64,000 nt of DNA from NCBI GenBank assembly GCA_902610815.1, contig CACLXG010000002.1:834-64833 (forward strand), in the 5' to 3' direction. Below, one piece after another: positions 1 through 64,000 of the stretch. The number at the start of each line of letters is the position of its first letter. The first letter of the stretch is position 1. The notes under the pieces were generated by a model. That model saw only the letters and a program-made list of their open reading frames with translations. It ran no database searches and was not told where the DNA came from. Both the position numbers and the translations under genes were made by a program. This DNA is from an uncultured Candidatus Actinomarina sp. Its GTDB lineage: Bacteria > Actinomycetota > Acidimicrobiia > Actinomarinales > Actinomarinaceae.

Positions 1-1
1 T

Positions 2-631
2 GAACAGTTTTCGAATTTATACAGAAATCCAAAAGAAGGTTGGGAGAGTACAAGTTACGGTAACGACTGGGCGAGGGGAAGAGGGCTCCCAAGTTCGATG
101 GGTTGGTATATCGGACCAGAAGAACATCCATTTGGAGGAGAGTACTTGGATGTAGTCTTTTATGGTGACGAAAGAGACGCTAGCCTAGATCCAAAACAAG
201 AAATACTATCAACAGATCTTGGGTTTCAAACAGATAATTATATATTTAATCAACATGGACATGGCAATACAATACTTGATTTACCATTCTCTGATAACTC
301 AAAAGTCGACTTCATAGTTGTAACCAATGGGTCGCCTGTAAATTTTAAATTTATTTTTACAGAGAATAATGGAAACAAACGAGAGTCAAGCTTTATCAAT
401 AAACGAAAAGGTATGGGATATATGTATCAGTATTATGAAGGTTTTGGTTTTAATTCAAATACACAATTAGTTATTGAAGATCCAGAAAACTGGGGATGGT
501 CTATTGCATTTGTTGATGCTGGAACATCTGTTATTATTCCTGGTCAAACAAGAACAGTTCAGCCTAAGTGTCCTCCAGGTTGTCCACCTTCACCTAATCC
601 TTACAAATTAAACCAACCTAAAGATAAGTAA
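2..631 (+). CDS. hypothetical protein, 5' end cut by window edge; Pro/Cys-rich C-terminus
   Basis: Frame of the 98..631 ORF stays open back to nt 2 (32 upstream codons read by hand, no stop). C-terminus is KCPPGCPPSPNP. No family recognised. Confidence 0.45.
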   Translation, partial: EQFSNLYRNPKEGWESTSYGNDWARGRGLPSSMGWYIGPEEHPFGGEYLDVVFYGDERDASLDPKQEILSTDLGFQTDNYIFNQHGHGNTILDLPFSDNSKVDFIVVTNGSPVNFKFIFTENNGNKRESSFINKRKGMGYMYQYYEGFGFNSNTQLVIEDPENWGWSIAFVDAGTSVIIPGQTRTVQPKCPPGCPPSPNPYKLNQPKDK

Positions 632-645
632 CTTCTCAGCACTTG

Positions 646-1038
646 TTATGTGAAAAATGACCCTTCTGGATAATTTTTTAAGATAAATCTACTGATATAA
701 ACCAATACTATTTCAACTGCAAAAAAGAATAAAGTAACAGGATGAAATCCATCAAATATGAAGCTGGTAATTCTTGCAATCATGACAAACCCTACAGAGA
801 CATAAAGGACTCTAATCCAGAAGTTGTCTTTTGTTCTAAACCAAAGAATTGGGATACTACCTGCTAATAACCAAAAACCTCCCAAGTCAGCTTTTAATTG
901 ATTTAAAACATAACTTTCGCCGATTGTTATTTGCAAAAAATCAAAAAATGTTTCTCTGAAAAAAAGAAGCAAGATTGATAAGGGTATAAAAAATGCAGAA
1001 ACACCTATTAGTTGTAATTTAATAAATAATTTAACCAT
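646..1038 (-). CDS. small polytopic membrane protein
   Basis: 130 aa with about 4 hydrophobic segments; no motif recognised. Confidence 0.45.
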   Translation of the reverse strand: MVKLFIKLQLIGVSAFFIPLSILLLFFRETFFDFLQITIGESYVLNQLKADLGGFWLLAGSIPILWFRTKDNFWIRVLYVSVGFVMIARITSFIFDGFHPVTLFFFAVEIVLVYISRFILKNYPEGSFFT

Positions 1039-1076
1039 TTACTGCTCAAAATCCTCTCTATTAGTTCTATTACAAG

Positions 1077-1619
1077 TCACTTTTGAAGTGCTTCTGCTGC
1101 TTTAGCTCTACCTTCAATAATTTTATCTAAATCAAAATCAAGTCCATACTGTTCTGCAATATCGATGTATTGTTTTTCGATACCAGGACTAACAGATGCT
1201 TGAGCTGCCATTAATGCCGTACCTGTCTTTGGACCATTATTATTTTCATCCCCAAAACATTTAATGTTTTTATCTGCACCTGCAGAAAGCAGTATTTCAA
1301 TAATGTCGATCTGCCCCCATACAGTAGCAACACAAAGAGCAGTAAAACCCTGAATATTTTGAGAATCGAGATTGACGCTTTCTTGCTGAGATAAAATTTT
1401 AACTATCTCGTTTTGCCCATAAATAGTGGCAAAAATTAAAGGTGTATCACTGTTAAGCACACCTCTTTCATTGAGATTACTACCACCTTCAATGTGTAAG
1501 TTTACTTCATTAATATTACCCGTCTTTGCAGCTTCAAAAATATCAATACTTGCCTCCGGTCCACTTGAGCAGAATGAAATTAATACAAATAATGCAAAAA
1601 TTGAAATTATTTTTTTCAA
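1077..1619 (-). CDS. ankyrin-repeat lipoprotein
   Basis: Signal peptide with LISFC lipobox. Repeats such as TPLIFATIYGQNEIVKIL and TALCVATVWGQIDIIEILLSAGADKN fit the ankyrin consensus. Confidence 0.65.
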   Translation of the reverse strand: MKKIISIFALFVLISFCSSGPEASIDIFEAAKTGNINEVNLHIEGGSNLNERGVLNSDTPLIFATIYGQNEIVKILSQQESVNLDSQNIQGFTALCVATVWGQIDIIEILLSAGADKNIKCFGDENNNGPKTGTALMAAQASVSPGIEKQYIDIAEQYGLDFDLDKIIEGRAKAAEALQK

Positions 1620-1622
1620 TTT

Positions 1623-1973
1623 TTATAAACTAAATTGAACGTCTAATCCAAGAAACATAGATTCTGAGATGACATCTTTGCCAGCTTCATCAGAACTAAC
1701 CCCAGTTTTTTCTTCAAAAAGAGAGTTTATTTCTGACTCCATAGTTTTTGCAGCATCTGAACCAACAAATCCTTCTCTAGCTTCTTGTGATGGCCATTTG
1801 TTGACAATAATATAAGTCACTCCATCATCTGCCTCATCATAAGCCCAGTAATTCACAGCGCCAGATTCAGTAAAAGCTGATGTATCTGCTTCTGTCCATG
1901 AATCTTTCCACGCCTGCATAAATTCTTCATTGTGTTCAGGAAATTTCCTAACAACAATACTTATTGATTCCAT
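1623..1973 (-). CDS. small cytoplasmic protein, possibly ABM/dimeric alpha-beta barrel-like
   Basis: 116 aa; only size and vague pattern similarity. Confidence 0.3.
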   Translation of the reverse strand: MESISIVVRKFPEHNEEFMQAWKDSWTEADTSAFTESGAVNYWAYDEADDGVTYIIVNKWPSQEAREGFVGSDAAKTMESEINSLFEEKTGVSSDEAGKDVISESMFLGLDVQFSL

Positions 1974-2085
1974 AATTTACCTCCTATTCCTAGAATATCA
2001 AAACCTATAAAACCTTGCGTATTTAGTTGTTAAACATTTGTTAACGAAAATTTAACACTAAAAATTACTGATAAATTTCAAAACG

Positions 2086-2289
2086 ATGTATTTTTATATC
2101 ACTATGAAAGACAAAGTAAATAAATTTCTAGAGATAGAAGATAAGGTTTTTAGAGCTCCTTATAACTATTTGAAAGAAAAAGGCATAATAGATAAAGTTA
2201 TTGAGTTAAAAGCTAGATTTGTTGAAATTTATGACAAAGATGAACAGATTCCATATGGTGGAAATCAGATGTTCTTCGGTGATGATTAA
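2086..2289 (+). CDS. hypothetical protein
   Basis: 67-aa ORF in an otherwise empty gap; no motif recognised. Confidence 0.3.
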   Translation: MYFYITMKDKVNKFLEIEDKVFRAPYNYLKEKGIIDKVIELKARFVEIYDKDEQIPYGGNQMFFGDD

Positions 2290-3122
2290 ACTGTCTTTTT
2301 TATACAGTACGGACAGTATTCATTAATCTTAAAATCTGGAGATGACTTTTCTTCAGCTGAAAGCGGCTCTCTACATATATAGCAATAGATATATTCTGTT
2401 TCATTGAGCTCTGTGTCTAATGCCACTCTTTCATCAAAGACAAAACAGTCACCATTCCAGTACTTTCCTCCAGTTTCTTTAAAGTAATCTAGAACTCCAC
2501 CCTCAAGTTGTTTCACATCTTTAAAACCTGCTTTAAGCATTACGGCTGAAGCTTTCTCACATCGAATGCCACCAGTACAGTACATTACAATTTGTTTATC
2601 TTTATATCCTTCTGGAAGCTGTTCTATAGCTTTTGGAAAATCTCTAAAAGTATCTAGTTGAAGATCTACAGCGTTTTCAAATAATCCAACTCTTGTTTCA
2701 TATTCATTTCTTGTATCTAGAACTACAACATCTTCATTATTTTCATATATGCTGAGTAGTTCTTGAGGAGTCACATACTCACCAGTAAGCTCTCTTGGGT
2801 CAATGTCATCTCTACCTAGAGATATAATCTCTTTTTTCAAACGTACTTTCATTCTTCTAAAAGGCTGAGTCTCGCTGTAGGTTACTTTTAGTGGGATGTT
2901 TAAAAATCTATTGTCTTCTTCAAGAAAAGTAATAATTGCGTCTGTAGCTTGCTGAGTTCCAGCAAGTGAAAAGTTTATACCATTTTTGCTAATTAGCATT
3001 GTACCTTTTAACCCAAGCTGTTCACACTTTTTTTGATAAACAGAAATTAAATCAACAGCATTTTTTATATGCTCAAATTTATAACCAGCAATATTTGTTA
3101 CAGAGTTTTTATTCACCGGCAT
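2286..3122 (-). CDS. trhO: rhodanese-domain protein, UPF0176/TrhO family (tRNA U34 hydroxylase)
   Basis: Active-site loop YCTGGIRCEKAS and C-terminal Cys cluster CYIC...CPYC, typical of YceA/TrhO. Confidence 0.75.
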   Translation of the reverse strand: MPVNKNSVTNIAGYKFEHIKNAVDLISVYQKKCEQLGLKGTMLISKNGINFSLAGTQQATDAIITFLEEDNRFLNIPLKVTYSETQPFRRMKVRLKKEIISLGRDDIDPRELTGEYVTPQELLSIYENNEDVVVLDTRNEYETRVGLFENAVDLQLDTFRDFPKAIEQLPEGYKDKQIVMYCTGGIRCEKASAVMLKAGFKDVKQLEGGVLDYFKETGGKYWNGDCFVFDERVALDTELNETEYIYCYICREPLSAEEKSSPDFKINEYCPYCIKKTV

Positions 3123-3139
3123 AGTTTATATCTTAATTG

Positions 3140-4129
3140 TCACTTAATGAGACCTCTTTTTTGAAAAAAAGAAACCATATCATATATAGTTTCTTCTAAA
3201 GGCCTAGAGCTATGGCCTAGTTCCTCACGCGCAAGGGTACTTGGAACAACTTTATTACCAGTCTTTCCTGTATGAAGTGTGTCAATAGTTAATACCCTAG
3301 GCTTTCCTGTAATGAGAGATTTTATATACTCATAAGGCAACCCTAAGTAGGATACAAAGTTAGGAATAGTAGTCAGCAAAACAGTTCTACCAAGTTGTTG
3401 CTTCATTAATTCAGCAATATATGAATATAAATGATATTCACCACCGACTATATAATTTTGACCTGTCCTACCAAGCTTGACCGCAGATATCGCAGTTATA
3501 CATAAATCTCTTACATCAACAAAATTGTACCCCCAATTTGGAAGCAATTTTCTTTTTCCATTAGCAAGATTTACCATTTCTTGCATTGGAAGGCCAGGCT
3601 TGAAATCATTGGGGCCAACTATAGATGTTGGGTGAATAATGCTTGCATCTAAATCTTTTTCGCAAAATTCTAGTACTATTTTTTGACCATCTGCTTTTGA
3701 TAAATCATACGGAACAGCATTTGGATCATCAATAAGACCTCTACTCTCAAGAAGGGGTTCTTCTATTGGAAATCTATAAAAAGCATCTACTGATGAAAAG
3801 TGGATTAATTTTTTAACTCCTGCTTTTACTGCTGCTTCGCATACGTTTCTAGTGCCTTCAACATTAACTTGACGTATTTGTTTTTCATATCTTCTATCAA
3901 GGTTTATTAATGCTGCAGTATGGAATACTATATCTACATTTTTAAATACAGAATGCAAAGATTCTTTATTTGTAATATCGCCTTTAATCACTTCTACGTC
4001 AAAACCTTCGTACGCTCTATAGTCACCATCAAAATCAATACATCTGATTTTATAGTCTTCTTTACTTAGCTCTCTTATAAGGTTAGAACCAACATGTCCT
4101 GAACTACCAGTTATTAATGCAATAGACAA
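3140..4129 (-). CDS. NAD-dependent epimerase/dehydratase (extended SDR, 3-beta-HSD-like)
   Basis: N-terminal ITGSSGHVGSNL Rossmann motif and YDLSK catalytic YxxxK. Confidence 0.75.
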   Translation of the reverse strand: MSIALITGSSGHVGSNLIRELSKEDYKIRCIDFDGDYRAYEGFDVEVIKGDITNKESLHSVFKNVDIVFHTAALINLDRRYEKQIRQVNVEGTRNVCEAAVKAGVKKLIHFSSVDAFYRFPIEEPLLESRGLIDDPNAVPYDLSKADGQKIVLEFCEKDLDASIIHPTSIVGPNDFKPGLPMQEMVNLANGKRKLLPNWGYNFVDVRDLCITAISAVKLGRTGQNYIVGGEYHLYSYIAELMKQQLGRTVLLTTIPNFVSYLGLPYEYIKSLITGKPRVLTIDTLHTGKTGNKVVPSTLAREELGHSSRPLEETIYDMVSFFQKRGLIK

Positions 4130-4140
4130 TAGTCTTCCTC

Positions 4141-5100
4141 TTAAAGATTTTTTGGAAGATGTTTTGCTAAAAAACTTCCTATTTGCTGAAAGGCTTCAAT
4201 TGTTTCAGGCATCTTTACATCAATATGAAAAACATGATACATCCCTTGCCACTCATAATACTCATGTTCACAATTGTCCCTCTCCAATAAGGTTTTTAAA
4301 GATTGAGAGTCTGACAATAAAAGCTCCTCTGTCCCTACTTGTATCATGATTGGTGGACAGTCTTGATAGTTTCCACTTAGAGGAAACATATAGGGATCTT
4401 CTTTGTTAACATCTTCTTCATCAATGTAATAGTTATAAAGTTGATCATTGCTTTTCCATATCCTTTTCATTATTGGCCCAATGAGAATATCTCTATCTGC
4501 CATATCCTCTGTGTAAGATTCTCCTGAACCAGAGGGGTCAGCCCAAGGTGAGAGTAAAGCAAGGGAAGATGGAAGACTAGCTCCAAGATCTTTTAATTTA
4601 AGCATAGTAATTAAAGCTAAGTTGCCTCCTGCAGAATCTCCACCAATTGCTATCTGCTCTGGTGAGTATCCAAAATCATTTATTAAAGATTCATATGTTT
4701 TTACCCCATCTTCCAGTTGAGCTGGATATTTATTCTCTGGTCCCAATCTATAATCTGGAACAAAAACTGTAGTGTTAGTAATTTCGGCTAAGTAACTAAC
4801 CAAAGAATAGTGTGATTTAGGACTGCCCATTGCATAACCACCGCCGTGATAATATAAAAATATTCTCTTTGGGTCTGAATTAGGAGTTGTAATTTTTAAA
4901 GTTTTAATTCCTCCAAGAAAAACTTCTTCTTTGATCGTTCCATTAATTTTTGGGCCGATTATCCCTTGTAAGTTTATAAACCATCTAAAAAAAGCAATTC
5001 TCCAAGCACTGATCTCACTAGGAGCCCTATAAAAAGAACTTATAAAAGCAGCATATCCTTTATATCTTTTTATACTTTTTTGTGCTTCTTCGCTAATCAA
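4141..5100 (-). CDS. alpha/beta hydrolase, hormone-sensitive-lipase-type esterase
   Basis: YYHGGGY oxyanion motif, GDSAGG nucleophile elbow, C-terminal HVF His. Confidence 0.8.
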   Translation of the reverse strand: MISEEAQKSIKRYKGYAAFISSFYRAPSEISAWRIAFFRWFINLQGIIGPKINGTIKEEVFLGGIKTLKITTPNSDPKRIFLYYHGGGYAMGSPKSHYSLVSYLAEITNTTVFVPDYRLGPENKYPAQLEDGVKTYESLINDFGYSPEQIAIGGDSAGGNLALITMLKLKDLGASLPSSLALLSPWADPSGSGESYTEDMADRDILIGPIMKRIWKSNDQLYNYYIDEEDVNKEDPYMFPLSGNYQDCPPIMIQVGTEELLLSDSQSLKTLLERDNCEHEYYEWQGMYHVFHIDVKMPETIEAFQQIGSFLAKHLPKNL

Positions 5101-5156
5101 TTTTTAAAAATCCTTTCTTTAAGCTTAATTTTTTGTAAGAACATATTCAAAATATA

Positions 5157-6122
5157 TTAACTAGATATTCTCTCAGTTATAAAAGAGATAACTTTTTGGG
5201 AGTCAACGCCTATACAAATATTTACTTTTCTTCTATTTTCCCAAGGTTTTAAACGCTCCCCAAGACCTTCTTCATTATCTGAAATTCCCATTCCCATCCA
5301 AGTTTTTCCCCTGCTAATACCCTTAGTTTCTACTTTTATTGGATAACTCAGGGTTTCGAAATATTCTGGATGAACTAAATATGTTATGGCTGATGAGTCA
5401 TGAACGGGCATTCCATTATCTTGAAAAAAATCTTTCAAAAAATCGAAATAGAAAGGATTAATTTTGCCTATATGTTTAGATTTATCATTATCAAACGAAC
5501 CTAATGTAACAACCTGTTCCTCATTCATAAAAACATTATTTGTTACATCGAGACCAACCATAGTTATTTCACACTGAGCAGAAAACACAATATCAGCTGC
5601 TTCAGGGTCATTAAGTATATTTGCCTCTGCTGTTGGAGTTGCATTGCCTGGAGATTGAGCATTGCCACCCATTAAAACTATCTCTTTTATCTTTGAGTCT
5701 ATACCCTCGTGAATAGTCAGTAGATTTGCAATATTAGTCAATGGCCCAACAGGAACAAGAGTTATTTCATTCGGATTAGTTTCAATAATTTCTTTTAAAA
5801 AAGTAACAGCATCAACATCTAAGGGTTTTGTTACAGGTGAAGACAAAGCAGCATTACCTTGACCATTATCTCCATGAACAAAGGAAGCCGCACCTCTAAA
5901 ATCTCCATTCAAAGGAACATTCGCTCCCTCAATTACCGGTACATCTATCCTTTCTGCAATTTCTAAGAGCCGAAGAGCATTCTCAGTGCAAGTTGTAGTT
6001 ACTGCATTACCAAAAATTGTTGTTAAGCCAAGCACCTCTAACTCAGGTGAGTTAAGTGCGACAAAAATAGCCAACGAGTCATCTACTCCCGGATCTGTAT
6101 CAATTACAATTTTTTTGACCAA
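5157..6122 (-). CDS. inosine-uridine-preferring nucleoside hydrolase family protein (paralog 1)
   Basis: N-terminal IDTDPGVDDSLAI aspartate cluster, then GPLTNIA and LNDPEAADIVF. Confidence 0.85.
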   Translation of the reverse strand: MVKKIVIDTDPGVDDSLAIFVALNSPELEVLGLTTIFGNAVTTTCTENALRLLEIAERIDVPVIEGANVPLNGDFRGAASFVHGDNGQGNAALSSPVTKPLDVDAVTFLKEIIETNPNEITLVPVGPLTNIANLLTIHEGIDSKIKEIVLMGGNAQSPGNATPTAEANILNDPEAADIVFSAQCEITMVGLDVTNNVFMNEEQVVTLGSFDNDKSKHIGKINPFYFDFLKDFFQDNGMPVHDSSAITYLVHPEYFETLSYPIKVETKGISRGKTWMGMGISDNEEGLGERLKPWENRRKVNICIGVDSQKVISFITERISS

Positions 6123-6175
6123 TTTTTTCCTTTTATTCGACCATCTTAAATGGATGATTTAAACTTTGTTTATAT

Positions 6176-7168
6176 ATGTCACAAAAAAAATTTATTATAG
6201 ATGCAGATACAGGATCTGACGATGCAGTAGCTATATTAATGGCATTAAGAGACCCAACAGTGGAGGTTTTAGGAATAACACTTGTGTCAGGAAATGTTCC
6301 GCTCCAACAAGGAATTTTAAATACTTTATACACTGCAGAATTATGTGAGGTACCAGTTAATGTTTATGCTGGAGCTGACAAACCCTTAACAAGGAATTAC
6401 ATAGAAGAATATACACTTAAAGATTTCTCAGCACGTGTACGAACACTATCAGGAGATTCAGTCAGCGGACAGTGCGTTCACGGTGTTGATGGAATGGGAG
6501 ATATTGGGATTAAGCCAGAGAATGAAAAATATGAAGAACAAGGTGCAGTAGATTATTTAATTAAGTCTTTTTCGGAATCTCCAAACGAAATAACTTTAGT
6601 TACCCTCGGGCCACTTACAAATATAGCAAACGCAATTAATGAAGACCCAACTATTGTAAATAAAATTGAGCATTGTTACATAATGGGAGGCACTTCCGAT
6701 GGAACAGGAAATGTTTCTGCGGCTGCGGAATATAACATATGGGTTGATCCTGAGGCAGCAAAAATAGTCTTTGATTCTGGACTAGACATCACTATGGTTG
6801 GTTGGGATAATTCATTCAAATATGCAATGTTGAAAGAAAAAGAAATTAAAGATCTTAAATCCTTAAATACAAAATATGCTGATTTCTGTGTAGACATTCA
6901 AAAAACCTTAACAGAACTTACTCATGAAACTTATGGATTTTATGGTTTTGATTTACCTGATCCCATCACAATGGCTATTGCATTAGATAATTCCATTATT
7001 TTAGAGTCACAACAACTCCATGTACTTGTTGACACTAGAGATGGAATAACAAGAGGTCAAACTATTGTAGATTATTTTAATGCTGAGAAGGGCAAACAAA
7101 ACGTGAGGGTTGTTACAAAATCAAATAATAAAGGTTTTTTAAACTTGTTGACTTCTTTAGTAAAGTAA
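6176..7168 (+). CDS. IU-nucleoside hydrolase family protein (paralog 2)
   Basis: IDADTGSDDAVAI, LGPLTNIANAI, AAEYNIWVDPEAAKIVF. Close paralog of 28440..29408. Confidence 0.85.
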   Translation: MSQKKFIIDADTGSDDAVAILMALRDPTVEVLGITLVSGNVPLQQGILNTLYTAELCEVPVNVYAGADKPLTRNYIEEYTLKDFSARVRTLSGDSVSGQCVHGVDGMGDIGIKPENEKYEEQGAVDYLIKSFSESPNEITLVTLGPLTNIANAINEDPTIVNKIEHCYIMGGTSDGTGNVSAAAEYNIWVDPEAAKIVFDSGLDITMVGWDNSFKYAMLKEKEIKDLKSLNTKYADFCVDIQKTLTELTHETYGFYGFDLPDPITMAIALDNSIILESQQLHVLVDTRDGITRGQTIVDYFNAEKGKQNVRVVTKSNNKGFLNLLTSLVK

Positions 7169-7839
7169 TGATTGTACAAATTTATACACTCCAATCTGTG
7201 GAGGAAGCTTTAGAAGTAGAATCTGTAGGTGTTCATAATATTGGATTAGCACCAGCCTCAATAGGACTTCCAGGTGAAATATCATATGAAACAGCTAAGT
7301 CTATTTGTGATGAGGTTCAAAATTCAAAAACAGTAGCACTTTCAGTCTCGAACAATATTGAAGAAATCATAGAGATGGTCATGTTTGTAAAACCTGATAT
7401 TCTTCACTTATGCGGTGAGCCTGGTGAGCTGAATGCCTCAAGAGTAAAAATACTAAGAGATCGCTTAAAAAGCGCTGATAAGGAAATTCCTATTATGCAA
7501 GCTATTTCAGTGGAAGATATGAGTGCTGTGGAATTTGCAAAAGAATATGAGGATGTCTCAGATTACTTTATTCTCGATACCTCTACTTCTCTGGTGAAGG
7601 GGGTTGGCGCTAGTGGTAAAGTTCATGACTGGAATGTTTCAAAAGCAATTGTTGATTCTGTAAAAATTCCAGTTGTTTTGGCAGGAGGTCTATCTCCAGA
7701 AAACGTAAGAGATGCAATAGAAAAAGTTAAGCCTTGGGGCGTTGACTCGTTGACTCATACTAATAAAACTTTAGACGATGGAAATTTTGTTAAAGACATA
7801 ACAAAAGTAAGAGAATTTTTCATAAATGCAACAAGATAA
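7168..7839 (+). CDS. phosphoribosylanthranilate isomerase (TrpF/PRAI)-like TIM-barrel protein, non-canonical active site
   Basis: Aligns by eye to PRAI along its length (ILHLCGE, FILDT, GASGKVHDWN, VLAGGLSPENVRDAI, GVDS). The KICG general-base Cys is QIYT here. Confidence 0.65.
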   Translation: MIVQIYTLQSVEEALEVESVGVHNIGLAPASIGLPGEISYETAKSICDEVQNSKTVALSVSNNIEEIIEMVMFVKPDILHLCGEPGELNASRVKILRDRLKSADKEIPIMQAISVEDMSAVEFAKEYEDVSDYFILDTSTSLVKGVGASGKVHDWNVSKAIVDSVKIPVVLAGGLSPENVRDAIEKVKPWGVDSLTHTNKTLDDGNFVKDITKVREFFINATR

Positions 7840-8776
7840 TATAAGGAAAAAAGTTAATATATTAGGCGATGCCAATGTAGACATGATTATTAATTTATCT
7901 GACAAACAAAACCTTGGAGAACCGTCTTTATTTTCAGGGGGATCATCCGCTAATGTAGCATCCGGATTATCTAAGCTGGGTGTCGAAGTTTCCTTTTTTG
8001 GATCATTAGGTAAAGACATGTACGGAAAATATGTCGTTGATGAGATGAAAGCAGATGGTATTGATGTAAGTAATCTAGAGTTATTAGATAACTACAGTAC
8101 AGCAATGGTTATTGGTGTTGTTGAAGAAAACAGTGAAAGGCATCTTTTTCTTTGGCCACCCAAAGAAGGCGCACACAATCAATACACTTTTGGTGATAAA
8201 TCTAAAGAAGATTTACTTAATTGTGATTGGCTGCATGTATCAGGAATTAGTCTACGTTTTAGCCCTGTAAAAGAGACAATGCTTGAAGCAATGAGATTAT
8301 GTAAAGAAAATAACAAAACAGTTTCCTTTGATCTTAATTTAAGGTCCGAACTCTGGGGATTAAGTGAGAGCTTTAAAGAAACTGTTTTAGAAGCAGTGTC
8401 TCTCTCAACTATTGTATTTGGAAATTTGCATGAAGAGTTTTTGTTATTATTTGATGAAAATGAGGACAATCTTGATAAAAATATTTCAAACAAGCAAATG
8501 TTTATTTGTAGAAATGGAGATAAGGGAGCATTAGGAATTACAAAAAATGATAAAGTTACATCAAATGCTATTCCAATTTCTCCCGTAGATTCAGTTGGCG
8601 CAGGAGATGCTTTTAATTCCGGATTTATATATGCATCATGTAAGGAAAAAGATATGAAAGAGTCTTTAGATACAGGAAATCAAGTAGCTGCATTCAAACT
8701 TTTAGGTTCAGGTGCAAGACACCTTCCAACAAAAGAATTACTTCAAGAGTTTAATGAAAATAACTTAAACGCTTAA
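7826..8776 (+). CDS. PfkB-family carbohydrate/nucleoside kinase
   Basis: GGSSANVASGLSKLG and C-terminal GAGDAFNSGF motifs. Confidence 0.75.
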   Translation: MQQDNIRKKVNILGDANVDMIINLSDKQNLGEPSLFSGGSSANVASGLSKLGVEVSFFGSLGKDMYGKYVVDEMKADGIDVSNLELLDNYSTAMVIGVVEENSERHLFLWPPKEGAHNQYTFGDKSKEDLLNCDWLHVSGISLRFSPVKETMLEAMRLCKENNKTVSFDLNLRSELWGLSESFKETVLEAVSLSTIVFGNLHEEFLLLFDENEDNLDKNISNKQMFICRNGDKGALGITKNDKVTSNAIPISPVDSVGAGDAFNSGFIYASCKEKDMKESLDTGNQVAAFKLLGSGARHLPTKELLQEFNENNLNA

Positions 8777-8819
8777 AAATGCTTTTAAATATTTCATACC
8801 GATATTATTAAATATTTAC

Positions 8820-10097
8820 ATGAGTAAAAAAGTCTATCTTCTCTGGTTTGGCCAAACAGTTTCTTGGACAGGCTCTTCTATGTCTTTCTTCGCAATAGGT
8901 GTATGGATATTCGAAACAACAGGAAAAGCAAGTGCTTTGTCTACAATCTTGTTCACCGTAGCAATAGTGGGTGTAGTTACAGGACCTTTTGGAGGGGTGC
9001 TTGCTGACAGGTTTCCAAGAAAAACATTAATAATAACTTTTGATTTAATTATTGCTGTACTCATGTGTGTTATTGGATATCTTGCACTGAATGAAGCTTT
9101 GACGCTGACCTCACTTATTCCGTTTGCTTTAGCTTTTGGAATTTTTGAAATAGCACACTGGACAACATGGAGTGCTTTTTTAGGCGATGTTGTAAAGAAA
9201 AATGAGGTAACAAAAGTTTCAGCTTTGTTTGAAAGTGCAGAAGCAATCTCTGTTCTTATTGGTCCAATAGGAGGAGCCTTCATTTATTCATTTTTTGGTT
9301 TAACAGGAGTAATTCTTGTTGATGTAATTACTTGTTTATTTGGAATAGCAACAATTACATTATTTAAAAGTAAAAAAATTGAGCCCAAAAGTAACCTGAG
9401 TGTAAAAAATATTTACTTTGATTTAATTGAAGCATACAACTGGTTAAAGAAACAAAAAGGGTTACTTTCATTAGTACTTATTTTGTCAGTATGTAATTTT
9501 CTGTGGGGCTTCACACAAGTACTTATTCCTCCAATGATTTTAAGCTTTGCCGATGCAACTGGTCTAGGAATTGTTGAGTCGAGCGTTGGCCTGGCTTTTC
9601 TTTTTGGCTCAGTTATTTCTCTTCGTTTTGCTGACTGGCTCCAAGGAAATTTAAAAGTAGCTATATATTGTGGAATTTTAGGTGGGCTGGCCTTAATTAT
9701 TGGATCAGTAAGACCAAGTATTTTTCTTCTATGTATAAATGGTGTTATTGCTGGAATTAGCGGAACTGTTCAATATACTGTTTCTTCTGGGGCTTGGTTA
9801 GCTATTACAACTGAAGATATTAGAGGCAGAGCTTTGGCATTAAGGGGAACGATTGCTCAAATGCTACGGCCACTAGGGGTTGTTATTGCAGGACCTTTAG
9901 GAGACTATTTAGAGTTTACGTTTTACCCAAAAAATGTTGATATGTTATATCCACTTGTAGGAACTGGACCTGGAAGGGGGTATGCATTTCTATATTTCCT
10001 TGTAGGGATATTTTATGTAGTCATCTGGGTTTTAAATTTTAATAATAAAAATCTTAAATTCCTTTCAAAGCAGGTAATTGAAATAACAAACAACTAG
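8820..10097 (+). CDS. MFS transporter
   Basis: About 12 TM segments, with a GGVLADRFPRK loop between TM2 and TM3. Confidence 0.7.
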   Translation: MSKKVYLLWFGQTVSWTGSSMSFFAIGVWIFETTGKASALSTILFTVAIVGVVTGPFGGVLADRFPRKTLIITFDLIIAVLMCVIGYLALNEALTLTSLIPFALAFGIFEIAHWTTWSAFLGDVVKKNEVTKVSALFESAEAISVLIGPIGGAFIYSFFGLTGVILVDVITCLFGIATITLFKSKKIEPKSNLSVKNIYFDLIEAYNWLKKQKGLLSLVLILSVCNFLWGFTQVLIPPMILSFADATGLGIVESSVGLAFLFGSVISLRFADWLQGNLKVAIYCGILGGLALIIGSVRPSIFLLCINGVIAGISGTVQYTVSSGAWLAITTEDIRGRALALRGTIAQMLRPLGVVIAGPLGDYLEFTFYPKNVDMLYPLVGTGPGRGYAFLYFLVGIFYVVIWVLNFNNKNLKFLSKQVIEITNN

Positions 10098-10109
10098 TAA
10101 ATTAAACAT

Positions 10110-10775
10110 ATGAAAGATATAAAAATTACAGATAATCATCCTGTAAAAAAAAGAAAGACACTCGGACCTATTGGAAGGTTTCTTTTAAAACTTGTTAATT
10201 GGAATATAGTTGGTAATTTACCTGATAAAAAAAGAATTATAATCGCATCAGCACCACACTCATCTACTTTCGATGCCATTTATGCCTATTTTGTTTGTTT
10301 AGCAGTAGATTTAAAATTTTACTTTCTTGGTTCCGTTTCAATGTTTACGCGTATTGTTGTACCGCTTCCATTTAAAAAAAACCCAGATAAACTAGGCATA
10401 CCTCATCCTTTCGGAAAAATTCAAAATAAACTACTCCTTGAATTTGGAGGAATACCTGTATGGAGAGCAAAGCCAACAGGCGTTACACAACAGGTGATTG
10501 AACAATTAAAAACAAAAGAGAAATTTATTTTATATTTAACTGTTGAAGGTGAGATGAAAACAAACCAAACCATAAAAAGTGGTTTTCATTATATTGGAAA
10601 AGCATTGGATGCCACTGTTGTTCCAACCAAGATAGATTATAAAAACCGAAGATTCCAACTAATGGAAGTTTTAGAACTTACAGACTCAGTCGAGGCAGAT
10701 AAAGAAGCATTAATGGACAGGTATCATTTAGTTCAAGGTAAAAACAAAACATTTTTTAAGCCAGGTTCAAAATAA
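10110..10775 (+). CDS. acyltransferase (PlsC/LPLAT-like)
   Basis: HSSTFD matches the HX4D motif; EGEM-type second block (VEGEMK). Confidence 0.5.
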   Translation: MKDIKITDNHPVKKRKTLGPIGRFLLKLVNWNIVGNLPDKKRIIIASAPHSSTFDAIYAYFVCLAVDLKFYFLGSVSMFTRIVVPLPFKKNPDKLGIPHPFGKIQNKLLLEFGGIPVWRAKPTGVTQQVIEQLKTKEKFILYLTVEGEMKTNQTIKSGFHYIGKALDATVVPTKIDYKNRRFQLMEVLELTDSVEADKEALMDRYHLVQGKNKTFFKPGSK

Positions 10776-10776
10776 T

Positions 10777-10914
10777 ATGTTAGTAATCTTAATTACAATC
10801 ATTGGATCTATAACGCTTCTATATCTTTTTCCTAATATGACAATGTTGTTTTCAATAATTGTTGTTATTCTCTCAGTAAGATGGTTATTGTATAACAACA
10901 AATTTTACGAATGA
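10777..10914 (+). CDS. possible 45-aa membrane micro-protein
   Basis: Hand-translated ATG..TGA (MLVILITIIGSITLLYLFPNMTMLFSIIVVILSVRWLLYNNKFYE). Two hydrophobic helices. ATGA overlap with the next gene fills an otherwise empty gap. Confidence 0.3.
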   Translation: MLVILITIIGSITLLYLFPNMTMLFSIIVVILSVRWLLYNNKFYE

Positions 10915-12059
10915 AAAAAACATTAATTTTATTAGTTCTGATCTCTTTTTGTGGTGGAACAACAGATACAGGTCCAGTAACAATAGAAGACACTCCTGTA
11001 GAAGATAGTGAAGTAACTTCTGAGTCTCAAAATGAAAATGAGAAAGAAGTAGCAGAGTCAAAAAAAACTTCTAATGAAGATACAACTGTAGCCGATGAAG
11101 AAACTTCTGATGAAAATACAGCTGTTTCAGCAAATAAAATATTATGGGGAGCTACAGATGCAAAGCCAGAAGTTTATGCTGCAGCCGATGTATCACAAGC
11201 AACCATTGATCTTACTGTTGAGTGGGTAAACAAAGCAATTGGATATTGGGGTAGCTACGGACCACTTGAAATATGGATTGTCGGCACTGGTAAAGATGAA
11301 GTAATAGCTTTAGATGAAAAATGGTGCGAAGTTCGATCAACAAAAGATCCAAATTGGAATAAAGAATGGGATTGCGCTAATGGAGATCCTTATGGAAGTG
11401 GTGATGGTTGGTCACCTTTTTATAGGTATATAAATGATGGAGGAGCTGCAGTTAGTTCATATATTAGCGATCATCTAGGATATTATTTTAACGCTCTCAT
11501 TATGTCATCTAAGTATCCAGGTCCTGAAGAAGAAGATTATAAACCAGTAATATTGCATGAATATTTTCATGTTTATCAGCATGGAAATTTATCGATACCC
11601 GAATTACCGGACACAGATGGTGACTGGAGAACAAGTAACAGAAATGTATATTTTAACGGTGGAGAAGTACAGGTGCCTTTTTTGATGGAGGGTGGAGCAG
11701 AATATATGGCACAGTATTGGTACTCCAAAGAGACTGGTGTAGACGCAGGGTACTTGAAACGAGTAATGGAATATAAAGCAGAAGCAATTAAGCCTTACTT
11801 CAATACCGGTAAAAGCTTAAGAGAGTTAGGTTATGATGAAGAATTTAATTCCTATGACATTCTTACATGGTTTGTTGCTTATTTGGTTCATAACACAAGT
11901 GAAGAAACTTTTAGAGTTAACTTTTGGACACAAATTGAAGATCTTGGTTTTGAAGAAGCTTTTAAAACTAATTTTGGGAAATCAGCTGACGATATGATTG
12001 CTGAGTTTGATACATGGGTTGCACAGCCAATTGATGTTCTTTTGGAGATAATTCCTTAA
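10911..12059 (+). CDS. secreted lipoprotein with HExxH motif (putative zinc metallopeptidase)
   Basis: Signal peptide with LISFC lipobox, acidic low-complexity linker, HEYFH in ILHEYFHVYQH. Confidence 0.45.
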   Translation: MKKTLILLVLISFCGGTTDTGPVTIEDTPVEDSEVTSESQNENEKEVAESKKTSNEDTTVADEETSDENTAVSANKILWGATDAKPEVYAAADVSQATIDLTVEWVNKAIGYWGSYGPLEIWIVGTGKDEVIALDEKWCEVRSTKDPNWNKEWDCANGDPYGSGDGWSPFYRYINDGGAAVSSYISDHLGYYFNALIMSSKYPGPEEEDYKPVILHEYFHVYQHGNLSIPELPDTDGDWRTSNRNVYFNGGEVQVPFLMEGGAEYMAQYWYSKETGVDAGYLKRVMEYKAEAIKPYFNTGKSLRELGYDEEFNSYDILTWFVAYLVHNTSEETFRVNFWTQIEDLGFEEAFKTNFGKSADDMIAEFDTWVAQPIDVLLEIIP

Positions 12060-12277
12060 CGAAATTTATCGAAAAAACCTTTTCGCCAGACATATCCAAT
12101 CACAACTGTGAGTAAAATACCTGCAAAAAAAGGTGGTATTCGGGACAGTAGTAAAACAAATGCTATAAGAACTAAGGCATAATCCACATATGTCCAAAAT
12201 TTACTAGTCATTTTTGGAATTAAATTGAAGTATCTAAGAATTGAAACTGCAATAATTCCAGTTAATAAATAATACAT
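12056..12277 (-). CDS. small membrane protein
   Basis: 73 aa with 2 TM segments. Confidence 0.4.
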   Translation of the reverse strand: MYYLLTGIIAVSILRYFNLIPKMTSKFWTYVDYALVLIAFVLLLSRIPPFFAGILLTVVIGYVWRKGFFDKFR

Positions 12278-12314
12278 TTCTTTAATTATAGGTATTAATA
12301 AACTAAATTAAACA

Positions 12315-13154
12315 ATGTCAAAAACTGCAATCATTACTGGTGCAAATAAAGGAATAGGCTTAGCTGTTGCTAAGAGTTTAATTTCTAAAAATTATGAGGT
12401 TATTTTAGCTTGTAGAGATATTTCGAAAGGAAAAATGGCTCAAGAGTTTCTTGGCAGCAGTGCAAAATTTTTAGAATTAGATTTATCAAGACCTTCAAGT
12501 ATCTCACAATTTGTAAACCAGATTAATTCGGACTACTCGGAGATAGATGTTTTATACAATAATGCTGGATTAATTTATAGAGATTTTGAATTAACTGAAG
12601 AAGGTTATGAGTCAATGCTTGCGGTAAATTATTTTGGGGCATACAGGTTAGCTTTAATGTTGTTAGAAAATTTACACCGAAGGTCTGGAAGGATTGTTCA
12701 AGTTACAAGTCTTTCAATGTATTTGGCAAGAACATTTAAACTAGACAAATTACATTCTAAAGAATTATTCTCTCCAAGCAATAGGTATAACCTCACAAAC
12801 CTTCTTCGATCAATGTTTGCACTTGAGCTAGAAAATAAGCTTAAAAAAACATCTATTTCTGTTGCGGCTGCTCATCCCGGGGTCACAAAATCTAGAAAAT
12901 CTCGACCATATGAGGTAAAGAAAATAAAAAAGTCTTTTTATACTTATTTTTCCACGAATATAAAAACTGGTATTGCACCAATTATCAGAGCAATTGAAGA
13001 TGAAAATATTACAGCAGAACTTGTCTATGCTCCAAAAATATTAGGCATTTATGGGAAACCATCACTCATGAAATACAATAAATTAGTTTACAATCAAGAG
13101 TTAAGAGATAGGCTTTGGTCCTACACAGCAAATGAGCTTAATTTAGATATATGA
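12315..13154 (+). CDS. short-chain dehydrogenase/reductase
   Basis: TGANKGIG cofactor motif and NNAG block. Confidence 0.8.
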   Translation: MSKTAIITGANKGIGLAVAKSLISKNYEVILACRDISKGKMAQEFLGSSAKFLELDLSRPSSISQFVNQINSDYSEIDVLYNNAGLIYRDFELTEEGYESMLAVNYFGAYRLALMLLENLHRRSGRIVQVTSLSMYLARTFKLDKLHSKELFSPSNRYNLTNLLRSMFALELENKLKKTSISVAAAHPGVTKSRKSRPYEVKKIKKSFYTYFSTNIKTGIAPIIRAIEDENITAELVYAPKILGIYGKPSLMKYNKLVYNQELRDRLWSYTANELNLDI

Positions 13155-13456
13155 TAATAATTCAAACCACAATAGATGAAGACAAGAAAGCCAAAGATTT
13201 AATTAGTCTACTTCTTGAAACAAACAAGATTGCATGTGGAACTTTTCATGAAATACAATCTTCCTACACATGGAAAGAAGAATTAATAGAAGAGTCTGAA
13301 CTAGAGATATCTTTATATACTAAGGAGTCACTTATGCGTGAAGTTATAAATATCGTAAAGCAAAGACACCCATACGATCTTCCAAAAATTGCTGTTATCG
13401 AGCCGGTTTATACTCTACCTGAATATGAAGAATGGGTTAAAAATAGTACTACTTAA
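13151..13456 (+). CDS. cutA: divalent-cation tolerance protein CutA
   Basis: About 100 aa; CGT...SSYTWKEE...HPYDLP pattern typical of CutA1. Confidence 0.7.
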   Translation: MIIIQTTIDEDKKAKDLISLLLETNKIACGTFHEIQSSYTWKEELIEESELEISLYTKESLMREVINIVKQRHPYDLPKIAVIEPVYTLPEYEEWVKNSTT

Positions 13457-13931
13457 GGGACTCAAGATATCCAAATATCGAATAGTTATCTAAATTAATT
13501 TCTCGTACATTATGTTTATCTAAAGCCGCAACAATTTGTGCCCTATGCTCTGTAGCATGAAAAATCATCATAGATAATAAAACTGAAGCCTTTTGCGATC
13601 TAGTTCCTTTTGAGGTTTCATATGTAACCTCCCTATCCTCTTTATAAGCTTGCTCAATTAAACCATTATCAATTCCCTCAAGCTCAGAAAGTAGATTGTC
13701 AATTAAACCTGGGCTATCTATATCAAATTCAATTTTTGAAAATGGTTTTTCTTCCAATCTTTGGCCATAAAGATATGAAGCTGCAGTGATATGAACCATT
13801 ATTGTTCTCACTGTCCATTCTTTATCAACAACATAGTAATCAAGTACGTCTGGACCTAGCTTTTTAACTTCTTTAAAAATCTCTTGATTAGCCCAAGCCA
13901 TATGTTTTGCTAAAAGTTCAACAGATATCAT
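13449..13931 (-). CDS. DinB-family (DinB_2) four-helix metalloprotein
   Basis: Size and His pattern (HMAWAN, MVHITAA, FHATEHRAQI). Confidence 0.55.
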   Translation of the reverse strand: MISVELLAKHMAWANQEIFKEVKKLGPDVLDYYVVDKEWTVRTIMVHITAASYLYGQRLEEKPFSKIEFDIDSPGLIDNLLSELEGIDNGLIEQAYKEDREVTYETSKGTRSQKASVLLSMMIFHATEHRAQIVAALDKHNVREINLDNYSIFGYLESLK

Positions 13932-14224
13932 TTTTCCTCCAAATTTTCTATTCTTTTTTTTAATTCCCTCACTTCTACAGAAAGCACTTCAATAGCATCT
14001 ACATTTTTTGCAGATCGTATATACCTATCGTTTTGCCACTTTATTCCCCACTTAGTTAAACCAATACTAAAAATAGCAATAGGCAACACTACAAACAATC
14101 CAGCAAGTTCACCACTCAGTGCCACAGCTAACAACATGACACCAAACAAAAGGTACATAAAAGACATAACAACTTTTTCTATGGTCCGGGTAGTTTTTCT
14201 TTCGGTACTTTCTGTTGTACTCAT
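13928..14224 (-). CDS. small membrane protein with C-terminal coiled coil
   Basis: 98 aa with 2 TM segments and a charged tail. Confidence 0.4.
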   Translation of the reverse strand: MSTTESTERKTTRTIEKVVMSFMYLLFGVMLLAVALSGELAGLFVVLPIAIFSIGLTKWGIKWQNDRYIRSAKNVDAIEVLSVEVRELKKRIENLEEK

Positions 14225-14258
14225 AGTTAAAGAATACTTTATGATTTAAAATAGTTCT

Positions 14259-14672
14259 ATGAAGATAATTGTTGTTTGTACAGGAAACTCATGTCGTTCT
14301 CAAATGGCAGAAGGCTTAATCAAAAATAGATTTCCGGATTTTGAAGTATTTTCAGCAGGAACCCATCCTGAATCAAATGTTAATCCTTACGCTGTAAAAG
14401 TTATGCAAGAAAAAGGAATTGATATAAGCAGTCATTATCCAAAATTAGTAGATGATCTCATTGATACTGAATTTGATTATGCTTTAACAGTTTGTGATTC
14501 AGCAAATGAATTATGTCCAGTTTTTCCTAATGCAAAAAATAGAATACACAAATCTTTTGTTGACCCAAAGAGAGATCATTATGATTCAGAAGAACATGCT
14601 GTAGAGATATATACAGAGACGATGAACTTAATTGATGAATGGATTGATGAATTAGAAACCCAATGGGGGTAG
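14259..14672 (+). CDS. arsC: thioredoxin-coupled arsenate reductase / LMW-PTP family
   Basis: CTGNSCRSQMAEG P-loop plus the downstream Cys pair in VCDSANELCP. Confidence 0.8.
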   Translation: MKIIVVCTGNSCRSQMAEGLIKNRFPDFEVFSAGTHPESNVNPYAVKVMQEKGIDISSHYPKLVDDLIDTEFDYALTVCDSANELCPVFPNAKNRIHKSFVDPKRDHYDSEEHAVEIYTETMNLIDEWIDELETQWG

Positions 14673-14675
14673 CCT

Positions 14676-15833
14676 TTATCTAAATATCTCTCTTAAATAT
14701 TCTTTATTAGGGGGAGTAAATATTGTTTTAATAGTATTCTCAAATAATTTATGAAATAAAGGAAGTTGATTTTTCACTTCATTAGCAGTACTAATAGTGA
14801 ACTCATTATGCGGTAGGTCATATATATCACCATATCCCCATTCAGTTATTATTCCCCAAAATGCAAACTCTATAGAGGTAATTCTATTGAAATCATCAAT
14901 ATTCCCAGAGTTTTTGATTTCTTCATAACTTGAGATGTCATAAATATTTTTTTCAATCGCTTCATTCATAGCCAGGATGATTTCAGAGTTTGGATTTTCC
15001 CAATCCCACTCTGTAAATTCTAAAGCAAAAGCAACTCCTGTAACTGTGTGTAGTAAGTGTTCAACAACTTCTCCAATTTGATCATCGGCACTTGCATCAG
15101 GGTATTCCCAAATAAAGTCTGTATGATTATCTTCATAACCTTTTCCAGGGCAACAGTCTACACCTGGAGGATCAGAATCTAATCTATAGCGTTCGGGACC
15201 TTCATATCCGATTTTTTGGAAAACAGACTCATTCTTAACTGTTTGCAGGTAACTATTTCTTATATCTTGATCAATGTATTCACCTTCTTGGAGCATGAGG
15301 TAATATACTTCACTAACTTTATATATAAACTCATCTCCGACTTCCGGAAGGATAAACATTCGTAGACCTGCAACATCAATATATCTGTGATAATCAAGAA
15401 AAGAATCATCTTCAACTATTTCTCCTATAGATATAGTAGGCTCCAAAGCCTCTTCCTCTTTAACTTCAGCCTCTTCCTCTTTAACTTCAGCCTCTTCCTC
15501 TCTATCATCATTTTCATTAATTTTTACTTCGCATTCATCAATTAAAATATTAAATTCATTGAAAAAAGCTTCGTCATATCCGCCATCAAATTTTATTTGT
15601 ATTTCTGAAACTGTTATCTCAGGAGAAGGAAGGTTGCCGAGGCCTTTGCTTTCTAAACATTCGTAAATTTCAAATATAGGATAATCTAAAGGCCAGTCTA
15701 GGGTTTCAAACTTATCATTACTAACTTCTTCACTTGAGGAAGAATTAGAGCTTTCTCCATCAGATCCACAGGAAATTAGAAAGATTGTTAATAAAATAAG
15801 TACTTTTTTCAAACTAAAAATATTACTTTTCAT
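14676..15833 (-). CDS. acidic secreted lipoprotein of unknown function
   Basis: Start moved to MKSNIF... (signal peptide with LISCGS lipobox). Contains an EEAEVKE tandem repeat. Confidence 0.5.
   Translation of the reverse strand: MKSNIFSLKKVLILLTIFLISCGSDGESSNSSSSEEVSNDKFETLDWPLDYPIFEIYECLESKGLGNLPSPEITVSEIQIKFDGGYDEAFFNEFNILIDECEVKINENDDREEEAEVKEEEAEVKEEEALEPTISIGEIVEDDSFLDYHRYIDVAGLRMFILPEVGDEFIYKVSEVYYLMLQEGEYIDQDIRNSYLQTVKNESVFQKIGYEGPERYRLDSDPPGVDCCPGKGYEDNHTDFIWEYPDASADDQIGEVVEHLLHTVTGVAFALEFTEWDWENPNSEIILAMNEAIEKNIYDISSYEEIKNSGNIDDFNRITSIEFAFWGIITEWGYGDIYDLPHNEFTISTANEVKNQLPLFHKLFENTIKTIFTPPNKEYLREIFR
15448..15501. repeat. 21-bp in-frame tandem repeat, about 2.5 copies
   Basis: gcctcttcctctttaacttca repeated back to back. 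Encodes (EEAEVKE)n on the minus strand. Confidence 0.8.
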
Positions 15834-16821
15834 TGAATTGCTCTTTTCTGTAAAAGTTGAAAAAACAAAGAGTAGCAAAAGAACATAAGATATGCCATAT
15901 CATATGTGCTTGTATCCAAGAATCAGGATTACAAGATGGGTCTTCTGGAACTCCTGTAAGCCATATTGTATAGGCAGAATAAAAAGAGAGAAAACCAATC
16001 CAAAACCAAGGACTGTAGGATCTTTCTACCGTAACATTTTTCTCTATATTTGGTGTGAATGCTGGAAGAAAATAAAAAAGTACATGCCAGTTATCTAACG
16101 GGTTTTGAATTACATCAATTAATCTATTACCAAATAATTCTTGGACAATCAAAACTACAAATCCAGCTGATAAACGACCATAAAAATTTGGAAAACGAAC
16201 CAACACTTCAGTTGATAGCCATAATCCAATACTTACTTCAAAAATATCTAGACCAATACCAAGACCTGAACCAAAGTTCCAATAAGCAATTGCAAAATAA
16301 ATTAATATAGATAAGTAGATATAATAAAAAGTTTTTTGAGTAAAATTTGAAAGCCTTTTTAGGTTATAAATCCATAAAATTAGTATGTACGTCACCATAC
16401 TTACATTATCTAACCATGCTCCAAACTTAGTGTGAGTTCCGTGCATAGCCATTGAACCAGGACCTAGGAAAGTTGAAGCTGATGCATACAACAAAGCAAG
16501 GCTAGAAGAAGAAAACATTATTATCCCTTTAGGTGTTGTTGCATCTTTGCTTAATTTATAGAACATATAAAGGCCAGTAACAACAAAGCCTAAATTTCCC
16601 AATGTATTTACAGGCTCTCTAAAAAATCCTCCACTTACCCTTTCACACCATCTTGAAATTTCACCTATTGCCTGTTCATTTGCAGCTGAGGGACCCCACC
16701 CATTTGATCCAAATAAAATAAAAAGAAGTGCAGTGAAGATTACAGAATATAGAGCATAAGCAAAGTAATTGGGAGTTAAATTATTTTTTTGCTGCATTGA
16801 GTGCAGATTCCATATCCTCAA
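15823..16821 (-). CDS. polytopic membrane protein (ceramidase/hemolysin-III-like hydrolase is only a guess)
   Basis: About 7-8 TM segments with conserved-looking His residues (MAMHGTH, HMIWH). The start may be the internal MQQKN. Confidence 0.45.
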   Translation of the reverse strand: MRIWNLHSMQQKNNLTPNYFAYALYSVIFTALLFILFGSNGWGPSAANEQAIGEISRWCERVSGGFFREPVNTLGNLGFVVTGLYMFYKLSKDATTPKGIIMFSSSSLALLYASASTFLGPGSMAMHGTHTKFGAWLDNVSMVTYILILWIYNLKRLSNFTQKTFYYIYLSILIYFAIAYWNFGSGLGIGLDIFEVSIGLWLSTEVLVRFPNFYGRLSAGFVVLIVQELFGNRLIDVIQNPLDNWHVLFYFLPAFTPNIEKNVTVERSYSPWFWIGFLSFYSAYTIWLTGVPEDPSCNPDSWIQAHMIWHILCSFATLCFFNFYRKEQFNEK

Positions 16822-17947
16822 TCAAATCTTCAATATTTTCCAATCCGACTGAGATTCTAATTAAGTCAATAGGAGCACTTGCTTCGGTGTCTTGAGCTTT
16901 ATCATGAGTCATTAAATAAGGGAGCTCAATAAGTGTCTCAACTCCACCAAGGCTGACAGCAAGTTTGTATAAATCTAGCGATTGCCAAAATTTTTTTTGG
17001 TTAATATTCTCTTCCAAATAAAAACTCATCATTCCACCAAAATAATCCATTTGTTTGACTGCAATTTCATGATTCTCAAAACTACTTAACCCGGGGTATC
17101 TAATTTCTTTTATATGCTCAGAACTATCAAGATATTCTGCTAGTTTATGAGCATTTTCAGAATGAAGTTTTATTCTTGGTCCAAGTGTATATAGGCCTCT
17201 TTGTGCTAGGTAAGCATCAAAAGGAGACATAATTGCACCTCCTTGTCTCTGATAAAGCATCAAGGTTTCATGCAACTCAGGATCTTTGCACAATACAGCT
17301 CCCCCAAGCGTGTCGCTATGCCCACCAATATATTTTGTGGTAGAGTGCATAATAATATCTACACCATGTTCAAAAGGCCTTGTTACGAAGGGGGTTGAAA
17401 AAGTACTATCTGCAACTAATAAAGCCTCATATTGATGAACTAGGTCTGAGATTTTTTGCAAATCATATAGTTTCATTGATGGGTTTGATGGTGATTCTAT
17501 CCAAACGAGTTTAGTTTTTTCATTTAACAAATCATTTACAGCATCATAATCTGCAAAATCACAGAAATTTACTTCCACTCCACGATCTCTTATAATTTTA
17601 GAAAAGTAATTTGTAGTTCCACCATACACGTCTTTTGTTATTACAACATTGTCACCCGCTTTAGCCAGTTCAGCGATTATGCTTACTGCAGACATGCCTG
17701 AAGCCATTGCGAAAGCATGCTGCTCTTCATAGTTTTCAATACCTTCAAGAGAAGCTAATGTTCTTTCAAACAACTCTCTAGTTGGATTGTTGATTCTTCC
17801 ATAAAAGTAATCTGACTCACCTGGAACTTCATTTTTGTAGGTTGTAGAGAGATGAAGAGGAGGCATCACGTCTCCACTTATTGGTTCAAAACGTTTGTTA
17901 GTGTGTAGGGCTTTAGTATTCATCCCATACTTTTTAGATTTCCCCAT
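16781..17947 (-). CDS. Cys/Met-metabolism PLP enzyme (cystathionine gamma-synthase/lyase family)
   Basis: HSTTKYIGGHSD PLP-lysine motif; length is typical of MetB/MetC/MetZ. Confidence 0.8.
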   Translation of the reverse strand: MGKSKKYGMNTKALHTNKRFEPISGDVMPPLHLSTTYKNEVPGESDYFYGRINNPTRELFERTLASLEGIENYEEQHAFAMASGMSAVSIIAELAKAGDNVVITKDVYGGTTNYFSKIIRDRGVEVNFCDFADYDAVNDLLNEKTKLVWIESPSNPSMKLYDLQKISDLVHQYEALLVADSTFSTPFVTRPFEHGVDIIMHSTTKYIGGHSDTLGGAVLCKDPELHETLMLYQRQGGAIMSPFDAYLAQRGLYTLGPRIKLHSENAHKLAEYLDSSEHIKEIRYPGLSSFENHEIAVKQMDYFGGMMSFYLEENINQKKFWQSLDLYKLAVSLGGVETLIELPYLMTHDKAQDTEASAPIDLIRISVGLENIEDLIEDMESALNAAKK

Positions 17948-18006
17948 ACATCGAGTTTAAATGATTTGATTACACATTGGCTAAATAATTTTGCTAATTT
18001 AAATTT

Positions 18007-18429
18007 ATGATTAAAAAAATATATATTGCAGGTCCACTTTTTAATAAACATGAACAGATGTATCTAGAAGATATTGCAAAAGTATTAGAGGGAAATGGTT
18101 ATGATTGTTTTTTGCCACATAGAGACCAAACGGGCATAGACGAATCTGAACTTAAAGGAACGGATATGTCTCAAGAAACAAAAGATAGAATCTTTAAGAA
18201 TGACCTTGATGCACTTGAGGATGCTGATCTAACTGTCGCTTTGATAACTGGGCAAGACATAGATTCAGGCACTTCAGCAGAAATTGGCCACACTTATGCA
18301 AAGCAAAAGCCTGTAATTGCAATTAATGCTAATGAGAGAAGATATAGAAATCTATTTGTCGAGGGCATGTTGACTGTAACTGTAAATAATATAGATGAAA
18401 TAATTCCTGAAATTGAAAAATTAGGCTGA
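18007..18429 (+). CDS. nucleoside 2-deoxyribosyltransferase-like protein
   Basis: IYIAGPLF N-terminus and DSGTSAEIGHTYAKQKPVIAI block. Confidence 0.6.
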   Translation: MIKKIYIAGPLFNKHEQMYLEDIAKVLEGNGYDCFLPHRDQTGIDESELKGTDMSQETKDRIFKNDLDALEDADLTVALITGQDIDSGTSAEIGHTYAKQKPVIAINANERRYRNLFVEGMLTVTVNNIDEIIPEIEKLG

Positions 18430-19665
18430 AACTAAAAGATTTTTAAATCCCCTGATTCCAAAAGCACCAGTTCTTGAAGGCTCTTCTATTAAGCTGAACT
18501 GTTTTTCAAGTATATGGTTGAAGGACACTCCTAGCTCTAATCTTGCCAAATGGGTACCAATACAGAAATGTATACCCCCACCCCAACTACTGTGATCTTT
18601 CATTTCACGCTTGAAGTTTATCTGATCAGGATTTTCGAATACTCTGGGATCTCTATTTGCAGAACCAAGCAGTATTGCAACTTTCGACCCTTTACTGATA
18701 TTGTGTCCACCAATCTCTACATCTTCTAGTGCATATCTCTGAAAAAACTGTAATGGACTATCGTATCTAATTAATTCTTCTACAATGTCATTTATGTCTT
18801 CAGCTTCTTTTTTTATTTCATCAAAAGATTGATCTAGTGTAAGTAGTGCATGAAGTCCGTTTCCAAGTGTGTTAACAGTTGCTTCATGACCTGCGTTTAG
18901 AAGTAAAATAACAGTACAAATAATTTGATCATCAGTGAGATAATTATTGTCTTCAGAAACCTGTGACAACCTTGTTATCATGTCATCTTCTGGATGCTTT
19001 CTTCTTTTATCAAGTAAGTTTTGCGTATACTCAATAAATTGTTTTGCTGCCTCCTCTGCGTTATTAGCATTTTCTGCAGTAACTTCAAAGTCGTACATTT
19101 TTACAATTTTATGTGACCAATCCAGAAATTTTAAATGATCACTTTCAGGCACTCCTAAAAGCTTTCCAATAATGCTTACTGAATAGGGCTGTGCATAATC
19201 TTTTAACATATCGAATTCTGTACCTTTATTTTTTTCAAATAAATCGTTGGATTTTTCTTCCATGTAGGGGACTAATTGTTGAACTGATCTCGGTAAAAAA
19301 GCTTTTGCTACTAAACCACGAAGCTCTTTATGAAGCTGACCTTCAAGATTTAATAATGAAAATTCTTCAGATTTCCAGAAATTGTCATAAGTTGCATATT
19401 TATCAGACCTTTTATACCCAACAAATGTAAGTGGAATGTCTGTTTCTGATAATTCCTCCTCAAAACCTTCAATATGATTAAAAGTTGTACCGAATGTTTT
19501 AGTAGATTGAATAGTTCTAACATCTTCATAACGAGTAAAAAAATAAAGACCATTTATTTCGTCCCAAAAAACAGAAGTGTCTTCTCTAAATTGTCCCATT
19601 ATTTTATATGGATTTTTAATAAATTCCATATCTTCTGTCGGCAGGTGCAACTTTGGAATGCTCAT
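18421..19665 (-). CDS. cytochrome P450
   Basis: Heme loop WGGGIHFCIGTHLA, I-helix LLLNAGHEAT, EELIRY (ExxR). Confidence 0.85.
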   Translation of the reverse strand: MSIPKLHLPTEDMEFIKNPYKIMGQFREDTSVFWDEINGLYFFTRYEDVRTIQSTKTFGTTFNHIEGFEEELSETDIPLTFVGYKRSDKYATYDNFWKSEEFSLLNLEGQLHKELRGLVAKAFLPRSVQQLVPYMEEKSNDLFEKNKGTEFDMLKDYAQPYSVSIIGKLLGVPESDHLKFLDWSHKIVKMYDFEVTAENANNAEEAAKQFIEYTQNLLDKRRKHPEDDMITRLSQVSEDNNYLTDDQIICTVILLLNAGHEATVNTLGNGLHALLTLDQSFDEIKKEAEDINDIVEELIRYDSPLQFFQRYALEDVEIGGHNISKGSKVAILLGSANRDPRVFENPDQINFKREMKDHSSWGGGIHFCIGTHLARLELGVSFNHILEKQFSLIEEPSRTGAFGIRGFKNLLVSA

Positions 19666-19774
19666 AAAATAATTATATTGGCATAGTTATTGAGTTGAAA
19701 CCAAAATTAAAACAATATAAAAAATTAAAGATGAAACTCTTTTATGTATTGTGTAAAATATTTATAATTAGTTT

Positions 19775-19810
19775 CAATGTTTAAAAGGTAACCATTGTTA
19801 AAAAAACCTA
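19775..19810 (+). promoter_or_regulatory. candidate preQ1-I-like riboswitch aptamer (copy A), leader of ecfA1
   Basis: CAATG/CATTG stem. Loop AGGT is complementary to ACCT after a 7-A tract. GUAAC-P1-UUAAAAAAAC resembles class-I preQ1 aptamers. Second copy at 21548. Confidence 0.5.
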
Positions 19811-19830
19811 TTTAAAAAAAAAGAGGTTTT

Positions 19831-20661
19831 GTGTCTGTAGTAAAAATAGAAAATCTTACTGTCCAATATCTTGGTGAAGAAACAAATGCATTGGATGGGG
19901 TCTCTCTTGAAATTCAAAAAGGAGAATTTGTTGCTTTGTTAGGTGCACATGGTGCCGGTAAAACAACACTATGTCTTTCACTAAATGGTATTGTGCCAAA
20001 CATGATTAGTGCAGATATGTATGGGGCAATAGAAGTATTGGGTGAAGTACCTCCCAAGATTCCCGTAAGGCAACTTGCAACTAAAGTTGGTAGCATTTTT
20101 GACAATCCAGAATTTCAAATGAGTCAGCTTACAGTTTTTGAAGAAGTGGCCTTAGGACTCCAAAATTTAGGAGTGGAAAAAACTACAATAGAAAAGAACA
20201 TATCAGAATCGTTAAAACTTGTCGGCCTAGAGGGGTTTGAGGATAGGTCTCCATTCGAAATATCTGGAGGACAACAACAAAGGTTAGCAATGGCTTCCGC
20301 TTTAGCAATGAAGCCGGAAATTTTAATACTAGACGAACCAACATCTAATCTTGATCCAATTGGAAAAGAAGAAGTTTTCTCTGTTACAAGAAGCCTGAAT
20401 CAAGAAGAAGGATTAACTGTAATAATTGCTGAACATGAAGTAGAAGTTATTGCAGAATTTGCCGATACATTAGTCCTCCTAGACGAGGGAAGGATAAACG
20501 AAGTAGGAACTCCACAGGATATATTTCCAAGATTTGTTGATCACCAAGAGGATATTGGTGTAAGGGTTCCTCAAGTTACGGATCTAGCTTCAAGAAAAAC
20601 TCAAAATTTTAATTCAATTCCTGTTACCTTAGATGAGTCAGTTGAGATGTATAAAAAATGA
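19831..20661 (+). CDS. ecfA1: ECF transporter ATPase component A1
   Basis: GTG start after AAGAGG. Walker A GAHGAGKT, signature SGGQQQR, Walker B ILILDEPT. Confidence 0.85.
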   Translation: MSVVKIENLTVQYLGEETNALDGVSLEIQKGEFVALLGAHGAGKTTLCLSLNGIVPNMISADMYGAIEVLGEVPPKIPVRQLATKVGSIFDNPEFQMSQLTVFEEVALGLQNLGVEKTTIEKNISESLKLVGLEGFEDRSPFEISGGQQQRLAMASALAMKPEILILDEPTSNLDPIGKEEVFSVTRSLNQEEGLTVIIAEHEVEVIAEFADTLVLLDEGRINEVGTPQDIFPRFVDHQEDIGVRVPQVTDLASRKTQNFNSIPVTLDESVEMYKK

Positions 20662-21461
20662 CAAAAATAAAAGTATCTAATTTGCAACACAAATATCCAA
20701 ATGGTGTTATTGCTGTAAGTAATGTAAATGTTGAAATTGAACAAGGTGAACAAGTGTCCGTTGTAGGTCAAAACGGATCTGGAAAAACCACATTAGTTAA
20801 ACATTGGAACGGCTTGTTAAAACCCACTCAAGGAAATGTTTTTGTTGGAGAACTAGATACTTTAGATCATTCTGTAAATATTCTTGCAAGAAAAGTAGGT
20901 TATGTATTTCAAAATCCAAACCATCAAATTTTTGCAGCTTCTGTAAGAGATGAGTTAGAATTTGGTTTAATCAATATTGGATTAGATGAGGAGGAAGTAA
21001 ACAGCAGGACTAACCGTATTGCTGAAGAATTTGGATTAGTAGAATATTTAGAGACAAATCCTTACAGGTTAGGATTTTCATTAAGAAAAACGGTTGGAAT
21101 GGCATCAATAATAGCTATGGAGCCAGATGTTGTTGTTCTTGATGAACCAACAACGGGTCAAGATTATCTTGGAATAAAGGCAATTAGAACAGCAATAAAA
21201 AAATTAAAAGATCAAGGCAAAACAGTAATAGTGGTTTCTCATGATATGCCACTTGTTGCAGAAGACACAGACAGGGTTTTAGTAATGTGTGATACAGAAT
21301 TAATTTTTGATGGAACACCATCCAAGCTATTTGCAAGTAAAGAGATATTATCCAAAACAAATCTCCTACCACCACAAATTACTAGTTTTACACAAAAAGT
21401 TGGTTTAAATATTGAAGGCGAAAGCGTGCTATCTGTTGAAGAAGCTGAAAAAGTCCTTTAA
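20658..21461 (+). CDS. ecfA2: ECF transporter ATPase component A2 (degenerate signature motif)
   Basis: Walker A GQNGSGKT, Walker B VVVLDEPT, H-loop VSHD. The LSGGQ position reads LGFSL. Confidence 0.85.
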   Translation: MTKIKVSNLQHKYPNGVIAVSNVNVEIEQGEQVSVVGQNGSGKTTLVKHWNGLLKPTQGNVFVGELDTLDHSVNILARKVGYVFQNPNHQIFAASVRDELEFGLINIGLDEEEVNSRTNRIAEEFGLVEYLETNPYRLGFSLRKTVGMASIIAMEPDVVVLDEPTTGQDYLGIKAIRTAIKKLKDQGKTVIVVSHDMPLVAEDTDRVLVMCDTELIFDGTPSKLFASKEILSKTNLLPPQITSFTQKVGLNIEGESVLSVEEAEKVL

Positions 21462-21547
21462 CCATCTCTTTTAATGAGTTACAACATATTTTGTAAATTT
21501 TAATAAAATAACATGCACGCCATATATTTTGTTTATAGAATAAAATT

Positions 21548-21581
21548 AACAATGTTCGTTGGGATCATTGTTAAAAAACCC
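21548..21581 (+). promoter_or_regulatory. candidate preQ1-I-like riboswitch aptamer (copy B), leader of the S-component operon
   Basis: AACAATG/CATTGTT stem. Loop GGG is complementary to CCC after a 6-A tract. Same layout as copy A with compensatory P2 change. Confidence 0.5.
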
Positions 21582-21584
21582 AAT

Positions 21585-21624
21585 CAATGCTGATAATTAA
21601 TTTATTAGCATTGTAATTTCTTTC
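21585..21624 (+). terminator. putative riboswitch expression-platform terminator
   Basis: 12-bp stem CAATGCTGATAA / TTATTAGCATTG (one G-T pair), 5-nt loop, then TAATTTCTTTC. The 5' arm can instead pair with the aptamer 3' arm CATTG. Confidence 0.45.
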
Positions 21625-21638
21625 GAGGGGGAGATTAG

Positions 21639-22331
21639 ATGAACGAACAAGCCACTCAAGGCGAAAAACTAAGTAGCTCTACTGGCGGTGGAGTTCCATT
21701 AACATATGTTATTGCATTAGTACCTGTTGCTTCTGTTTTGAATGTTATTGGTGGAACTGTCGCTGGAGCTTTAAAGCTACCTATATTCTTGGACATGATT
21801 GGAACAGCAGTTGTTGCTATGACAATAGGTCCTTGGTGGGGAGCATTAGTTGGAGTGATTACAAACCTAACAATGGGCTTTTTAACAGGTCCAGTTTCTA
21901 TTCCATTCGCGGCATGCAACGTAGTTGGTGCTTTGGTATGGGGTTATGGAACAAGATGGGGCTTTGCTAACGATAAACTAAGATTCTTTGGTTTGTCTGT
22001 AGCATCAGCAGTATTTGTATCACTAATGGCAGCACCAATTGTTATATTTGTTTTTGGTGGAGCCACAGGACATGCTTCAGATGTTTTAACAGCTGGATTA
22101 TTAGCAGCTGGAAATGACATGTGGGCAGCAGTGTTTTCAAGTAACATTATTGTTTCTTCAGCTGATAAAATTCTTTCGTCATTCTTGGCGTTAGCAATTA
22201 TAGGAGCATTACCTACAAACTTGCAGGTAACAGGTCCAATAATGAAGGCTGAAAATATGGGCACAGCAGTCTTAATTACAGCAGGTACAGTAGTAGGTGT
22301 AATTCTTACTGTTGTATCAATGAACTTGTAG
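21639..22331 (+). CDS. ECF transporter substrate-specific (S) component
   Basis: 6 TM segments; LKLPIFLDMIGTAVVAMTIGPWWGALVG matches the general S-component pattern. Strong GAGGGGGAG SD. Confidence 0.7.
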   Translation: MNEQATQGEKLSSSTGGGVPLTYVIALVPVASVLNVIGGTVAGALKLPIFLDMIGTAVVAMTIGPWWGALVGVITNLTMGFLTGPVSIPFAACNVVGALVWGYGTRWGFANDKLRFFGLSVASAVFVSLMAAPIVIFVFGGATGHASDVLTAGLLAAGNDMWAAVFSSNIIVSSADKILSSFLALAIIGALPTNLQVTGPIMKAENMGTAVLITAGTVVGVILTVVSMNL

Positions 22332-22344
22332 ATAGGAGGATAGT

Positions 22345-22533
22345 ATGAGAGAAGTAACATCAAAAGATGGTCTTGGTGCTGGTATTATCGGCCTGGGTAT
22401 AATGTATGCAATTTATCCATGGGCATCTTCTGAAATGGCAGGAGACGCAGCCTTTGGTATGTTGTCAGGGTTATGCTTGGTTGCAAGTTTACTCACAGTA
22501 CTTTGTGGGCTAGCTGTCTTAAGAGCAAAATAA
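22345..22533 (+). CDS. small membrane protein
   Basis: 62 aa with 2 TM segments, in-operon between the S component and the phosphorylases. Confidence 0.4.
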   Translation: MREVTSKDGLGAGIIGLGIMYAIYPWASSEMAGDAAFGMLSGLCLVASLLTVLCGLAVLRAK

Positions 22534-22545
22534 GTCCAAAAGTAA

Positions 22546-23289
22546 ATGGACGCTGTTCAAAAAATTGAACAAGTTAAACATTTACCTATAAAATTTGGAG
22601 AAGTCGCCCGGTACGTAATCGTGCCGGGCGATCCCAATAGGGTCCCTGTTATAGCTGAGTCTCTTGAAAATGTAACAAATCAGGGACAAAATAGAGAATT
22701 TAACGCATACAAAGGTACACATAAGGGTATTGAAGTATCTGTTGTTTCAACTGGGGTCGGTTGTCCATCTACAGCGATTGCTGTAGAAGAGTTATCACAC
22801 ATTGGTGCTGAAGTATTTATTAGGATTGGCACATCTGGATCCGTTGACAAATCAGCAAAAAAAGGAGATATTTTTATTGCTACAGCAGCTGTTAGGGACG
22901 ATGGTACATCAAAACAGTACATACCTATAGAGTTTCCGGCTATAGCATCACACAATGTTGTTAGTAATTTAATTAAAGCTTCCGAAAATTTAAATATTGA
23001 TTCAAAAGTCGGAATATGTCAGTCAAAAGACTCTTTTTTTGGAGAAACGGAACCTGAAAGGATGCCTGTTGCACCTTACTTAGATTTTAAATGGAAATCT
23101 TGGCAAAAAGGAAGTGTAGGTGCTTCAGAAATGGAAGCTGCAACACTATTTACAATATCACAAATTAAAAGAATAGAAGCAGGAGCAATTTTAGCAATAG
23201 AGACATCCGATAAAGACACTATAAAGAAGATGACAGAAATAGTTTTAGAGAGTATAACTTATATGGAAAGGGAAAAAAATGTCAGCTAA
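22546..23289 (+). CDS. nucleoside phosphorylase, NP-I (PNP/UDP_1) family, paralog A
   Basis: GVGCPSTAIAVEEL, RIGTSGS, SEMEAATLF blocks typical of Udp/DeoD-type enzymes. Confidence 0.8.
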   Translation: MDAVQKIEQVKHLPIKFGEVARYVIVPGDPNRVPVIAESLENVTNQGQNREFNAYKGTHKGIEVSVVSTGVGCPSTAIAVEELSHIGAEVFIRIGTSGSVDKSAKKGDIFIATAAVRDDGTSKQYIPIEFPAIASHNVVSNLIKASENLNIDSKVGICQSKDSFFGETEPERMPVAPYLDFKWKSWQKGSVGASEMEAATLFTISQIKRIEAGAILAIETSDKDTIKKMTEIVLESITYMEREKNVS

Positions 23290-24070
23290 TGATGAAAAAA
23301 CCAAAGCAGGATTACTAGATGTAGATCTTCAATACCATGTTCAACTTAAAACTGGGGATGTGTCAGATTTTGTAATATTACCTGGTGATCCAGGAAGGGT
23401 CGAGTTCATAGCTGAGCACTTTGACTCAGCTACATTAGTAGCGGATAATAGAGAATACAAAACCATGACAGGTGTATATAAAGGTCGTTCTGTTTCTGTT
23501 ACATCAACCGGAATTGGTTGCCCATCTACAGCGATAGCTGTAGAAGAATTAGCAAACGTAGGTGCAAAAACATTTGTTAGACTTGGAACTTCAGGAGCTA
23601 TGCAAGAATATACAAGAGTAGGAGAAAAAGTTATTGCAACAGGTGCTGTTAGATACGAAGGTACATCAGTGCAATACATGCCTATAGAGTTTCCAGCTGT
23701 GGCTTCGCACGATATGGTTTCTGCACTAATACAATCAGCAAAAGAAGCCGAATTAAATCACCATATTGGGATTGTGCAGTCAAAAGATTCATTCTACGGA
23801 CAACACAATCCGGAAGGAATGCCTATCGCCTCAGAATTGCTTCAAAAATGGGATGCATGGGTTAAAGGAGGTGTTCTTTGCTCAGAAATGGAAGCAGCAA
23901 CATTATTTGTTGTTGGTTCTTATAGAAAATTAAGAACAGGAGCAGTGTTATTAGTTGCTGGAGACCAAGCAAAACAAGAATCTTTAACGAAAGAAGAATA
24001 CAAAGCAAATATGACAGAATCAATTAATATGATACTTGAATCAAGTTTACAAATTGAGGAAGGTTCATAA
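23279..24070 (+). CDS. nucleoside phosphorylase, NP-I family, paralog B
   Basis: GIGCPSTAIAVEEL, RLGTSGA, SEMEAATLF. Overlaps the paralog A stop. Confidence 0.8.
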   Translation: MSANDEKTKAGLLDVDLQYHVQLKTGDVSDFVILPGDPGRVEFIAEHFDSATLVADNREYKTMTGVYKGRSVSVTSTGIGCPSTAIAVEELANVGAKTFVRLGTSGAMQEYTRVGEKVIATGAVRYEGTSVQYMPIEFPAVASHDMVSALIQSAKEAELNHHIGIVQSKDSFYGQHNPEGMPIASELLQKWDAWVKGGVLCSEMEAATLFVVGSYRKLRTGAVLLVAGDQAKQESLTKEEYKANMTESINMILESSLQIEEGS

Positions 24071-24969
24071 TGGCAAGAGTACCAGTTGGAGCATACGTTC
24101 CAGGCGATTCTTTCTTTCACAAAGCTCATCCGTTTGTAAAGTTTTACTGGGTTGGCTCATTTGTAATATTTTGTTTTTTTAACAAAAATCCCTATGTGAA
24201 TTATTCGCTAACTTTAATCGGTTTAGTATTCGTTGTTCTTACAAAAACTTTTCCAAGTTATGTAAGAGCTATGGTTATTTTCTTTCCTGCGGCATTTGCA
24301 ATGATATTTCTTCAATCGATTGTCCCTCCAGCAGTATTCGATAATCCAGAATTATTAGCAGAAATTGGTCCCTTTTCTCTTTATACTGAATCAATTATTT
24401 ACGGGATGCTATTTAGTAGTCGTATTTTATGTATATGTACATGGTCTATATTAATGTTGATGACTTTACACCCAGGAGAGTTATCTTCAGCGCTACAAAA
24501 AGCTCGCGTACCTTATACAGTAAATTTCATGATAACAACAACCTTGCAACTCATTCCTATTCTTCAAAGAGAATTTGGAATTATTTTATCCGCACAAAAA
24601 TCAAGGGCCATGGAAGCTCAGGGATTTAAGGCTTTGTTACCATCAATAATTCCAGTTTTTGCAGGGGCTATAGATCGAGTTTCTCAGCTATCTATGAGTC
24701 TGGAAACAAGAGCTTTTGGTGCTAACAAAGAAAGAACACTATTGAGATATAAAGAGTTTACGACAAAAGAAACAGTATTGTCTATTCTTTCTCTAGCACC
24801 AATTGTTCTTGTATTTTATGGAAGGGCAAACTTTAATGCATTTGTGCCATTAGAAGGGTTTTCTTTATCTCCTTTTGCTGGTTCTTTCATTGTAATTTTT
24901 TGTGGCACAGCTTTTTTATCTATAATTTTCGGTGCAACTTTCGCCATAAGACTTCTTGGTAAGAAGTAG
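24070..24969 (+). CDS. ecfT: ECF transporter transmembrane (T) component, CbiQ family
   Basis: About 6 TM segments with the two coupling-helix Arg motifs (KSRAMEAQGF, LETRAFG). Confidence 0.75.
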   Translation: MARVPVGAYVPGDSFFHKAHPFVKFYWVGSFVIFCFFNKNPYVNYSLTLIGLVFVVLTKTFPSYVRAMVIFFPAAFAMIFLQSIVPPAVFDNPELLAEIGPFSLYTESIIYGMLFSSRILCICTWSILMLMTLHPGELSSALQKARVPYTVNFMITTTLQLIPILQREFGIILSAQKSRAMEAQGFKALLPSIIPVFAGAIDRVSQLSMSLETRAFGANKERTLLRYKEFTTKETVLSILSLAPIVLVFYGRANFNAFVPLEGFSLSPFAGSFIVIFCGTAFLSIIFGATFAIRLLGKK

Positions 24970-24977
24970 TAAACTAA

Positions 24978-26255
24978 TTGACTCAAACAAGCTCTGAATA
25001 TATAAAAGAAAACTTTGTCTTTAATTACACAATGTTTATTTTAGACAGCATTGGTTTTGGTTCTGCTTTTGCATTACTCATACCATTGAGTTACACACCT
25101 GACGTAGCCTACGAAATATCAGGAGTATGGTTTGCTGCTCCGTCCGTAATAATAATATTTTATTTTTTAAATATTTTTGGACAATTTATTTCTTCATCAA
25201 ATAGAAAAAAAGAAGAAGATTCGAAACTTGATGTAATTAAATGGGGAATTTTAGAAAGATTAGGATTTGTTCTGATTTACCTTTCAATAAATTATTTTCT
25301 AGATTCTTCATTTATACTTGCAATTTTTCTTATTACTTATGGAATTTTTGTATATAGCTCTGGGGCAATCCTTCCTGCTTATTTTGATTTAGTTTCTAGA
25401 GTGCTATATAAACATAGGGCAATATTTTTTGCAGCAAACCTTACTACAGGATCATTAGCTGGTTTTTTAGTTTCTAGATATGTTGATTTTAGAATCCAAG
25501 AAAAAGGTTTAGTTGGAGGCTTTTCAGACGGTTTATTGGTAGTTATTGCTATAACTTCATTATCGTTAATTCCTCTAATTTTGATTAGAGAGCCAAAAGG
25601 GATTAGTCAAAATAAGAAAAAATTGAATGTAGTAATAATTAAAAATAAATTAAGAGATTGGTATGAGATATATAAAAACAGTACAGATGTAAAAGCTATT
25701 GCATTATCAAATATTGTTAGTGTAGTTCCTGAATCTATTACTCCGTTTTTTACAATATGGCTAATTAGTTATTACCAAGTAGATGCAACAAAAATTGGGA
25801 TATGGGTTACTTTATTATTAATAAGTCAAAGTTTAGGAAGTTTTATAGTCCCAATTCTTGCTTCAAGACTAGGATTCAAAACTACATATATTTTTGGATT
25901 ATTTTTTCATTTTATAGCAAGTATGCTATTTATATTAAATCCTTTGATATTCCAAAATTTAATATTTATTTTTGCTGGATTGGGTTCTGGAACGTTTGTA
26001 ACATCACAAAGCAATATTTCAGTAGAGATTGGAAAAGTTGGAGACGCAGGTAACACAAATGCAATGCTGACTGCTTTTAGATTACCGGGCCTTATCTTAG
26101 GCCCGTTTATATTTGCTTATTTTGTAAATTTAGGGAATATAATTTTTTTCTTATTTGTATCTTTAATATCATCACTACTTGGTATTTCTATAATGCAATA
26201 TAGAATGAAAAATAAAATATTTCCGCAAGTTAGATTCTGGAGTAAAGACTCTTAA
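24978..26255 (+). CDS. MFS-like polytopic membrane protein
   Basis: About 12 TM segments. TTG start in the track, so the true start is uncertain. Confidence 0.5.
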   Translation: MTQTSSEYIKENFVFNYTMFILDSIGFGSAFALLIPLSYTPDVAYEISGVWFAAPSVIIIFYFLNIFGQFISSSNRKKEEDSKLDVIKWGILERLGFVLIYLSINYFLDSSFILAIFLITYGIFVYSSGAILPAYFDLVSRVLYKHRAIFFAANLTTGSLAGFLVSRYVDFRIQEKGLVGGFSDGLLVVIAITSLSLIPLILIREPKGISQNKKKLNVVIIKNKLRDWYEIYKNSTDVKAIALSNIVSVVPESITPFFTIWLISYYQVDATKIGIWVTLLLISQSLGSFIVPILASRLGFKTTYIFGLFFHFIASMLFILNPLIFQNLIFIFAGLGSGTFVTSQSNISVEIGKVGDAGNTNAMLTAFRLPGLILGPFIFAYFVNLGNIIFFLFVSLISSLLGISIMQYRMKNKIFPQVRFWSKDS

Positions 26256-26524
26256 TTTCTACCTTTATATAAAAAAGCAAGACCAGCAATCAGAAGAATT
26301 ACAGAAAGGTATAAATAAACACCGAATACTGATCCAACTGCTGCAATTGTCACTAACCCAAATCCAGTTCTTTGATCATTGTTATAAGAGGGTAGGTAAT
26401 AAAAAATTTTGTTTAAGATATGATTTTTATCTTTTATCCTTTTTTCATCGATCCAAAATACAATGAAAATAATCACAAATGTTGCTAATAAAATAAGCTG
26501 TTCTCTTAAGGGTAAAACAACCAT
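26252..26524 (-). CDS. small membrane protein
   Basis: 90 aa with 3 hydrophobic segments. Shares 1 nt with the rbsK stop. Confidence 0.4.
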   Translation of the reverse strand: MVVLPLREQLILLATFVIIFIVFWIDEKRIKDKNHILNKIFYYLPSYNNDQRTGFGLVTIAAVGSVFGVYLYLSVILLIAGLAFLYKGRN

Positions 26525-27399
26525 TATATTGAATATGAAGATTGAGTACCAGGTCTAGTCACAGAATCAGAGGCTTTTTCAACACCAATTTTTATTGCAT
26601 CTTCTGTCGTATATCCTGATGCAATTCCGTATGAAAAGGCTCCAACAAAAGCATCTCCAGCACCTGTAGTATCAATAGCATTAACTTTTGGAGCTTTAAT
26701 TTTTTTCACAGAACCTTCTTTACTAACATAAGCAGCTCCTTCTTCGCCGAGTGTAACAATTAAGTTTGATTTTATAGAATTAGAGTACTTAATTAAATTT
26801 GAATCATCAAATGCATTTAATCCTGAAATAGTCTCAAATTCTACCTCATTTGGAATAAACCAATCTGTAGAATCCAAAAGTATTTGTGATGGGATTTTCG
26901 CTGGTGCTGGATTTAAAATTGTTGTGATGCTATTGGTTTTTGCATATTGAAAAACTTTTTCTGTTACTTCAAGTGGAATTTCAAACTGACCAATTATAGC
27001 CTTTAAATCTTCTATTTTTTTTATAGCTTCTATGGCTTCATCACCATTAATTAAATCATTTGCACCAGACACAACAATAATTCTGTTTTGTCCTGAGCTA
27101 TCAACCCATATTGGAGCAACCCCACTTGATCCAAGCACTCTTTGAATGAAGTCAACATTAACGCCGCTTTTCTTAAAATTTTCTATAGTCATATCTGCAT
27201 ATACATCGTCGCCTAAGCAAGTTATCATATATGTTTCAGCACCCATAAGTCCTGCCATAACGGCTTGATTTGCTCCCTTACCACCAAAACCCATTTTGTA
27301 TTCATTTCCAAAAACAGTCTCACCGTCAGATGGAGTGCTATCTACATAAGCAATTTGATCAATATTAGAGCTGCCTACTATACAGATTTTTGAAGCCAT
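26524..27399 (-). CDS. rbsK: ribokinase
   Basis: GGKGANQAVMAG and DTTGAGDAFVGAF. Start moved to MASKICIVGSSN, which removes a divergent overlap with 27449. Confidence 0.8.
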   Translation of the reverse strand: MASKICIVGSSNIDQIAYVDSTPSDGETVFGNEYKMGFGGKGANQAVMAGLMGAETYMITCLGDDVYADMTIENFKKSGVNVDFIQRVLGSSGVAPIWVDSSGQNRIIVVSGANDLINGDEAIEAIKKIEDLKAIIGQFEIPLEVTEKVFQYAKTNSITTILNPAPAKIPSQILLDSTDWFIPNEVEFETISGLNAFDDSNLIKYSNSIKSNLIVTLGEEGAAYVSKEGSVKKIKAPKVNAIDTTGAGDAFVGAFSYGIASGYTTEDAIKIGVEKASDSVTRPGTQSSYSI

Positions 27400-27448
27400 G
27401 AAAGAATTATAAAAATATTTTATTATTTTATCTACTATGATTTGATTT

Positions 27449-28429
27449 ATGGGCATTAATTGGGAATCTAAAGTTTTGAGTTCGGTAGGGAATGTAATTG
27501 ATAATGCTCAACATATATCAGTAAGTGAAAAATATATAGAAACGGTTGCTGATTGGCTAGCTTACGAAGAGTTTGGACTTCCTAAAAACAATAAAACAAA
27601 TAAAGATCCCGATAATTTTATTCGAACGACAATGCTTATTAATACATTAAACTTTGCGTTTACTGATTTTGATACTTCGATTAAGTATGCAATAGAACGA
27701 GATGGACAGACACTTTCAGACAGTGAAGCCATGTTTGCTCAAGTACATGAAGCAATTGATTCTGGAATTAATCTACTTAATGGTGAAGTATTAGAAAAAT
27801 TAACAATTGAAGAACTAGAAAAAATTTTTAAAGGAAATATTGAAATGCCAATGCTTAAAGAACGAGTAGAAATACTAAATGTTGTAGGCACAAAACTTGT
27901 AGATAGCTATGAAGGGGATTGGTTGAATTTTATTAAAAACGGCCCACGAAAACTTTATTCAAATGGTGAGGGGCTAATTGAAAGATTAGTTTTAGAATTT
28001 CCCCGATTTAATGATTCTTCGATTTATTTAGATAAAGAGGTAAATTTCTATAAATTAGCACAATTAGCATTTTGGGGTATTCATGGAGAACTTGCTCACT
28101 CGGATTATTTTAGAATAGAAGACATGGAATCTATGACAGCATTTGCAGACTACATTGTACCGGTTGCCCTTATTGTTATGAAAATTACTCGATATTCAGA
28201 TGAGTTAGAAGAAAAAATTATGAATGGAAAAATGATAGAAAGAGATTCAACTGAAGAAATTGAGATACGTGCAGCTTCGATATATGCAACAGCAAAGCTC
28301 ACTGAGAGTGTGAACAGGAGAAGAAAAGACCTCGAAAGTTTAATAATACCCCAACTTGATTACCGACTTTGGAAGCATTACCACGCAACACACTTTCCTC
28401 ATCATTTAACTTATACAACAATGTATTAA
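27449..28429 (+). CDS. queuosine salvage protein, DUF2419 / Qng1 family
   Basis: Blocks match human QNG1 (C9orf64) as I recall it: TLNFAF, VNFYKLAQL, MTAFADYIVP, EIEIRAAS, LDYRLW, C-terminal PHHLTYTTMY. Confidence 0.7.
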   Translation: MGINWESKVLSSVGNVIDNAQHISVSEKYIETVADWLAYEEFGLPKNNKTNKDPDNFIRTTMLINTLNFAFTDFDTSIKYAIERDGQTLSDSEAMFAQVHEAIDSGINLLNGEVLEKLTIEELEKIFKGNIEMPMLKERVEILNVVGTKLVDSYEGDWLNFIKNGPRKLYSNGEGLIERLVLEFPRFNDSSIYLDKEVNFYKLAQLAFWGIHGELAHSDYFRIEDMESMTAFADYIVPVALIVMKITRYSDELEEKIMNGKMIERDSTEEIEIRAASIYATAKLTESVNRRRKDLESLIIPQLDYRLWKHYHATHFPHHLTYTTMY

Positions 28430-28439
28430 AGTATTAAAT

Positions 28440-29408
28440 ATGATAAAAAGAAAATTTTTTATAGACACCGATACTGCTTCTGATGATGCAGTCGCACTAC
28501 TCATGGCTTTAGAGACACCAGATGTCGAGGTATTAGGTGTGAGTATTGTATCAGGAAATATGCCAGTAGAACAAGGAAGTATCAATGCTCGATACACTAT
28601 TGAGCTATGTAAAAAAGATACACCCGTATATGTGGGCTATGACAAACCAATGTTAAAAAAAAGAGAGCATGCAGACTGGTTCCATGGTCCTGATGGAATG
28701 GGTAATATGAATTACCCTGATCCAAAGTCTACAGAAAATAAATCCGACTATAAAGAAGTGTTAGATAGATTAATTAACCAATATCCAAATGAAATTACCC
28801 TAGTTACACTTGGCCCTTTAACAAATCTGGGACAATTTATATTGGAGTACCCCGAGTCGTATCAAAAAATAAAAGATATATATATTATGGGAGGCGCTTC
28901 AACTACTGTCGGAAATGTCACTCCAGCTGCTGAATACAATATTTGGTGTGACCCAGAAGCAGCAGATATTGTTTTTCAATCAGGTCACCCAGACATAACC
29001 ATGATTGGTTGGGAGCTGTGTCGTGGTGGAGCAAACTTAACAGAGAGTGAAATGGATTTTGTATATAGTTTTAAGACAGCAAAAGGAGATTTCGCAATTG
29101 ATTGTAACAAGCATGCCCTAGATTCGAGCCAAAATTGGCTTGGGGATCCGGGCTTAGGTTTACCTGACCCTGTTGCAATGTCAGTCGCTTTAAATAAAAA
29201 GGTAGTTCTTAAAGCAGGTAGGCATAATGTAAAAATTGTACTGGATGGCCCAGCAAGAGGAATGACTATAGTTGATGAACTAAATGTTGGTGAGAGCGAA
29301 CCTCATATAGATGAAAATTGGTCACACACAACTAAAAATATTAATGTTATTTGGGAAATTGATAATCAGGAGTGGAAAGAAACTCTATATAAAACTCTAA
29401 AAAACTAA
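28440..29408 (+). CDS. IU-nucleoside hydrolase family protein (paralog 3)
   Basis: IDTDTASDDAVAL, LGPLTNLG, AAEYNIWCDPEAADIVF. Confidence 0.85.
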   Translation: MIKRKFFIDTDTASDDAVALLMALETPDVEVLGVSIVSGNMPVEQGSINARYTIELCKKDTPVYVGYDKPMLKKREHADWFHGPDGMGNMNYPDPKSTENKSDYKEVLDRLINQYPNEITLVTLGPLTNLGQFILEYPESYQKIKDIYIMGGASTTVGNVTPAAEYNIWCDPEAADIVFQSGHPDITMIGWELCRGGANLTESEMDFVYSFKTAKGDFAIDCNKHALDSSQNWLGDPGLGLPDPVAMSVALNKKVVLKAGRHNVKIVLDGPARGMTIVDELNVGESEPHIDENWSHTTKNINVIWEIDNQEWKETLYKTLKN

Positions 29409-30007
29409 TCTTCTCCCCAGGTGTTTTCCAAATACCCTTTTCTTCCACTTGCTTGAGCATACATTTGGTAACGCATACTTTGTTTTTTATAGAAATCTTG
29501 ATGGTATTCCTCGGCAATATAAAATGTTGGTGCTTCTGTAATTGCAGTGACAATTGGTTTATCAAATTTTCCAGAATTTCCTAACTCAATCTTTGATTCT
29601 TCAGCTAGTTTTTTTTGTCTTTCTCCAACTGTAAATATTTCTGTTCTGTACTGAGTTCCAACATCGGCAAATTGATAATTTAATGCTGTAGGGTCAATAT
29701 TTCTCCAAAAAACTTCTAATAATTCTTGATAGGTGACTATTTCAGGATCATAAAGTATTTCAACAACTTCTGCATGACCTGTTGTTCCAGTAGTCACTTC
29801 TTCATATGTTGGATTTTCTACACTTCCACCCATATAACCCGATGTAGCCTCAATTACACCATCCAAGTCTTCAAAAGGTGGCTCCATGCACCAAAAACAC
29901 CCTCCGGCAAAATAAGCTTTTTCGTAACCTTCACTCATTTCTGTCTCCACTGTAGATATAGAACATGATACCAATATTAATAACAAGGAGATTTTTAAAT
30001 AACTCAT
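29405..30007 (-). CDS. msrA: peptide-methionine (S)-S-oxide reductase MsrA, lipoprotein form
   Basis: GGCFWCME active site, preceded by a signal peptide with LVSCS lipobox. Confidence 0.85.
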   Translation of the reverse strand: MSYLKISLLLILVSCSISTVETEMSEGYEKAYFAGGCFWCMEPPFEDLDGVIEATSGYMGGSVENPTYEEVTTGTTGHAEVVEILYDPEIVTYQELLEVFWRNIDPTALNYQFADVGTQYRTEIFTVGERQKKLAEESKIELGNSGKFDKPIVTAITEAPTFYIAEEYHQDFYKKQSMRYQMYAQASGRKGYLENTWGED

Positions 30008-30120
30008 AAAAGAATGTTATTGCTTAAATACTTAAAACCTAAATTAAAAAATAGTTTTAAAAATTTAAGTTAGATATATAATTAAATTAATCCTTCGACC
30101 AACAAGGCGGAGAGAGAAAT

Positions 30121-30984
30121 ATGAAAATAACAGTACCTAAAATATTAGATTTAAAATCTGAACGTCAGATAACAATGATGACAGCTTATGACTTTCCTAC
30201 ATCAAAGGCTGTTTCAGAAGCACAGATAGACATAATACTCGTGGGTGATTCATTAGCCCAAGTTGTATTAGGCCACGATGATACCTTGTCTGTAACTATG
30301 GACGAAATGCTCCACCATGTTCAAGCTGTTACTCGTGCAAAACCAAACTGTCTAGTCGTAGCAGACATGCCTTACATGAGCTATCACAACACAAAAGAAG
30401 AAGCAGTCAAAAATGCAGCAAGGTTTATTCAAGAAGGCAAAGCGGACGCAGTCAAGCTTGAAGGAGGCTTTAAAAGAAAAGATATTATAGAGGCAATAAT
30501 TAGTGCAGAAATACCAGTAATGGGACATTTAGGCTTAACTCCCCAATCAAAAAATATGATGGGTGGATATAAAGTTCAAGGTAAAACATTAGAGTTGGCA
30601 ACAGAACTGTTAGAGGAGGCTGTACTACTAGAAACACTGGGGTGTTTTTCAATGGTTCTTGAAGGAGTTCCCTCAGTTGTTGCAGAAGTACTTACAGAAA
30701 AAGTATCTATACCAATAATAGGCATAGGTGCTGGCGCCAATGTTGATGGGCAGGTTTTAGTATTCCATGATCTTATAGGAATGAAGTCTAAAGAATATAT
30801 TGACGCTAAGTTTGTAAAAAGATATGCAAATCAACACGAAGAAGTTGTAAAAGCTCTAGAAAATTTTAAAAAAGAGGTAGAAAATAAAGTATTTCCAACC
30901 GAACACCATTCATATGAAGCTGGCAAAATTACTGAAAATGATGTTAAAGAGTGGAAAAAAGAAATTAAAAAAATTCTGTCATAG
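30121..30984 (+). CDS. panB: 3-methyl-2-oxobutanoate hydroxymethyltransferase
   Basis: MMTAYD, ILVGDSL, KLEGG, GHLGLTPQ blocks. Confidence 0.9.
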   Translation: MKITVPKILDLKSERQITMMTAYDFPTSKAVSEAQIDIILVGDSLAQVVLGHDDTLSVTMDEMLHHVQAVTRAKPNCLVVADMPYMSYHNTKEEAVKNAARFIQEGKADAVKLEGGFKRKDIIEAIISAEIPVMGHLGLTPQSKNMMGGYKVQGKTLELATELLEEAVLLETLGCFSMVLEGVPSVVAEVLTEKVSIPIIGIGAGANVDGQVLVFHDLIGMKSKEYIDAKFVKRYANQHEEVVKALENFKKEVENKVFPTEHHSYEAGKITENDVKEWKKEIKKILS

Positions 30985-31055
30985 TACATATCTAGTATTA
31001 AATTAATAGGTACCTGCTTCGAAAGAAGCCACGTATAAGTGTCCATAGGAGAAAA

Positions 31056-31343
31056 ATGAATAAATATGACTTAGTCTCAATATTGAGGCCAACAGCAGAC
31101 GATTCAGTCGTCGAATCAATACACAAATCCATAACAGATGTAATTTCTAGTGGTGGGGGTAGTGTTTCAGAACAAGGCATATGGCAAAAAAGAAAACTTG
31201 CCTATGAGATAGATACTTTTAAAGAAGGAATCTATACAATCACAACTTTTGAAGGCCCTTCAGAAGTTCCTGCAGAACTCGATAGAGTGCTAAAAATATC
31301 TGATGATGTCATTAGACACAAAGTCTTAAAGATGGAAAGCTAG
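31056..31343 (+). CDS. rpsF: 30S ribosomal protein S6
   Basis: Size, YDLVSILRP start, and position before ssb-rpsR. Confidence 0.9.
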   Translation: MNKYDLVSILRPTADDSVVESIHKSITDVISSGGGSVSEQGIWQKRKLAYEIDTFKEGIYTITTFEGPSEVPAELDRVLKISDDVIRHKVLKMES

Positions 31344-31355
31344 AGGTAGATAAAA

Positions 31356-31781
31356 ATGGTAGATAATACAGTAACAATAGTTGGAAACTTAACTGCTGAT
31401 CCAGAAATCAGAGTGACTGATGGTGGAGCAACATTGGCGGAAATAAGGATTGCACAAAATAAAAACAAAAGAAATGCTGATGGCTCTTGGGAACCTGGAG
31501 ATCCAATGTTTTTTCAAGGAACTGTTTGGAATGACATGGCAGAGAATGCTGCAGCTTCTCTTCAAAAAGGTATGAGAGTAATTGTTGTAGGTAAATTGAA
31601 CTACAGATCTTGGGAAACACAAGATGGGCAAAACAGATCAGTAGTCGATATTTCAATTGATGAAATTGCACCAAGCTTAAGATGGGCCAAAGCAAGTGTC
31701 GAAAGAGCATCCGGTAGTATGCCATCTAGCCAAGAGCCTGTAGCTAGAGAAAATTATGAGGAAGACGAAGCACCGTTTTAA
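31356..31781 (+). CDS. ssb: single-stranded DNA-binding protein
   Basis: OB-fold NTVTIVGNLTADPE and acidic tail EEDEAPF. Confidence 0.9.
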   Translation: MVDNTVTIVGNLTADPEIRVTDGGATLAEIRIAQNKNKRNADGSWEPGDPMFFQGTVWNDMAENAAASLQKGMRVIVVGKLNYRSWETQDGQNRSVVDISIDEIAPSLRWAKASVERASGSMPSSQEPVARENYEEDEAPF

Positions 31782-31793
31782 GGAGATTTGAAA

Positions 31794-32075
31794 ATGGCAA
31801 ATACAAAAAGAAATACTGGTAGAAGGTCTTCAAAATACGAAGCTCCTAAACCAAGAAGAATTACAAAAAAACAGATTGAAAATGCAACATACAAAGATGT
31901 AAAACTCTTAGAAAAGTTTATTTCTGATCGTGGAAAGATTAGATCAAGCTTAATTACTGGTATCACAAAACAAGAACAAGCAAAAGTAGCTAGATTAATA
32001 AAAGTTGCAAGAGAGTTAGCACTTCTACCTTACGTAACAACAAGTTCATACAAGCAAAGTTACAACAGAAGATGA
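31794..32075 (+). CDS. rpsR: 30S ribosomal protein S18
   Basis: ATG at 31794 lies 8 nt after AGGAG (the track start at 31788 is TTG). Contains [17 protein letters not shown]. Confidence 0.9.
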
Positions 32076-32524
32076 AGTTAATCCTTAATTCAGATGTTCA
32101 GTCTTTAGGAAAAAAAGGTGATGTTATTGATGTTACAAAAGGCTATGCAAGAAACTATCTCCTCCCTAAAAAATTAGCAATAGTTGCAACAGCAAGTAAT
32201 TTAGAGTTTGCTAAAAAGCTTCAAGAAAAAAGACAAGAACAAGCTCAAATAAACTCTGAGCTCGCAGACTCAATCAAGCTAGCACTCGCTGATGCACATA
32301 TAGTTATTTCTCAAACTTCTACCGATGAAGGAACTTTATATGCTGCGATTAGTAACGAGCAGATAACTGAAGCAGTTCAAACATTTTCAGGCTTTAAACT
32401 TGAAGAAGACCAAATTAATGTTGAGAACCAAGTAAAAGAAATCGGCTTACACACTGTGAAAGTAGTTCTAGGTCCTGATACAAGCTTCGATATTACATTA
32501 GAGATTGTTCCAGATACAAAATAA
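32072..32524 (+). CDS. rplI: 50S ribosomal protein L9
   Basis: [30 protein letters not shown]. Confidence 0.9.
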
Positions 32525-33879
32525 TGGTTGGTCCCGAAGCACTTTCATCCAAAGGCAACCAATCTTTAGGTAAAGTGCCTCCACACAGTTTAGAAGCAGA
32601 GGAAGCTCTTTTAGGTAGTGCGTTGCTCTCAAGAGATGCAGTAACAAGACTCATGGAAGAGGTAAAGCCAACAGATTTCTATAGCCCTTCTAATCAAAGT
32701 GTTTATGAAGCAATGAAAGGATTGTTTGATACAGGTAACCCGATTGACACTGTTACTGTATCAGAACTTATTTTTAAAGATACAAAAAACGCATCTGTAA
32801 ATGCTTCTTATATTGCAAGACTTGTTGAAAATGTTCCTAGTTCTGCAAATTTTGAGAGATACATAGAGATTGTTTTAGAACACTCACACAGAAGAAAACT
32901 TTTAAAAGCTAGTGGAAGAATTGAGTTATTAGCTATGGCTATGGATAAAGAAATTCATAGTGTTTTGGATGAAGCAGAACAAACAATTTTTACTGCTTCT
33001 GATGATGCAATTGGTGATGGCCTAGTTGGAGTAAATGATGTTCTTGAATCTGCAATTGAAAGAATTGAAGAAATTGAAAATAGAGGGACTGGGTTATCAG
33101 GACTTCCAACTTATTTTTCAGATTTAGATTATTACCTCTCAGGCTTACAAGAAGGAAACTTAGCAGTTCTTGCTTCAAGGCCAAGCATGGGTAAATCTTC
33201 TTTAGCTTTAAATATTGCAACTAATGCAGCGAAAGACGGAAAGGTAGCTGCATTTTTTTCGCTTGAAATGACAAAAGAAGAGTTGGTTCAAAGAGTATTG
33301 TTTTCTGAAGCAAAAGTTACTTCTGGAGATGCTAGAAAAGGTCAACTGGGACCAGAAAAATGGTCAAGAGTTGTAGAAGCAGCTTCAAAAGTCAATAACT
33401 TGCCACTGTATTTTGATGATGCCCCAGTTATTACAGTTACAGATATACGTGCAAAATCAAGAAGACTAAAGTCTTCTAAAGGTCTAGACCTAATACTTGT
33501 TGACTATCTACAACTAATGCAAAGTTCTTCTGGCGATAATAGACAGCAAGAAATTGCTGAAATAAGTAGAAACTTAAAAAACCTAGCTAGAGAACTAAAA
33601 GTTCCAATATTTGCACTTTCACAGTTAAACAGAGCAGCAGAGGCCAGGGAAGATAAAAGACCTCGTTTAGGTGACTTAAGAGAGTCTGGAGCAATTGAGC
33701 AGGATGCTGACATAGTTATGATGCTTTACAGAGATGATTATTACAATCCAGGTACTGAAACACCGGGCGTTGCAGAAGTTAATATTGTTAAAAACAGATC
33801 TGGACAAACTGGAAAAGTAGATCTTTTCTTTAGTAAAGAATTTACACAATTTAGTAATTATTCCAAACAAGACCAATAA
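32524..33879 (+). CDS. dnaB: replicative DNA helicase DnaB
   Basis: PPHSLEAEEALLGS N-terminus, Walker A SRPSMGKSS, LSQLNR. No intein-sized insertion. Confidence 0.9.
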   Translation: MVGPEALSSKGNQSLGKVPPHSLEAEEALLGSALLSRDAVTRLMEEVKPTDFYSPSNQSVYEAMKGLFDTGNPIDTVTVSELIFKDTKNASVNASYIARLVENVPSSANFERYIEIVLEHSHRRKLLKASGRIELLAMAMDKEIHSVLDEAEQTIFTASDDAIGDGLVGVNDVLESAIERIEEIENRGTGLSGLPTYFSDLDYYLSGLQEGNLAVLASRPSMGKSSLALNIATNAAKDGKVAAFFSLEMTKEELVQRVLFSEAKVTSGDARKGQLGPEKWSRVVEAASKVNNLPLYFDDAPVITVTDIRAKSRRLKSSKGLDLILVDYLQLMQSSSGDNRQQEIAEISRNLKNLARELKVPIFALSQLNRAAEAREDKRPRLGDLRESGAIEQDADIVMMLYRDDYYNPGTETPGVAEVNIVKNRSGQTGKVDLFFSKEFTQFSNYSKQDQ

Positions 33880-33884
33880 TAAGT

Positions 33885-34733
33885 TTGAATAAAAAACTCA
33901 GGGCCTATCTCCTCATTAGTTTATTAGCAATTTCCTGGGGTTCTATTCCTTTAATAATTAGAACATCTGATGTTAGTTCTTTGTCCCTAGTAGGTATAAG
34001 AACTTTTCTAGGGGCTATATTTCTTTTAATCTTTGTTTTACAAAGAAGGCAAATTACAAAAGATTTACTTTATTCTGGAACTTTCTTAGGTCCTTTACTT
34101 GCTATACATTGGTCAACGATGTTCAAATCTATAGAGTTGAATACGGTAGCGATAGGAATAGGCTTAGTGTTTTCATATCCTATATTTATTTTGATAATTG
34201 AATTTCTCCGAGGAAGAAATATCAAATTATTTCAAGTGATACTTATCTTTACGGGCTTCTTTGGTTTATATCTTCTTTTAGATTTTTCCACAATCTCATC
34301 TGCTATAGGCGTAGTTTATGGACTAGTGAGTTCATTTTCTCTGGCGATTTTAATAATTTATGGATCTTCAAAGTCACTCCAATTTGGAGGACTTAATGTG
34401 GCATTTGTTCAAGTATTTTATGCTGCAATAATTTTATCTCCATTTACGTATGAAGGATTTTCTTGGATGCTGGATAATTTATTAGTCAGCATGTTCCTCG
34501 GATTTTTTCTAACTGGTGTCGGATTAACAACTTATTGGTATGTAATTAAATTTATACCACCTGTATCTATTGGAACAATAACTTATCTAGAACCCGTAAC
34601 TGGAGTAATTATTGGTGCAATGATTTTAAATGAATCATTAAGAATATCTCAGTATATTGGTTTTGCTATTGTTTTACTTACAGGAATAACTCAAGTTATT
34701 ATCGATACTAAAAATCAAGTTCAATCATCTTAA
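33885..34733 (+). CDS. EamA/DMT-family transporter
   Basis: 10 TM segments arranged as two EamA-like halves. Confidence 0.65.
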   Translation: MNKKLRAYLLISLLAISWGSIPLIIRTSDVSSLSLVGIRTFLGAIFLLIFVLQRRQITKDLLYSGTFLGPLLAIHWSTMFKSIELNTVAIGIGLVFSYPIFILIIEFLRGRNIKLFQVILIFTGFFGLYLLLDFSTISSAIGVVYGLVSSFSLAILIIYGSSKSLQFGGLNVAFVQVFYAAIILSPFTYEGFSWMLDNLLVSMFLGFFLTGVGLTTYWYVIKFIPPVSIGTITYLEPVTGVIIGAMILNESLRISQYIGFAIVLLTGITQVIIDTKNQVQSS

Positions 34734-35112
34734 AATTAGAATTATCTAAAAATGAACTTAGTTCAAATTTCAGACCCGAAATTTTAAAATAATTTTTTAG
34801 ATATTTAGACTGGACAAAGATTGGAAAAGAAATTTTTCTAAAATTTTCCCGATTTAAATGAGCGATAATTTTATTATCTTCCAATTCTTTTAATGCACTC
34901 GATACTTTTTCAATATTGATTACAACTTCATTATTTTTGAGAAGTTCAAGCACTTTTGAGGAGAAAGGGTTTTTACCCTTAATTTCATAGGTTGAAATTA
35001 GTGAATATTCTGCTTTTAGGTTAACTAAATTTTCATGATTTAATGACAAAAATTTTTCACTATTTTTAATTGATAACTTATTGTCCTCTAACAATAAAAA
35101 ATTATATTCCAT
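34708..35112 (-). CDS. hypothetical protein
   Basis: 134-aa soluble protein; no motif recognised. Confidence 0.35.
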   Translation of the reverse strand: MEYNFLLLEDNKLSIKNSEKFLSLNHENLVNLKAEYSLISTYEIKGKNPFSSKVLELLKNNEVVINIEKVSSALKELEDNKIIAHLNRENFRKISFPIFVQSKYLKNYFKISGLKFELSSFLDNSNFKMIELDF

Positions 35113-35220
35113 ATTTTGAACATTAATTGATTAATAAAATTAAAACTTAATGAGTCTGAACTAAATATTTGCTCAAAAAAAATTCACAAAGTGAGCGAAA
35201 GTTCATAATATAGTTTTATA

Positions 35221-35889
35221 TTGAAAACTTATGGTGTAATACTTGCAGCAGGTGATAGCACTCGCTTTGGTGAGGAAGTAAACAAACTTTTTTATAGAGT
35301 AAATGGCAAAGAGCTGGTCCTTTATCCTGTAGAAACTTTTTTAGAAAATAATGAAATTGATGATGTATTATTAGTTTCGTCTGAGTCAAACAAATCAGTA
35401 TTCGAAAAGCTTTTATCCGGACATCAAAGTATTTCAATTATTCATGGTGGAGATTCAAGACAAGAAAGTGAGCACTTTGCACTTCAGCATTTACAAAATA
35501 AAGCTACAGATAATTGTTTAATTGTGATCCATGACGCCGCTCGATCTTTTATGTCGTCAGAACTATTAACAAATTTGATTAATGCAGCAAAAGAACATGG
35601 ATCTGCAGCTCCTTATCTAGACAACAGTTATTTTTACGATACAGAAAATAATGAAATTGTTAAAAATAGAAGAATTGTAGATATTCAGACACCTCAAGTT
35701 TATAAATTTAAAGAATTGTTTGATTGTTATTCATTTTTATCAAAAAATAATTTTACTGGTATGGTTGACACAACAGAAAGCATGTTTAAATTTAACAAAT
35801 TCGAAACCCACGTAATTAGAGGTGAGGAAAGTAACTTAAAAATTACTTATAAAAGTGATTTAGAAATTATTGAGAAAGCTTTTATTTAA
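35221..35889 (+). CDS. IspD/TarI-family cytidylyltransferase
   Basis: AAGDSTRFG, GGDSRQES, HDAAR, QTPQ, NLKITYKSDL. No ispF partner is present, so the substrate is uncertain. Confidence 0.7.
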   Translation: MKTYGVILAAGDSTRFGEEVNKLFYRVNGKELVLYPVETFLENNEIDDVLLVSSESNKSVFEKLLSGHQSISIIHGGDSRQESEHFALQHLQNKATDNCLIVIHDAARSFMSSELLTNLINAAKEHGSAAPYLDNSYFYDTENNEIVKNRRIVDIQTPQVYKFKELFDCYSFLSKNNFTGMVDTTESMFKFNKFETHVIRGEESNLKITYKSDLEIIEKAFI

Positions 35890-37120
35890 AATGAACCAAC
35901 TAGATAAATTTAAAACTTATATAGAGGATCGTAGCGAAAATGTAAAAGTAGGGCTTGTTGGAGCAGGCCAAATGGGACAAGGGATAGTAGCCCAGATATC
36001 AAAAATGTACGGGGTAGATCTTGTATGTATTATTGATAGAAATCAAAATCAACTAGAGATTGCTTCTAACAGATATAAAAAACACAAAGAAAACCAGATT
36101 TTGTGTTCTGATAGTATTGCTGCTTTAGATAATGTTGAACTGGACATTGTAATTGAAGCAACAGGAACACCCGCAGCTGGGGCAATTGTTGCTAAAAATG
36201 TTTTAAATCGAGGTATTAATTTAATTTTATTAAATGTGGAAACAGAAGCAACTATAGGCTTAGCTTTAAGAAAAGAAGCAGAAAAAAACGATGCCATAGT
36301 GACAGTTGCTGATGGAGATGAACCCGTAGCTGCCCTTGACTTATACAACTTTGCTACAGAACTTTCTTTTGAAGTTATATCAATTGGAAAAGGTAAAAAT
36401 AACCCATTTAATAAATTTGCTACTCCCAGTTCATTAACAAAAGAAGCCTCTTTAAAACAAATGAATCCAAAAATGTTAACCAGTTTTGTTGATGGTACCA
36501 AAACGATGGTTGAGATGACTGCACTTGCTAATTTTCTCGATTTCAAAATAGATGTTGATGGAATGCATGGAATAGAAGCAACATATGAAAATATAAATCA
36601 GTATTACATACCAAAAGAAGATGGAGGCTTATTGGATGAATCGCAAGTTGTTGATTTTGCTTTTGGAATTGCTCCAGGTGTTTTTGCTGTAATTTATTCT
36701 CAGGATGATTATGTAAATTATGAAATGGAGTATTTAAAAATGGGTAAAGGTCCATATTGGACTTTAGCCAGACCTTACCATTTAACAAGTCTTGAAATAC
36801 CAAGAACAATAAGACATATTATGCTGGAAAAATATTCTAAGTTGAGTGCAAAAAGTTGGAATGTTGAAGTTGTAGCTTATGCTAAACAAGACATTGAACC
36901 AGGCACAAACCTTGGTTCTATTGGAGGAGATTATATATATGGAAAAGCCCAGAAGATATCATCATCAAAGGGCCTTCTACCAATAGGTATTGCAGAAGAC
37001 AATATTACCAATAAAGCAATCGCAAAAGGAAACCCAATAGCAATAGGAGAAGTGAATGCACAAGATAATGAACTATGTGAATACTGGGAATATCAAAATC
37101 AAATATTAGATAGTGATTAA
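35870..37120 (+). CDS. NAD(P)-binding oxidoreductase with C-terminal SAF-like domain (COG4091-type 'predicted homoserine dehydrogenase')
   Basis: VGLVGAGQMGQG Rossmann motif. Length and architecture recalled for this family. Confidence 0.5.
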   Translation: MRKLLFKMNQLDKFKTYIEDRSENVKVGLVGAGQMGQGIVAQISKMYGVDLVCIIDRNQNQLEIASNRYKKHKENQILCSDSIAALDNVELDIVIEATGTPAAGAIVAKNVLNRGINLILLNVETEATIGLALRKEAEKNDAIVTVADGDEPVAALDLYNFATELSFEVISIGKGKNNPFNKFATPSSLTKEASLKQMNPKMLTSFVDGTKTMVEMTALANFLDFKIDVDGMHGIEATYENINQYYIPKEDGGLLDESQVVDFAFGIAPGVFAVIYSQDDYVNYEMEYLKMGKGPYWTLARPYHLTSLEIPRTIRHIMLEKYSKLSAKSWNVEVVAYAKQDIEPGTNLGSIGGDYIYGKAQKISSSKGLLPIGIAEDNITNKAIAKGNPIAIGEVNAQDNELCEYWEYQNQILDSD

Positions 37121-37144
37121 TTTTACAAAGAGTTATCATGAAGT

Positions 37145-37678
37145 TTGATACTGATGAAAAATAATAAACAAAGAATTGGTGCTCAGGAACTTGATTTTGA
37201 GTTAGTCACCCTTTACAAATCAAAAAACAACAAATCTGCTACCACAGCTCTTCATTTTGATACTGAAGAAACAAATCAATTTTGTGATTTCACTGAAGCT
37301 GTTTTAGAAATCATATCAGAGAGCGGTATTAAGCACGGCTCTGTAACACTTTTCACTCCTCACACAACTACCGCAGTCGTTATAAATGAATCCGAAACAG
37401 GATACATCAATGACTTTAAGAAAAAGATTGAAGAACTTGTACCATCTGACTCCTACTATGAACACGATGATTGGGATCTAAGAACAGAAAATATGCAAGA
37501 GGATGAGAATGTTAATGGTAGATCGCATGTAAGAGGTACAATAATCGGCTCTAGTGGCGTCACTTTACCAATAATTAATTCTGAACTAATTATTGGAAGA
37601 TGGCAAAGACTATTCTTTGTTGAGTTAGACTGTGCTCGCTCTAGAAGACTTTTTGTCCAAACACATGATTTAAATTAA
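37145..37678 (+). CDS. YjbQ/UPF0047 family protein (secondary thiamine-phosphate synthase-like)
   Basis: FTPHTTTAVVINESE and GRWQRLFFVELD blocks. The start may be the ATG three codons in. Confidence 0.7.
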   Translation: MILMKNNKQRIGAQELDFELVTLYKSKNNKSATTALHFDTEETNQFCDFTEAVLEIISESGIKHGSVTLFTPHTTTAVVINESETGYINDFKKKIEELVPSDSYYEHDDWDLRTENMQEDENVNGRSHVRGTIIGSSGVTLPIINSELIIGRWQRLFFVELDCARSRRLFVQTHDLN

Positions 37679-38268
37679 CCCTTAACTTCTAAGAAATAAT
37701 CAGGTTCCTCATCTATTCTCCATTTGATATTACATCCCATGCTTGGATATTGTGGAGAGATGGTTTCATTGGTATTTAGATAAGCATCTACTGCTTGAGC
37801 TAAACTTTCCCCAGTTACGGGCTTATCATTGCCAGGTCTAGAAAAATCAAACTGTCCTCTGTAAATAAGCTCTGAATCACTATTAAAAAGAAAAAAATCT
37901 GGAGTGCATTGAGCTGTAAAACTTTTTGCAACTGTTTGATCTTTATCAACTACATAAGGAAATTGATATCCCAACTCTGCTGCATACTCTTTCATTTTTT
38001 CAATACTATCTTCTGCATATTTTTCTTGAGAGCTATCGTTTGAATTTATTCCAATAACACCAATATTTTTATTCATTAAATCATTCGTAAAATCTACTAA
38101 TCCTTTATTTATATGTTTTACAAAAGGACAGTGATTACAGATAAACATCACCAAAAGACCCTTATTTTCAGAAAAATTACTATTTTTATAATATTTATCA
38201 TCAATTCCTTTCAGATTAAATTCAGGTAATTTAGTACCTAAAGGCAACATAGTTGATTTCACATCCAT
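37675..38268 (-). CDS. thioredoxin-fold (AhpC/TSA-redoxin) protein
   Basis: CNHCPF CxxC centre in LVMFICNHCPFV. Confidence 0.7.
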   Translation of the reverse strand: MDVKSTMLPLGTKLPEFNLKGIDDKYYKNSNFSENKGLLVMFICNHCPFVKHINKGLVDFTNDLMNKNIGVIGINSNDSSQEKYAEDSIEKMKEYAAELGYQFPYVVDKDQTVAKSFTAQCTPDFFLFNSDSELIYRGQFDFSRPGNDKPVTGESLAQAVDAYLNTNETISPQYPSMGCNIKWRIDEEPDYFLEVKG

Positions 38269-38354
38269 TTTTCCTCACTTTTTGTTAAATATTTTACAAT
38301 TATAGAAAGTAATAGAGATAATGAGACACAAGTGTGTTAGTTGATTTGTCTAAA

Positions 38355-39602
38355 TTATTTTTTTGCTATTTTTTTTACAATAAAAGACTCTATTCTTCTA
38401 TTGTCCAGCTCTGTTACTGTCACTTCCAAACCATCAACAATTATTTTTTCGCCTTCTGCAGGAAGTTGTTCAGAATGGCTTAAAAACAATCCACCAACTG
38501 TAGCAATATCTTTATCACTCTCTTCTAAACCAAAAAATTCTTCAAAATCATCAATATCTGTTTTACCGTCAACTCTCCATTGACCAGGACCTATCCTTCT
38601 AATTCCAAGGAATCTTTGGTCATGTTCATCGGGTAAATCGCCGACGAATTCTGAAAGTACGTCTTTAATTGTTATGACACCCTCTATTCCACCATTTTCA
38701 TCAATTACACAGGCAAAACTAGCTTTGTTTTCTCTTAATATATTTAGTGCTGACAATACTGTTGTGTACTCAGGTAGGTATATAACATCTTTTACCAGAT
38801 TCTCTACTTCCACTGAATCAGAACTTGCCTTTAAGTTAAAAAGATCTTTTACATATACGATTCCGAATGTGTCATCTAATGATTCAGATTTAGAAACTGG
38901 CATTCTAGATATTCTTTTTTCATCAACTAATTTTTTTATATCGCTTATTTCAACTGGCAAAGATAAAAACAATACATCAACTCTCGGTGTCATAATTTCT
39001 TTTATTGGACGGTCTGAAAAATCTAGCAGTGAATCAATTATTTCTCTTTCTGCAGGCAGTATTTGTCCCTCCATTTCACCCAAAGCAGTCAGTGCTTGAA
39101 TATCAGCTTCAGTTATTTCTCCATCACCATCCATATCTCCATCTCTAGATGTTCTATCAATAGATTTTGTAATCAAGCTTGTAAAGGGAGCAAAGGTTCT
39201 TGAAAGGAAATCTATTATAAAAGCAGTTCTTGATAGAAATTTAATTGGGTTTCTAGAGGCAATAGTTTTTGGGGTAATCTCTCCTGCAATTAAAACAAGA
39301 AGAGTAATTACTATTGTTGATAATGCCGATCCAGCAGTTTCATCACCATCTAAATAATTAACAAACAGAATTGTAGACAAAGAAGCCATCAATATGTTGA
39401 CAAAGTTGTTAGCAACAAGAATTCCACCAATTGTTTGCTCTAAGTCATCTTTAGCTTTTTTAATTTTATTATTTCTTTTAGAATCTGATAATTGATGAAT
39501 TTTTTCTCTAGGAACATAGGTTATCGCTGTTTCTGATCCTGAAAGAAGAGCAGAAAAAAACAAGCAAATTGCTATAAGTGCGATTATTAGGTTAGTACTC
39601 AA
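38355..39602 (-). CDS. CNNM/CorC-family transporter (DUF21 + CBS pair + CorC_HlyC)
   Basis: N-terminal 4 TM segments with SGSETA, CBS region IMTPRVD, C-terminal transporter-associated domain. Confidence 0.8.
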   Translation of the reverse strand: MSTNLIIALIAICLFFSALLSGSETAITYVPREKIHQLSDSKRNNKIKKAKDDLEQTIGGILVANNFVNILMASLSTILFVNYLDGDETAGSALSTIVITLLVLIAGEITPKTIASRNPIKFLSRTAFIIDFLSRTFAPFTSLITKSIDRTSRDGDMDGDGEITEADIQALTALGEMEGQILPAEREIIDSLLDFSDRPIKEIMTPRVDVLFLSLPVEISDIKKLVDEKRISRMPVSKSESLDDTFGIVYVKDLFNLKASSDSVEVENLVKDVIYLPEYTTVLSALNILRENKASFACVIDENGGIEGVITIKDVLSEFVGDLPDEHDQRFLGIRRIGPGQWRVDGKTDIDDFEEFFGLEESDKDIATVGGLFLSHSEQLPAEGEKIIVDGLEVTVTELDNRRIESFIVKKIAKK

Positions 39603-39633
39603 TATGTATTATTGATTTTAGAATATTATTCAA

Positions 39634-39957
39634 TTAAGTAAAAAGGTTTTTTAATTTACTTTTTTCAAGAGGTTTAAGCAAGTAGTCATCTGCCCCTACT
39701 CGTTTTGCTTGAAAACTATCTGCTTCACGGTCAATTAAAAGCACAATAGTTGAATCAATAACTTTTTCACTTCTTTTTAGCTCTCTTACAATAGAAGGCC
39801 CACCATTATTGTTTACTTGCATGTCTACAAAAATATAATCATATGAAATATTCACATCATTTGCATCTTCCAAATAAGTAAAATTACACTCAAAATCTAT
39901 TAATTTTACGAGTGAATCTTTTACCCATGTATTGTCGGTTATTAAGCAAATTTTCAC
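39634..39957 (-). CDS. stand-alone response-regulator receiver domain
   Basis: 107 aa. Phospho-acceptor context IFVDMQV and LLKP lysine. No output domain and no adjacent kinase. Confidence 0.6.
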   Translation of the reverse strand: MKICLITDNTWVKDSLVKLIDFECNFTYLEDANDVNISYDYIFVDMQVNNNGGPSIVRELKRSEKVIDSTIVLLIDREADSFQAKRVGADDYLLKPLEKSKLKNLFT

Positions 39958-39998
39958 AGTTTTAAAAGACTACTATCCTATATATTTAAGTATATAAA

Positions 39999-41159
39999 AT
40001 GTTAAAACTATTACCTATATTATTTCTAGCTGTGATAAATACTGCAAATGTCAATATATTTGAGATTGAAGGTATTTTTTCTAGTGGCCATATAAATGCT
40101 CTTGAAAGATATGTTGATGAGAATAGTGAGAAAGAAAAGAACCTTTTTGTTGTTCAGTACAATGCTTCAGATGTAAATGTAAATTCAATAGATGAATTAC
40201 AAGTAATTTTAAACAACATGGATGCTCCAAAAGCAATTTGGGTTGGACCAAACAAAAGAGAAGTTGACTTGAGTGTCTTACGCAATTTCGATTTTGTAGG
40301 CTTATCTCCTGGAACAATTATTACAAATAATAAAGGCCCAGGTTTATTTGAAACTATTTGTGAGACAAATACTTGTACCAACAATGATGTTTTAGTTACA
40401 GCTGAGGAAGGTATTTATAAGGATTATTTAATCGTTGGTTCTATAGGTGCATTTGTGGAAAACTTAGGCAGTCAAGAGATACCGTCAAGAATTAGGAAAA
40501 TATCTTTGAGTTTTGATTTAAGCTCTGAGGAAATCAATCAAATTAGATTTATTAAGCCTTCGCTTTTTGAAAGATTTTACATTGCTATATCAAATCCTGT
40601 ATTTACCTATTTATTTTTTGCACTTGGTTTTGCATTAATAGGCCTAGAACTCTTTGCAATAGGCCCTGGCTTAATGGCATTTAATGGCGCATTGTTAATA
40701 GCTTTTTCTTCAATGACATTTCATGAGTACAACTTAAATTACATTGGTTTACTAATTTTCTTAGCCTCATTCTTGATGTTTATTAAAGTCCTGTCTAGAG
40801 GTTTTTTTGGACCACTAGGACTTGCTGCTTTGATTGTTATGCACGGATCGTCATTAATTATGTTTTCTGATTATTTACTCCAAATTAATCACTTTCTATT
40901 ATTTGGCTCCTCGTCAATAATTGCTTTTTTCTACTTTGTTGCAATACCTACCGTAATTAGATCCCGACTAACTACTGATACAAGTGCTATGTCATCATTG
41001 GTAAATTCCCAAGTTACCTTACTGGAATTAATTAACAACAATCAAGCACTAGTTAGATTGAACGGAAAAAAAATTGTTGTAGATAGGGCTGAAAGCAATT
41101 CTTATACTTTAAAAAATGAGTACAAAGTTGTCGAAGAGGATGGAAAACTCATAATTTAA
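39999..41159 (+). CDS. NfeD-like membrane protein (degenerate ClpP-like N-domain, TM core, C-terminal OB)
   Basis: Three-part architecture. C-terminus ALVRLNGKKIVVDR...VVEEDGKLII resembles the NfeD OB fold. Confidence 0.45.
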   Translation: MLKLLPILFLAVINTANVNIFEIEGIFSSGHINALERYVDENSEKEKNLFVVQYNASDVNVNSIDELQVILNNMDAPKAIWVGPNKREVDLSVLRNFDFVGLSPGTIITNNKGPGLFETICETNTCTNNDVLVTAEEGIYKDYLIVGSIGAFVENLGSQEIPSRIRKISLSFDLSSEEINQIRFIKPSLFERFYIAISNPVFTYLFFALGFALIGLELFAIGPGLMAFNGALLIAFSSMTFHEYNLNYIGLLIFLASFLMFIKVLSRGFFGPLGLAALIVMHGSSLIMFSDYLLQINHFLLFGSSSIIAFFYFVAIPTVIRSRLTTDTSAMSSLVNSQVTLLELINNNQALVRLNGKKIVVDRAESNSYTLKNEYKVVEEDGKLII

Positions 41160-41218
41160 AGGTTTACTTCGCGAAAAAAATCTTTTTACAGACAGATTTC
41201 AGCGTTTACTGTTTACAT

Positions 41219-41473
41219 ATGCTTCAAATAAAAGTTTCAACTTGGCAGTACGATGCTCTTTGCAGACAACACAGTAGCAACTTATTCTTCCCACCTGCAA
41301 CTTTTGAAAAAAAAGAAGATCGTGAAAAAAGAGAAGCCAAAGCAAAAGCTGTTTGTAGTGGGTGCCCGGTAAAATTTGAGTGTCTAGAAGAAGCAAATGA
41401 AATTTCCGAACCTTTTGGGGTTTGGGGAGGCCTTAATGAGGTGGAAAGAAAAAGAGAAGCAATCTACACCTAA
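41219..41473 (+). CDS. whiB: WhiB-family transcriptional regulator
   Basis: Four Cys (ALC..., CSGCPVKFEC), GVWGG turn and basic tail. Confidence 0.85.
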   Translation: MLQIKVSTWQYDALCRQHSSNLFFPPATFEKKEDREKREAKAKAVCSGCPVKFECLEEANEISEPFGVWGGLNEVERKREAIYT

Positions 41474-43149
41474 TTTATTTTTGCTCTTAAACCATTAGAG
41501 TCTATTTTTTGTGTTACTAACTCTTTATCTAAAAATTCTAAATATGGAATGGCATATTTTCTAGTAAGAGATGATTGTTCTTTAAAATCTGTTACTGAAA
41601 ATTTATCTGGTAAAGAATTGATAATTTTGGTTAGTTGATTTTTATGGTCTTCCGAAATAACTATGTTTTTTGTAACTCTAAATAGACAACCATTCATAAA
41701 TAAAGATTTAATTGCTTCTGTATCGTATTTCCTTAAGTCCACTTCATTAACATTTAGATTATTACCCAATTGGGATTTAAGTTCCGCAAGAAGTTGGCTA
41801 TCTATATCTAATATCTTATTTTCAACAATTTGATCCTTCTGAATTTTTATGGATTTGAAGTCAACATTAAGTTTTTTTAATTCTTTTTCCTCTATATAAA
41901 AATTTTTATAAAAATAACTACCAACACCATACTTATTGATTTCGATAATATTTGATTTAATATTTTCCTCTAATGTTTTTAAATTATTTTTTCTAATAAA
42001 GAATTTTCCAATTCTTTTAAACTCCTCGCTGTTACTGGTTAATAGATTTTCAGGAATTAAAGTAAATATTTCTTCTAAATTTACATTATCTTTCATCCGA
42101 AAATCTCTGATTAATTTTTTTATTAAATAACTATTATTCGTTGAGTGAACAACACTTCCTCCGATGAACATTTTTTTAGACAGGTTGTGTACTAAAACTT
42201 TTTGTAAGCTCAGGACAGGAATGCTTTTTTCTAATTGCACAAGCAAGAATATTTTGTTGTCGATTTTAATGGTTCTACATTTCTTAATAATCTGAGTGTG
42301 TGTGCCAACATAAATTCTTAAAGTTCCTCTTTCCAAAAATAAAGCCGAATCTGTATTTGGTCTTATAAGCATATAAGTAGTTTTTTCAATTAATTGATTA
42401 GCCAACAAACTTCCTTTTCCTGGATCACTTTTATTATTTTTTAAAGATATTGCAATTCTTGAAGATGAGGTAATTAAAGTATTCAATTTTTGACCCACTG
42501 ACTCTACTTCTCTTATATCTAATTGAGTTTGTTGATCATCTACAAACACCTTGTCAAAACTCATATTTTTACTTGCTGTTCCAGTAATTACTTTTCCTAT
42601 CCCCTCGATAGAAAATACTCTATCAACCCACAAAGAAGGAGGATTTATATTTGATTCAGATTTGTTAAAAAATTCATAAATAATTTTTTGTACTGATTTT
42701 TTATCACTATTTATTGAACTAAACTCAATCAACGAGTAATTAATCTCTTTGAAGTCAATTAATTTATTTATCAATTCATTTTTGACATACACGATATCTT
42801 TTTTATCTGTTTTAGTTAGGAAAAAGAGTAGATTATTAATTCCTAGATTTATTAGTGACAAAAAATGCTCTTCTGACTGTTGAGACCAACCCTGCGTTGA
42901 GTCAACACAAAACAAAACTCCATCAACGTTCGAGAAACCACTAATTGTATTTTTAAAATAATCGGAGTGACCCGGCACATCAACAATTGAAAATCTTTTT
43001 TCTTTATAATCAAAATATGTATAGCCAAGGTTAATAGTAAGGCCTCTTTGTTTTTCCTCTTTTAAGCGGTCAGTTTCCTGTCCAGTTAAGAAATTAACTA
43101 ATGTGGACTTACCATGATCAACATGGCCAGCTGTCGCTAATACGGTCAT
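41470..43149 (-). CDS. selB: selenocysteine-specific elongation factor SelB
   Basis: ATAGHVDHGKSTL G1 and DVPGH G3 motifs, with a long winged-helix C-terminal extension. ATGA overlap with selA. Confidence 0.8.
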   Translation of the reverse strand: MTVLATAGHVDHGKSTLVNFLTGQETDRLKEEKQRGLTINLGYTYFDYKEKRFSIVDVPGHSDYFKNTISGFSNVDGVLFCVDSTQGWSQQSEEHFLSLINLGINNLLFFLTKTDKKDIVYVKNELINKLIDFKEINYSLIEFSSINSDKKSVQKIIYEFFNKSESNINPPSLWVDRVFSIEGIGKVITGTASKNMSFDKVFVDDQQTQLDIREVESVGQKLNTLITSSSRIAISLKNNKSDPGKGSLLANQLIEKTTYMLIRPNTDSALFLERGTLRIYVGTHTQIIKKCRTIKIDNKIFLLVQLEKSIPVLSLQKVLVHNLSKKMFIGGSVVHSTNNSYLIKKLIRDFRMKDNVNLEEIFTLIPENLLTSNSEEFKRIGKFFIRKNNLKTLEENIKSNIIEINKYGVGSYFYKNFYIEEKELKKLNVDFKSIKIQKDQIVENKILDIDSQLLAELKSQLGNNLNVNEVDLRKYDTEAIKSLFMNGCLFRVTKNIVISEDHKNQLTKIINSLPDKFSVTDFKEQSSLTRKYAIPYLEFLDKELVTQKIDSNGLRAKIN

Positions 43150-44441
43150 AATGAATTAAGAAATTTAGCAATTTCATCATCTTGATTTTCAAATACACTC
43201 CTCAAATCAATATTTATTTTTCCATCAACAACTCTTGGGATGATTGGATATTCGTTACTAATTAGTTTCATCAAAACTTTTTCTGATTTATCAACATCTA
43301 GAACCATTACAGGTGAACTTAGAGTTAAGTTCGGCAGTGTTCCACCTCCAATCAGGCTTTCACCGTTGATTATTTTGTGTTTAATATTGCTATTTTCAGT
43401 TATTTTTTCAAATCTACTTTCTAGCTCCGAATATGTCTTTTTTAACAAGTTCCAAAATGGAATATTTTCTTCATTTTTTTGAATGTATAATTCCGTAGTT
43501 TTTTGAAGTTCATGTAAAACAATATCGGAGCACCTGTATGTTCTGAAGATACTAAAGGTCTTTATTGATTCAATTAATTCGTTATTTCCTGCAATAATTC
43601 CAGACTGCACAGAGCCAAATAGCTTATCTCCAGAGAACATCACAATATCAACGCCATCTTTTATAGATTGTTGAACTCTAGGCTCTTTTTCAAATATGGA
43701 TAGGTTGTGTTTTGATAGAAATGAATTTTCAATTACTAAACCACTACCTAGATCATGAAGTAATAATGTGTCATATTTGTTTTTTAAATCAGCTAGTTCA
43801 CTAATACTCACTTCTTCAGTAAATCCGCTAATTGAAAAATTACTTCTATGAACTTTTAACACTACAGATTTGGGATGTTCTTTTAACGCCTTTTCATAGT
43901 CACTTAAACGAGTTTTATTTGTTGTTCCAACCTCAATTAAATTCATTCCGGTTTCAGATATTATGTCTGGAAGCCTGTATGAACCTCCAATTTCAATAAT
44001 TTCACCTCTAGACACTATGACAGCATCTTTGTTATGTATTCTTGCAAGGCATAGCAAAGATAGATAAAGGGAGGAAGCGTTGTTATTTACAAAAGCCACA
44101 TTTTCAGCATTAAGTAAAACCTTCATAGATTCTGTTAAATATTCATTACGCTTACCTCTTGAAGCAGTTGTTAAGTCATATTCAATATTTGTATACATTG
44201 CTGAGAAAGATATATTTACTGGAGATCTACCTAAATTTGTATGAAGTACAGTACCAGTTGCATTTATAATTTCTCTTTGTTTTTTCAAACTAAGTTTGTT
44301 GATTAATATTTCAAACTCTTTTTTCGCATCTTCAGGATTTTTATTTGCAGAAAGTATATTTTTTGCAAATTCGACTTTTATATCTCTTGGGAGGTTGGAA
44401 TTTGTTGATTCAACTAGTTTATTTACGGAAATATTTTCCAT
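43146..44441 (-). CDS. selA: L-seryl-tRNA(Sec) selenium transferase SelA
   Basis: INATGTVLHTNLGR and PLP-lysine block FSGDKLFGSVQSGII. Confidence 0.85.
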   Translation of the reverse strand: MENISVNKLVESTNSNLPRDIKVEFAKNILSANKNPEDAKKEFEILINKLSLKKQREIINATGTVLHTNLGRSPVNISFSAMYTNIEYDLTTASRGKRNEYLTESMKVLLNAENVAFVNNNASSLYLSLLCLARIHNKDAVIVSRGEIIEIGGSYRLPDIISETGMNLIEVGTTNKTRLSDYEKALKEHPKSVVLKVHRSNFSISGFTEEVSISELADLKNKYDTLLLHDLGSGLVIENSFLSKHNLSIFEKEPRVQQSIKDGVDIVMFSGDKLFGSVQSGIIAGNNELIESIKTFSIFRTYRCSDIVLHELQKTTELYIQKNEENIPFWNLLKKTYSELESRFEKITENSNIKHKIINGESLIGGGTLPNLTLSSPVMVLDVDKSEKVLMKLISNEYPIIPRVVDGKINIDLRSVFENQDDEIAKFLNSL

Positions 44442-45568
44442 TATTTAGAAAGTTCTTCAAAAACTTTTGCTAAACGCCCAGTACAGGTTTCATCAACTAT
44501 TGGAGGTAGTTTATTAGCTATGACAGAAATGAGTTTTTCAATTTCTGTTTTAGTTGGTGTATTTTTCTCTTGAAGAATTAAAGGCGTACCATCATCAGCA
44601 ATATCATTTGTATCTTCACTAATAGGAATTTTCCCCAGTACTTGAATCGAGAATTGTTCTGCTAGTGCATCTCCTCCGCCTTTGCCAAATATATTAAATT
44701 TATCACCATTACTTGTTTCAAAGTACGACATATTTTCAATTACACCTAAAAGAGGTATAAAACTTCTCTTTGCCATATCGGCAACCCTAGTTGCAACTTT
44801 TTGTGCCATAAGCTGGGGAGTTGTGACAACGATGAGTTCAGCTTGAGGAAGCAATCTGCTCAATGCCATTTGAATATCACCAGTACCAGGTGGCAAATCA
44901 ATAATTAAGTAATCAAGATCTCCCCAGTCGACGTTTGTTAGAAACTGTTCCAATGCTTTACTTAACATTAATCCACGCCACATAAGCGCAGTATCTTCAT
45001 CGCTAGTAATTAACCCTGTTGAAATGACTTTTAAATTATCATAATCATATGGAATCATAAGTTTTTCATCATTTGCTTCAATTCTTCCCTTAATTCCTAG
45101 AAGTCGAGGAATAGAAAATCCCCAAATATCAGCATCCAGAAGGCCAGTTTTGAATCCTTTTTTTGACAAGCCAAGTGCAATATTTGTTGATAAAGTGGAT
45201 TTTCCGACACCACCTTTTCCACTACCTATTGCAATAACTCTTGTTCTTGGGTCAACTTTTGTTGGTTGAGCATTTTCTCTTGCTTTTTTTCTTGCTTTTT
45301 CCATAACTGCAGTTCTATCTTTTTGATCCATAGCAACAACATTAATTTCAACTGTTTCAACATTTTCAAGTAAAGTTAGTTTTCTGGTGATTTCTTTTTC
45401 AATTTGATTTCGCATTGGACAATCTGCAATTGTAAGGGCAAGGTCTATTTTGACAGTTAACCCTTTATGATCAACTGCTTTAACCATTCCAAGCTCTACA
45501 ATATTTGCCCCTAATTCAGGATCAAACACTGTAGATAGGTGTTTGATCAATATATCACTTTGTGTCAT
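44441..45568 (-). CDS. Mrp/ApbC/NBP35 Fe-S cluster carrier ATPase with N-terminal MIP18 domain
   Basis: DPELGANIVELGMV (DUF59), deviant Walker A SGKGGVGKS, DLPPGTGD. Confidence 0.85.
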   Translation of the reverse strand: MTQSDILIKHLSTVFDPELGANIVELGMVKAVDHKGLTVKIDLALTIADCPMRNQIEKEITRKLTLLENVETVEINVVAMDQKDRTAVMEKARKKARENAQPTKVDPRTRVIAIGSGKGGVGKSTLSTNIALGLSKKGFKTGLLDADIWGFSIPRLLGIKGRIEANDEKLMIPYDYDNLKVISTGLITSDEDTALMWRGLMLSKALEQFLTNVDWGDLDYLIIDLPPGTGDIQMALSRLLPQAELIVVTTPQLMAQKVATRVADMAKRSFIPLLGVIENMSYFETSNGDKFNIFGKGGGDALAEQFSIQVLGKIPISEDTNDIADDGTPLILQEKNTPTKTEIEKLISVIANKLPPIVDETCTGRLAKVFEELSK

Positions 45569-45645
45569 ATTGATATTCTAAGTACATTTGTGAAAGATGT
45601 AATTATTAATTTATTGAATATAAATTTTCTTGTTATAATTAGCTT

Positions 45646-45993
45646 ATGGATATACAAATTAAATCATCAAGAGCAGTGCTGGCAACTGACAGTGCTGTAA
45701 ATAAGCTTGTAGAACTTAAATCTGAGGAGACAGCAGAAGATAGCTTTCTAAGAATGGGTGTAAAACCTGGGGGTTGTTCTGGCTACTCTTACGAAATGTT
45801 CTTCGATACGGATAAATTTGATGGTGACGTAATTGAAGAGTACGATGGGGTCAATATTGTTGTTGATGGACAGAGCCTAGAGCATATTAAAGGTGCAACT
45901 CTAGATTACAAAGAAGGATTAATGGAAACAGGTTTCTCGATTGATAATCCCAATGTATCCAGAACGTGTGGTTGCGGTAATAGCTTTAGTTAA
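45646..45993 (+). CDS. A-type Fe-S cluster insertion protein (IscA/ErpA/HesB)
   Basis: GGCSGYSY and C-terminal CGCGNSF. Confidence 0.85.
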   Translation: MDIQIKSSRAVLATDSAVNKLVELKSEETAEDSFLRMGVKPGGCSGYSYEMFFDTDKFDGDVIEEYDGVNIVVDGQSLEHIKGATLDYKEGLMETGFSIDNPNVSRTCGCGNSFS

Positions 45994-46615
45994 ATTTATA
46001 ACCGACTGAGTGTACTGTTTTAATCCAATCATTTCTTTGGTCACCAAGTTTCGCTCTTAATCTTCTAACATGAACATCAACTGTTCTTGCTCCACCGAAA
46101 TAATCGTAACCCCAAACTTTTTCTAAAAGCTGTTCTCTTGACCAGACATTTTCTTGGTTAACAACAAAAAACTTTAATAATTCGTACTCCATAAATGTCA
46201 GGTCAAGTAATACATCACCTGCTTTGGCTTCATATGTTTTTAAATTAATACTGAGATCTTTGAATTCAAGTATTTCTGACTCACCGTCGCCGACTAGTGC
46301 ATGTACTCTTGCACCAACCTCTTCTAATTTGCTGCTACTAGAGATTAATTCAATTTGTGGGTTTTGAATCAGATCAATAGTTTGTTGAAAATCTATATCG
46401 TTAACAATGATTAAAGTAGGAAAAGGTCTATTTGAAGATTCAAAATCTGATAAGTTCTTTTTAGTTTCACCATATTTAGATAGCGATGTTATAACTAATT
46501 GTATTTGCTTTGGGTTTTGTATATTTTTAATGACGAGTTTTTTCACCCCAGAAGACTCTAATAAATCTTCAAAGTTCTTATGTTCTTTATCTATGTTTAT
46601 GTATGTATCTATCAT
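45986..46615 (-). CDS. OmpR/PhoB-type winged-helix regulator with degenerate receiver (GlnR-like)
   Basis: C-terminus LTFMEYELLKFF...TVDVHVRRLRAKLG...VGYKF. The N-domain lacks the acidic pocket. Divergent from glnII. Confidence 0.6.
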   Translation of the reverse strand: MIDTYINIDKEHKNFEDLLESSGVKKLVIKNIQNPKQIQLVITSLSKYGETKKNLSDFESSNRPFPTLIIVNDIDFQQTIDLIQNPQIELISSSSKLEEVGARVHALVGDGESEILEFKDLSINLKTYEAKAGDVLLDLTFMEYELLKFFVVNQENVWSREQLLEKVWGYDYFGGARTVDVHVRRLRAKLGDQRNDWIKTVHSVGYKFN

Positions 46616-46678
46616 CTCGAAACAATTATTTAATAATTCTGTAACAACATTGCTTGAAATATATATTACATTATTTTC

Positions 46679-47707
46679 ATGAAGATAAAAGCAGAATATA
46701 TATGGATTGACGGTCTAACTCCAACCGCAAAATTAAGGAGTAAAACAAAAATAATAGAACAAGGGACAGAGCCACCAATTTGGGGCTTTGATGGTTCAAG
46801 TACACAACAAGCCACAGGTGACCAATCTGATTGCGTATTAAAGCCAGTCGCTCAATTTCCAGACCCGATTAGAGGTGGAGATAACATATTAGTAATGTGT
46901 GAAGTTATGAATGTAGATATGACCCCTCACGCATCCAATACAAGAGCTGCATTGGTTGAATCAGCTTCAAATTTTAGTGAGTTTGAACCATGGTTTGGTA
47001 TGGAACAAGAGTATACATTTTACGAGCAGTCATATGACTCTCTCAAGTATGGACAACCTCTTGGTTTTCCACCATCAGGTTATCCGGCTCCTCAAGGAGG
47101 TTACTACTGTGGAGTCGGTGCTGACGAAGTTTATGGACGCGCAATTTCAGAAGCACACGCAACAGCTTGTATAGAAGCAGGTTTAGGGATTTCTGGAACA
47201 AATGCAGAAGTTATGCCTGGTCAATGGGAATTTCAAATTGGTCCAGTCGGAGCACCCGATATAGGTGATCATATTTGGGTAGCCAGATGGCTTCTTTATC
47301 GAATTGCTGAAGACTGGAATATATCAGCAACTTTAAATCCAAAACCAGTTAAAGGTGACTGGAATGGTGCTGGTATGCATACCAACTTTTCAACAAAACA
47401 AATGAGAGAAGATGGAGGCTATGAAGCCATTGTTGCAGGATGTGAAGCCCTGGGTAAAAATGCTGATTTGCACGTTAAAAATTATGGTGCAAATATTGAA
47501 GATAGACTTACTGGAGACCATGAAACTCAGAGTTTTGATACTTTTTCTTATGGAGTCAGTGACAGAGGAGCTTCAATAAGAATTCCATGGCAAGTAGAGG
47601 TAGATAAAAAAGGTTATCTCGAAGACAGAAGGCCTAATGCTAACGGCGATCCTTATGTCATAGCAATGTTAATGATTGATACTGTTTGTTCAGCAGCTTC
47701 TAGCTAG
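46679..47707 (+). CDS. glnII: glutamine synthetase type II
   Basis: 342 aa. KAEYIWIDG N-terminus, GTNAEVMPGQWEFQIGP, NGAGMHTNFS. Confidence 0.85.
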   Translation: MKIKAEYIWIDGLTPTAKLRSKTKIIEQGTEPPIWGFDGSSTQQATGDQSDCVLKPVAQFPDPIRGGDNILVMCEVMNVDMTPHASNTRAALVESASNFSEFEPWFGMEQEYTFYEQSYDSLKYGQPLGFPPSGYPAPQGGYYCGVGADEVYGRAISEAHATACIEAGLGISGTNAEVMPGQWEFQIGPVGAPDIGDHIWVARWLLYRIAEDWNISATLNPKPVKGDWNGAGMHTNFSTKQMREDGGYEAIVAGCEALGKNADLHVKNYGANIEDRLTGDHETQSFDTFSYGVSDRGASIRIPWQVEVDKKGYLEDRRPNANGDPYVIAMLMIDTVCSAASS

Positions 47708-48311
47708 AAGTTGCTGAAGCAACGACTTCTTCAATCTTTTTAATAAACTGATCTAAATTTCTATTAAATGAATCTAGAGCTGAAGCTCTTTGTTCTCCTG
47801 TATCAGAAGATTCAAGACCAGCGAGCAACTCTACAGTATCTTTAGAAATTAATTCTACGAGAGTTTTAAGTTCTTCATGGCTTGTTACTAGATTCGCAAA
47901 CTCACTTGGTGGCCCAGGTTCAGAAACTGTTATTACAAATTGTTCTGCAGTGGCAATAAATGCTCTAAACTCATCTTTAGCTTCTTGGTAAGTAACAGAT
48001 TTATTATCCCAGTTCTCATTTGCTTCTAAAACATCTTTGCCAAGTTCTGTTGCTTGAATTTTTTCTGCAGTTAATTCTTCAAGATAAGCAACATAATTAT
48101 CAGGAAGTGTAGTAGTTGTAGTAGTCGTTGAAGTGTCTTCAACACTTGTTTCTTCTGCAACTGTTTCAACTGGAGCTTCTTCAGCAACTATCTCAAGATT
48201 GTTATTTGTTGTGACTCTATTTATGAAAGTATAAGTTGTAGCAATCATACCAATTAATACAAGTGGAAGTACTATTCGCCCTGGTTTTGGATCTGGATTA
48301 AAGGTTTCCAT
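47700..48311 (-). CDS. membrane-anchored acidic protein
   Basis: One N-terminal TM segment, a T-rich linker (TTTTTTL) and a helical ectodomain. Confidence 0.4.
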   Translation of the reverse strand: METFNPDPKPGRIVLPLVLIGMIATTYTFINRVTTNNNLEIVAEEAPVETVAEETSVEDTSTTTTTTTLPDNYVAYLEELTAEKIQATELGKDVLEANENWDNKSVTYQEAKDEFRAFIATAEQFVITVSEPGPPSEFANLVTSHEELKTLVELISKDTVELLAGLESSDTGEQRASALDSFNRNLDQFIKKIEEVVASATSS

Positions 48312-48313
48312 AG

Positions 48314-48556
48314 CTATATTGTATCAAACTTATTTAATATATCGTTATTAATGAGACTCCAATCCCCACTTTTCTCTTTTGTTAGAGTTAAAAAACCAGG
48401 ACCTGTGAATATAGATTCAACTCCGTTGATTTCAATTAATTGTTTTGCAACACCACTTAACTCTTGACTCTCTTTGTTAATGTATATAGCAATTTCATAG
48501 TCGTGTTCGACTAATATTTTTTTAGCATTGGGATTAGGTGTATCTATTAAATCCAT
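48314..48556 (-). CDS. Nfu_N-like (NifU N-terminal) domain protein
   Basis: Start set at MDLIDTPNPNAKK. The TPNPNA motif is characteristic of Nfu N-terminal domains. Confidence 0.45.
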   Translation of the reverse strand: MDLIDTPNPNAKKILVEHDYEIAIYINKESQELSGVAKQLIEINGVESIFTGPGFLTLTKEKSGDWSLINNDILNKFDTI

Positions 48557-48598
48557 ATTTAAATAATATTTTAATATAAATACAGTTAATATGTTTGT

Positions 48599-49141
48599 AT
48601 GCAATCCGATGTTGGTAAATTGACCAAAAACAGTATATCTATAAATCGAAGTCAGATTATTTCTGTTTTAGGGCTATATTGTTTTGTTCTTGGTACATCT
48701 CTATTAGGGTTCTCAGTTTATTTGTTTTTAGAGTCATCAGGAATAGTCAATGAAGTGCTTATAAGCTGGAGTGGGCAAGGGCTGTTCTGGTCATTCATTA
48801 CACTTTTTGTTTCTATTTTTATTTTGTTTGTTCCTGTTGAATTTTTTAATGAGTATTTTATAGAAAACAGATCTTTTAAAAATTTACTGACAAATGTAGT
48901 TTCAGTAATATTTGTTTCATTATTTTTTCTAGTCTTATTCCAGATTTTACTTAGGAATCAGAATGTATTTGTAAATGAGTATCTTGTGATCGCTAGAGCT
49001 GTTTCATTTTCAGGATTCATCGCAATTCCATTAGTGTTGTTTTTATTTCACAATTTTGGAAAAAATTTGAGTTTAATAAATAATTACTCATATAGCTTGG
49101 TACTTATAATCTGGATTATTTCTACTCAAATATTTTTATAA
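48599..49141 (+). CDS. polytopic membrane protein
   Basis: About 5 TM segments; no motif recognised. Confidence 0.4.
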   Translation: MQSDVGKLTKNSISINRSQIISVLGLYCFVLGTSLLGFSVYLFLESSGIVNEVLISWSGQGLFWSFITLFVSIFILFVPVEFFNEYFIENRSFKNLLTNVVSVIFVSLFFLVLFQILLRNQNVFVNEYLVIARAVSFSGFIAIPLVLFLFHNFGKNLSLINNYSYSLVLIIWIISTQIFL

Positions 49142-49142
49142 T

Positions 49143-50783
49143 CTACATTTTTTTTACAGGAGTCATTCCTAAACACCACATTACATTTTGGCTTGTTGTC
49201 AAAAATAAATTTGTGATATATATTTTTGAAGATAGACGGTCAGAGTTATCGATTTCTAATATTTTTTCACTTTCATAAAATTGATTAAACAAATTTGAGA
49301 TTTCATACAAATAGTTTGCTAGATGATGAGGCTCATTTAATAAAGCTGATTGTTCTATAAAGTAACTAAACAAATACAATTTTGAAAGGAGTTTTTTATC
49401 AACATCATTAAGAGTTAAATTATTCAGTTCATTGTTGTTATTTTCAATGTTGTCCAAAAGCTTTTTTGCTCTGACTTGTGAATACTGTGCATAGATACCC
49501 GTTTTTCCATTTACATTGGTAAATTTTTCTAGATCAAATTTGTAGTCTGTCTTTCTATTGGTAATTAAATCACTATAGGTTAAAACGGAATTTGTTAACT
49601 GTGAAATTATAGAATCATCTAGCGCATTATTAATTTCTTTTATATATTTATAAGTTTCTTCAAACAACTCACTAAGTGGTTTTGTGCCACCGTCCCTAGT
49701 TTTATAAGGATTTCCATCTCGATCATTTAAAGTTCCATAAGAAATATGTTCATGTTCTAAATTATTAAATTCAAAAAACTTAATTGAACTAAACAATTGT
49801 TCAAAGTGAAGTGATTGGCGATTGTCAACAATATAAAAAGTTTTATCGTAACCTATATTTTTTTGCCTAAATAATATAGTTGCTAGATCTGTAGTGATAT
49901 ATAGGTATGATCCATCTGATTTTGTAATCAATATTTTTGGATCTGTATCTTCCTCGCTTATTAAAGCTCCGTCATCATAAACAATTTTTTCATTTTTTAA
50001 CAATTCGTCGATCATTTTTGGAATTAAATTATTTACATCACTTTCACCCAGCCAGTAATCAAAACTGTGATTAAGTATTGCAAAATTTTCTTTTAAGCTA
50101 TTTACAGATAGTTCCTTAATAGATTCCCACGTTTTTAGTAGTTGTTGATCATTATTATTTAAAAGTTTATTTATTTCTTGGGCGCGAGTTTTGAAATCTT
50201 TGTTTTGTCTATATTCCTCACTTGATTTTGGATAGATTATTTCTAACTGACTTGAGTCTAAGCTTTGTGGTTCTATGGCTTCTTTCTCTAAGTAAGTAAT
50301 AATTTGAGCTATTGGCATACCCCAGTCTCCTAGATGTATATCGCTCACCACCTCATTGCCTATAAATGAATGAATATTGTATAAACTCCTTCCAATATTT
50401 AGTGTTCGCATATGTCCTACATGTAATGGTTTACCAATATTTGGACCACCGTAATCAAAAATAATTTTACTTTTATTTTTATTTTCAAAATCGCTTTGTG
50501 TATTAGTTATATTTTTCATGAGATAAATATGATTAAGGTTTAAATTCAGAAACCCTATGTCATTTTTCACTACAGGTAGAAAAATGTTTGATGAATTGAT
50601 TGTTTTGATTACATTTTCTTGTAGTTCATGAAAGTAATCAGATTTATTGTGTTTCACTAAATTATTAATTTGTAAATCATATCCACCAATTTTTGACAGG
50701 CTAAACTGTATTTTTTCGTCTAACTCATATTTTTTAAATTCCCCTGCGAGAGAATTAATTAAATTATTGATAACATTATTCAT
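49143..50783 (-). CDS. argS: arginine--tRNA ligase
   Basis: PNIGKPLHVGHMRT (HIGH), C-terminal DALR-type anticodon-binding domain, ends in M. Confidence 0.85.
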   Translation of the reverse strand: MNNVINNLINSLAGEFKKYELDEKIQFSLSKIGGYDLQINNLVKHNKSDYFHELQENVIKTINSSNIFLPVVKNDIGFLNLNLNHIYLMKNITNTQSDFENKNKSKIIFDYGGPNIGKPLHVGHMRTLNIGRSLYNIHSFIGNEVVSDIHLGDWGMPIAQIITYLEKEAIEPQSLDSSQLEIIYPKSSEEYRQNKDFKTRAQEINKLLNNNDQQLLKTWESIKELSVNSLKENFAILNHSFDYWLGESDVNNLIPKMIDELLKNEKIVYDDGALISEEDTDPKILITKSDGSYLYITTDLATILFRQKNIGYDKTFYIVDNRQSLHFEQLFSSIKFFEFNNLEHEHISYGTLNDRDGNPYKTRDGGTKPLSELFEETYKYIKEINNALDDSIISQLTNSVLTYSDLITNRKTDYKFDLEKFTNVNGKTGIYAQYSQVRAKKLLDNIENNNNELNNLTLNDVDKKLLSKLYLFSYFIEQSALLNEPHHLANYLYEISNLFNQFYESEKILEIDNSDRLSSKIYITNLFLTTSQNVMWCLGMTPVKKM

Positions 50784-50812
50784 ATAGCTTTTTCTTATCT
50801 TTATTTTACTGT

Positions 50813-51547
50813 TTATCTACGAAAGAATACTTGTCTCAAGAAGTAAAGAACAAACAAGGTGTTGTCAATTAAATATCTTTTGTAAAGTCTTTTTGGGTCT
50901 TGAACTAATCTTAGTACCCATTCAAGTCCCAAATTAGCAATCCACTCAGGAGCTTTCTTTTTTGTTCCTGCTACCCATTCAAAAACTGCTCCTATCCCAA
51001 CAAAGTTAACTGAGGAATCTATTTCATTACAAAGCTTATCTATGAACATCTCTTGTTTAGGGAATCCTAGAGAAACCCAAACTATATCCGCATTAATACT
51101 TTCTATTTCATCTTTATATCTTTGAACTAAATCATCAGCATTCATGAATTCTGGACAAAGATAACCAACAATTTTTATATCAGGAAATTTTTGAGTTAAT
51201 TTGTCAATCATTAATTGTGTTACAGCTTCATTATTACCAAAGAAATAATGTCTTTTACCAATATTTAATCCATTTTCAATTGTTTGTAAAAAGACTTTGT
51301 AACCATCAACTCTTGAAAATTTTTGTTTAGTTAAAAATGAAAGTGCTTTGGCAACAGGGAAACCATCGGGTGTTCTAATTGTAAAGTTGTTGATTAAGTT
51401 TCTAATCTTAACATCACGAACACTTCTCACTAGTGTATTTGTATTACAAATTGCTACTCGACTTTTTGTTGAAGTATTAAGCAATTTTGAGACTTGATTT
51501 ATATTTGTCTCATTTATATTTGTCTGAAGCACCTTCGTAGTTTTCAT
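50813..51547 (-). CDS. WecB/TagA/CpsF-family glycosyltransferase
   Basis: TPDGFPVAKA and SLGFPKQE blocks. Start moved to MKTTKV so the gene no longer runs into tRNA-Arg. Confidence 0.7.
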   Translation of the reverse strand: MKTTKVLQTNINETNINQVSKLLNTSTKSRVAICNTNTLVRSVRDVKIRNLINNFTIRTPDGFPVAKALSFLTKQKFSRVDGYKVFLQTIENGLNIGKRHYFFGNNEAVTQLMIDKLTQKFPDIKIVGYLCPEFMNADDLVQRYKDEIESINADIVWVSLGFPKQEMFIDKLCNEIDSSVNFVGIGAVFEWVAGTKKKAPEWIANLGLEWVLRLVQDPKRLYKRYLIDNTLFVLYFLRQVFFRR

Positions 51548-51595
51548 TCTTGCAACTATTATATAAGTATTAAATTTAGAGTATAAGAAAAACTT

Positions 51596-51669
51596 GCGCC
51601 TGTGGCTCAACTGGATAGAGCATCTGACTTCGGATCAGAGGGTTGGGGGTTCGAGTCCCTCCAGGCGTG
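51596..51669 (+). tRNA. tRNA-Arg (anticodon UCG)
   Basis: Hand-folded cloverleaf: acceptor GCGCCTG/CAGGCGT (G1-U72), D arm GCTC/GAGC, anticodon arm TCTGA-CTTCGGA-TCAGA, T arm GGGGG-TTCGAGT-CCCTC. CCA is not encoded. Confidence 0.8.
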
Positions 51670-52786
51670 CAAAAAGTTTATTTATTTGCTTAACTCTCTC
51701 ATAATATGAATATTGTTCAACATTTTTATATATTACATCTTTGTTATTACTTGCTTCTTTAAGTCTTTGAATAAATTCTAAAGTGTCACCTTCCTTAAAA
51801 AAATATATTAAGTCTGAGTATGGCAAAGCTCTATGAGCCTCAAAGTCAATTGCCATCACATTCAAACCAGACCTAATATATTCAAAATACTTAACAGGAG
51901 ATGTGTGAAATTTAGAATGTTTATCATTTGAAGAGTTAATTAAAATACCTACGGAATGAGAAGATAACAATTTCATTAATTTATCTTGCGGTATATAGTC
52001 TAAAATTTCCACATTTGATATATTGTATCTATGGACATCCTCTCTTAACTTGTCACCTAATTTTTTAGGGCCGCCTATAATCCTGAGCTTATATTCTCGA
52101 AGCTCTTCATTGCTAAATGCATCTATCAAAAAGTTTAAATTTCTATCTTCATTAAACCTTGAGAACCTACCTACAAAAATAACTTCTTTATCATTTTTTG
52201 AACTATTCAAATCTTCAAAATCACTTTCATCATACGCTGAAGGATAAACAATCATATTTTCTATTTGTGTATCACTTAGTTCAAAGCTTTCAAGTAAAAG
52301 AGTATTTTGGAATACATAACCGGAGTTTTTTTTATTTTTAAGTAATTTAAAAATAATATTTGTAGATTTCGAATATTTATGACATTCAAAAATTATTGTT
52401 AGATTTTTTCTCGAAAAAAAATAAAATATCCAATTCGATCTTGTATAAAATAAAGTATCTTTTAAATTTTTATTGCTTAATAAATACTTTATGAAAATAA
52501 AAAGTGACCATATGAAATGACTTAATATAAATGAAAACTTATTTAAAAAATTAATTTTTCCAAATGGTAAAAAATAAGCTGTCCTTACTATATTTATTTT
52601 TTCTTTTATATTGTAAAAATCTAAAATTTCATTGTTATCTGGTTTAATTTTTTCTCTTCCAGGAAAAATTAAAGAAACATCATATCCAGATTTCTTAAAA
52701 TAGGAAACAGTTTTCATGCTGACTATAGTGTTTGCACTAAACATTGGAAAGTTTTGAAATGTTATATAATGCAAAGGCTTATTCAT
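51635..52786 (-). CDS. glycosyltransferase, GT4/GT-B-like
   Basis: C-terminal half has VIFVGRFS...LRIIGGP and a SPVKYFEY...G block. The last 12 codons are antisense to tRNA-Arg. Confidence 0.6.
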   Translation of the reverse strand: MNKPLHYITFQNFPMFSANTIVSMKTVSYFKKSGYDVSLIFPGREKIKPDNNEILDFYNIKEKINIVRTAYFLPFGKINFLNKFSFILSHFIWSLFIFIKYLLSNKNLKDTLFYTRSNWIFYFFSRKNLTIIFECHKYSKSTNIIFKLLKNKKNSGYVFQNTLLLESFELSDTQIENMIVYPSAYDESDFEDLNSSKNDKEVIFVGRFSRFNEDRNLNFLIDAFSNEELREYKLRIIGGPKKLGDKLREDVHRYNISNVEILDYIPQDKLMKLLSSHSVGILINSSNDKHSKFHTSPVKYFEYIRSGLNVMAIDFEAHRALPYSDLIYFFKEGDTLEFIQRLKEASNNKDVIYKNVEQYSYYERVKQINKLFARLEGLEPPTL

Positions 52787-54876
52787 TATGCTTCTTTGAC
52801 AAATATATTTTTAATTCTTAACAAATTTATAAGAATTAAAAATATTAAAAAATTCGGTACATAAAGTGCTGAATCACTTTTTAAAAAATTAATTATGAAA
52901 AACAGCAGTAGTATATTTCCATAGAAGTCATTTTTATTTTTCACAACATAAACAAAGATTAAAAACAATACAACCAAAAGTCCGATAGTGCCAAAAAATA
53001 TAAAATATGTTATTAGTGAGGAATGAGGTAAGACTAACCCTTCTTGATATTTAGTCTCATGTCCTAAATAATATTCAGTAAGTTGATTTGGCCCATAACC
53101 AAAAAGAAATTCAGATAGATTTGGATTGTATTTTGCAATAAAAATGCCCCATTTTTCTGATCTATTTACATAATACGAAACTGAACTAACAAGCGATATA
53201 GCACTTGGAACATTATCAATTTTATTACCAAAGGTATAGGAATTTAATAAATATTTAAGGGACGAAGAGAAGTTAGTATTATCAGCAGGAAGAGAGAGCA
53301 AAAGAGCATAGTTTGCTTGTTCAATAGCTGATTCATTATATTCATTTAATTGAAAATCATAACTTATTGATGAAGCTTTAACCGCTTCAAACATGACTGA
53401 TCCACTCAAAAGCTGAAAAGAATTATTAGCTATTAAAAATAAATATCCGACTATTAACAAAATTATTAAGAGAAAATAAATAAGATTTCTTGTCTTTTTA
53501 CTTTGTACATTTTTATAAATTAAAATAACCAAAATCAATAGCATTAGGCTAATAATGGCAGCTGCGTTATTTGCACGGTATAGTCCATAAAAATTTATTA
53601 GAAGAAGAAAAAAATGATAGATTTTAAACTTAAACTGATTAATTAAATATGTTACAAGGCAAAATAATATTGCAAATGCAAAAAACTCTCCGATTGACTC
53701 TGCACTTGGATACAATCCCCGCCAGGCATTTCCATCAACACTTTGCATAGTATTCATCCCTGATTTGTTGTGTCCTAATATATAAAAACTTAAAAAATTT
53801 ATCGGTAGATTGATAGCACCAATTAAACCAGTAATTACTATTAAAGAAGAGGCTATTAAAAAATTATTACTTAACAAATTTAAATCAAGACTGTCTTTTG
53901 ATAAATCAACTATATATTTAACTCCAATTAATAAAAGATAGAAAACAATTGCCCAAAACAATAATGAGATATTTGTTTGTGATGTGTTAGCAAAACCTTT
54001 GATTTTATCTACATCAAAATTCTTATCTAAGTTTTCAGAATTAAGAAACCAAACTATAAAAAACAATAAATATGTAATTGATAATTTGATACTTACTTTG
54101 TTATTAAACAACCCAAGAATTCCTATAAAGCTAAAGACCAAAATAAAAAAGTTTATATTTAATGAGGCAAAGGATCCATAAATGAAAAACATAAACGGGA
54201 AATAATTTATTAAATTTGTAATTCTTGTTTCAAGTAATTTATCAATAAAATAAAATAAATATATTAAAATCAAAATAAAACTATATAAATAATAGTTATC
54301 AAATATTATAGAATTATCAAAATCTCTATAGAATGGCCAGGGAAAGTAATCTCTTCCAATTGTAGAATAGTAACTTCTTTCACCAATTAGATGTAGATAA
54401 ACCAAAAGCACTCCAAGTAAAATCGATACCTTGTTTAATTTTGTAAAACTATGTCTGTTTTTTGGAATTAAAGATAAAAAAGTTAACCAAATTATTGATT
54501 GAACTATTAAATCAACGTGGGTGTTAGTAGCTACCCTCACAACTAATTTGATTGGACTATATTTTTCCCATCCATCTTCAATTTTTTGTTCTCGTCTGTA
54601 GTCAATCCAAAAATTTTTACCAGCACATTCGATACTTCCACTAGGCTCGTTTCTGATTGAAATATCATAGTTGAGATTATAAGAATTTAATACTTCAAAG
54701 AAAGAATATTCGCACTGTAAATTATGGTAAAAGTATACCCAACTTTCTAAAGATTCTCTTGAATCCAATTGATAAGGTTCAGTTTCTGAGATATTAAAAG
54801 CTCCAAAAAGTATTAAGACAAGGAATACAAGGATAATTAATTTATAAATATTTTTTCTAATTTTTAAGGAGTTCAA
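52786..54876 (-). CDS. 696-aa polytopic membrane protein (O-antigen polymerase/ligase-like role is a guess)
   Basis: N-terminal TM segment, a Cys-containing ectodomain, then more than 12 TM segments. Sits in a glycan gene cluster. Confidence 0.45.
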   Translation of the reverse strand: MNSLKIRKNIYKLIILVFLVLILFGAFNISETEPYQLDSRESLESWVYFYHNLQCEYSFFEVLNSYNLNYDISIRNEPSGSIECAGKNFWIDYRREQKIEDGWEKYSPIKLVVRVATNTHVDLIVQSIIWLTFLSLIPKNRHSFTKLNKVSILLGVLLVYLHLIGERSYYSTIGRDYFPWPFYRDFDNSIIFDNYYLYSFILILIYLFYFIDKLLETRITNLINYFPFMFFIYGSFASLNINFFILVFSFIGILGLFNNKVSIKLSITYLLFFIVWFLNSENLDKNFDVDKIKGFANTSQTNISLLFWAIVFYLLLIGVKYIVDLSKDSLDLNLLSNNFLIASSLIVITGLIGAINLPINFLSFYILGHNKSGMNTMQSVDGNAWRGLYPSAESIGEFFAFAILFCLVTYLINQFKFKIYHFFLLLINFYGLYRANNAAAIISLMLLILVILIYKNVQSKKTRNLIYFLLIILLIVGYLFLIANNSFQLLSGSVMFEAVKASSISYDFQLNEYNESAIEQANYALLLSLPADNTNFSSSLKYLLNSYTFGNKIDNVPSAISLVSSVSYYVNRSEKWGIFIAKYNPNLSEFLFGYGPNQLTEYYLGHETKYQEGLVLPHSSLITYFIFFGTIGLLVVLFLIFVYVVKNKNDFYGNILLLFFIINFLKSDSALYVPNFLIFLILINLLRIKNIFVKEA

Positions 54877-55172
54877 CTTTTAGAAACCCTGGTAATTATA
54901 AATTTGTAAACTACTGGAACTATCAACAAAAACAAAAACAAAAATTTTTCACCATCAAAAAAATCTGAAACATTGTTCGTCCAACCACCTTTAGCATAAT
55001 ATGCGCATTCCAGCCAAGAATTTAAATTTACAACATTACCTTCTTGGTCAAATAAAGCTATTGTTTCAAAATTTTTGTCTGGAGTAAAAACAAAATTTGG
55101 CGAGTTTTCTATTTCTTCAAAATTAGGAATGTTTTCTGATTCACCACAAATTTTTTCTATTCTTTTTTTCAT
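54873..55172 (-). CDS. small C-tail-anchored protein, paralog of 62920..63222
   Basis: Start set at MKKRIEKICG. Shares the pattern CG...NF.F...V.NS..EC..Y..GGW plus a C-terminal TM with its paralog. ATGA overlap with the downstream giant gene. Confidence 0.45.
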   Translation of the reverse strand: MKKRIEKICGESENIPNFEEIENSPNFVFTPDKNFETIALFDQEGNVVNLNSWLECAYYAKGGWTNNVSDFFDGEKFLFLFLLIVPVVYKFIITRVSKS

Positions 55173-55239
55173 ACGAGATTTAATTATATTCACAATTAGT
55201 CGATTAGTTATTAGTTTTAAATAGTTTAAAATATAAGTT

Positions 55240-56082
55240 ATGAATGGTGATCCAGGATACTTTGGTCCACAATCCATGATGTGGAAAGTAAATAAAGAGA
55301 TAACAGTCTTGTTCGGAGGTGCCCGAGCGTTATTAATGCATGCAGCACACCCATTAATCGCTGCAGGAGCTAGACAAACATCTTTTTACCAGAGAGACCC
55401 CTGGAAGAGATTAATTCGAACTCTTTCATTGCAAAATTCTGTAACATTTGGTACTAAAGAAGAAGCTAATGAGAGTGCACATAGAATAAATAAACTGCAT
55501 GAAGTCATAAAGGGCAAAGACAATGTAACTGGTGGCTACTATGATGCTCTAGATCAGGAGCAACTTTTGTGGGTACACGCGTGTTTACAAATTTCATCAA
55601 TTTACTTTTATGAAAAAACAGTTGGAAAATTAACTGAAGAGGAAAAAAATATATACCATGAAGAAAACTCGATTGCTGCTGAAATGGTATTAGTGGACAA
55701 AGAGCAAATACCAAAAACACACAATGAACTAAAAAAATGGGTAATCGAAAAATCAAGAGAGAAAGATTATTTAGTCCAAACTGACGTAGCAATGGATGTA
55801 TATGACATAATCGGAGGTGGCCCTGTTCCTAAACATATTAAACCAATCTGGCCATTCATAGCTTTTACTGCGTTTAATACACTACCTAAAGAGTTTCAAG
55901 ATATCTATGGAATTAAAAGATCGAAAGTAAAAACATTCTTGGTAAATTTTAATTTATTTTTATTAAAATTTACAAGACCCCTCCTTCCTCCATTTTTCCG
56001 TCTCATTGCTCCCGCAAGGTGGGCAAAACAAAGGATTAACAGATCACCCAACTTACGATTTAGTGACAAAGCTAATTACTAG
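55240..56082 (+). CDS. DUF2236 / MpaB-type oxygenase family protein
   Basis: MMWKVNKE...LFGGARALLMHAAHPLIAAG is the family's N-terminal signature. Confidence 0.7.
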   Translation: MNGDPGYFGPQSMMWKVNKEITVLFGGARALLMHAAHPLIAAGARQTSFYQRDPWKRLIRTLSLQNSVTFGTKEEANESAHRINKLHEVIKGKDNVTGGYYDALDQEQLLWVHACLQISSIYFYEKTVGKLTEEEKNIYHEENSIAAEMVLVDKEQIPKTHNELKKWVIEKSREKDYLVQTDVAMDVYDIIGGGPVPKHIKPIWPFIAFTAFNTLPKEFQDIYGIKRSKVKTFLVNFNLFLLKFTRPLLPPFFRLIAPARWAKQRINRSPNLRFSDKANY

Positions 56083-56099
56083 GCAATATAATAAACAAT

Positions 56100-56414
56100 A
56101 TGAATGACGAGCAAAAATGGTCTGATATAACAAATGATATAGCAAATGTTTCCAAGAAAATTAAATCACGTATTGATGAGGAAGAGCTTGTAGAAGATTT
56201 AAAGGACACTTTTAAAAACACAATAGAAAATACTTCGCAACTTATTAATAATATAATTCAGACAGTTGAATCTACCGTAACAGACGAAGAAATAAAAAAA
56301 GAGACTAAAGAGATTGTGAGTAATATAAATGTTGAACTTAAAAATTTACTTTTTGAAACTAAGAATAAATTTGCAGAAGTTTTTGAATCAGACTCCCTAT
56401 CTGAGGAAGAGTAA
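56100..56414 (+). CDS. acidic coiled-coil protein
   Basis: 104 aa, E/K/N-rich; no motif recognised. Confidence 0.35.
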   Translation: MNDEQKWSDITNDIANVSKKIKSRIDEEELVEDLKDTFKNTIENTSQLINNIIQTVESTVTDEEIKKETKEIVSNINVELKNLLFETKNKFAEVFESDSLSEEE

Positions 56415-56472
56415 AGTTAATATTCCTTATAGTAAATTGAGGTGTTTATAATATCTTTGTTACTAATTAACT

Positions 56473-56545
56473 GGGTCGGTAGCTCAATCGGCAGAGCAGG
56501 AGCCTTTTAAGCTCAAGGTCGTGGGTTCGATTCCCACCCGACCCA
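56473..56545 (+). tRNA. tRNA-Lys (anticodon UUU)
   Basis: GGGTCGG/CCGACCC acceptor, anticodon loop CTTTTAA, T arm GTGGG-TTCGATT-CCCAC. Confidence 0.9.
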
Positions 56546-56546
56546 C

Positions 56547-57983
56547 TTACACCCCGCTAATTTTTGATTTAAAAATTGAAAATGGCGTTAATAAGATTAT
56601 TTTTATATCTAAAAAAATGTTCCAATTTTCAATATATTCAAGATCATATTTATACCAAATTTTAAAATCATCTGTATTTCTCTCATTGATTTGAAGCAAA
56701 CCTGTTATTCCGGGCATAACATTTAACCTTCTAATATAATGCTCGTCATAATGTTGATTATCCTCCGGGAATAGAGGTCTGGGTCCTACAACTGACATTT
56801 CTCCTCGAAATACATTAATCAGTTGTGGGATTTCATCAATACTGTATTTTCTTAAAAAAGCTCCGCCTTTAAATATCCTTGGATCATTTTCAATTTTAAA
56901 TAATGGGCCACTATGAGTATTTAAATCTTCAAGTTCGTTTCTTTCTAAATGAGAGTCTTTTTTCATAGTTCTAAACTTATACATTCCAAAGTTTTTTCCA
57001 TGAAGTCCAACCCTGGTTTGTTTTATTAATGGAGGATTACCATCTTTTAAAATAATGTAAATAAACGTCAAAGCCCCAATAGGAATATAAATTAAGGAAA
57101 AGAAAATTAAACAAAAAAAGTCTAGGAGTCTTTTGGCTATATAATTTGAACCATACTGAATATCATTGTTTAAGTAAAAAATACTCTTGTTTGAAATCCT
57201 TTTGAATCTATATATCACACTTGAATTAAATTTAAAATTTGTATCAGAGATAATCATTACTTTTTTGTTTAGATTTATTAGGAATTTAGTGAACTCATCT
57301 GGAATCATATTTATGCCTGAAAAGTCGAAAACAATAATATTAATTTCATTTTTCTTATTCAAACTTTCTATTGTTCGCTTGTAAAAATCAAAATCATCAA
57401 TATTGCTAGTAAAGTTAGCAACTCCATTTCTTAATGACATGATTCTAAGCTCCCTAAAAACGGAATCATCCTTCAAGTTAAAGCAAATAAAGTTTTCTTT
57501 GGTAGGATTTCTTCCTAAAACTGTTGAGATAAATTCACTATTACGAAAAATTACAAGTATAAAAGGAATAATAAAAGTTAAAATTATAGTGTGTAGTCTT
57601 GATACTTCATCAAACCTAAGTAACTGTAAAAAACTTAAGAAGCTTGAAGTCCAAATTAAGTATATGGGCACAAATTCATCAAAAATGGTTTTGTTTGTAG
57701 TAAATGAGAGATCGTTTACATATGAATAAAATTTTGAAAGATACAAAATTACAAGAAAAGCAAAAACAAAGAAAGCCAAATAAATATCTATTTTAATAAA
57801 TTCATTGGTAATAAATGGATAGAATCTATCTCTATCTTCAAACAAATTTTCCTTAATTTTAACAAAACCTTCTGTATATCCACCTATAAGAAAGTTGTCA
57901 AAGTACCAAATTGTTACAAATGTTATTATTGTTTGAAGGCTTAAGAACCTTAAAAAATATTTTATTAAATTATTTAATTTCAT
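56547..57983 (-). CDS. polyprenyl-phosphate hexose-1-phosphate transferase (WbaP-like 'bacterial sugar transferase')
   Basis: N-terminal TM bundle. C-terminus KQTRVG..MYKFRTM, DPRI, DEIPQLINVFRGEMSVVGPRP. Confidence 0.85.
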   Translation of the reverse strand: MKLNNLIKYFLRFLSLQTIITFVTIWYFDNFLIGGYTEGFVKIKENLFEDRDRFYPFITNEFIKIDIYLAFFVFAFLVILYLSKFYSYVNDLSFTTNKTIFDEFVPIYLIWTSSFLSFLQLLRFDEVSRLHTIILTFIIPFILVIFRNSEFISTVLGRNPTKENFICFNLKDDSVFRELRIMSLRNGVANFTSNIDDFDFYKRTIESLNKKNEINIIVFDFSGINMIPDEFTKFLINLNKKVMIISDTNFKFNSSVIYRFKRISNKSIFYLNNDIQYGSNYIAKRLLDFFCLIFFSLIYIPIGALTFIYIILKDGNPPLIKQTRVGLHGKNFGMYKFRTMKKDSHLERNELEDLNTHSGPLFKIENDPRIFKGGAFLRKYSIDEIPQLINVFRGEMSVVGPRPLFPEDNQHYDEHYIRRLNVMPGITGLLQINERNTDDFKIWYKYDLEYIENWNIFLDIKIILLTPFSIFKSKISGV

Positions 57984-58060
57984 TATTCGTCATAATATTA
58001 ATTAAAAAAAATTCTATATGAACAAATTTCTTTCTTATATTAGAATAACGTAATAATTAC

Positions 58061-58135
58061 GGGGGCGTGGTGAAGTCTGGAGTTCACGCCTGCCTGTCAC
58101 GCAGGAGGTCGCGGGTTCGAATCCCGTCGTCCCCG
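58061..58135 (+). tRNA. tRNA-Asp (anticodon GUC)
   Basis: CCTGC-CTGTCAC-GCAGG anticodon arm and GCGGG-TTCGAAT-CCCGT T arm, matching the usual bacterial tRNA-Asp pattern. Confidence 0.9.
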
Positions 58136-58140
58136 CTGAA

Positions 58141-58213
58141 GGCCAGATAGCTCAGTCGGTAGAGCACTTGTCTGAAAAACAAGGGGTCGGCAGTTCGATT
58201 CTGCCTCTGGCCA
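58141..58213 (+). tRNA. tRNA-Phe (anticodon GAA)
   Basis: GGCCAGA/TCTGGCC acceptor, anticodon loop CTGAAAA, T arm GGCAG-TTCGATT-CTGCC. Confidence 0.9.
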
Positions 58214-58236
58214 CAAGTAAATTTCTTAATTTATTT

Positions 58237-58263
58237 AAATACTCCGACAAAACTCCGACAAAA
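58237..58263 (+). repeat. 27-bp direct repeat, copy 1 (two tandem ACTCCGACAAA units)
   Basis: aaatACTCCGACAAAACTCCGACAAAa, identical to 58600..58626. Confidence 0.85.
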
Positions 58264-58321
58264 TTGGGATTAAAAAGTTCAATTACTCAAAAGCTTTTTT
58301 TTGTTTTGTAAGTCTCTCTTT

Positions 58322-58570
58322 TTATTCTTTGGGTTGTAAGTGTTCTTCTATTTTTTTTAAAAGATCACCATTTTGTTCCAGACCATACAAGACTGAACCA
58401 TACCAATAATAAAAGAGTCCAATAAAACCTCCGAATACTACACCTCCAAATATGGAAGTAGTCATTGAACTTAAAGTTTCTTCCCAAAGAAAATACCACA
58501 TAGATACAAAACCTATTCCACCTAATAGCCAAGCAAGGCTTTTATATAAATTGCTACCATAATTTTTCAT
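58322..58570 (-). CDS. small two-TM membrane protein
   Basis: Start set at MKNYGS after AAAGGAGG. The track start at 58624 is a TTG inside the repeat. Confidence 0.45.
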   Translation of the reverse strand: MKNYGSNLYKSLAWLLGGIGFVSMWYFLWEETLSSMTTSIFGGVVFGGFIGLFYYWYGSVLYGLEQNGDLLKKIEEHLQPKE

Positions 58571-58599
58571 ATTCCTCCTTTTCATTAATATTCTAATAA

Positions 58600-58626
58600 A
58601 AATACTCCGACAAAACTCCGACAAAA
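58600..58626 (+). repeat. 27-bp direct repeat, copy 2
   Basis: Identical 27-mer located 363 bp from copy 1. Confidence 0.85.
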
Positions 58627-58695
58627 ACTCTCAAAATTTAATTGCTAGTATACAAATCAAATTATAAAAAAAATATAAGTTTAAAATATTTTTAG

Positions 58696-59505
58696 ATGGA
58701 AGAATCAATTAATTTACCAGAATTCCTATTTCCTTTTAAAACAAATAATCTAATACGTATTGGTGAATCTTCTGACGGCTCCTACCTTGTTGATGGCAAT
58801 TCAGTAAAAAGCACAGATATACTTTTATCAATAGGAGTAGGTACAATATTTGAGTTTGAAAAAAAGTTTCTAGAAATAAACCGAGTTCCTATATTGGCTT
58901 TTGATGGTTCAGCTGGTTTAAAACCTCAATTAAAAAAAATTAAGTGGAGAATCCGTCAAATAATTTATTTAAGGAATTTAAGCTACATAAAGGAATCAGT
59001 GCAACATTTTTTGGCCCCTCTAAGGTTTTATTTATTTTTTAAAAATTCTAGAAATTATAATTTAAATAAAAACTATAGAAGATTTATAAAAAAGTATGTA
59101 GGAAGTGAAAATTCATACATTTCAATTAAAGAAATATTAAATAAGTATATCTTTCCAGAAAATTTTAAAAATATATTTTTCCAAATTGATATTGAAGGTG
59201 GAGAGTATAAAATATTAGATGAAATAATTGAGGTTCAAGACTATATCTCAGGCCTTACAATTGAATTTCACGATATAACAAAACACCTTGCAGAGATTGA
59301 AAAATTCATATCAGAGTTTAATTTAACTCTTGTTCATACGCATATAAACAATATTGGAGGTATATCCAATGACAAATATCCTAATGTAATTGAATTATCT
59401 TTTGCACACTTTGATTCGAATGTTAAGGTTGATAAGTTGCCACATGTACTCGATAAGCCAAACTCAAACGAATTTTTTAAATACTCAATCAAAAGATTGA
59501 CTTAA
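58696..59505 (+). CDS. FkbM-family methyltransferase-like protein
   Basis: LLSIGVGTIFEFE (SAM-site-like) and FFQIDIEGGEYKIL, which resembles the FkbM IDIEG.E block. Confidence 0.5.
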   Translation: MEESINLPEFLFPFKTNNLIRIGESSDGSYLVDGNSVKSTDILLSIGVGTIFEFEKKFLEINRVPILAFDGSAGLKPQLKKIKWRIRQIIYLRNLSYIKESVQHFLAPLRFYLFFKNSRNYNLNKNYRRFIKKYVGSENSYISIKEILNKYIFPENFKNIFFQIDIEGGEYKILDEIIEVQDYISGLTIEFHDITKHLAEIEKFISEFNLTLVHTHINNIGGISNDKYPNVIELSFAHFDSNVKVDKLPHVLDKPNSNEFFKYSIKRLT

Positions 59506-59638
59506 TTTATTTTGTTACTTTAATTTTACGATTTTACGCATTGTCTTTCGATAACACGATATTAAGTATGTTAAATACGAATATAAATTCTAACGGAAGA
59601 ATTTATAATTAACTAATTTAAAAAATGTTACCCACCAT

Positions 59639-59680
59639 CTGAAGTGAAAGGATCGAAACATTGATTCTGCCTATTACCAC
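59639..59680 (+). other. decayed duplicate of the 3' half of tRNA-Phe (att-like remnant)
   Basis: Hand alignment to 58172..58214 gives 29/43 matches with one gap. This includes an exact GATTCTGCCT core and terminal CCAC. Confidence 0.4.
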
Positions 59681-59715
59681 TAATTAAACTATAAAAAAAC
59701 TGAGTTGAAAGATAC

Positions 59716-61431
59716 TTGTTAATGATAAAATTTATTATGAATACAAGCTCTTTTTTTTCAGATTTAAAATTTACATCTATTAAAAAAAATAAGTATTTCT
59801 ATTTTTTAATAATTTTTTACACTTTGTCGCTTTTTTATATGAAAGAAATAATTTTTCTTTCATATAACACTTCAGATAGTCCAGATTTTATGTTTTACTT
59901 TACTTTTCTAGAATTCAATTTTGGTGCGTTTAATCAACCCCAAAGTGAACAGGGATTTATTTTTTATGATCTACATTCTTATTATTTCTATTTAAGAAAT
60001 TTTAGTTTTACACCAGAAAGCTTTTTCATTTATATGTCTAAAAGTGTTCAGGAAATGAATTTTATATTATTTTTAATTGGATCGTTAGGTATTTATCAAT
60101 TACTTAAAATCTTTGAATACAATAAAATACAGATATTAACATCCGTAATTCTTATTAATTTTTTACCTATCAGTATTGCTCAAAGAATGGTTTTAAAGCC
60201 GGAAATTTTTGCTTATGCATTAATACCTTGGATAGTTTATGCATTAGAAAAATTCATAATTACAAAAAAGATAAAATATTTATTTATATCAATACCTTTT
60301 TTTGTTTCACTGGTCACTCAAAAAGGTTCTATTTTTGCTATGTTGTCAATATTTATTTTCATATTTTACTTTCCAAGAATTTATGCTCATATAAGCAAAA
60401 AAAATATGATATTCTTTTTTTTATTATTATCAATAACTCTTTCAACTTTAATAATGACAGTTGCCGAAAACAGTAATTTAAATAATAGAGGATTTTTTGA
60501 TTTACAAAGCGGTTCACAAACAGATGAAAAATATAACAATAAGGCAAATGTTGATTTAATTTATAAATTTAATCCAGAAAAGATGTTTTTTTATCCATAT
60601 AAACATCTGCATAATCAATCAGCAATTCATATTACTTTACTCGATTCTTTTGGTGACTATTTCGACCTGTATTGGGAGAATGATGCTTCTAATTTTTATA
60701 AATTGAGGCATGATTTATTTGTTTTTGAAAAATCTGATAATTTAAAATTACCTAAAGTAAATCTTGAAAAAAAAGAAATTAGCATATTTGTTCAAGATGA
60801 AAAACCAAATTACTATATAAGAAAAACAACTTCAGCGATAGTTGCATTAGTATTTTTTTCCTTTTTCTTTACATTTTTTCAAAAGTCTGACAAAAATAAA
60901 AAAAAGTTTTTTTTAATGCCATTTATTGGGTACATAACTCTCTTGATCCATGTGACTACAGGTTTCCCAGAAAACAATTTTGATCCAAAAATAGGTGATA
61001 CGTTAAAACCTTTATATTATTCATTCTTTATTATTATTGCTTTTTCATTCACAATATCAGAATTAGTTAAAAACAAACTAAGGAGCATACTAGCCCTTTT
61101 ATTGTTAGTTCCAGTTTTTCTATATATTTTCGGTTTTCCAAGACTTTCTGAAAATATTACATCATCAGACATACAACAAGTAAATTTATTTTCTGAATTT
61201 TGTAATGTAAATAATTTTATTTTTAATCTTGATATGAAAGACGATTGTAAAGTAGTTGAATTACAAAAAATAAATAATAAAAATTATAAAAATTATGAAA
61301 ATTTTACTAGAAAACCCAATTTTCATTTAGTTAATTTTTTATTAATAGTAACGAATCTAATTGGTGTAAGTTATTTACAAATTCATGAATTTAAATTCTC
61401 TTTTTTAAAAACTATAAAGAAAAGAATATAA
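59716..61431 (+). CDS. 571-aa polytopic membrane protein (ArnT/PMT-like glycosyltransferase is a guess)
   Basis: More than 10 TM segments in an extremely A+T-rich gene. The track start is TTG. Confidence 0.45.
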   Translation: MLMIKFIMNTSSFFSDLKFTSIKKNKYFYFLIIFYTLSLFYMKEIIFLSYNTSDSPDFMFYFTFLEFNFGAFNQPQSEQGFIFYDLHSYYFYLRNFSFTPESFFIYMSKSVQEMNFILFLIGSLGIYQLLKIFEYNKIQILTSVILINFLPISIAQRMVLKPEIFAYALIPWIVYALEKFIITKKIKYLFISIPFFVSLVTQKGSIFAMLSIFIFIFYFPRIYAHISKKNMIFFFLLLSITLSTLIMTVAENSNLNNRGFFDLQSGSQTDEKYNNKANVDLIYKFNPEKMFFYPYKHLHNQSAIHITLLDSFGDYFDLYWENDASNFYKLRHDLFVFEKSDNLKLPKVNLEKKEISIFVQDEKPNYYIRKTTSAIVALVFFSFFFTFFQKSDKNKKKFFLMPFIGYITLLIHVTTGFPENNFDPKIGDTLKPLYYSFFIIIAFSFTISELVKNKLRSILALLLLVPVFLYIFGFPRLSENITSSDIQQVNLFSEFCNVNNFIFNLDMKDDCKVVELQKINNKNYKNYENFTRKPNFHLVNFLLIVTNLIGVSYLQIHEFKFSFLKTIKKRI

Positions 61432-62930
61432 ATTATAAATATTGGCAAATAATTTGTAGAGTCACTGAAAATAAAATTTATCGACAATATAAAAATAAAA
61501 AATAACCTACCATTATTCCAAAAATTATTCGTTAAATATTTAACCATGACTAACAAAAATAAGAGTATCCCTAATAAGCCAAAAAATAAAAGTATAGAAG
61601 TTAAAAATAGATTTTGATTTAAAATTCTTTGAATATTGGACTCTACGTAAAGTTGATTAAAATTTAATGGACCACTACCTAAAATGAGTTCCAAAAAAGA
61701 TGGATTATATATTTCAAAAAAATATTTTATTAAATTAAATTTGTTTTGAGCAACAGATAAGAAACTTGAAAAATTTATTAACATAGAAAAAATAATTACT
61801 AAAGGCAAGTAGTCAATAGCTTCAAGTGACCTACTAATTAACAACTTATATAAGAAAATAATAATGAATAAAAATATAATTCTTTCATCAATTTTAAATA
61901 AATTAAAGAAATCGAAATAAATAATATTGTTTGTAATTTGTGTGTTAAAAAAATTAGTGACGAAGCTAATAAAATTAACTCTCCAGCCAAAAATGTTTAA
62001 AAATATTATTACTGAAATTACTGTAGAAAAGCTTTTCATAAATTTTTTGTATGAAAAAAAATTAATATTTTCTAAAACAAACTTGTAAGCACCAAGTATA
62101 AATAAAATAAAAAAAGTTGAATAAAAAAATATTGAGTAAAAATCATATGATGTGCTTGAAAATCCTGGATAAATATTTTTAGATAGAATATATGTATTTC
62201 GTGCATTTAAAGTCCAAAGACAATTTATTAACATATAAATCTTAAAAAATTTGTAATAATTTCTATTAAAACTCAAAGATTCAATACCTAAATAAACAAT
62301 AGGTATTGAAAGAATGTTTAAATTAGAATTAGAAACTATACCTGAAAAAAGCAATAAGTATGGAAGTAAATTAATCAAGTGATGCTTTTTACTTTTATAA
62401 ACTTCAATTAATAAAATTGAAATTAAAAATAAAAAAATAGAAATTAAAACATAAGTTCTGAATTTAAAAGGGTCTAGAAAATAAAAGTTTGTTACATAGA
62501 ACTTGCGATCAGAAAAAATCAAAAACGTAAATAGCAAACTTAAATAAGAAATCTTTATGTAGCTTGGTTTTAGTTTTAAATTTTTTATTGGTTTCTTGTT
62601 TCTTAGTAAAAAAACAAGAAAAAGTACATAGAATGATGAGCTCATTAAAAAATTTGTACCTACAAAAACTGTTTTACCATCTTTGATTTGTGACACTCTA
62701 CCGAAACATAGTATTGAAGAATAATCATCATTTACGAATTGAAAATTGGAAATTTCTCTATTATTGTAAATAAATTCAAATAACGAAATCTTGCATGGAT
62801 TAATTTCATAAAATGTGTAGTCTTCTGTTTTACTTGGAGGTTTCATATCATCAAAATAATTTGCATTAAACCATGGTGTAAGAACAAATAAAACTATTAA
62901 AACAAAATTTTTTGTTTTATTAAATTTCAT
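61383..62930 (-). CDS. 515-aa polytopic membrane protein, same architecture as 52786..54876
   Basis: N-terminal TM segment, a two-Cys ectodomain, then many TM segments. Preceded by the small paralogous gene. Confidence 0.45.
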   Translation of the reverse strand: MKFNKTKNFVLIVLFVLTPWFNANYFDDMKPPSKTEDYTFYEINPCKISLFEFIYNNREISNFQFVNDDYSSILCFGRVSQIKDGKTVFVGTNFLMSSSFYVLFLVFLLRNKKPIKNLKLKPSYIKISYLSLLFTFLIFSDRKFYVTNFYFLDPFKFRTYVLISIFLFLISILLIEVYKSKKHHLINLLPYLLLFSGIVSNSNLNILSIPIVYLGIESLSFNRNYYKFFKIYMLINCLWTLNARNTYILSKNIYPGFSSTSYDFYSIFFYSTFFILFILGAYKFVLENINFFSYKKFMKSFSTVISVIIFLNIFGWRVNFISFVTNFFNTQITNNIIYFDFFNLFKIDERIIFLFIIIFLYKLLISRSLEAIDYLPLVIIFSMLINFSSFLSVAQNKFNLIKYFFEIYNPSFLELILGSGPLNFNQLYVESNIQRILNQNLFLTSILLFFGLLGILLFLLVMVKYLTNNFWNNGRLFFIFILSINFIFSDSTNYLPIFIIYILFFIVFKKENLNS

Positions 62931-63222
62931 ATTTTAAACGTAAAAGATATTTTCTTTTCAAAACTGTCACAACTATTAAAACTAATAACAAATATTGAGA
63001 AAAATATTCAACATTCATACTTTCACTCCTGTTCCAGCCACCTAGCACATAGTGTTCACATTCTTCGTATGAATTAACCATTACTTCTCTATTAAATTTA
63101 TCAGTTAATTTTACAGATTTAAAGCTTGGGTCATTTTCAAATATAAAATTACCATTTGTATCAAAACTTATAAAGCTTTCTTCTGTTGATTTAACTCCGC
63201 ACAATTCTTTTACAGAAAACAT
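62920..63222 (-). CDS. small C-tail-anchored protein, paralog of 54873..55172
   Basis: ELCG...GNFIF...VMVNSYEECEHYVLGGW plus a C-terminal TM segment. 11-nt overlap with the downstream giant gene. Confidence 0.5.
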   Translation of the reverse strand: MFSVKELCGVKSTEESFISFDTNGNFIFENDPSFKSVKLTDKFNREVMVNSYEECEHYVLGGWNRSESMNVEYFSQYLLLVLIVVTVLKRKYLLRLKYEI

Positions 63223-63459
63223 ATATATGAGTATATTTAAGTATTATTAATAAACCTGCCAAAACTATATAACACGAAAATATTTATACAGAATAAGTTA
63301 AAGTTCTTTGGGTTAGCTCATATCTGAAAAACAATTGAGTGATATCATAAATGTTAACAACAGGAATATATTTATAAAAATTTTATTTAGAATCAAGTTT
63401 GAAAGAAATTAATTTAAGTGCAGAATAATACAAGATTAAATACGTCAAAATTTTTTTTA

Positions 63460-64000
63460 ATGGCAGTTTTTTCTTTATTATTGTTTTTTCAAATAAGCTA
63501 TTTTTATTTATTTATTTTTATAATATTTTTTACAAAAATATATAAGTTTATTGATGATCAAAAATCCTTTTTTTTAATTAATACAATTATTTTTTATTTA
63601 CTTAGGATGGTATTTTCTTTATCAAATAATTTTGATAGATTTTGGGATCAATTATCTTTATATAATTTTTCATACTCAAATATTCGGTTCTATGATTTAC
63701 AACAAAACCTAGTTTCTATGAAATGCATACGTGGAAATGTTGATGGGTATTACTATAAGTTTTCTTCAACTAGCTATGTTTCTTGTCCATTCTCAGCAAA
63801 GTACGGACCTCTTTCTACAAAAATTCCATTTTTTGGAGATATATGGATTGCAACTATTATCTTATCATTTTGTGCAATCATTACTTATTTGTATGTTTAT
63901 AAGCTTGTTTTAGATAGATCTGAAAATTATTTTTTTATTACTGCTTTATTTCTATCACCATCCTCAAATTTTTTGGTTGAAAGAATGAACATTGATATTT
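63460..64000 (+). CDS. membrane protein, 3' end beyond window (not in ORF track)
   Basis: Hand translation from ATG 63460 (or in-frame GTG 63418) gives 180 codons with no stop: MAVFSLLLFFQISYF...KCIRGNVDGYYYKFSSTSYVSCPF... It has a TM segment, a two-Cys loop and a further TM segment. Confidence 0.5.
   Translation, partial: MAVFSLLLFFQISYFYLFIFIIFFTKIYKFIDDQKSFFLINTIIFYLLRMVFSLSNNFDRFWDQLSLYNFSYSNIRFYDLQQNLVSMKCIRGNVDGYYYKFSSTSYVSCPFSAKYGPLSTKIPFFGDIWIATIILSFCAIITYLYVYKLVLDRSENYFFITALFLSPSSNFLVERMNIDI

Follow-up and report, generated by a model that had tools for sequence, protein, structure and literature searches.

Candidatus Actinomarina is among the most abundant streamlined marine actinobacteria, and preQ1-I is the smallest known riboswitch fold. 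In the 64-kb window analysed here (the window being the whole stretch of DNA under study), a short inverted repeat precedes an ECF S-component gene, and it raises the question of whether this element, copy B, is a working preQ1-I-like riboswitch with a terminator platform, related to a similar element, copy A, in front of ecfA1. This was the original prediction, from which an H-type pseudoknot and a covarying downstream hairpin (hairpin 2) have held, whereas a match to the Rfam PreQ1 model, the specificity cytosine, and the antiterminator have not.

The operon that carries both copies is ordered ecfA1-ecfA2-S-62aa-PNPa-PNPb-ecfT-MFS with conserved synteny, such that the S gene is followed by a 62-aa open reading frame, two uridine-phosphorylase-like (PNP/UDP-family) genes, ecfT, and an MFS gene. 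The S protein shows a weak match to the generic ECF_trnsprt family and a match below the cut-off to the NCBIfam CD3073 family; in a family profile comparison with QueT/QrtT, it was unmatched to QueT. The features discussed below are as follows.

19775-19809, forward strand: copy A, before ecfA1, a canonical family member (52 bits with the family model)
21536-21541, forward strand: -10-like hexamer TAGAAT, putative internal promoter for the S-component transcript (sequence and orthologue conservation)
21548-21554, forward strand: P1 5' strand AACAAUG of copy B, with its core CAAUG at 21550-54 (sequence and fold)
21555-21557, forward strand: L1, UUC, the UU being family-invariant (columns T10 and T11 of alignment A2) and at the U6/C7 position of preQ1-I
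21558-21563, forward strand: P2 5' strand GUUGGG of the pseudoknot (duplex with 21579-84, dG -8.1 kcal/mol)
21564-21565, forward strand: L2, cut to AU, where the rest of the family has (U)AAC ending in the specificity cytosine (alignment)
21566-21572, forward strand: P1 3' strand CAUUGUU (sequence, fold, and family pairing)
21573-21578, forward strand: A6 tract within L3, the A-run being invariant in alignment A2 (28 copies)
21579-21584, forward strand: P2 3' strand CCCAAU (duplex computation), invariant in 13 window-type sequences
21585-21613, forward strand: hairpin 2, 12-bp stem CAAUGCUGAUAA/UUAUUAGCAUUG with loop UUAAU (dG -12.8 kcal/mol; scan and covariation)
21614-21637, forward strand: hairpin 3, UAAUUUCUUU (21614-23) paired with GGGGAGAUUA (21628-37) (minimum-free-energy folds)
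21639-22331, forward strand: ECF S-component gene, ATG at 21639, downstream of the copy B leader

A conserved pseudoknot family in Candidatus Actinomarina

Copies A and B are members of a conserved family of small H-type pseudoknot RNAs in Candidatus Actinomarina. The family comprises 30 distinct copies, drawn from sites A and B as well as from tandem arrays, and its locations are (i) before ecfA1, (ii) before the ECF S gene, (iii) in tandem arrays of a sister clade, and (iv) on 2 further contigs. Its consensus has a 5-bp P1 whose 5' strand is followed by UU, then a loop segment rich in G and an L2 of '(U)AAC'; the 3' half consists of an A-rich L3 of 8-9 nt and a CCU tail, which forms pairs with the loop. 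The specificity C is present in copy A, as well as in 25 of the 27 other distinct copies, mostly as AAC. Copy A is composed of P1 CAAUG/CAUUG, the loop UUUAAAAGGUAAC, L3 UUAAAAAAA, and P2 AGGU:ACCU, and the family copies score 39-58 bits with model R1. Consistent with the proposed relatedness of the two sites, a covariance model (model R2) trained on 26 related copies, with copy B and its near-identical relatives left out, still matched copy B in the 64-kb window (21546-21587, 34.0 bits, E = 7e-6), with the next background match at 14.4 bits. By its sequence, copy B is a homologue, and appears to be a diverged paralogue, of copy A.

Both helices of the pseudoknot are supported by covariation. 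In P1, 94.3% of cells are paired over 28 members, a value reached by 0 of 500 shuffles, although shuffle-based covariation tests overstate significance for sequences as closely related as these. Two P1 pairs show compensatory AU to GC changes, and L221 and L228, for which neither a phage match nor a named homologue was found, carry P1 in a third version, UGAUG/CAUCG. P2 was tested by a permutation script because MAFFT and covariance-model alignments misregister its GG/CC columns; ranked by dG, the own loop-tail pairing won against permuted tails in all of 2000 trials, as exemplified by GUUGGG:CCCAAU, GAAAAGGUU:AACCUUUUC, UGAGAGG:CCUUUUA, and GUGAUGG:UCAUUAC. The joint change of the pseudoknot partners, originally read from the two copies of the window, is thereby extended to many orthologues.

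In leaders of the sister clade, 2-4 or more aptamers follow one another head-to-tail ahead of a single gene. The units of these arrays abut, with the P2 3' strand running straight into the next P1, on which it could stack coaxially, and without individual expression platforms; their subtypes differ in L2 (AAC, CC, or UC). Upstream of SBP_bac_5 orthologues, the motif is present in L133 only and absent from L211-L214, which indicates a sporadic association. In 69 homologous operons of other phyla, neither model R1 nor a relaxed preQ1-I-like pattern detected the family motif.

Relation to preQ1-I and the predicted behaviour of copy A

The family is absent from Rfam and is missed by its current models. 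At the gathering threshold (39 bits for PreQ1, RF00522), Rfam reported only 4 tRNAs in the whole window and nothing in 12 distant loci. The proposed covariance-model check against Rfam PreQ1 also went against copy B, which was unmatched even at E<=10 in 121 nt, as was copy A in 61 nt at the same cut-off. The best PreQ1 score in a relative was 11.9 bits (L009, 5922-5961), and permissive Rfam scans of L221, L228, and L233 gave no usable family match. The architecture is nevertheless that of preQ1-I, with a 5-6-bp P1 and a P2 formed by the loop with the 3' tail, and the core match extends to UU on top of P1, AC ahead of its 3' strand (the L2 adenine and C15 of the described architecture), an A-rich L3, and a G-C ceiling pair (PMC11625349, PMC10622847).

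We folded the copy A leader in its free and aptamer-sequestered states. The free ensemble hid the Shine-Dalgarno (SD) sequence more than the sequestered state in 10 of 10 orthologues, which, within nearest-neighbour folding that carries no pseudoknot energies, predicts an ON switch. A tail with the sequence CCU can be expected to pair with practically any SD, which limits what can be read from this comparison, and by itself the leader of copy A shows no unusual stability (z = -0.68). To our knowledge, the known preQ1 switches repress, and were preQ1 the ligand, it would thus be unexpected to find an uptake operon under an ON switch.

These observations bear on what we regard as a possible alternative, in which the whole family is a divergent preQ1-I that senses preQ1 or a related 7-deazaguanine and represses a queuosine-precursor salvage operon, with the ECF importer accompanied by phosphorylases in place of QueK, and copy B being a decayed duplicate. 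Its core positions coincide with the preQ1-contacting bases of the Thermoanaerobacter tengcongensis (Tte) and E. coli aptamers (the U that follows P1, the A and then C of L2, the final A of L3, and the G-C ceiling); queK-qrtT-queL of C. difficile is a close functional parallel (PMC11477304); and PreQ1, though weak, is the best Rfam match in the relative mentioned above. On the other hand, Rfam PreQ1 lies far under threshold or is absent for every copy tested, the S protein falls (below cut-off) in the CD3073 family rather than QueT/QrtT, and the copy A folds predict ON rather than OFF. Moreover, no preQ1-like element was found in the equivalent operon of Chloroflexota, Microbacteriaceae, or Rhizobiaceae, and the neighbours of this operon elsewhere, namely an IU-nucleoside hydrolase and a GntR regulator in L070 and a PfkB-family kinase in L067, look like general nucleoside use. 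Finally, tandem arrangements of preQ1-I have not been observed (PMC9481103).

Copy B keeps the fold and lacks the specificity cytosine

In copy B, the predicted 7-bp stem is present, AACAATG (21548-21554) pairing with CATTGTT (21566-21572), and the predicted pseudoknot between GGG (21561-63) and CCC (21579-81) after the A6 tract proved to be longer, with 6 bp between 21558-63 and 21579-84. Both helices of the window copy are therefore extended, P2 to 6 bp (GUUGGG:CCCAAU) and P1 to 7 bp. P1 of copy B alone folds with -9.4 kcal/mol without ligand, and the 97-nt copy B leader folds better than all of 200 shuffles (z = -4.97). As in preQ1-I, where U6 contacts the ligand (PMC10622847), UU at 21555-56 directly follows the P1 5' strand. 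With P1 counted as 5 bp, the segment after the P1 3' strand is L3, UUAAAAAA (21571-78), which matches the A-rich L3 described for preQ1-I (PMC11625349).

The one departure concerns L2. In preQ1-I, a specificity cytosine lies 5' of the P1 3' strand, as UC in type I and as AC in types II/III, and is 97% conserved in type III. The original prediction had cautioned that this cytosine might be unmatched, and rightly so, since copy B has AU at this place (21564-65). The cytosine is missing because the L2 'AAC' was lost by a lineage-specific 3-nt deletion, as seen from UUCGUAAGGAUAAC in L089 versus UUCGUUGGGAU in the window. A C15U mutant of the E. coli type III aptamer showed the weakest preQ1 binding, with an EC50 about 311-fold weaker (PMC10622847). 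Judged by its sequence, copy B is thus unlikely to sense preQ1 in the manner of canonical aptamers.

Among 13 window-type leaders, the aptamer varies only at 21557 (C/U among close relatives), 21558 (A instead of G in 9 of 12 close relatives, by which a G.U pair becomes A-U), and 21564 (A/C/U, with CU or UU at 21564-65 in close relatives). All three lie in loops or at a wobble pair, which speaks for continuing selection on the structure of copy B. U21565 is invariant across these 13 sequences, all of them very similar, and together with the conserved features that are kept, this suggests that copy B may still bind something.

One such possibility, which we consider unlikely, is that copy B has been re-tuned, with U21565 reading an adenine-face ligand (adenine, 2-aminopurine-like bases, or 7-deazaadenine) and copy A a guanine-face ligand, giving the operon two inputs. 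The invariance of U21565 beside the variable 21564, the retention of all remaining family-invariant positions, the nucleoside phosphorylases of the operon, which release free bases, and the altered specificity of purine riboswitches upon a C-to-U exchange at the discriminator (PMC11477304) would all fit this idea. However, an L2 of only 2 nt cannot keep as such the preQ1-I pocket geometry, in which an adenine of L2 lies over the ceiling pair and is followed by the discriminator; the 6-bp P2 and 7-bp P1 suggest ligand-free folding; the folding models show no coupling to the ribosome-binding site; and the 13 sequences are too alike for the invariance to carry weight.

The copy B platform is predicted to form two hairpins

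As originally noted, the TAGAAT hexamer (21536-41) ends 6 nt before P1. A TANNNT hexamer (TAGAAT, TAAAAT, TAGACT, or TAAGAT) is kept in 9 of 9 orthologous B leaders, 8-9 nt before CAATG, and we infer a transcription start at ~21547-21549, at the foot of P1.

The 12-bp hairpin announced at 21585-21613 was recovered by our terminator scan, and compensatory changes in 6 of 10 pairs (8 leaders) show that this hairpin 2 is a real conserved structure. A role as terminator or attenuator is possible. Its stem has 3 G-C pairs among 12 bp, its tail, UAAUUUCUUU, starts with UAA, and the scan yielded 2 terminator-like matches against 1.9 expected from shuffles, which is not above chance; in L003-type leaders, a T-run follows 7-8 nt past the hairpin. 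Good U-tracts are often missing from actinobacterial terminators, and hairpin 2 could therefore still terminate functionally.

The tail had been taken for the U-tail of a terminator. Instead, it pairs with GGGGAGAUUA, including the SD of the S gene (GAGGGGGAG, 21625-33), which is thereby masked in hairpin 3. Minimum-free-energy folds predict hairpin 3 in the window and, with differing sequences, in 9 of 9 orthologous B leaders. In constrained folding of copy B leaders, opening the SD strand costs 3.3-7.7 kcal/mol, and no other partner for the anti-SD strand and no antiterminator were found. Further, in our folding models, SD/AUG masking is equal with the aptamer free or sequestered.

It is accordingly improbable that copy B is a working transcriptional preQ1-I riboswitch, in which a ligand-stabilised P1 lets 21585-21613 terminate, while the P1 3' arm otherwise acts as antiterminator. 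The sequence basis of this proposal is correct, in that the P1 5' arm recurs as CAATG at 21585-89, which is complementary to CAUUG at 21566-70; a covarying hairpin with a T-rich tail fits a simple terminator pattern, and the B. subtilis preQ1-I switch acts by termination (PMC11625349). However, the antiterminator would have only 5 bp over a 14-nt loop, against the 12-bp hairpin 2, and this CAUUG:CAAUG helix is absent from minimum-free-energy, growing-transcript (prefix), and constrained folds. It is confined to the window lineage, since the two remaining hairpin types have AUUGG or CUUGAU as this arm, neither sequence being complementary to the P1 3' arm. The stability of P1 without ligand, the lack of the specificity C and of an Rfam PreQ1 match, and the pairing of the UAA-initial tail with the SD weigh against it as well. 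A toggle among P1, antiterminator, and terminator is thus not supported by our folding of the copy B platform.

Reading CAATG-N-CATTG as a DNA operator for a dimeric repressor over the transcription start is highly improbable, as the perfect 5-7-bp inverted repeats just past -10-like hexamers at both sites are outweighed by (i) P1 arm spacing of 10 to 15 nt across family copies, (ii) P2 loop-to-tail covariation, (iii) strongly asymmetric conservation (UU, GG, AAC, A-tract, and CCU), and (iv) an orientation that is always that of the downstream gene, including abutting head-to-tail arrays.

Other readings were rejected. An archaeal TATA-box/operator (TTTATA before both copies, CCA-less tRNAs) was dropped, the homologues of the S protein and the loci being named Candidatus Actinomarina. 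P1 always ends in AUG/GUG followed by UUU/UUC, which would give the short peptides MFVGIIVKKPNQC (copy B) and MFKR (copy A), each then stopping; a leader peptide was rejected because peptide lengths and sequences are unconserved, and the pairing is conserved. A mobile repeat was set aside with the low copy number and an element always sense-oriented at the 5' UTR, as was a PyrR-type protein-binding hairpin, copy B presumably bearing no resemblance to the PyrR loop consensus.

Proposed mechanism and significance

Our preferred reading, to which we assign about an even chance (roughly 0.5), is a diverged family copy in which copy B is the deviant member with a two-hairpin platform and copy A is an ON-type switch. 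It builds on the family membership, the covariation of P1, P2, and hairpin 2, the predicted hairpin 3, the deletion, and the gene context; ligand dependence, the sign of regulation, and the transcription start are inferred. The family would sit at the very 5' end of ECF-transporter and nucleoside-phosphorylase operon transcripts, A before ecfA1 and B before the S gene. In intact copies, ligand would close P2 and take the anti-SD-like CCU tail out of play. In copy A without ligand, the free tail and A-tract (AAAACCU) would pair with the ribosome-binding region (AGGUUUU), such that sequestration of the tail by ligand would expose the SD and make copy A an ON switch. For copy B, folding most likely needs no guanine-face ligand of the kind that copy A would recognise, and this copy would then be a pre-formed 5'-terminal pseudoknot, or possibly a re-tuned sensor using U21565. 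Its platform would combine hairpin 2, possibly an attenuator, with hairpin 3 masking the S-gene ribosome-binding site whatever the state of the aptamer.

More speculative, and rather doubtful, is an extension in which the preQ1-I fold has been reused as an ON switch for a non-preQ1 ligand (a phosphorylase-released nucleobase or a 7-deazapurine), with cooperative tandem arrays and with C in copy A serving guanine-face ligands and U in copy B adenine-face ones.

If confirmed, the family would constitute a new preQ1-I-like aptamer lineage beyond current Rfam models and the first such aptamer in tandem arrays, with a reversed P2 polarity that predicts activation over repression. It would link an aptamer to an ECF transporter and nucleoside-phosphorylase module, which could represent a new route of queuosine/7-deazapurine salvage or, alternatively, a new ligand for the preQ1-I fold. 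It would also document riboswitch copies changing within a species complex, through discriminator deletion, compensatory P2 lengthening, and gain or loss at other genes, and the RNA element may take the place of the protein regulator (GntR) that adjoins the same operon in other phyla.

Comparison with known systems

The closest structural relatives are preQ1-I type II (T. tengcongensis, Bacillus subtilis) and type III (E. coli) aptamers. The family resembles them in (i) its ~34-nt H-type pseudoknot with a 5-bp P1, (ii) the U(U) after the P1 5' strand and the A-rich 8-9-nt L3 along P1, (iii) an L2 ending in A-C, shared by copy A and most members, the window copy B being without the specificity C, and (iv) the first P2 pair (loop G, tail C) and its placement at the 5' terminus of a transporter mRNA. 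It differs in that L1 is 3-4 nt longer and the P2 polarity is reversed, the family loop being purine-rich and SD-like (AGG) and the tail anti-SD-like (CCU), whereas the Tte/E. coli tail carries the SD. Moreover, ON logic is predicted at copy A, tandem arrays occur that are unknown for preQ1-I, and the associated genes encode an ECF transporter and uridine-phosphorylase-like enzymes rather than que genes or QueT.

The queK-qrtT-queL operon of C. difficile, which encodes a nucleoside hydrolase together with an ECF S component and a lyase, is under the control of a preQ1-I switch (PMC11477304), and both systems thus place a small 5' pseudoknot aptamer before an ECF S component and a nucleoside-cleaving enzyme. 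Here, however, two PNP/UDP-family phosphorylases replace the IU-nucleoside hydrolase and radical-SAM lyase, the whole ECF module (A1, A2, and T) and an MFS gene lie inside the operon, the S protein belongs to a different family, and there are two separate aptamer sites per operon.

With the C74/U74 purine riboswitches (guanine versus adenine), the family would share a single discriminator pyrimidine, next to P1, that pairs to the ligand's Watson-Crick face, being C in copy A and U in the window copy B. The purine riboswitch fold is a three-way junction, whereas the family is a pseudoknot, and the change in copy B is a 3-nt deletion that also removes L2, as opposed to a point substitution. Lastly, the sister-clade arrays, with 2 to 4 or more head-to-tail units, resemble tandem riboswitches (glycine, c-di-GMP, TPP, and others), from which they are distinguished by units that abut, lack platforms of their own, and differ in L2 subtype.

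Copy B in its operon

Copy B (21548-21584, +) occupies a 177-nt spacer between ecfA2 and the gene for the ECF S component, in a window from a low-GC (~33%) marine actinobacterium; homologues of the S protein encoded just 3' of it carry the name Candidatus Actinomarina. Its relative, copy A (19775-19809, +), precedes ecfA1, and the operon is ordered as follows:

19831-20661, ecfA1
20658-21461, ecfA2
21639-22331, ECF S-component gene
22345-22533, 62-aa ORF
next, two PNP/UDP-family phosphorylases
next, ecfT
next, MFS transporter

The hydrophobic 62-aa ORF, between S and the first phosphorylase, is kept in all Actinomarina loci (69-98% identity) and had no match in Pfam or NCBIfam. The S protein gives only a weak match to a generic ECF S-component family, matches the NCBIfam 'CD3073 family' below cut-off, and had no match to QueT in family searches including NCBIfam. 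One phosphorylase scored above the NCBIfam uridine-phosphorylase cut-off (295 versus 280 bits) and its paralogue slightly under it (242 bits); the nearest solved structure is Streptococcus pyogenes uridine phosphorylase. Inside ecfT, a 23-nt stretch (24170-24192) shows 83% complementarity to positions 21561-21583, the 3' half of copy B; this is probably chance in AT-rich DNA, though both lie on one polycistronic mRNA. Toward the end of the window, adjacent tRNA-Asp and tRNA-Phe genes (58061-58214) are followed by a fall in GC to 0.22 (60000-64000), an arrangement consistent with the flexible genomic islands, linked to tRNAs, that are described in Ca. Actinomarinales (PMC7771536).

A conserved pseudoknot

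A sequence check found all features of the original prediction in place, including a promoter-like site of copy B's own, and extended its GGG:CCC pseudoknot to a 6-bp P2 helix, GUUGGG (21558-63):CCCAAU (21579-84), with a duplex dG of -8.1 kcal/mol. The proposed kinship with copy A was borne out by a covariance model rebuilt without window-type B copies, which scored 21546-21587 at 34.0 bits (E = 7e-6 in the 64-kb window) against 14.4 bits for the best background match in that window.

The family consensus comprises P1 (CAAUG/CAUUG or CGGUG/CACCG), UU(U/C), N2-6, (A)GG(U), (U)AAC, the P1 3' strand, U(N)A6-8, and CCU, and a covariance model built from 28 distinct copies recovers family copies at 39-58 bits. 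Pairing holds in 94.3% of P1 cells, and two of the pairs show compensatory AU-to-GC changes; the pairing and the covariation score were not equalled in any of 500 column shuffles, while slid controls collapsed. The P2 columns were out of register in both the MAFFT and the model alignments, and we therefore set the loop-tail duplex of each copy against duplexes with permuted tails. The native tail paired better in all 2000 permutations when judged by energy and in 1998 of them when judged by helix length, across P2 sequences as varied as GUUGGG:CCCAAU, AUUGGG:CCCAAU, GAAAAGGUU:AACCUUUUC, UGAGAGG:CCUUUUA, UUAGG:CCUAA, UUAGGU:ACCUGA, and GUGAUGG:UCAUUAC. Because the sequences are related, the P1 and P2 statistics overstate independence; even so, what emerges is the pattern of an H-type pseudoknot. 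The element is unlikely to be a DNA operator, given the variable arm spacing (10-15 nt), the asymmetric conservation, the tail-loop covariation, and the head-to-tail units.

P1 always ends in AUG/GUG followed by UUU/UUC, which creates short ORFs at the predicted transcript 5' end (21552-21593, encoding MFVGIIVKKPNQC-stop in copy B; 19777-19791, encoding MFKR-stop in copy A). Since the peptides are not conserved, these ORFs are probably a by-product of the conserved G-UU.

Distribution of the family

Searching representative genomes for the S protein yielded 80 loci, and further loci came from a metagenome DNA-pattern scan and a look-up of contigs encoding an identical protein. In Actinomarina-type loci the element occurs at two fixed places, site A before ecfA1 and site B before S; both are filled in the window and in loci L001, L002, L003, L011, L082, L089, L103, and L112. 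In a sister clade (L005, L009, L096, L140, L155, L164, L180), site B is occupied by two to four or more copies arranged head to tail:

L009, 5820-5965, tandem array
L005, 115-228, tandem array
L096, 4464-4507, one unit, with an adjacent unit
L155, 7669-7856, tandem array
L140, L164, and L180, tandem arrays

These units abut, with the P2 3' strand (...CCUGA) directly joining the next P1 5' arm (CGGUG), and vary in L2 (AAC, CC, or UC). The element is absent at sites A and B in a subclade whose S protein is 87-90% identical (L004, L006-L008, L010); in these five loci ecfA2 is instead followed by a terminator-like hairpin, and a different AU-rich hairpin precedes the S gene.

Outside the operon, the full motif (56.8 bits) forms a ~36-nt insertion in L133 (3841-3884, -), directly 5' of an orphan SBP_bac_5 (family-5 solute-binding) lipoprotein gene; the insertion is missing from L211-L214, orthologous loci whose proteins are 83-90% identical. 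More distant members were found on two IMG/VR contigs:

L228, 1610-1655, -, distant member, 37 bits
L221, 3470-3515, -, distant member, 37 bits

Here P1 is UGAUG/CAUCG, yet the GGUAAC...UAAAAAAACCU core is identical. The element lies 11 nt 3' of a promoter-like TTAACA-17-TATGTT, with a T-run hairpin and a DUF1289 gene ~130 nt 3' of it; on L221 a PNP_UDP_1 (PNP/UDP-family) nucleosidase lies ~2.2 kb downstream. Neither contig matched Rfam families, phage records, or named proteins. The 28-copy model had no match in the 69 operons from Chloroflexota, Microbacteriaceae, or Rhizobiaceae that are homologous to this one, and found nothing convincing in 100 additional pattern-matched loci. Rfam 15 has no entry for the family.

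Resemblance to preQ1-I and divergence of copy B

PreQ1-I aptamers are marked by a 5-6-bp P1, an A-rich L3 docked in the P1 minor groove, ligand-contacting uridine(s) atop the P1 5' strand, and a specificity cytosine just 5' of the P1 3' strand, which appears as UC in type I and as AC in types II and III; the T. tengcongensis RNA has a G11-C30 ceiling pair, accompanied by the L2 adenine A14 and then C15 (PMC11625349; PMC10622847). Copy A and most family members match this spacing exactly, with G-U-A-A-C, P1, an 8-9-nt L3 ending in A, and C. The Rfam PreQ1 model (RF00522), however, did not match copy A or copy B even at E<=10 on 61-121 nt, and its top score on any relative was 11.9 bits against a threshold of 39. 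We regard the family as functioning in the manner of a preQ1-I aptamer, yet failing formal sequence-model membership. Of the preQ1-I-like identity claimed for copy B, what stands is a genuine member of this pseudoknot family; it is without the ligand-reading cytosine and is not recognisable as RF00522.

Copy B is the family's least canonical member. Set against the site-B copies of close relatives such as L089 (UUCGUAAGGAUAAC-CAUUG), the window type (UUCGUUGGGAU-CAUUG) is short of three bases, AAC, through a deletion that removes L2 and the specificity cytosine, and its P2 and P1 are lengthened to 6 and 7 bp, respectively. In E. coli type III preQ1-I, a C-to-U mutant at the specificity position showed the weakest preQ1 binding, with an EC50 ~311-fold weaker (PMC10622847). 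In 13 leaders of the window type, variation within the aptamer is confined to three positions:

21557, L1 third base
21558, end of P2 (G.U to A-U)
21564, L2 first base

All remaining positions, including U21565, are invariant, and in this shallow sample the variation fits a structure that would still be under selection, and not a decaying relic.

Expression platforms

The copy B leader folds into three hairpins (z = -4.97 versus shuffles). The predicted 12-bp hairpin 2 (21585-21613) is present (dG -12.8 kcal/mol), is also flagged by a simple terminator scan, and is kept in three quite different sequence versions, with compensatory changes in 6 of 10 pairs. The proposed three-helix terminator/antiterminator switch, on the other hand, lacks support: the antiterminator has only 5 bp and is confined to the window lineage, the equivalent arm elsewhere being AAUUGG or CUUGAU and the sole stem-base difference an ordinary compensatory flip within hairpin 2. 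It was absent from minimum-free-energy, growing-transcript, and constrained folds, and P1 alone, at -9.4 kcal/mol, counts against it. Moreover, the supposed terminator tail UAAUUUCUUU (21614-23) pairs with GGGGAGAUUA (21628-37), the Shine-Dalgarno (SD) region of the S gene. This overlooked hairpin 3, in which a U-rich strand pairs with the SD or start codon, is a predicted feature of all orthologous leaders, built from differing sequences, and is worth 3.3-7.7 kcal/mol. In a partition-function model, S-gene SD/AUG accessibility was equal with the copy B aptamer segment free or sequestered, and folding models found no thermodynamic link of copy B to hairpin 2 or hairpin 3.

In copy A, the free tail and A-tract (AAAACCU) pair with AGGUUUU at the ribosome-binding site, and modelled SD openness rises from 0.00-0.47 (free) to 0.42-0.79 (sequestered), being higher when sequestered in 10 of 10 orthologues. 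Copy A is thus a predicted ON switch, although the prediction is a modest one: a CCU tail can pair with any SD, and the copy A leader shows no exceptional stability (z = -0.68). Leaders of the tandem clade share a conserved CUCCUUCGAG 5' of the array (~5790-5800 in L009, with equivalents in L005, L096, L140, and L155), which base-pairs with the SD GAAGGGGG in five of five minimum-free-energy folds, placing the array inside an anti-SD:SD helix; window-type leaders carry the similar UUUCUUUCGAG directly beside the SD, in hairpin 3. These folds suggest that the CUCCUUCGAG:SD helix may be yet another platform arrangement.

Candidate ligand

The conserved cytosine discriminator points to a guanine-face base, and two readings of its identity remain. 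The first, preQ1 or a related 7-deazaguanine, draws on the core match to preQ1-I and on a C. difficile precedent, in which a preQ1-I switch controls three queuosine-salvage genes, for a nucleoside hydrolase, a lyase, and an ECF S component.

The second reading, a different base tied to general nucleoside use, draws on the S-A-A-T-phosphorylase-phosphorylase-MFS cluster, which occurs in other phyla without such an RNA. The homologous operon is preceded in a Microbacteriaceae locus (L070, 4135-5960) by an inosine-uridine nucleoside hydrolase and a GntR/UTRA regulator, and in a Mesorhizobium locus (L067, 3122-5867) by a PfkB-family carbohydrate kinase and a PhyH dioxygenase, and an MFS gene lies 3' of it in both. 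Nucleoside uptake and degradation is also a trait common to the order (PMC7771536). A protein regulator at the homologous operon stands where Actinomarina has the RNA element.

Comparison with known preQ1-I riboswitches

Relative to preQ1-I, the family has a longer L1, and its P2 loop strand is purine-rich and SD-like with a CCU tail, whereas in the T. tengcongensis and E. coli RNAs it is the tail that carries the SD. The family also occurs in tandem arrays, while a 2022 survey counted preQ1-I with the classes for which no tandem arrangement had been seen (PMC9481103). The family is unusual in its tandem arrays, in the reversed polarity of P2, and in a gene association that is new.
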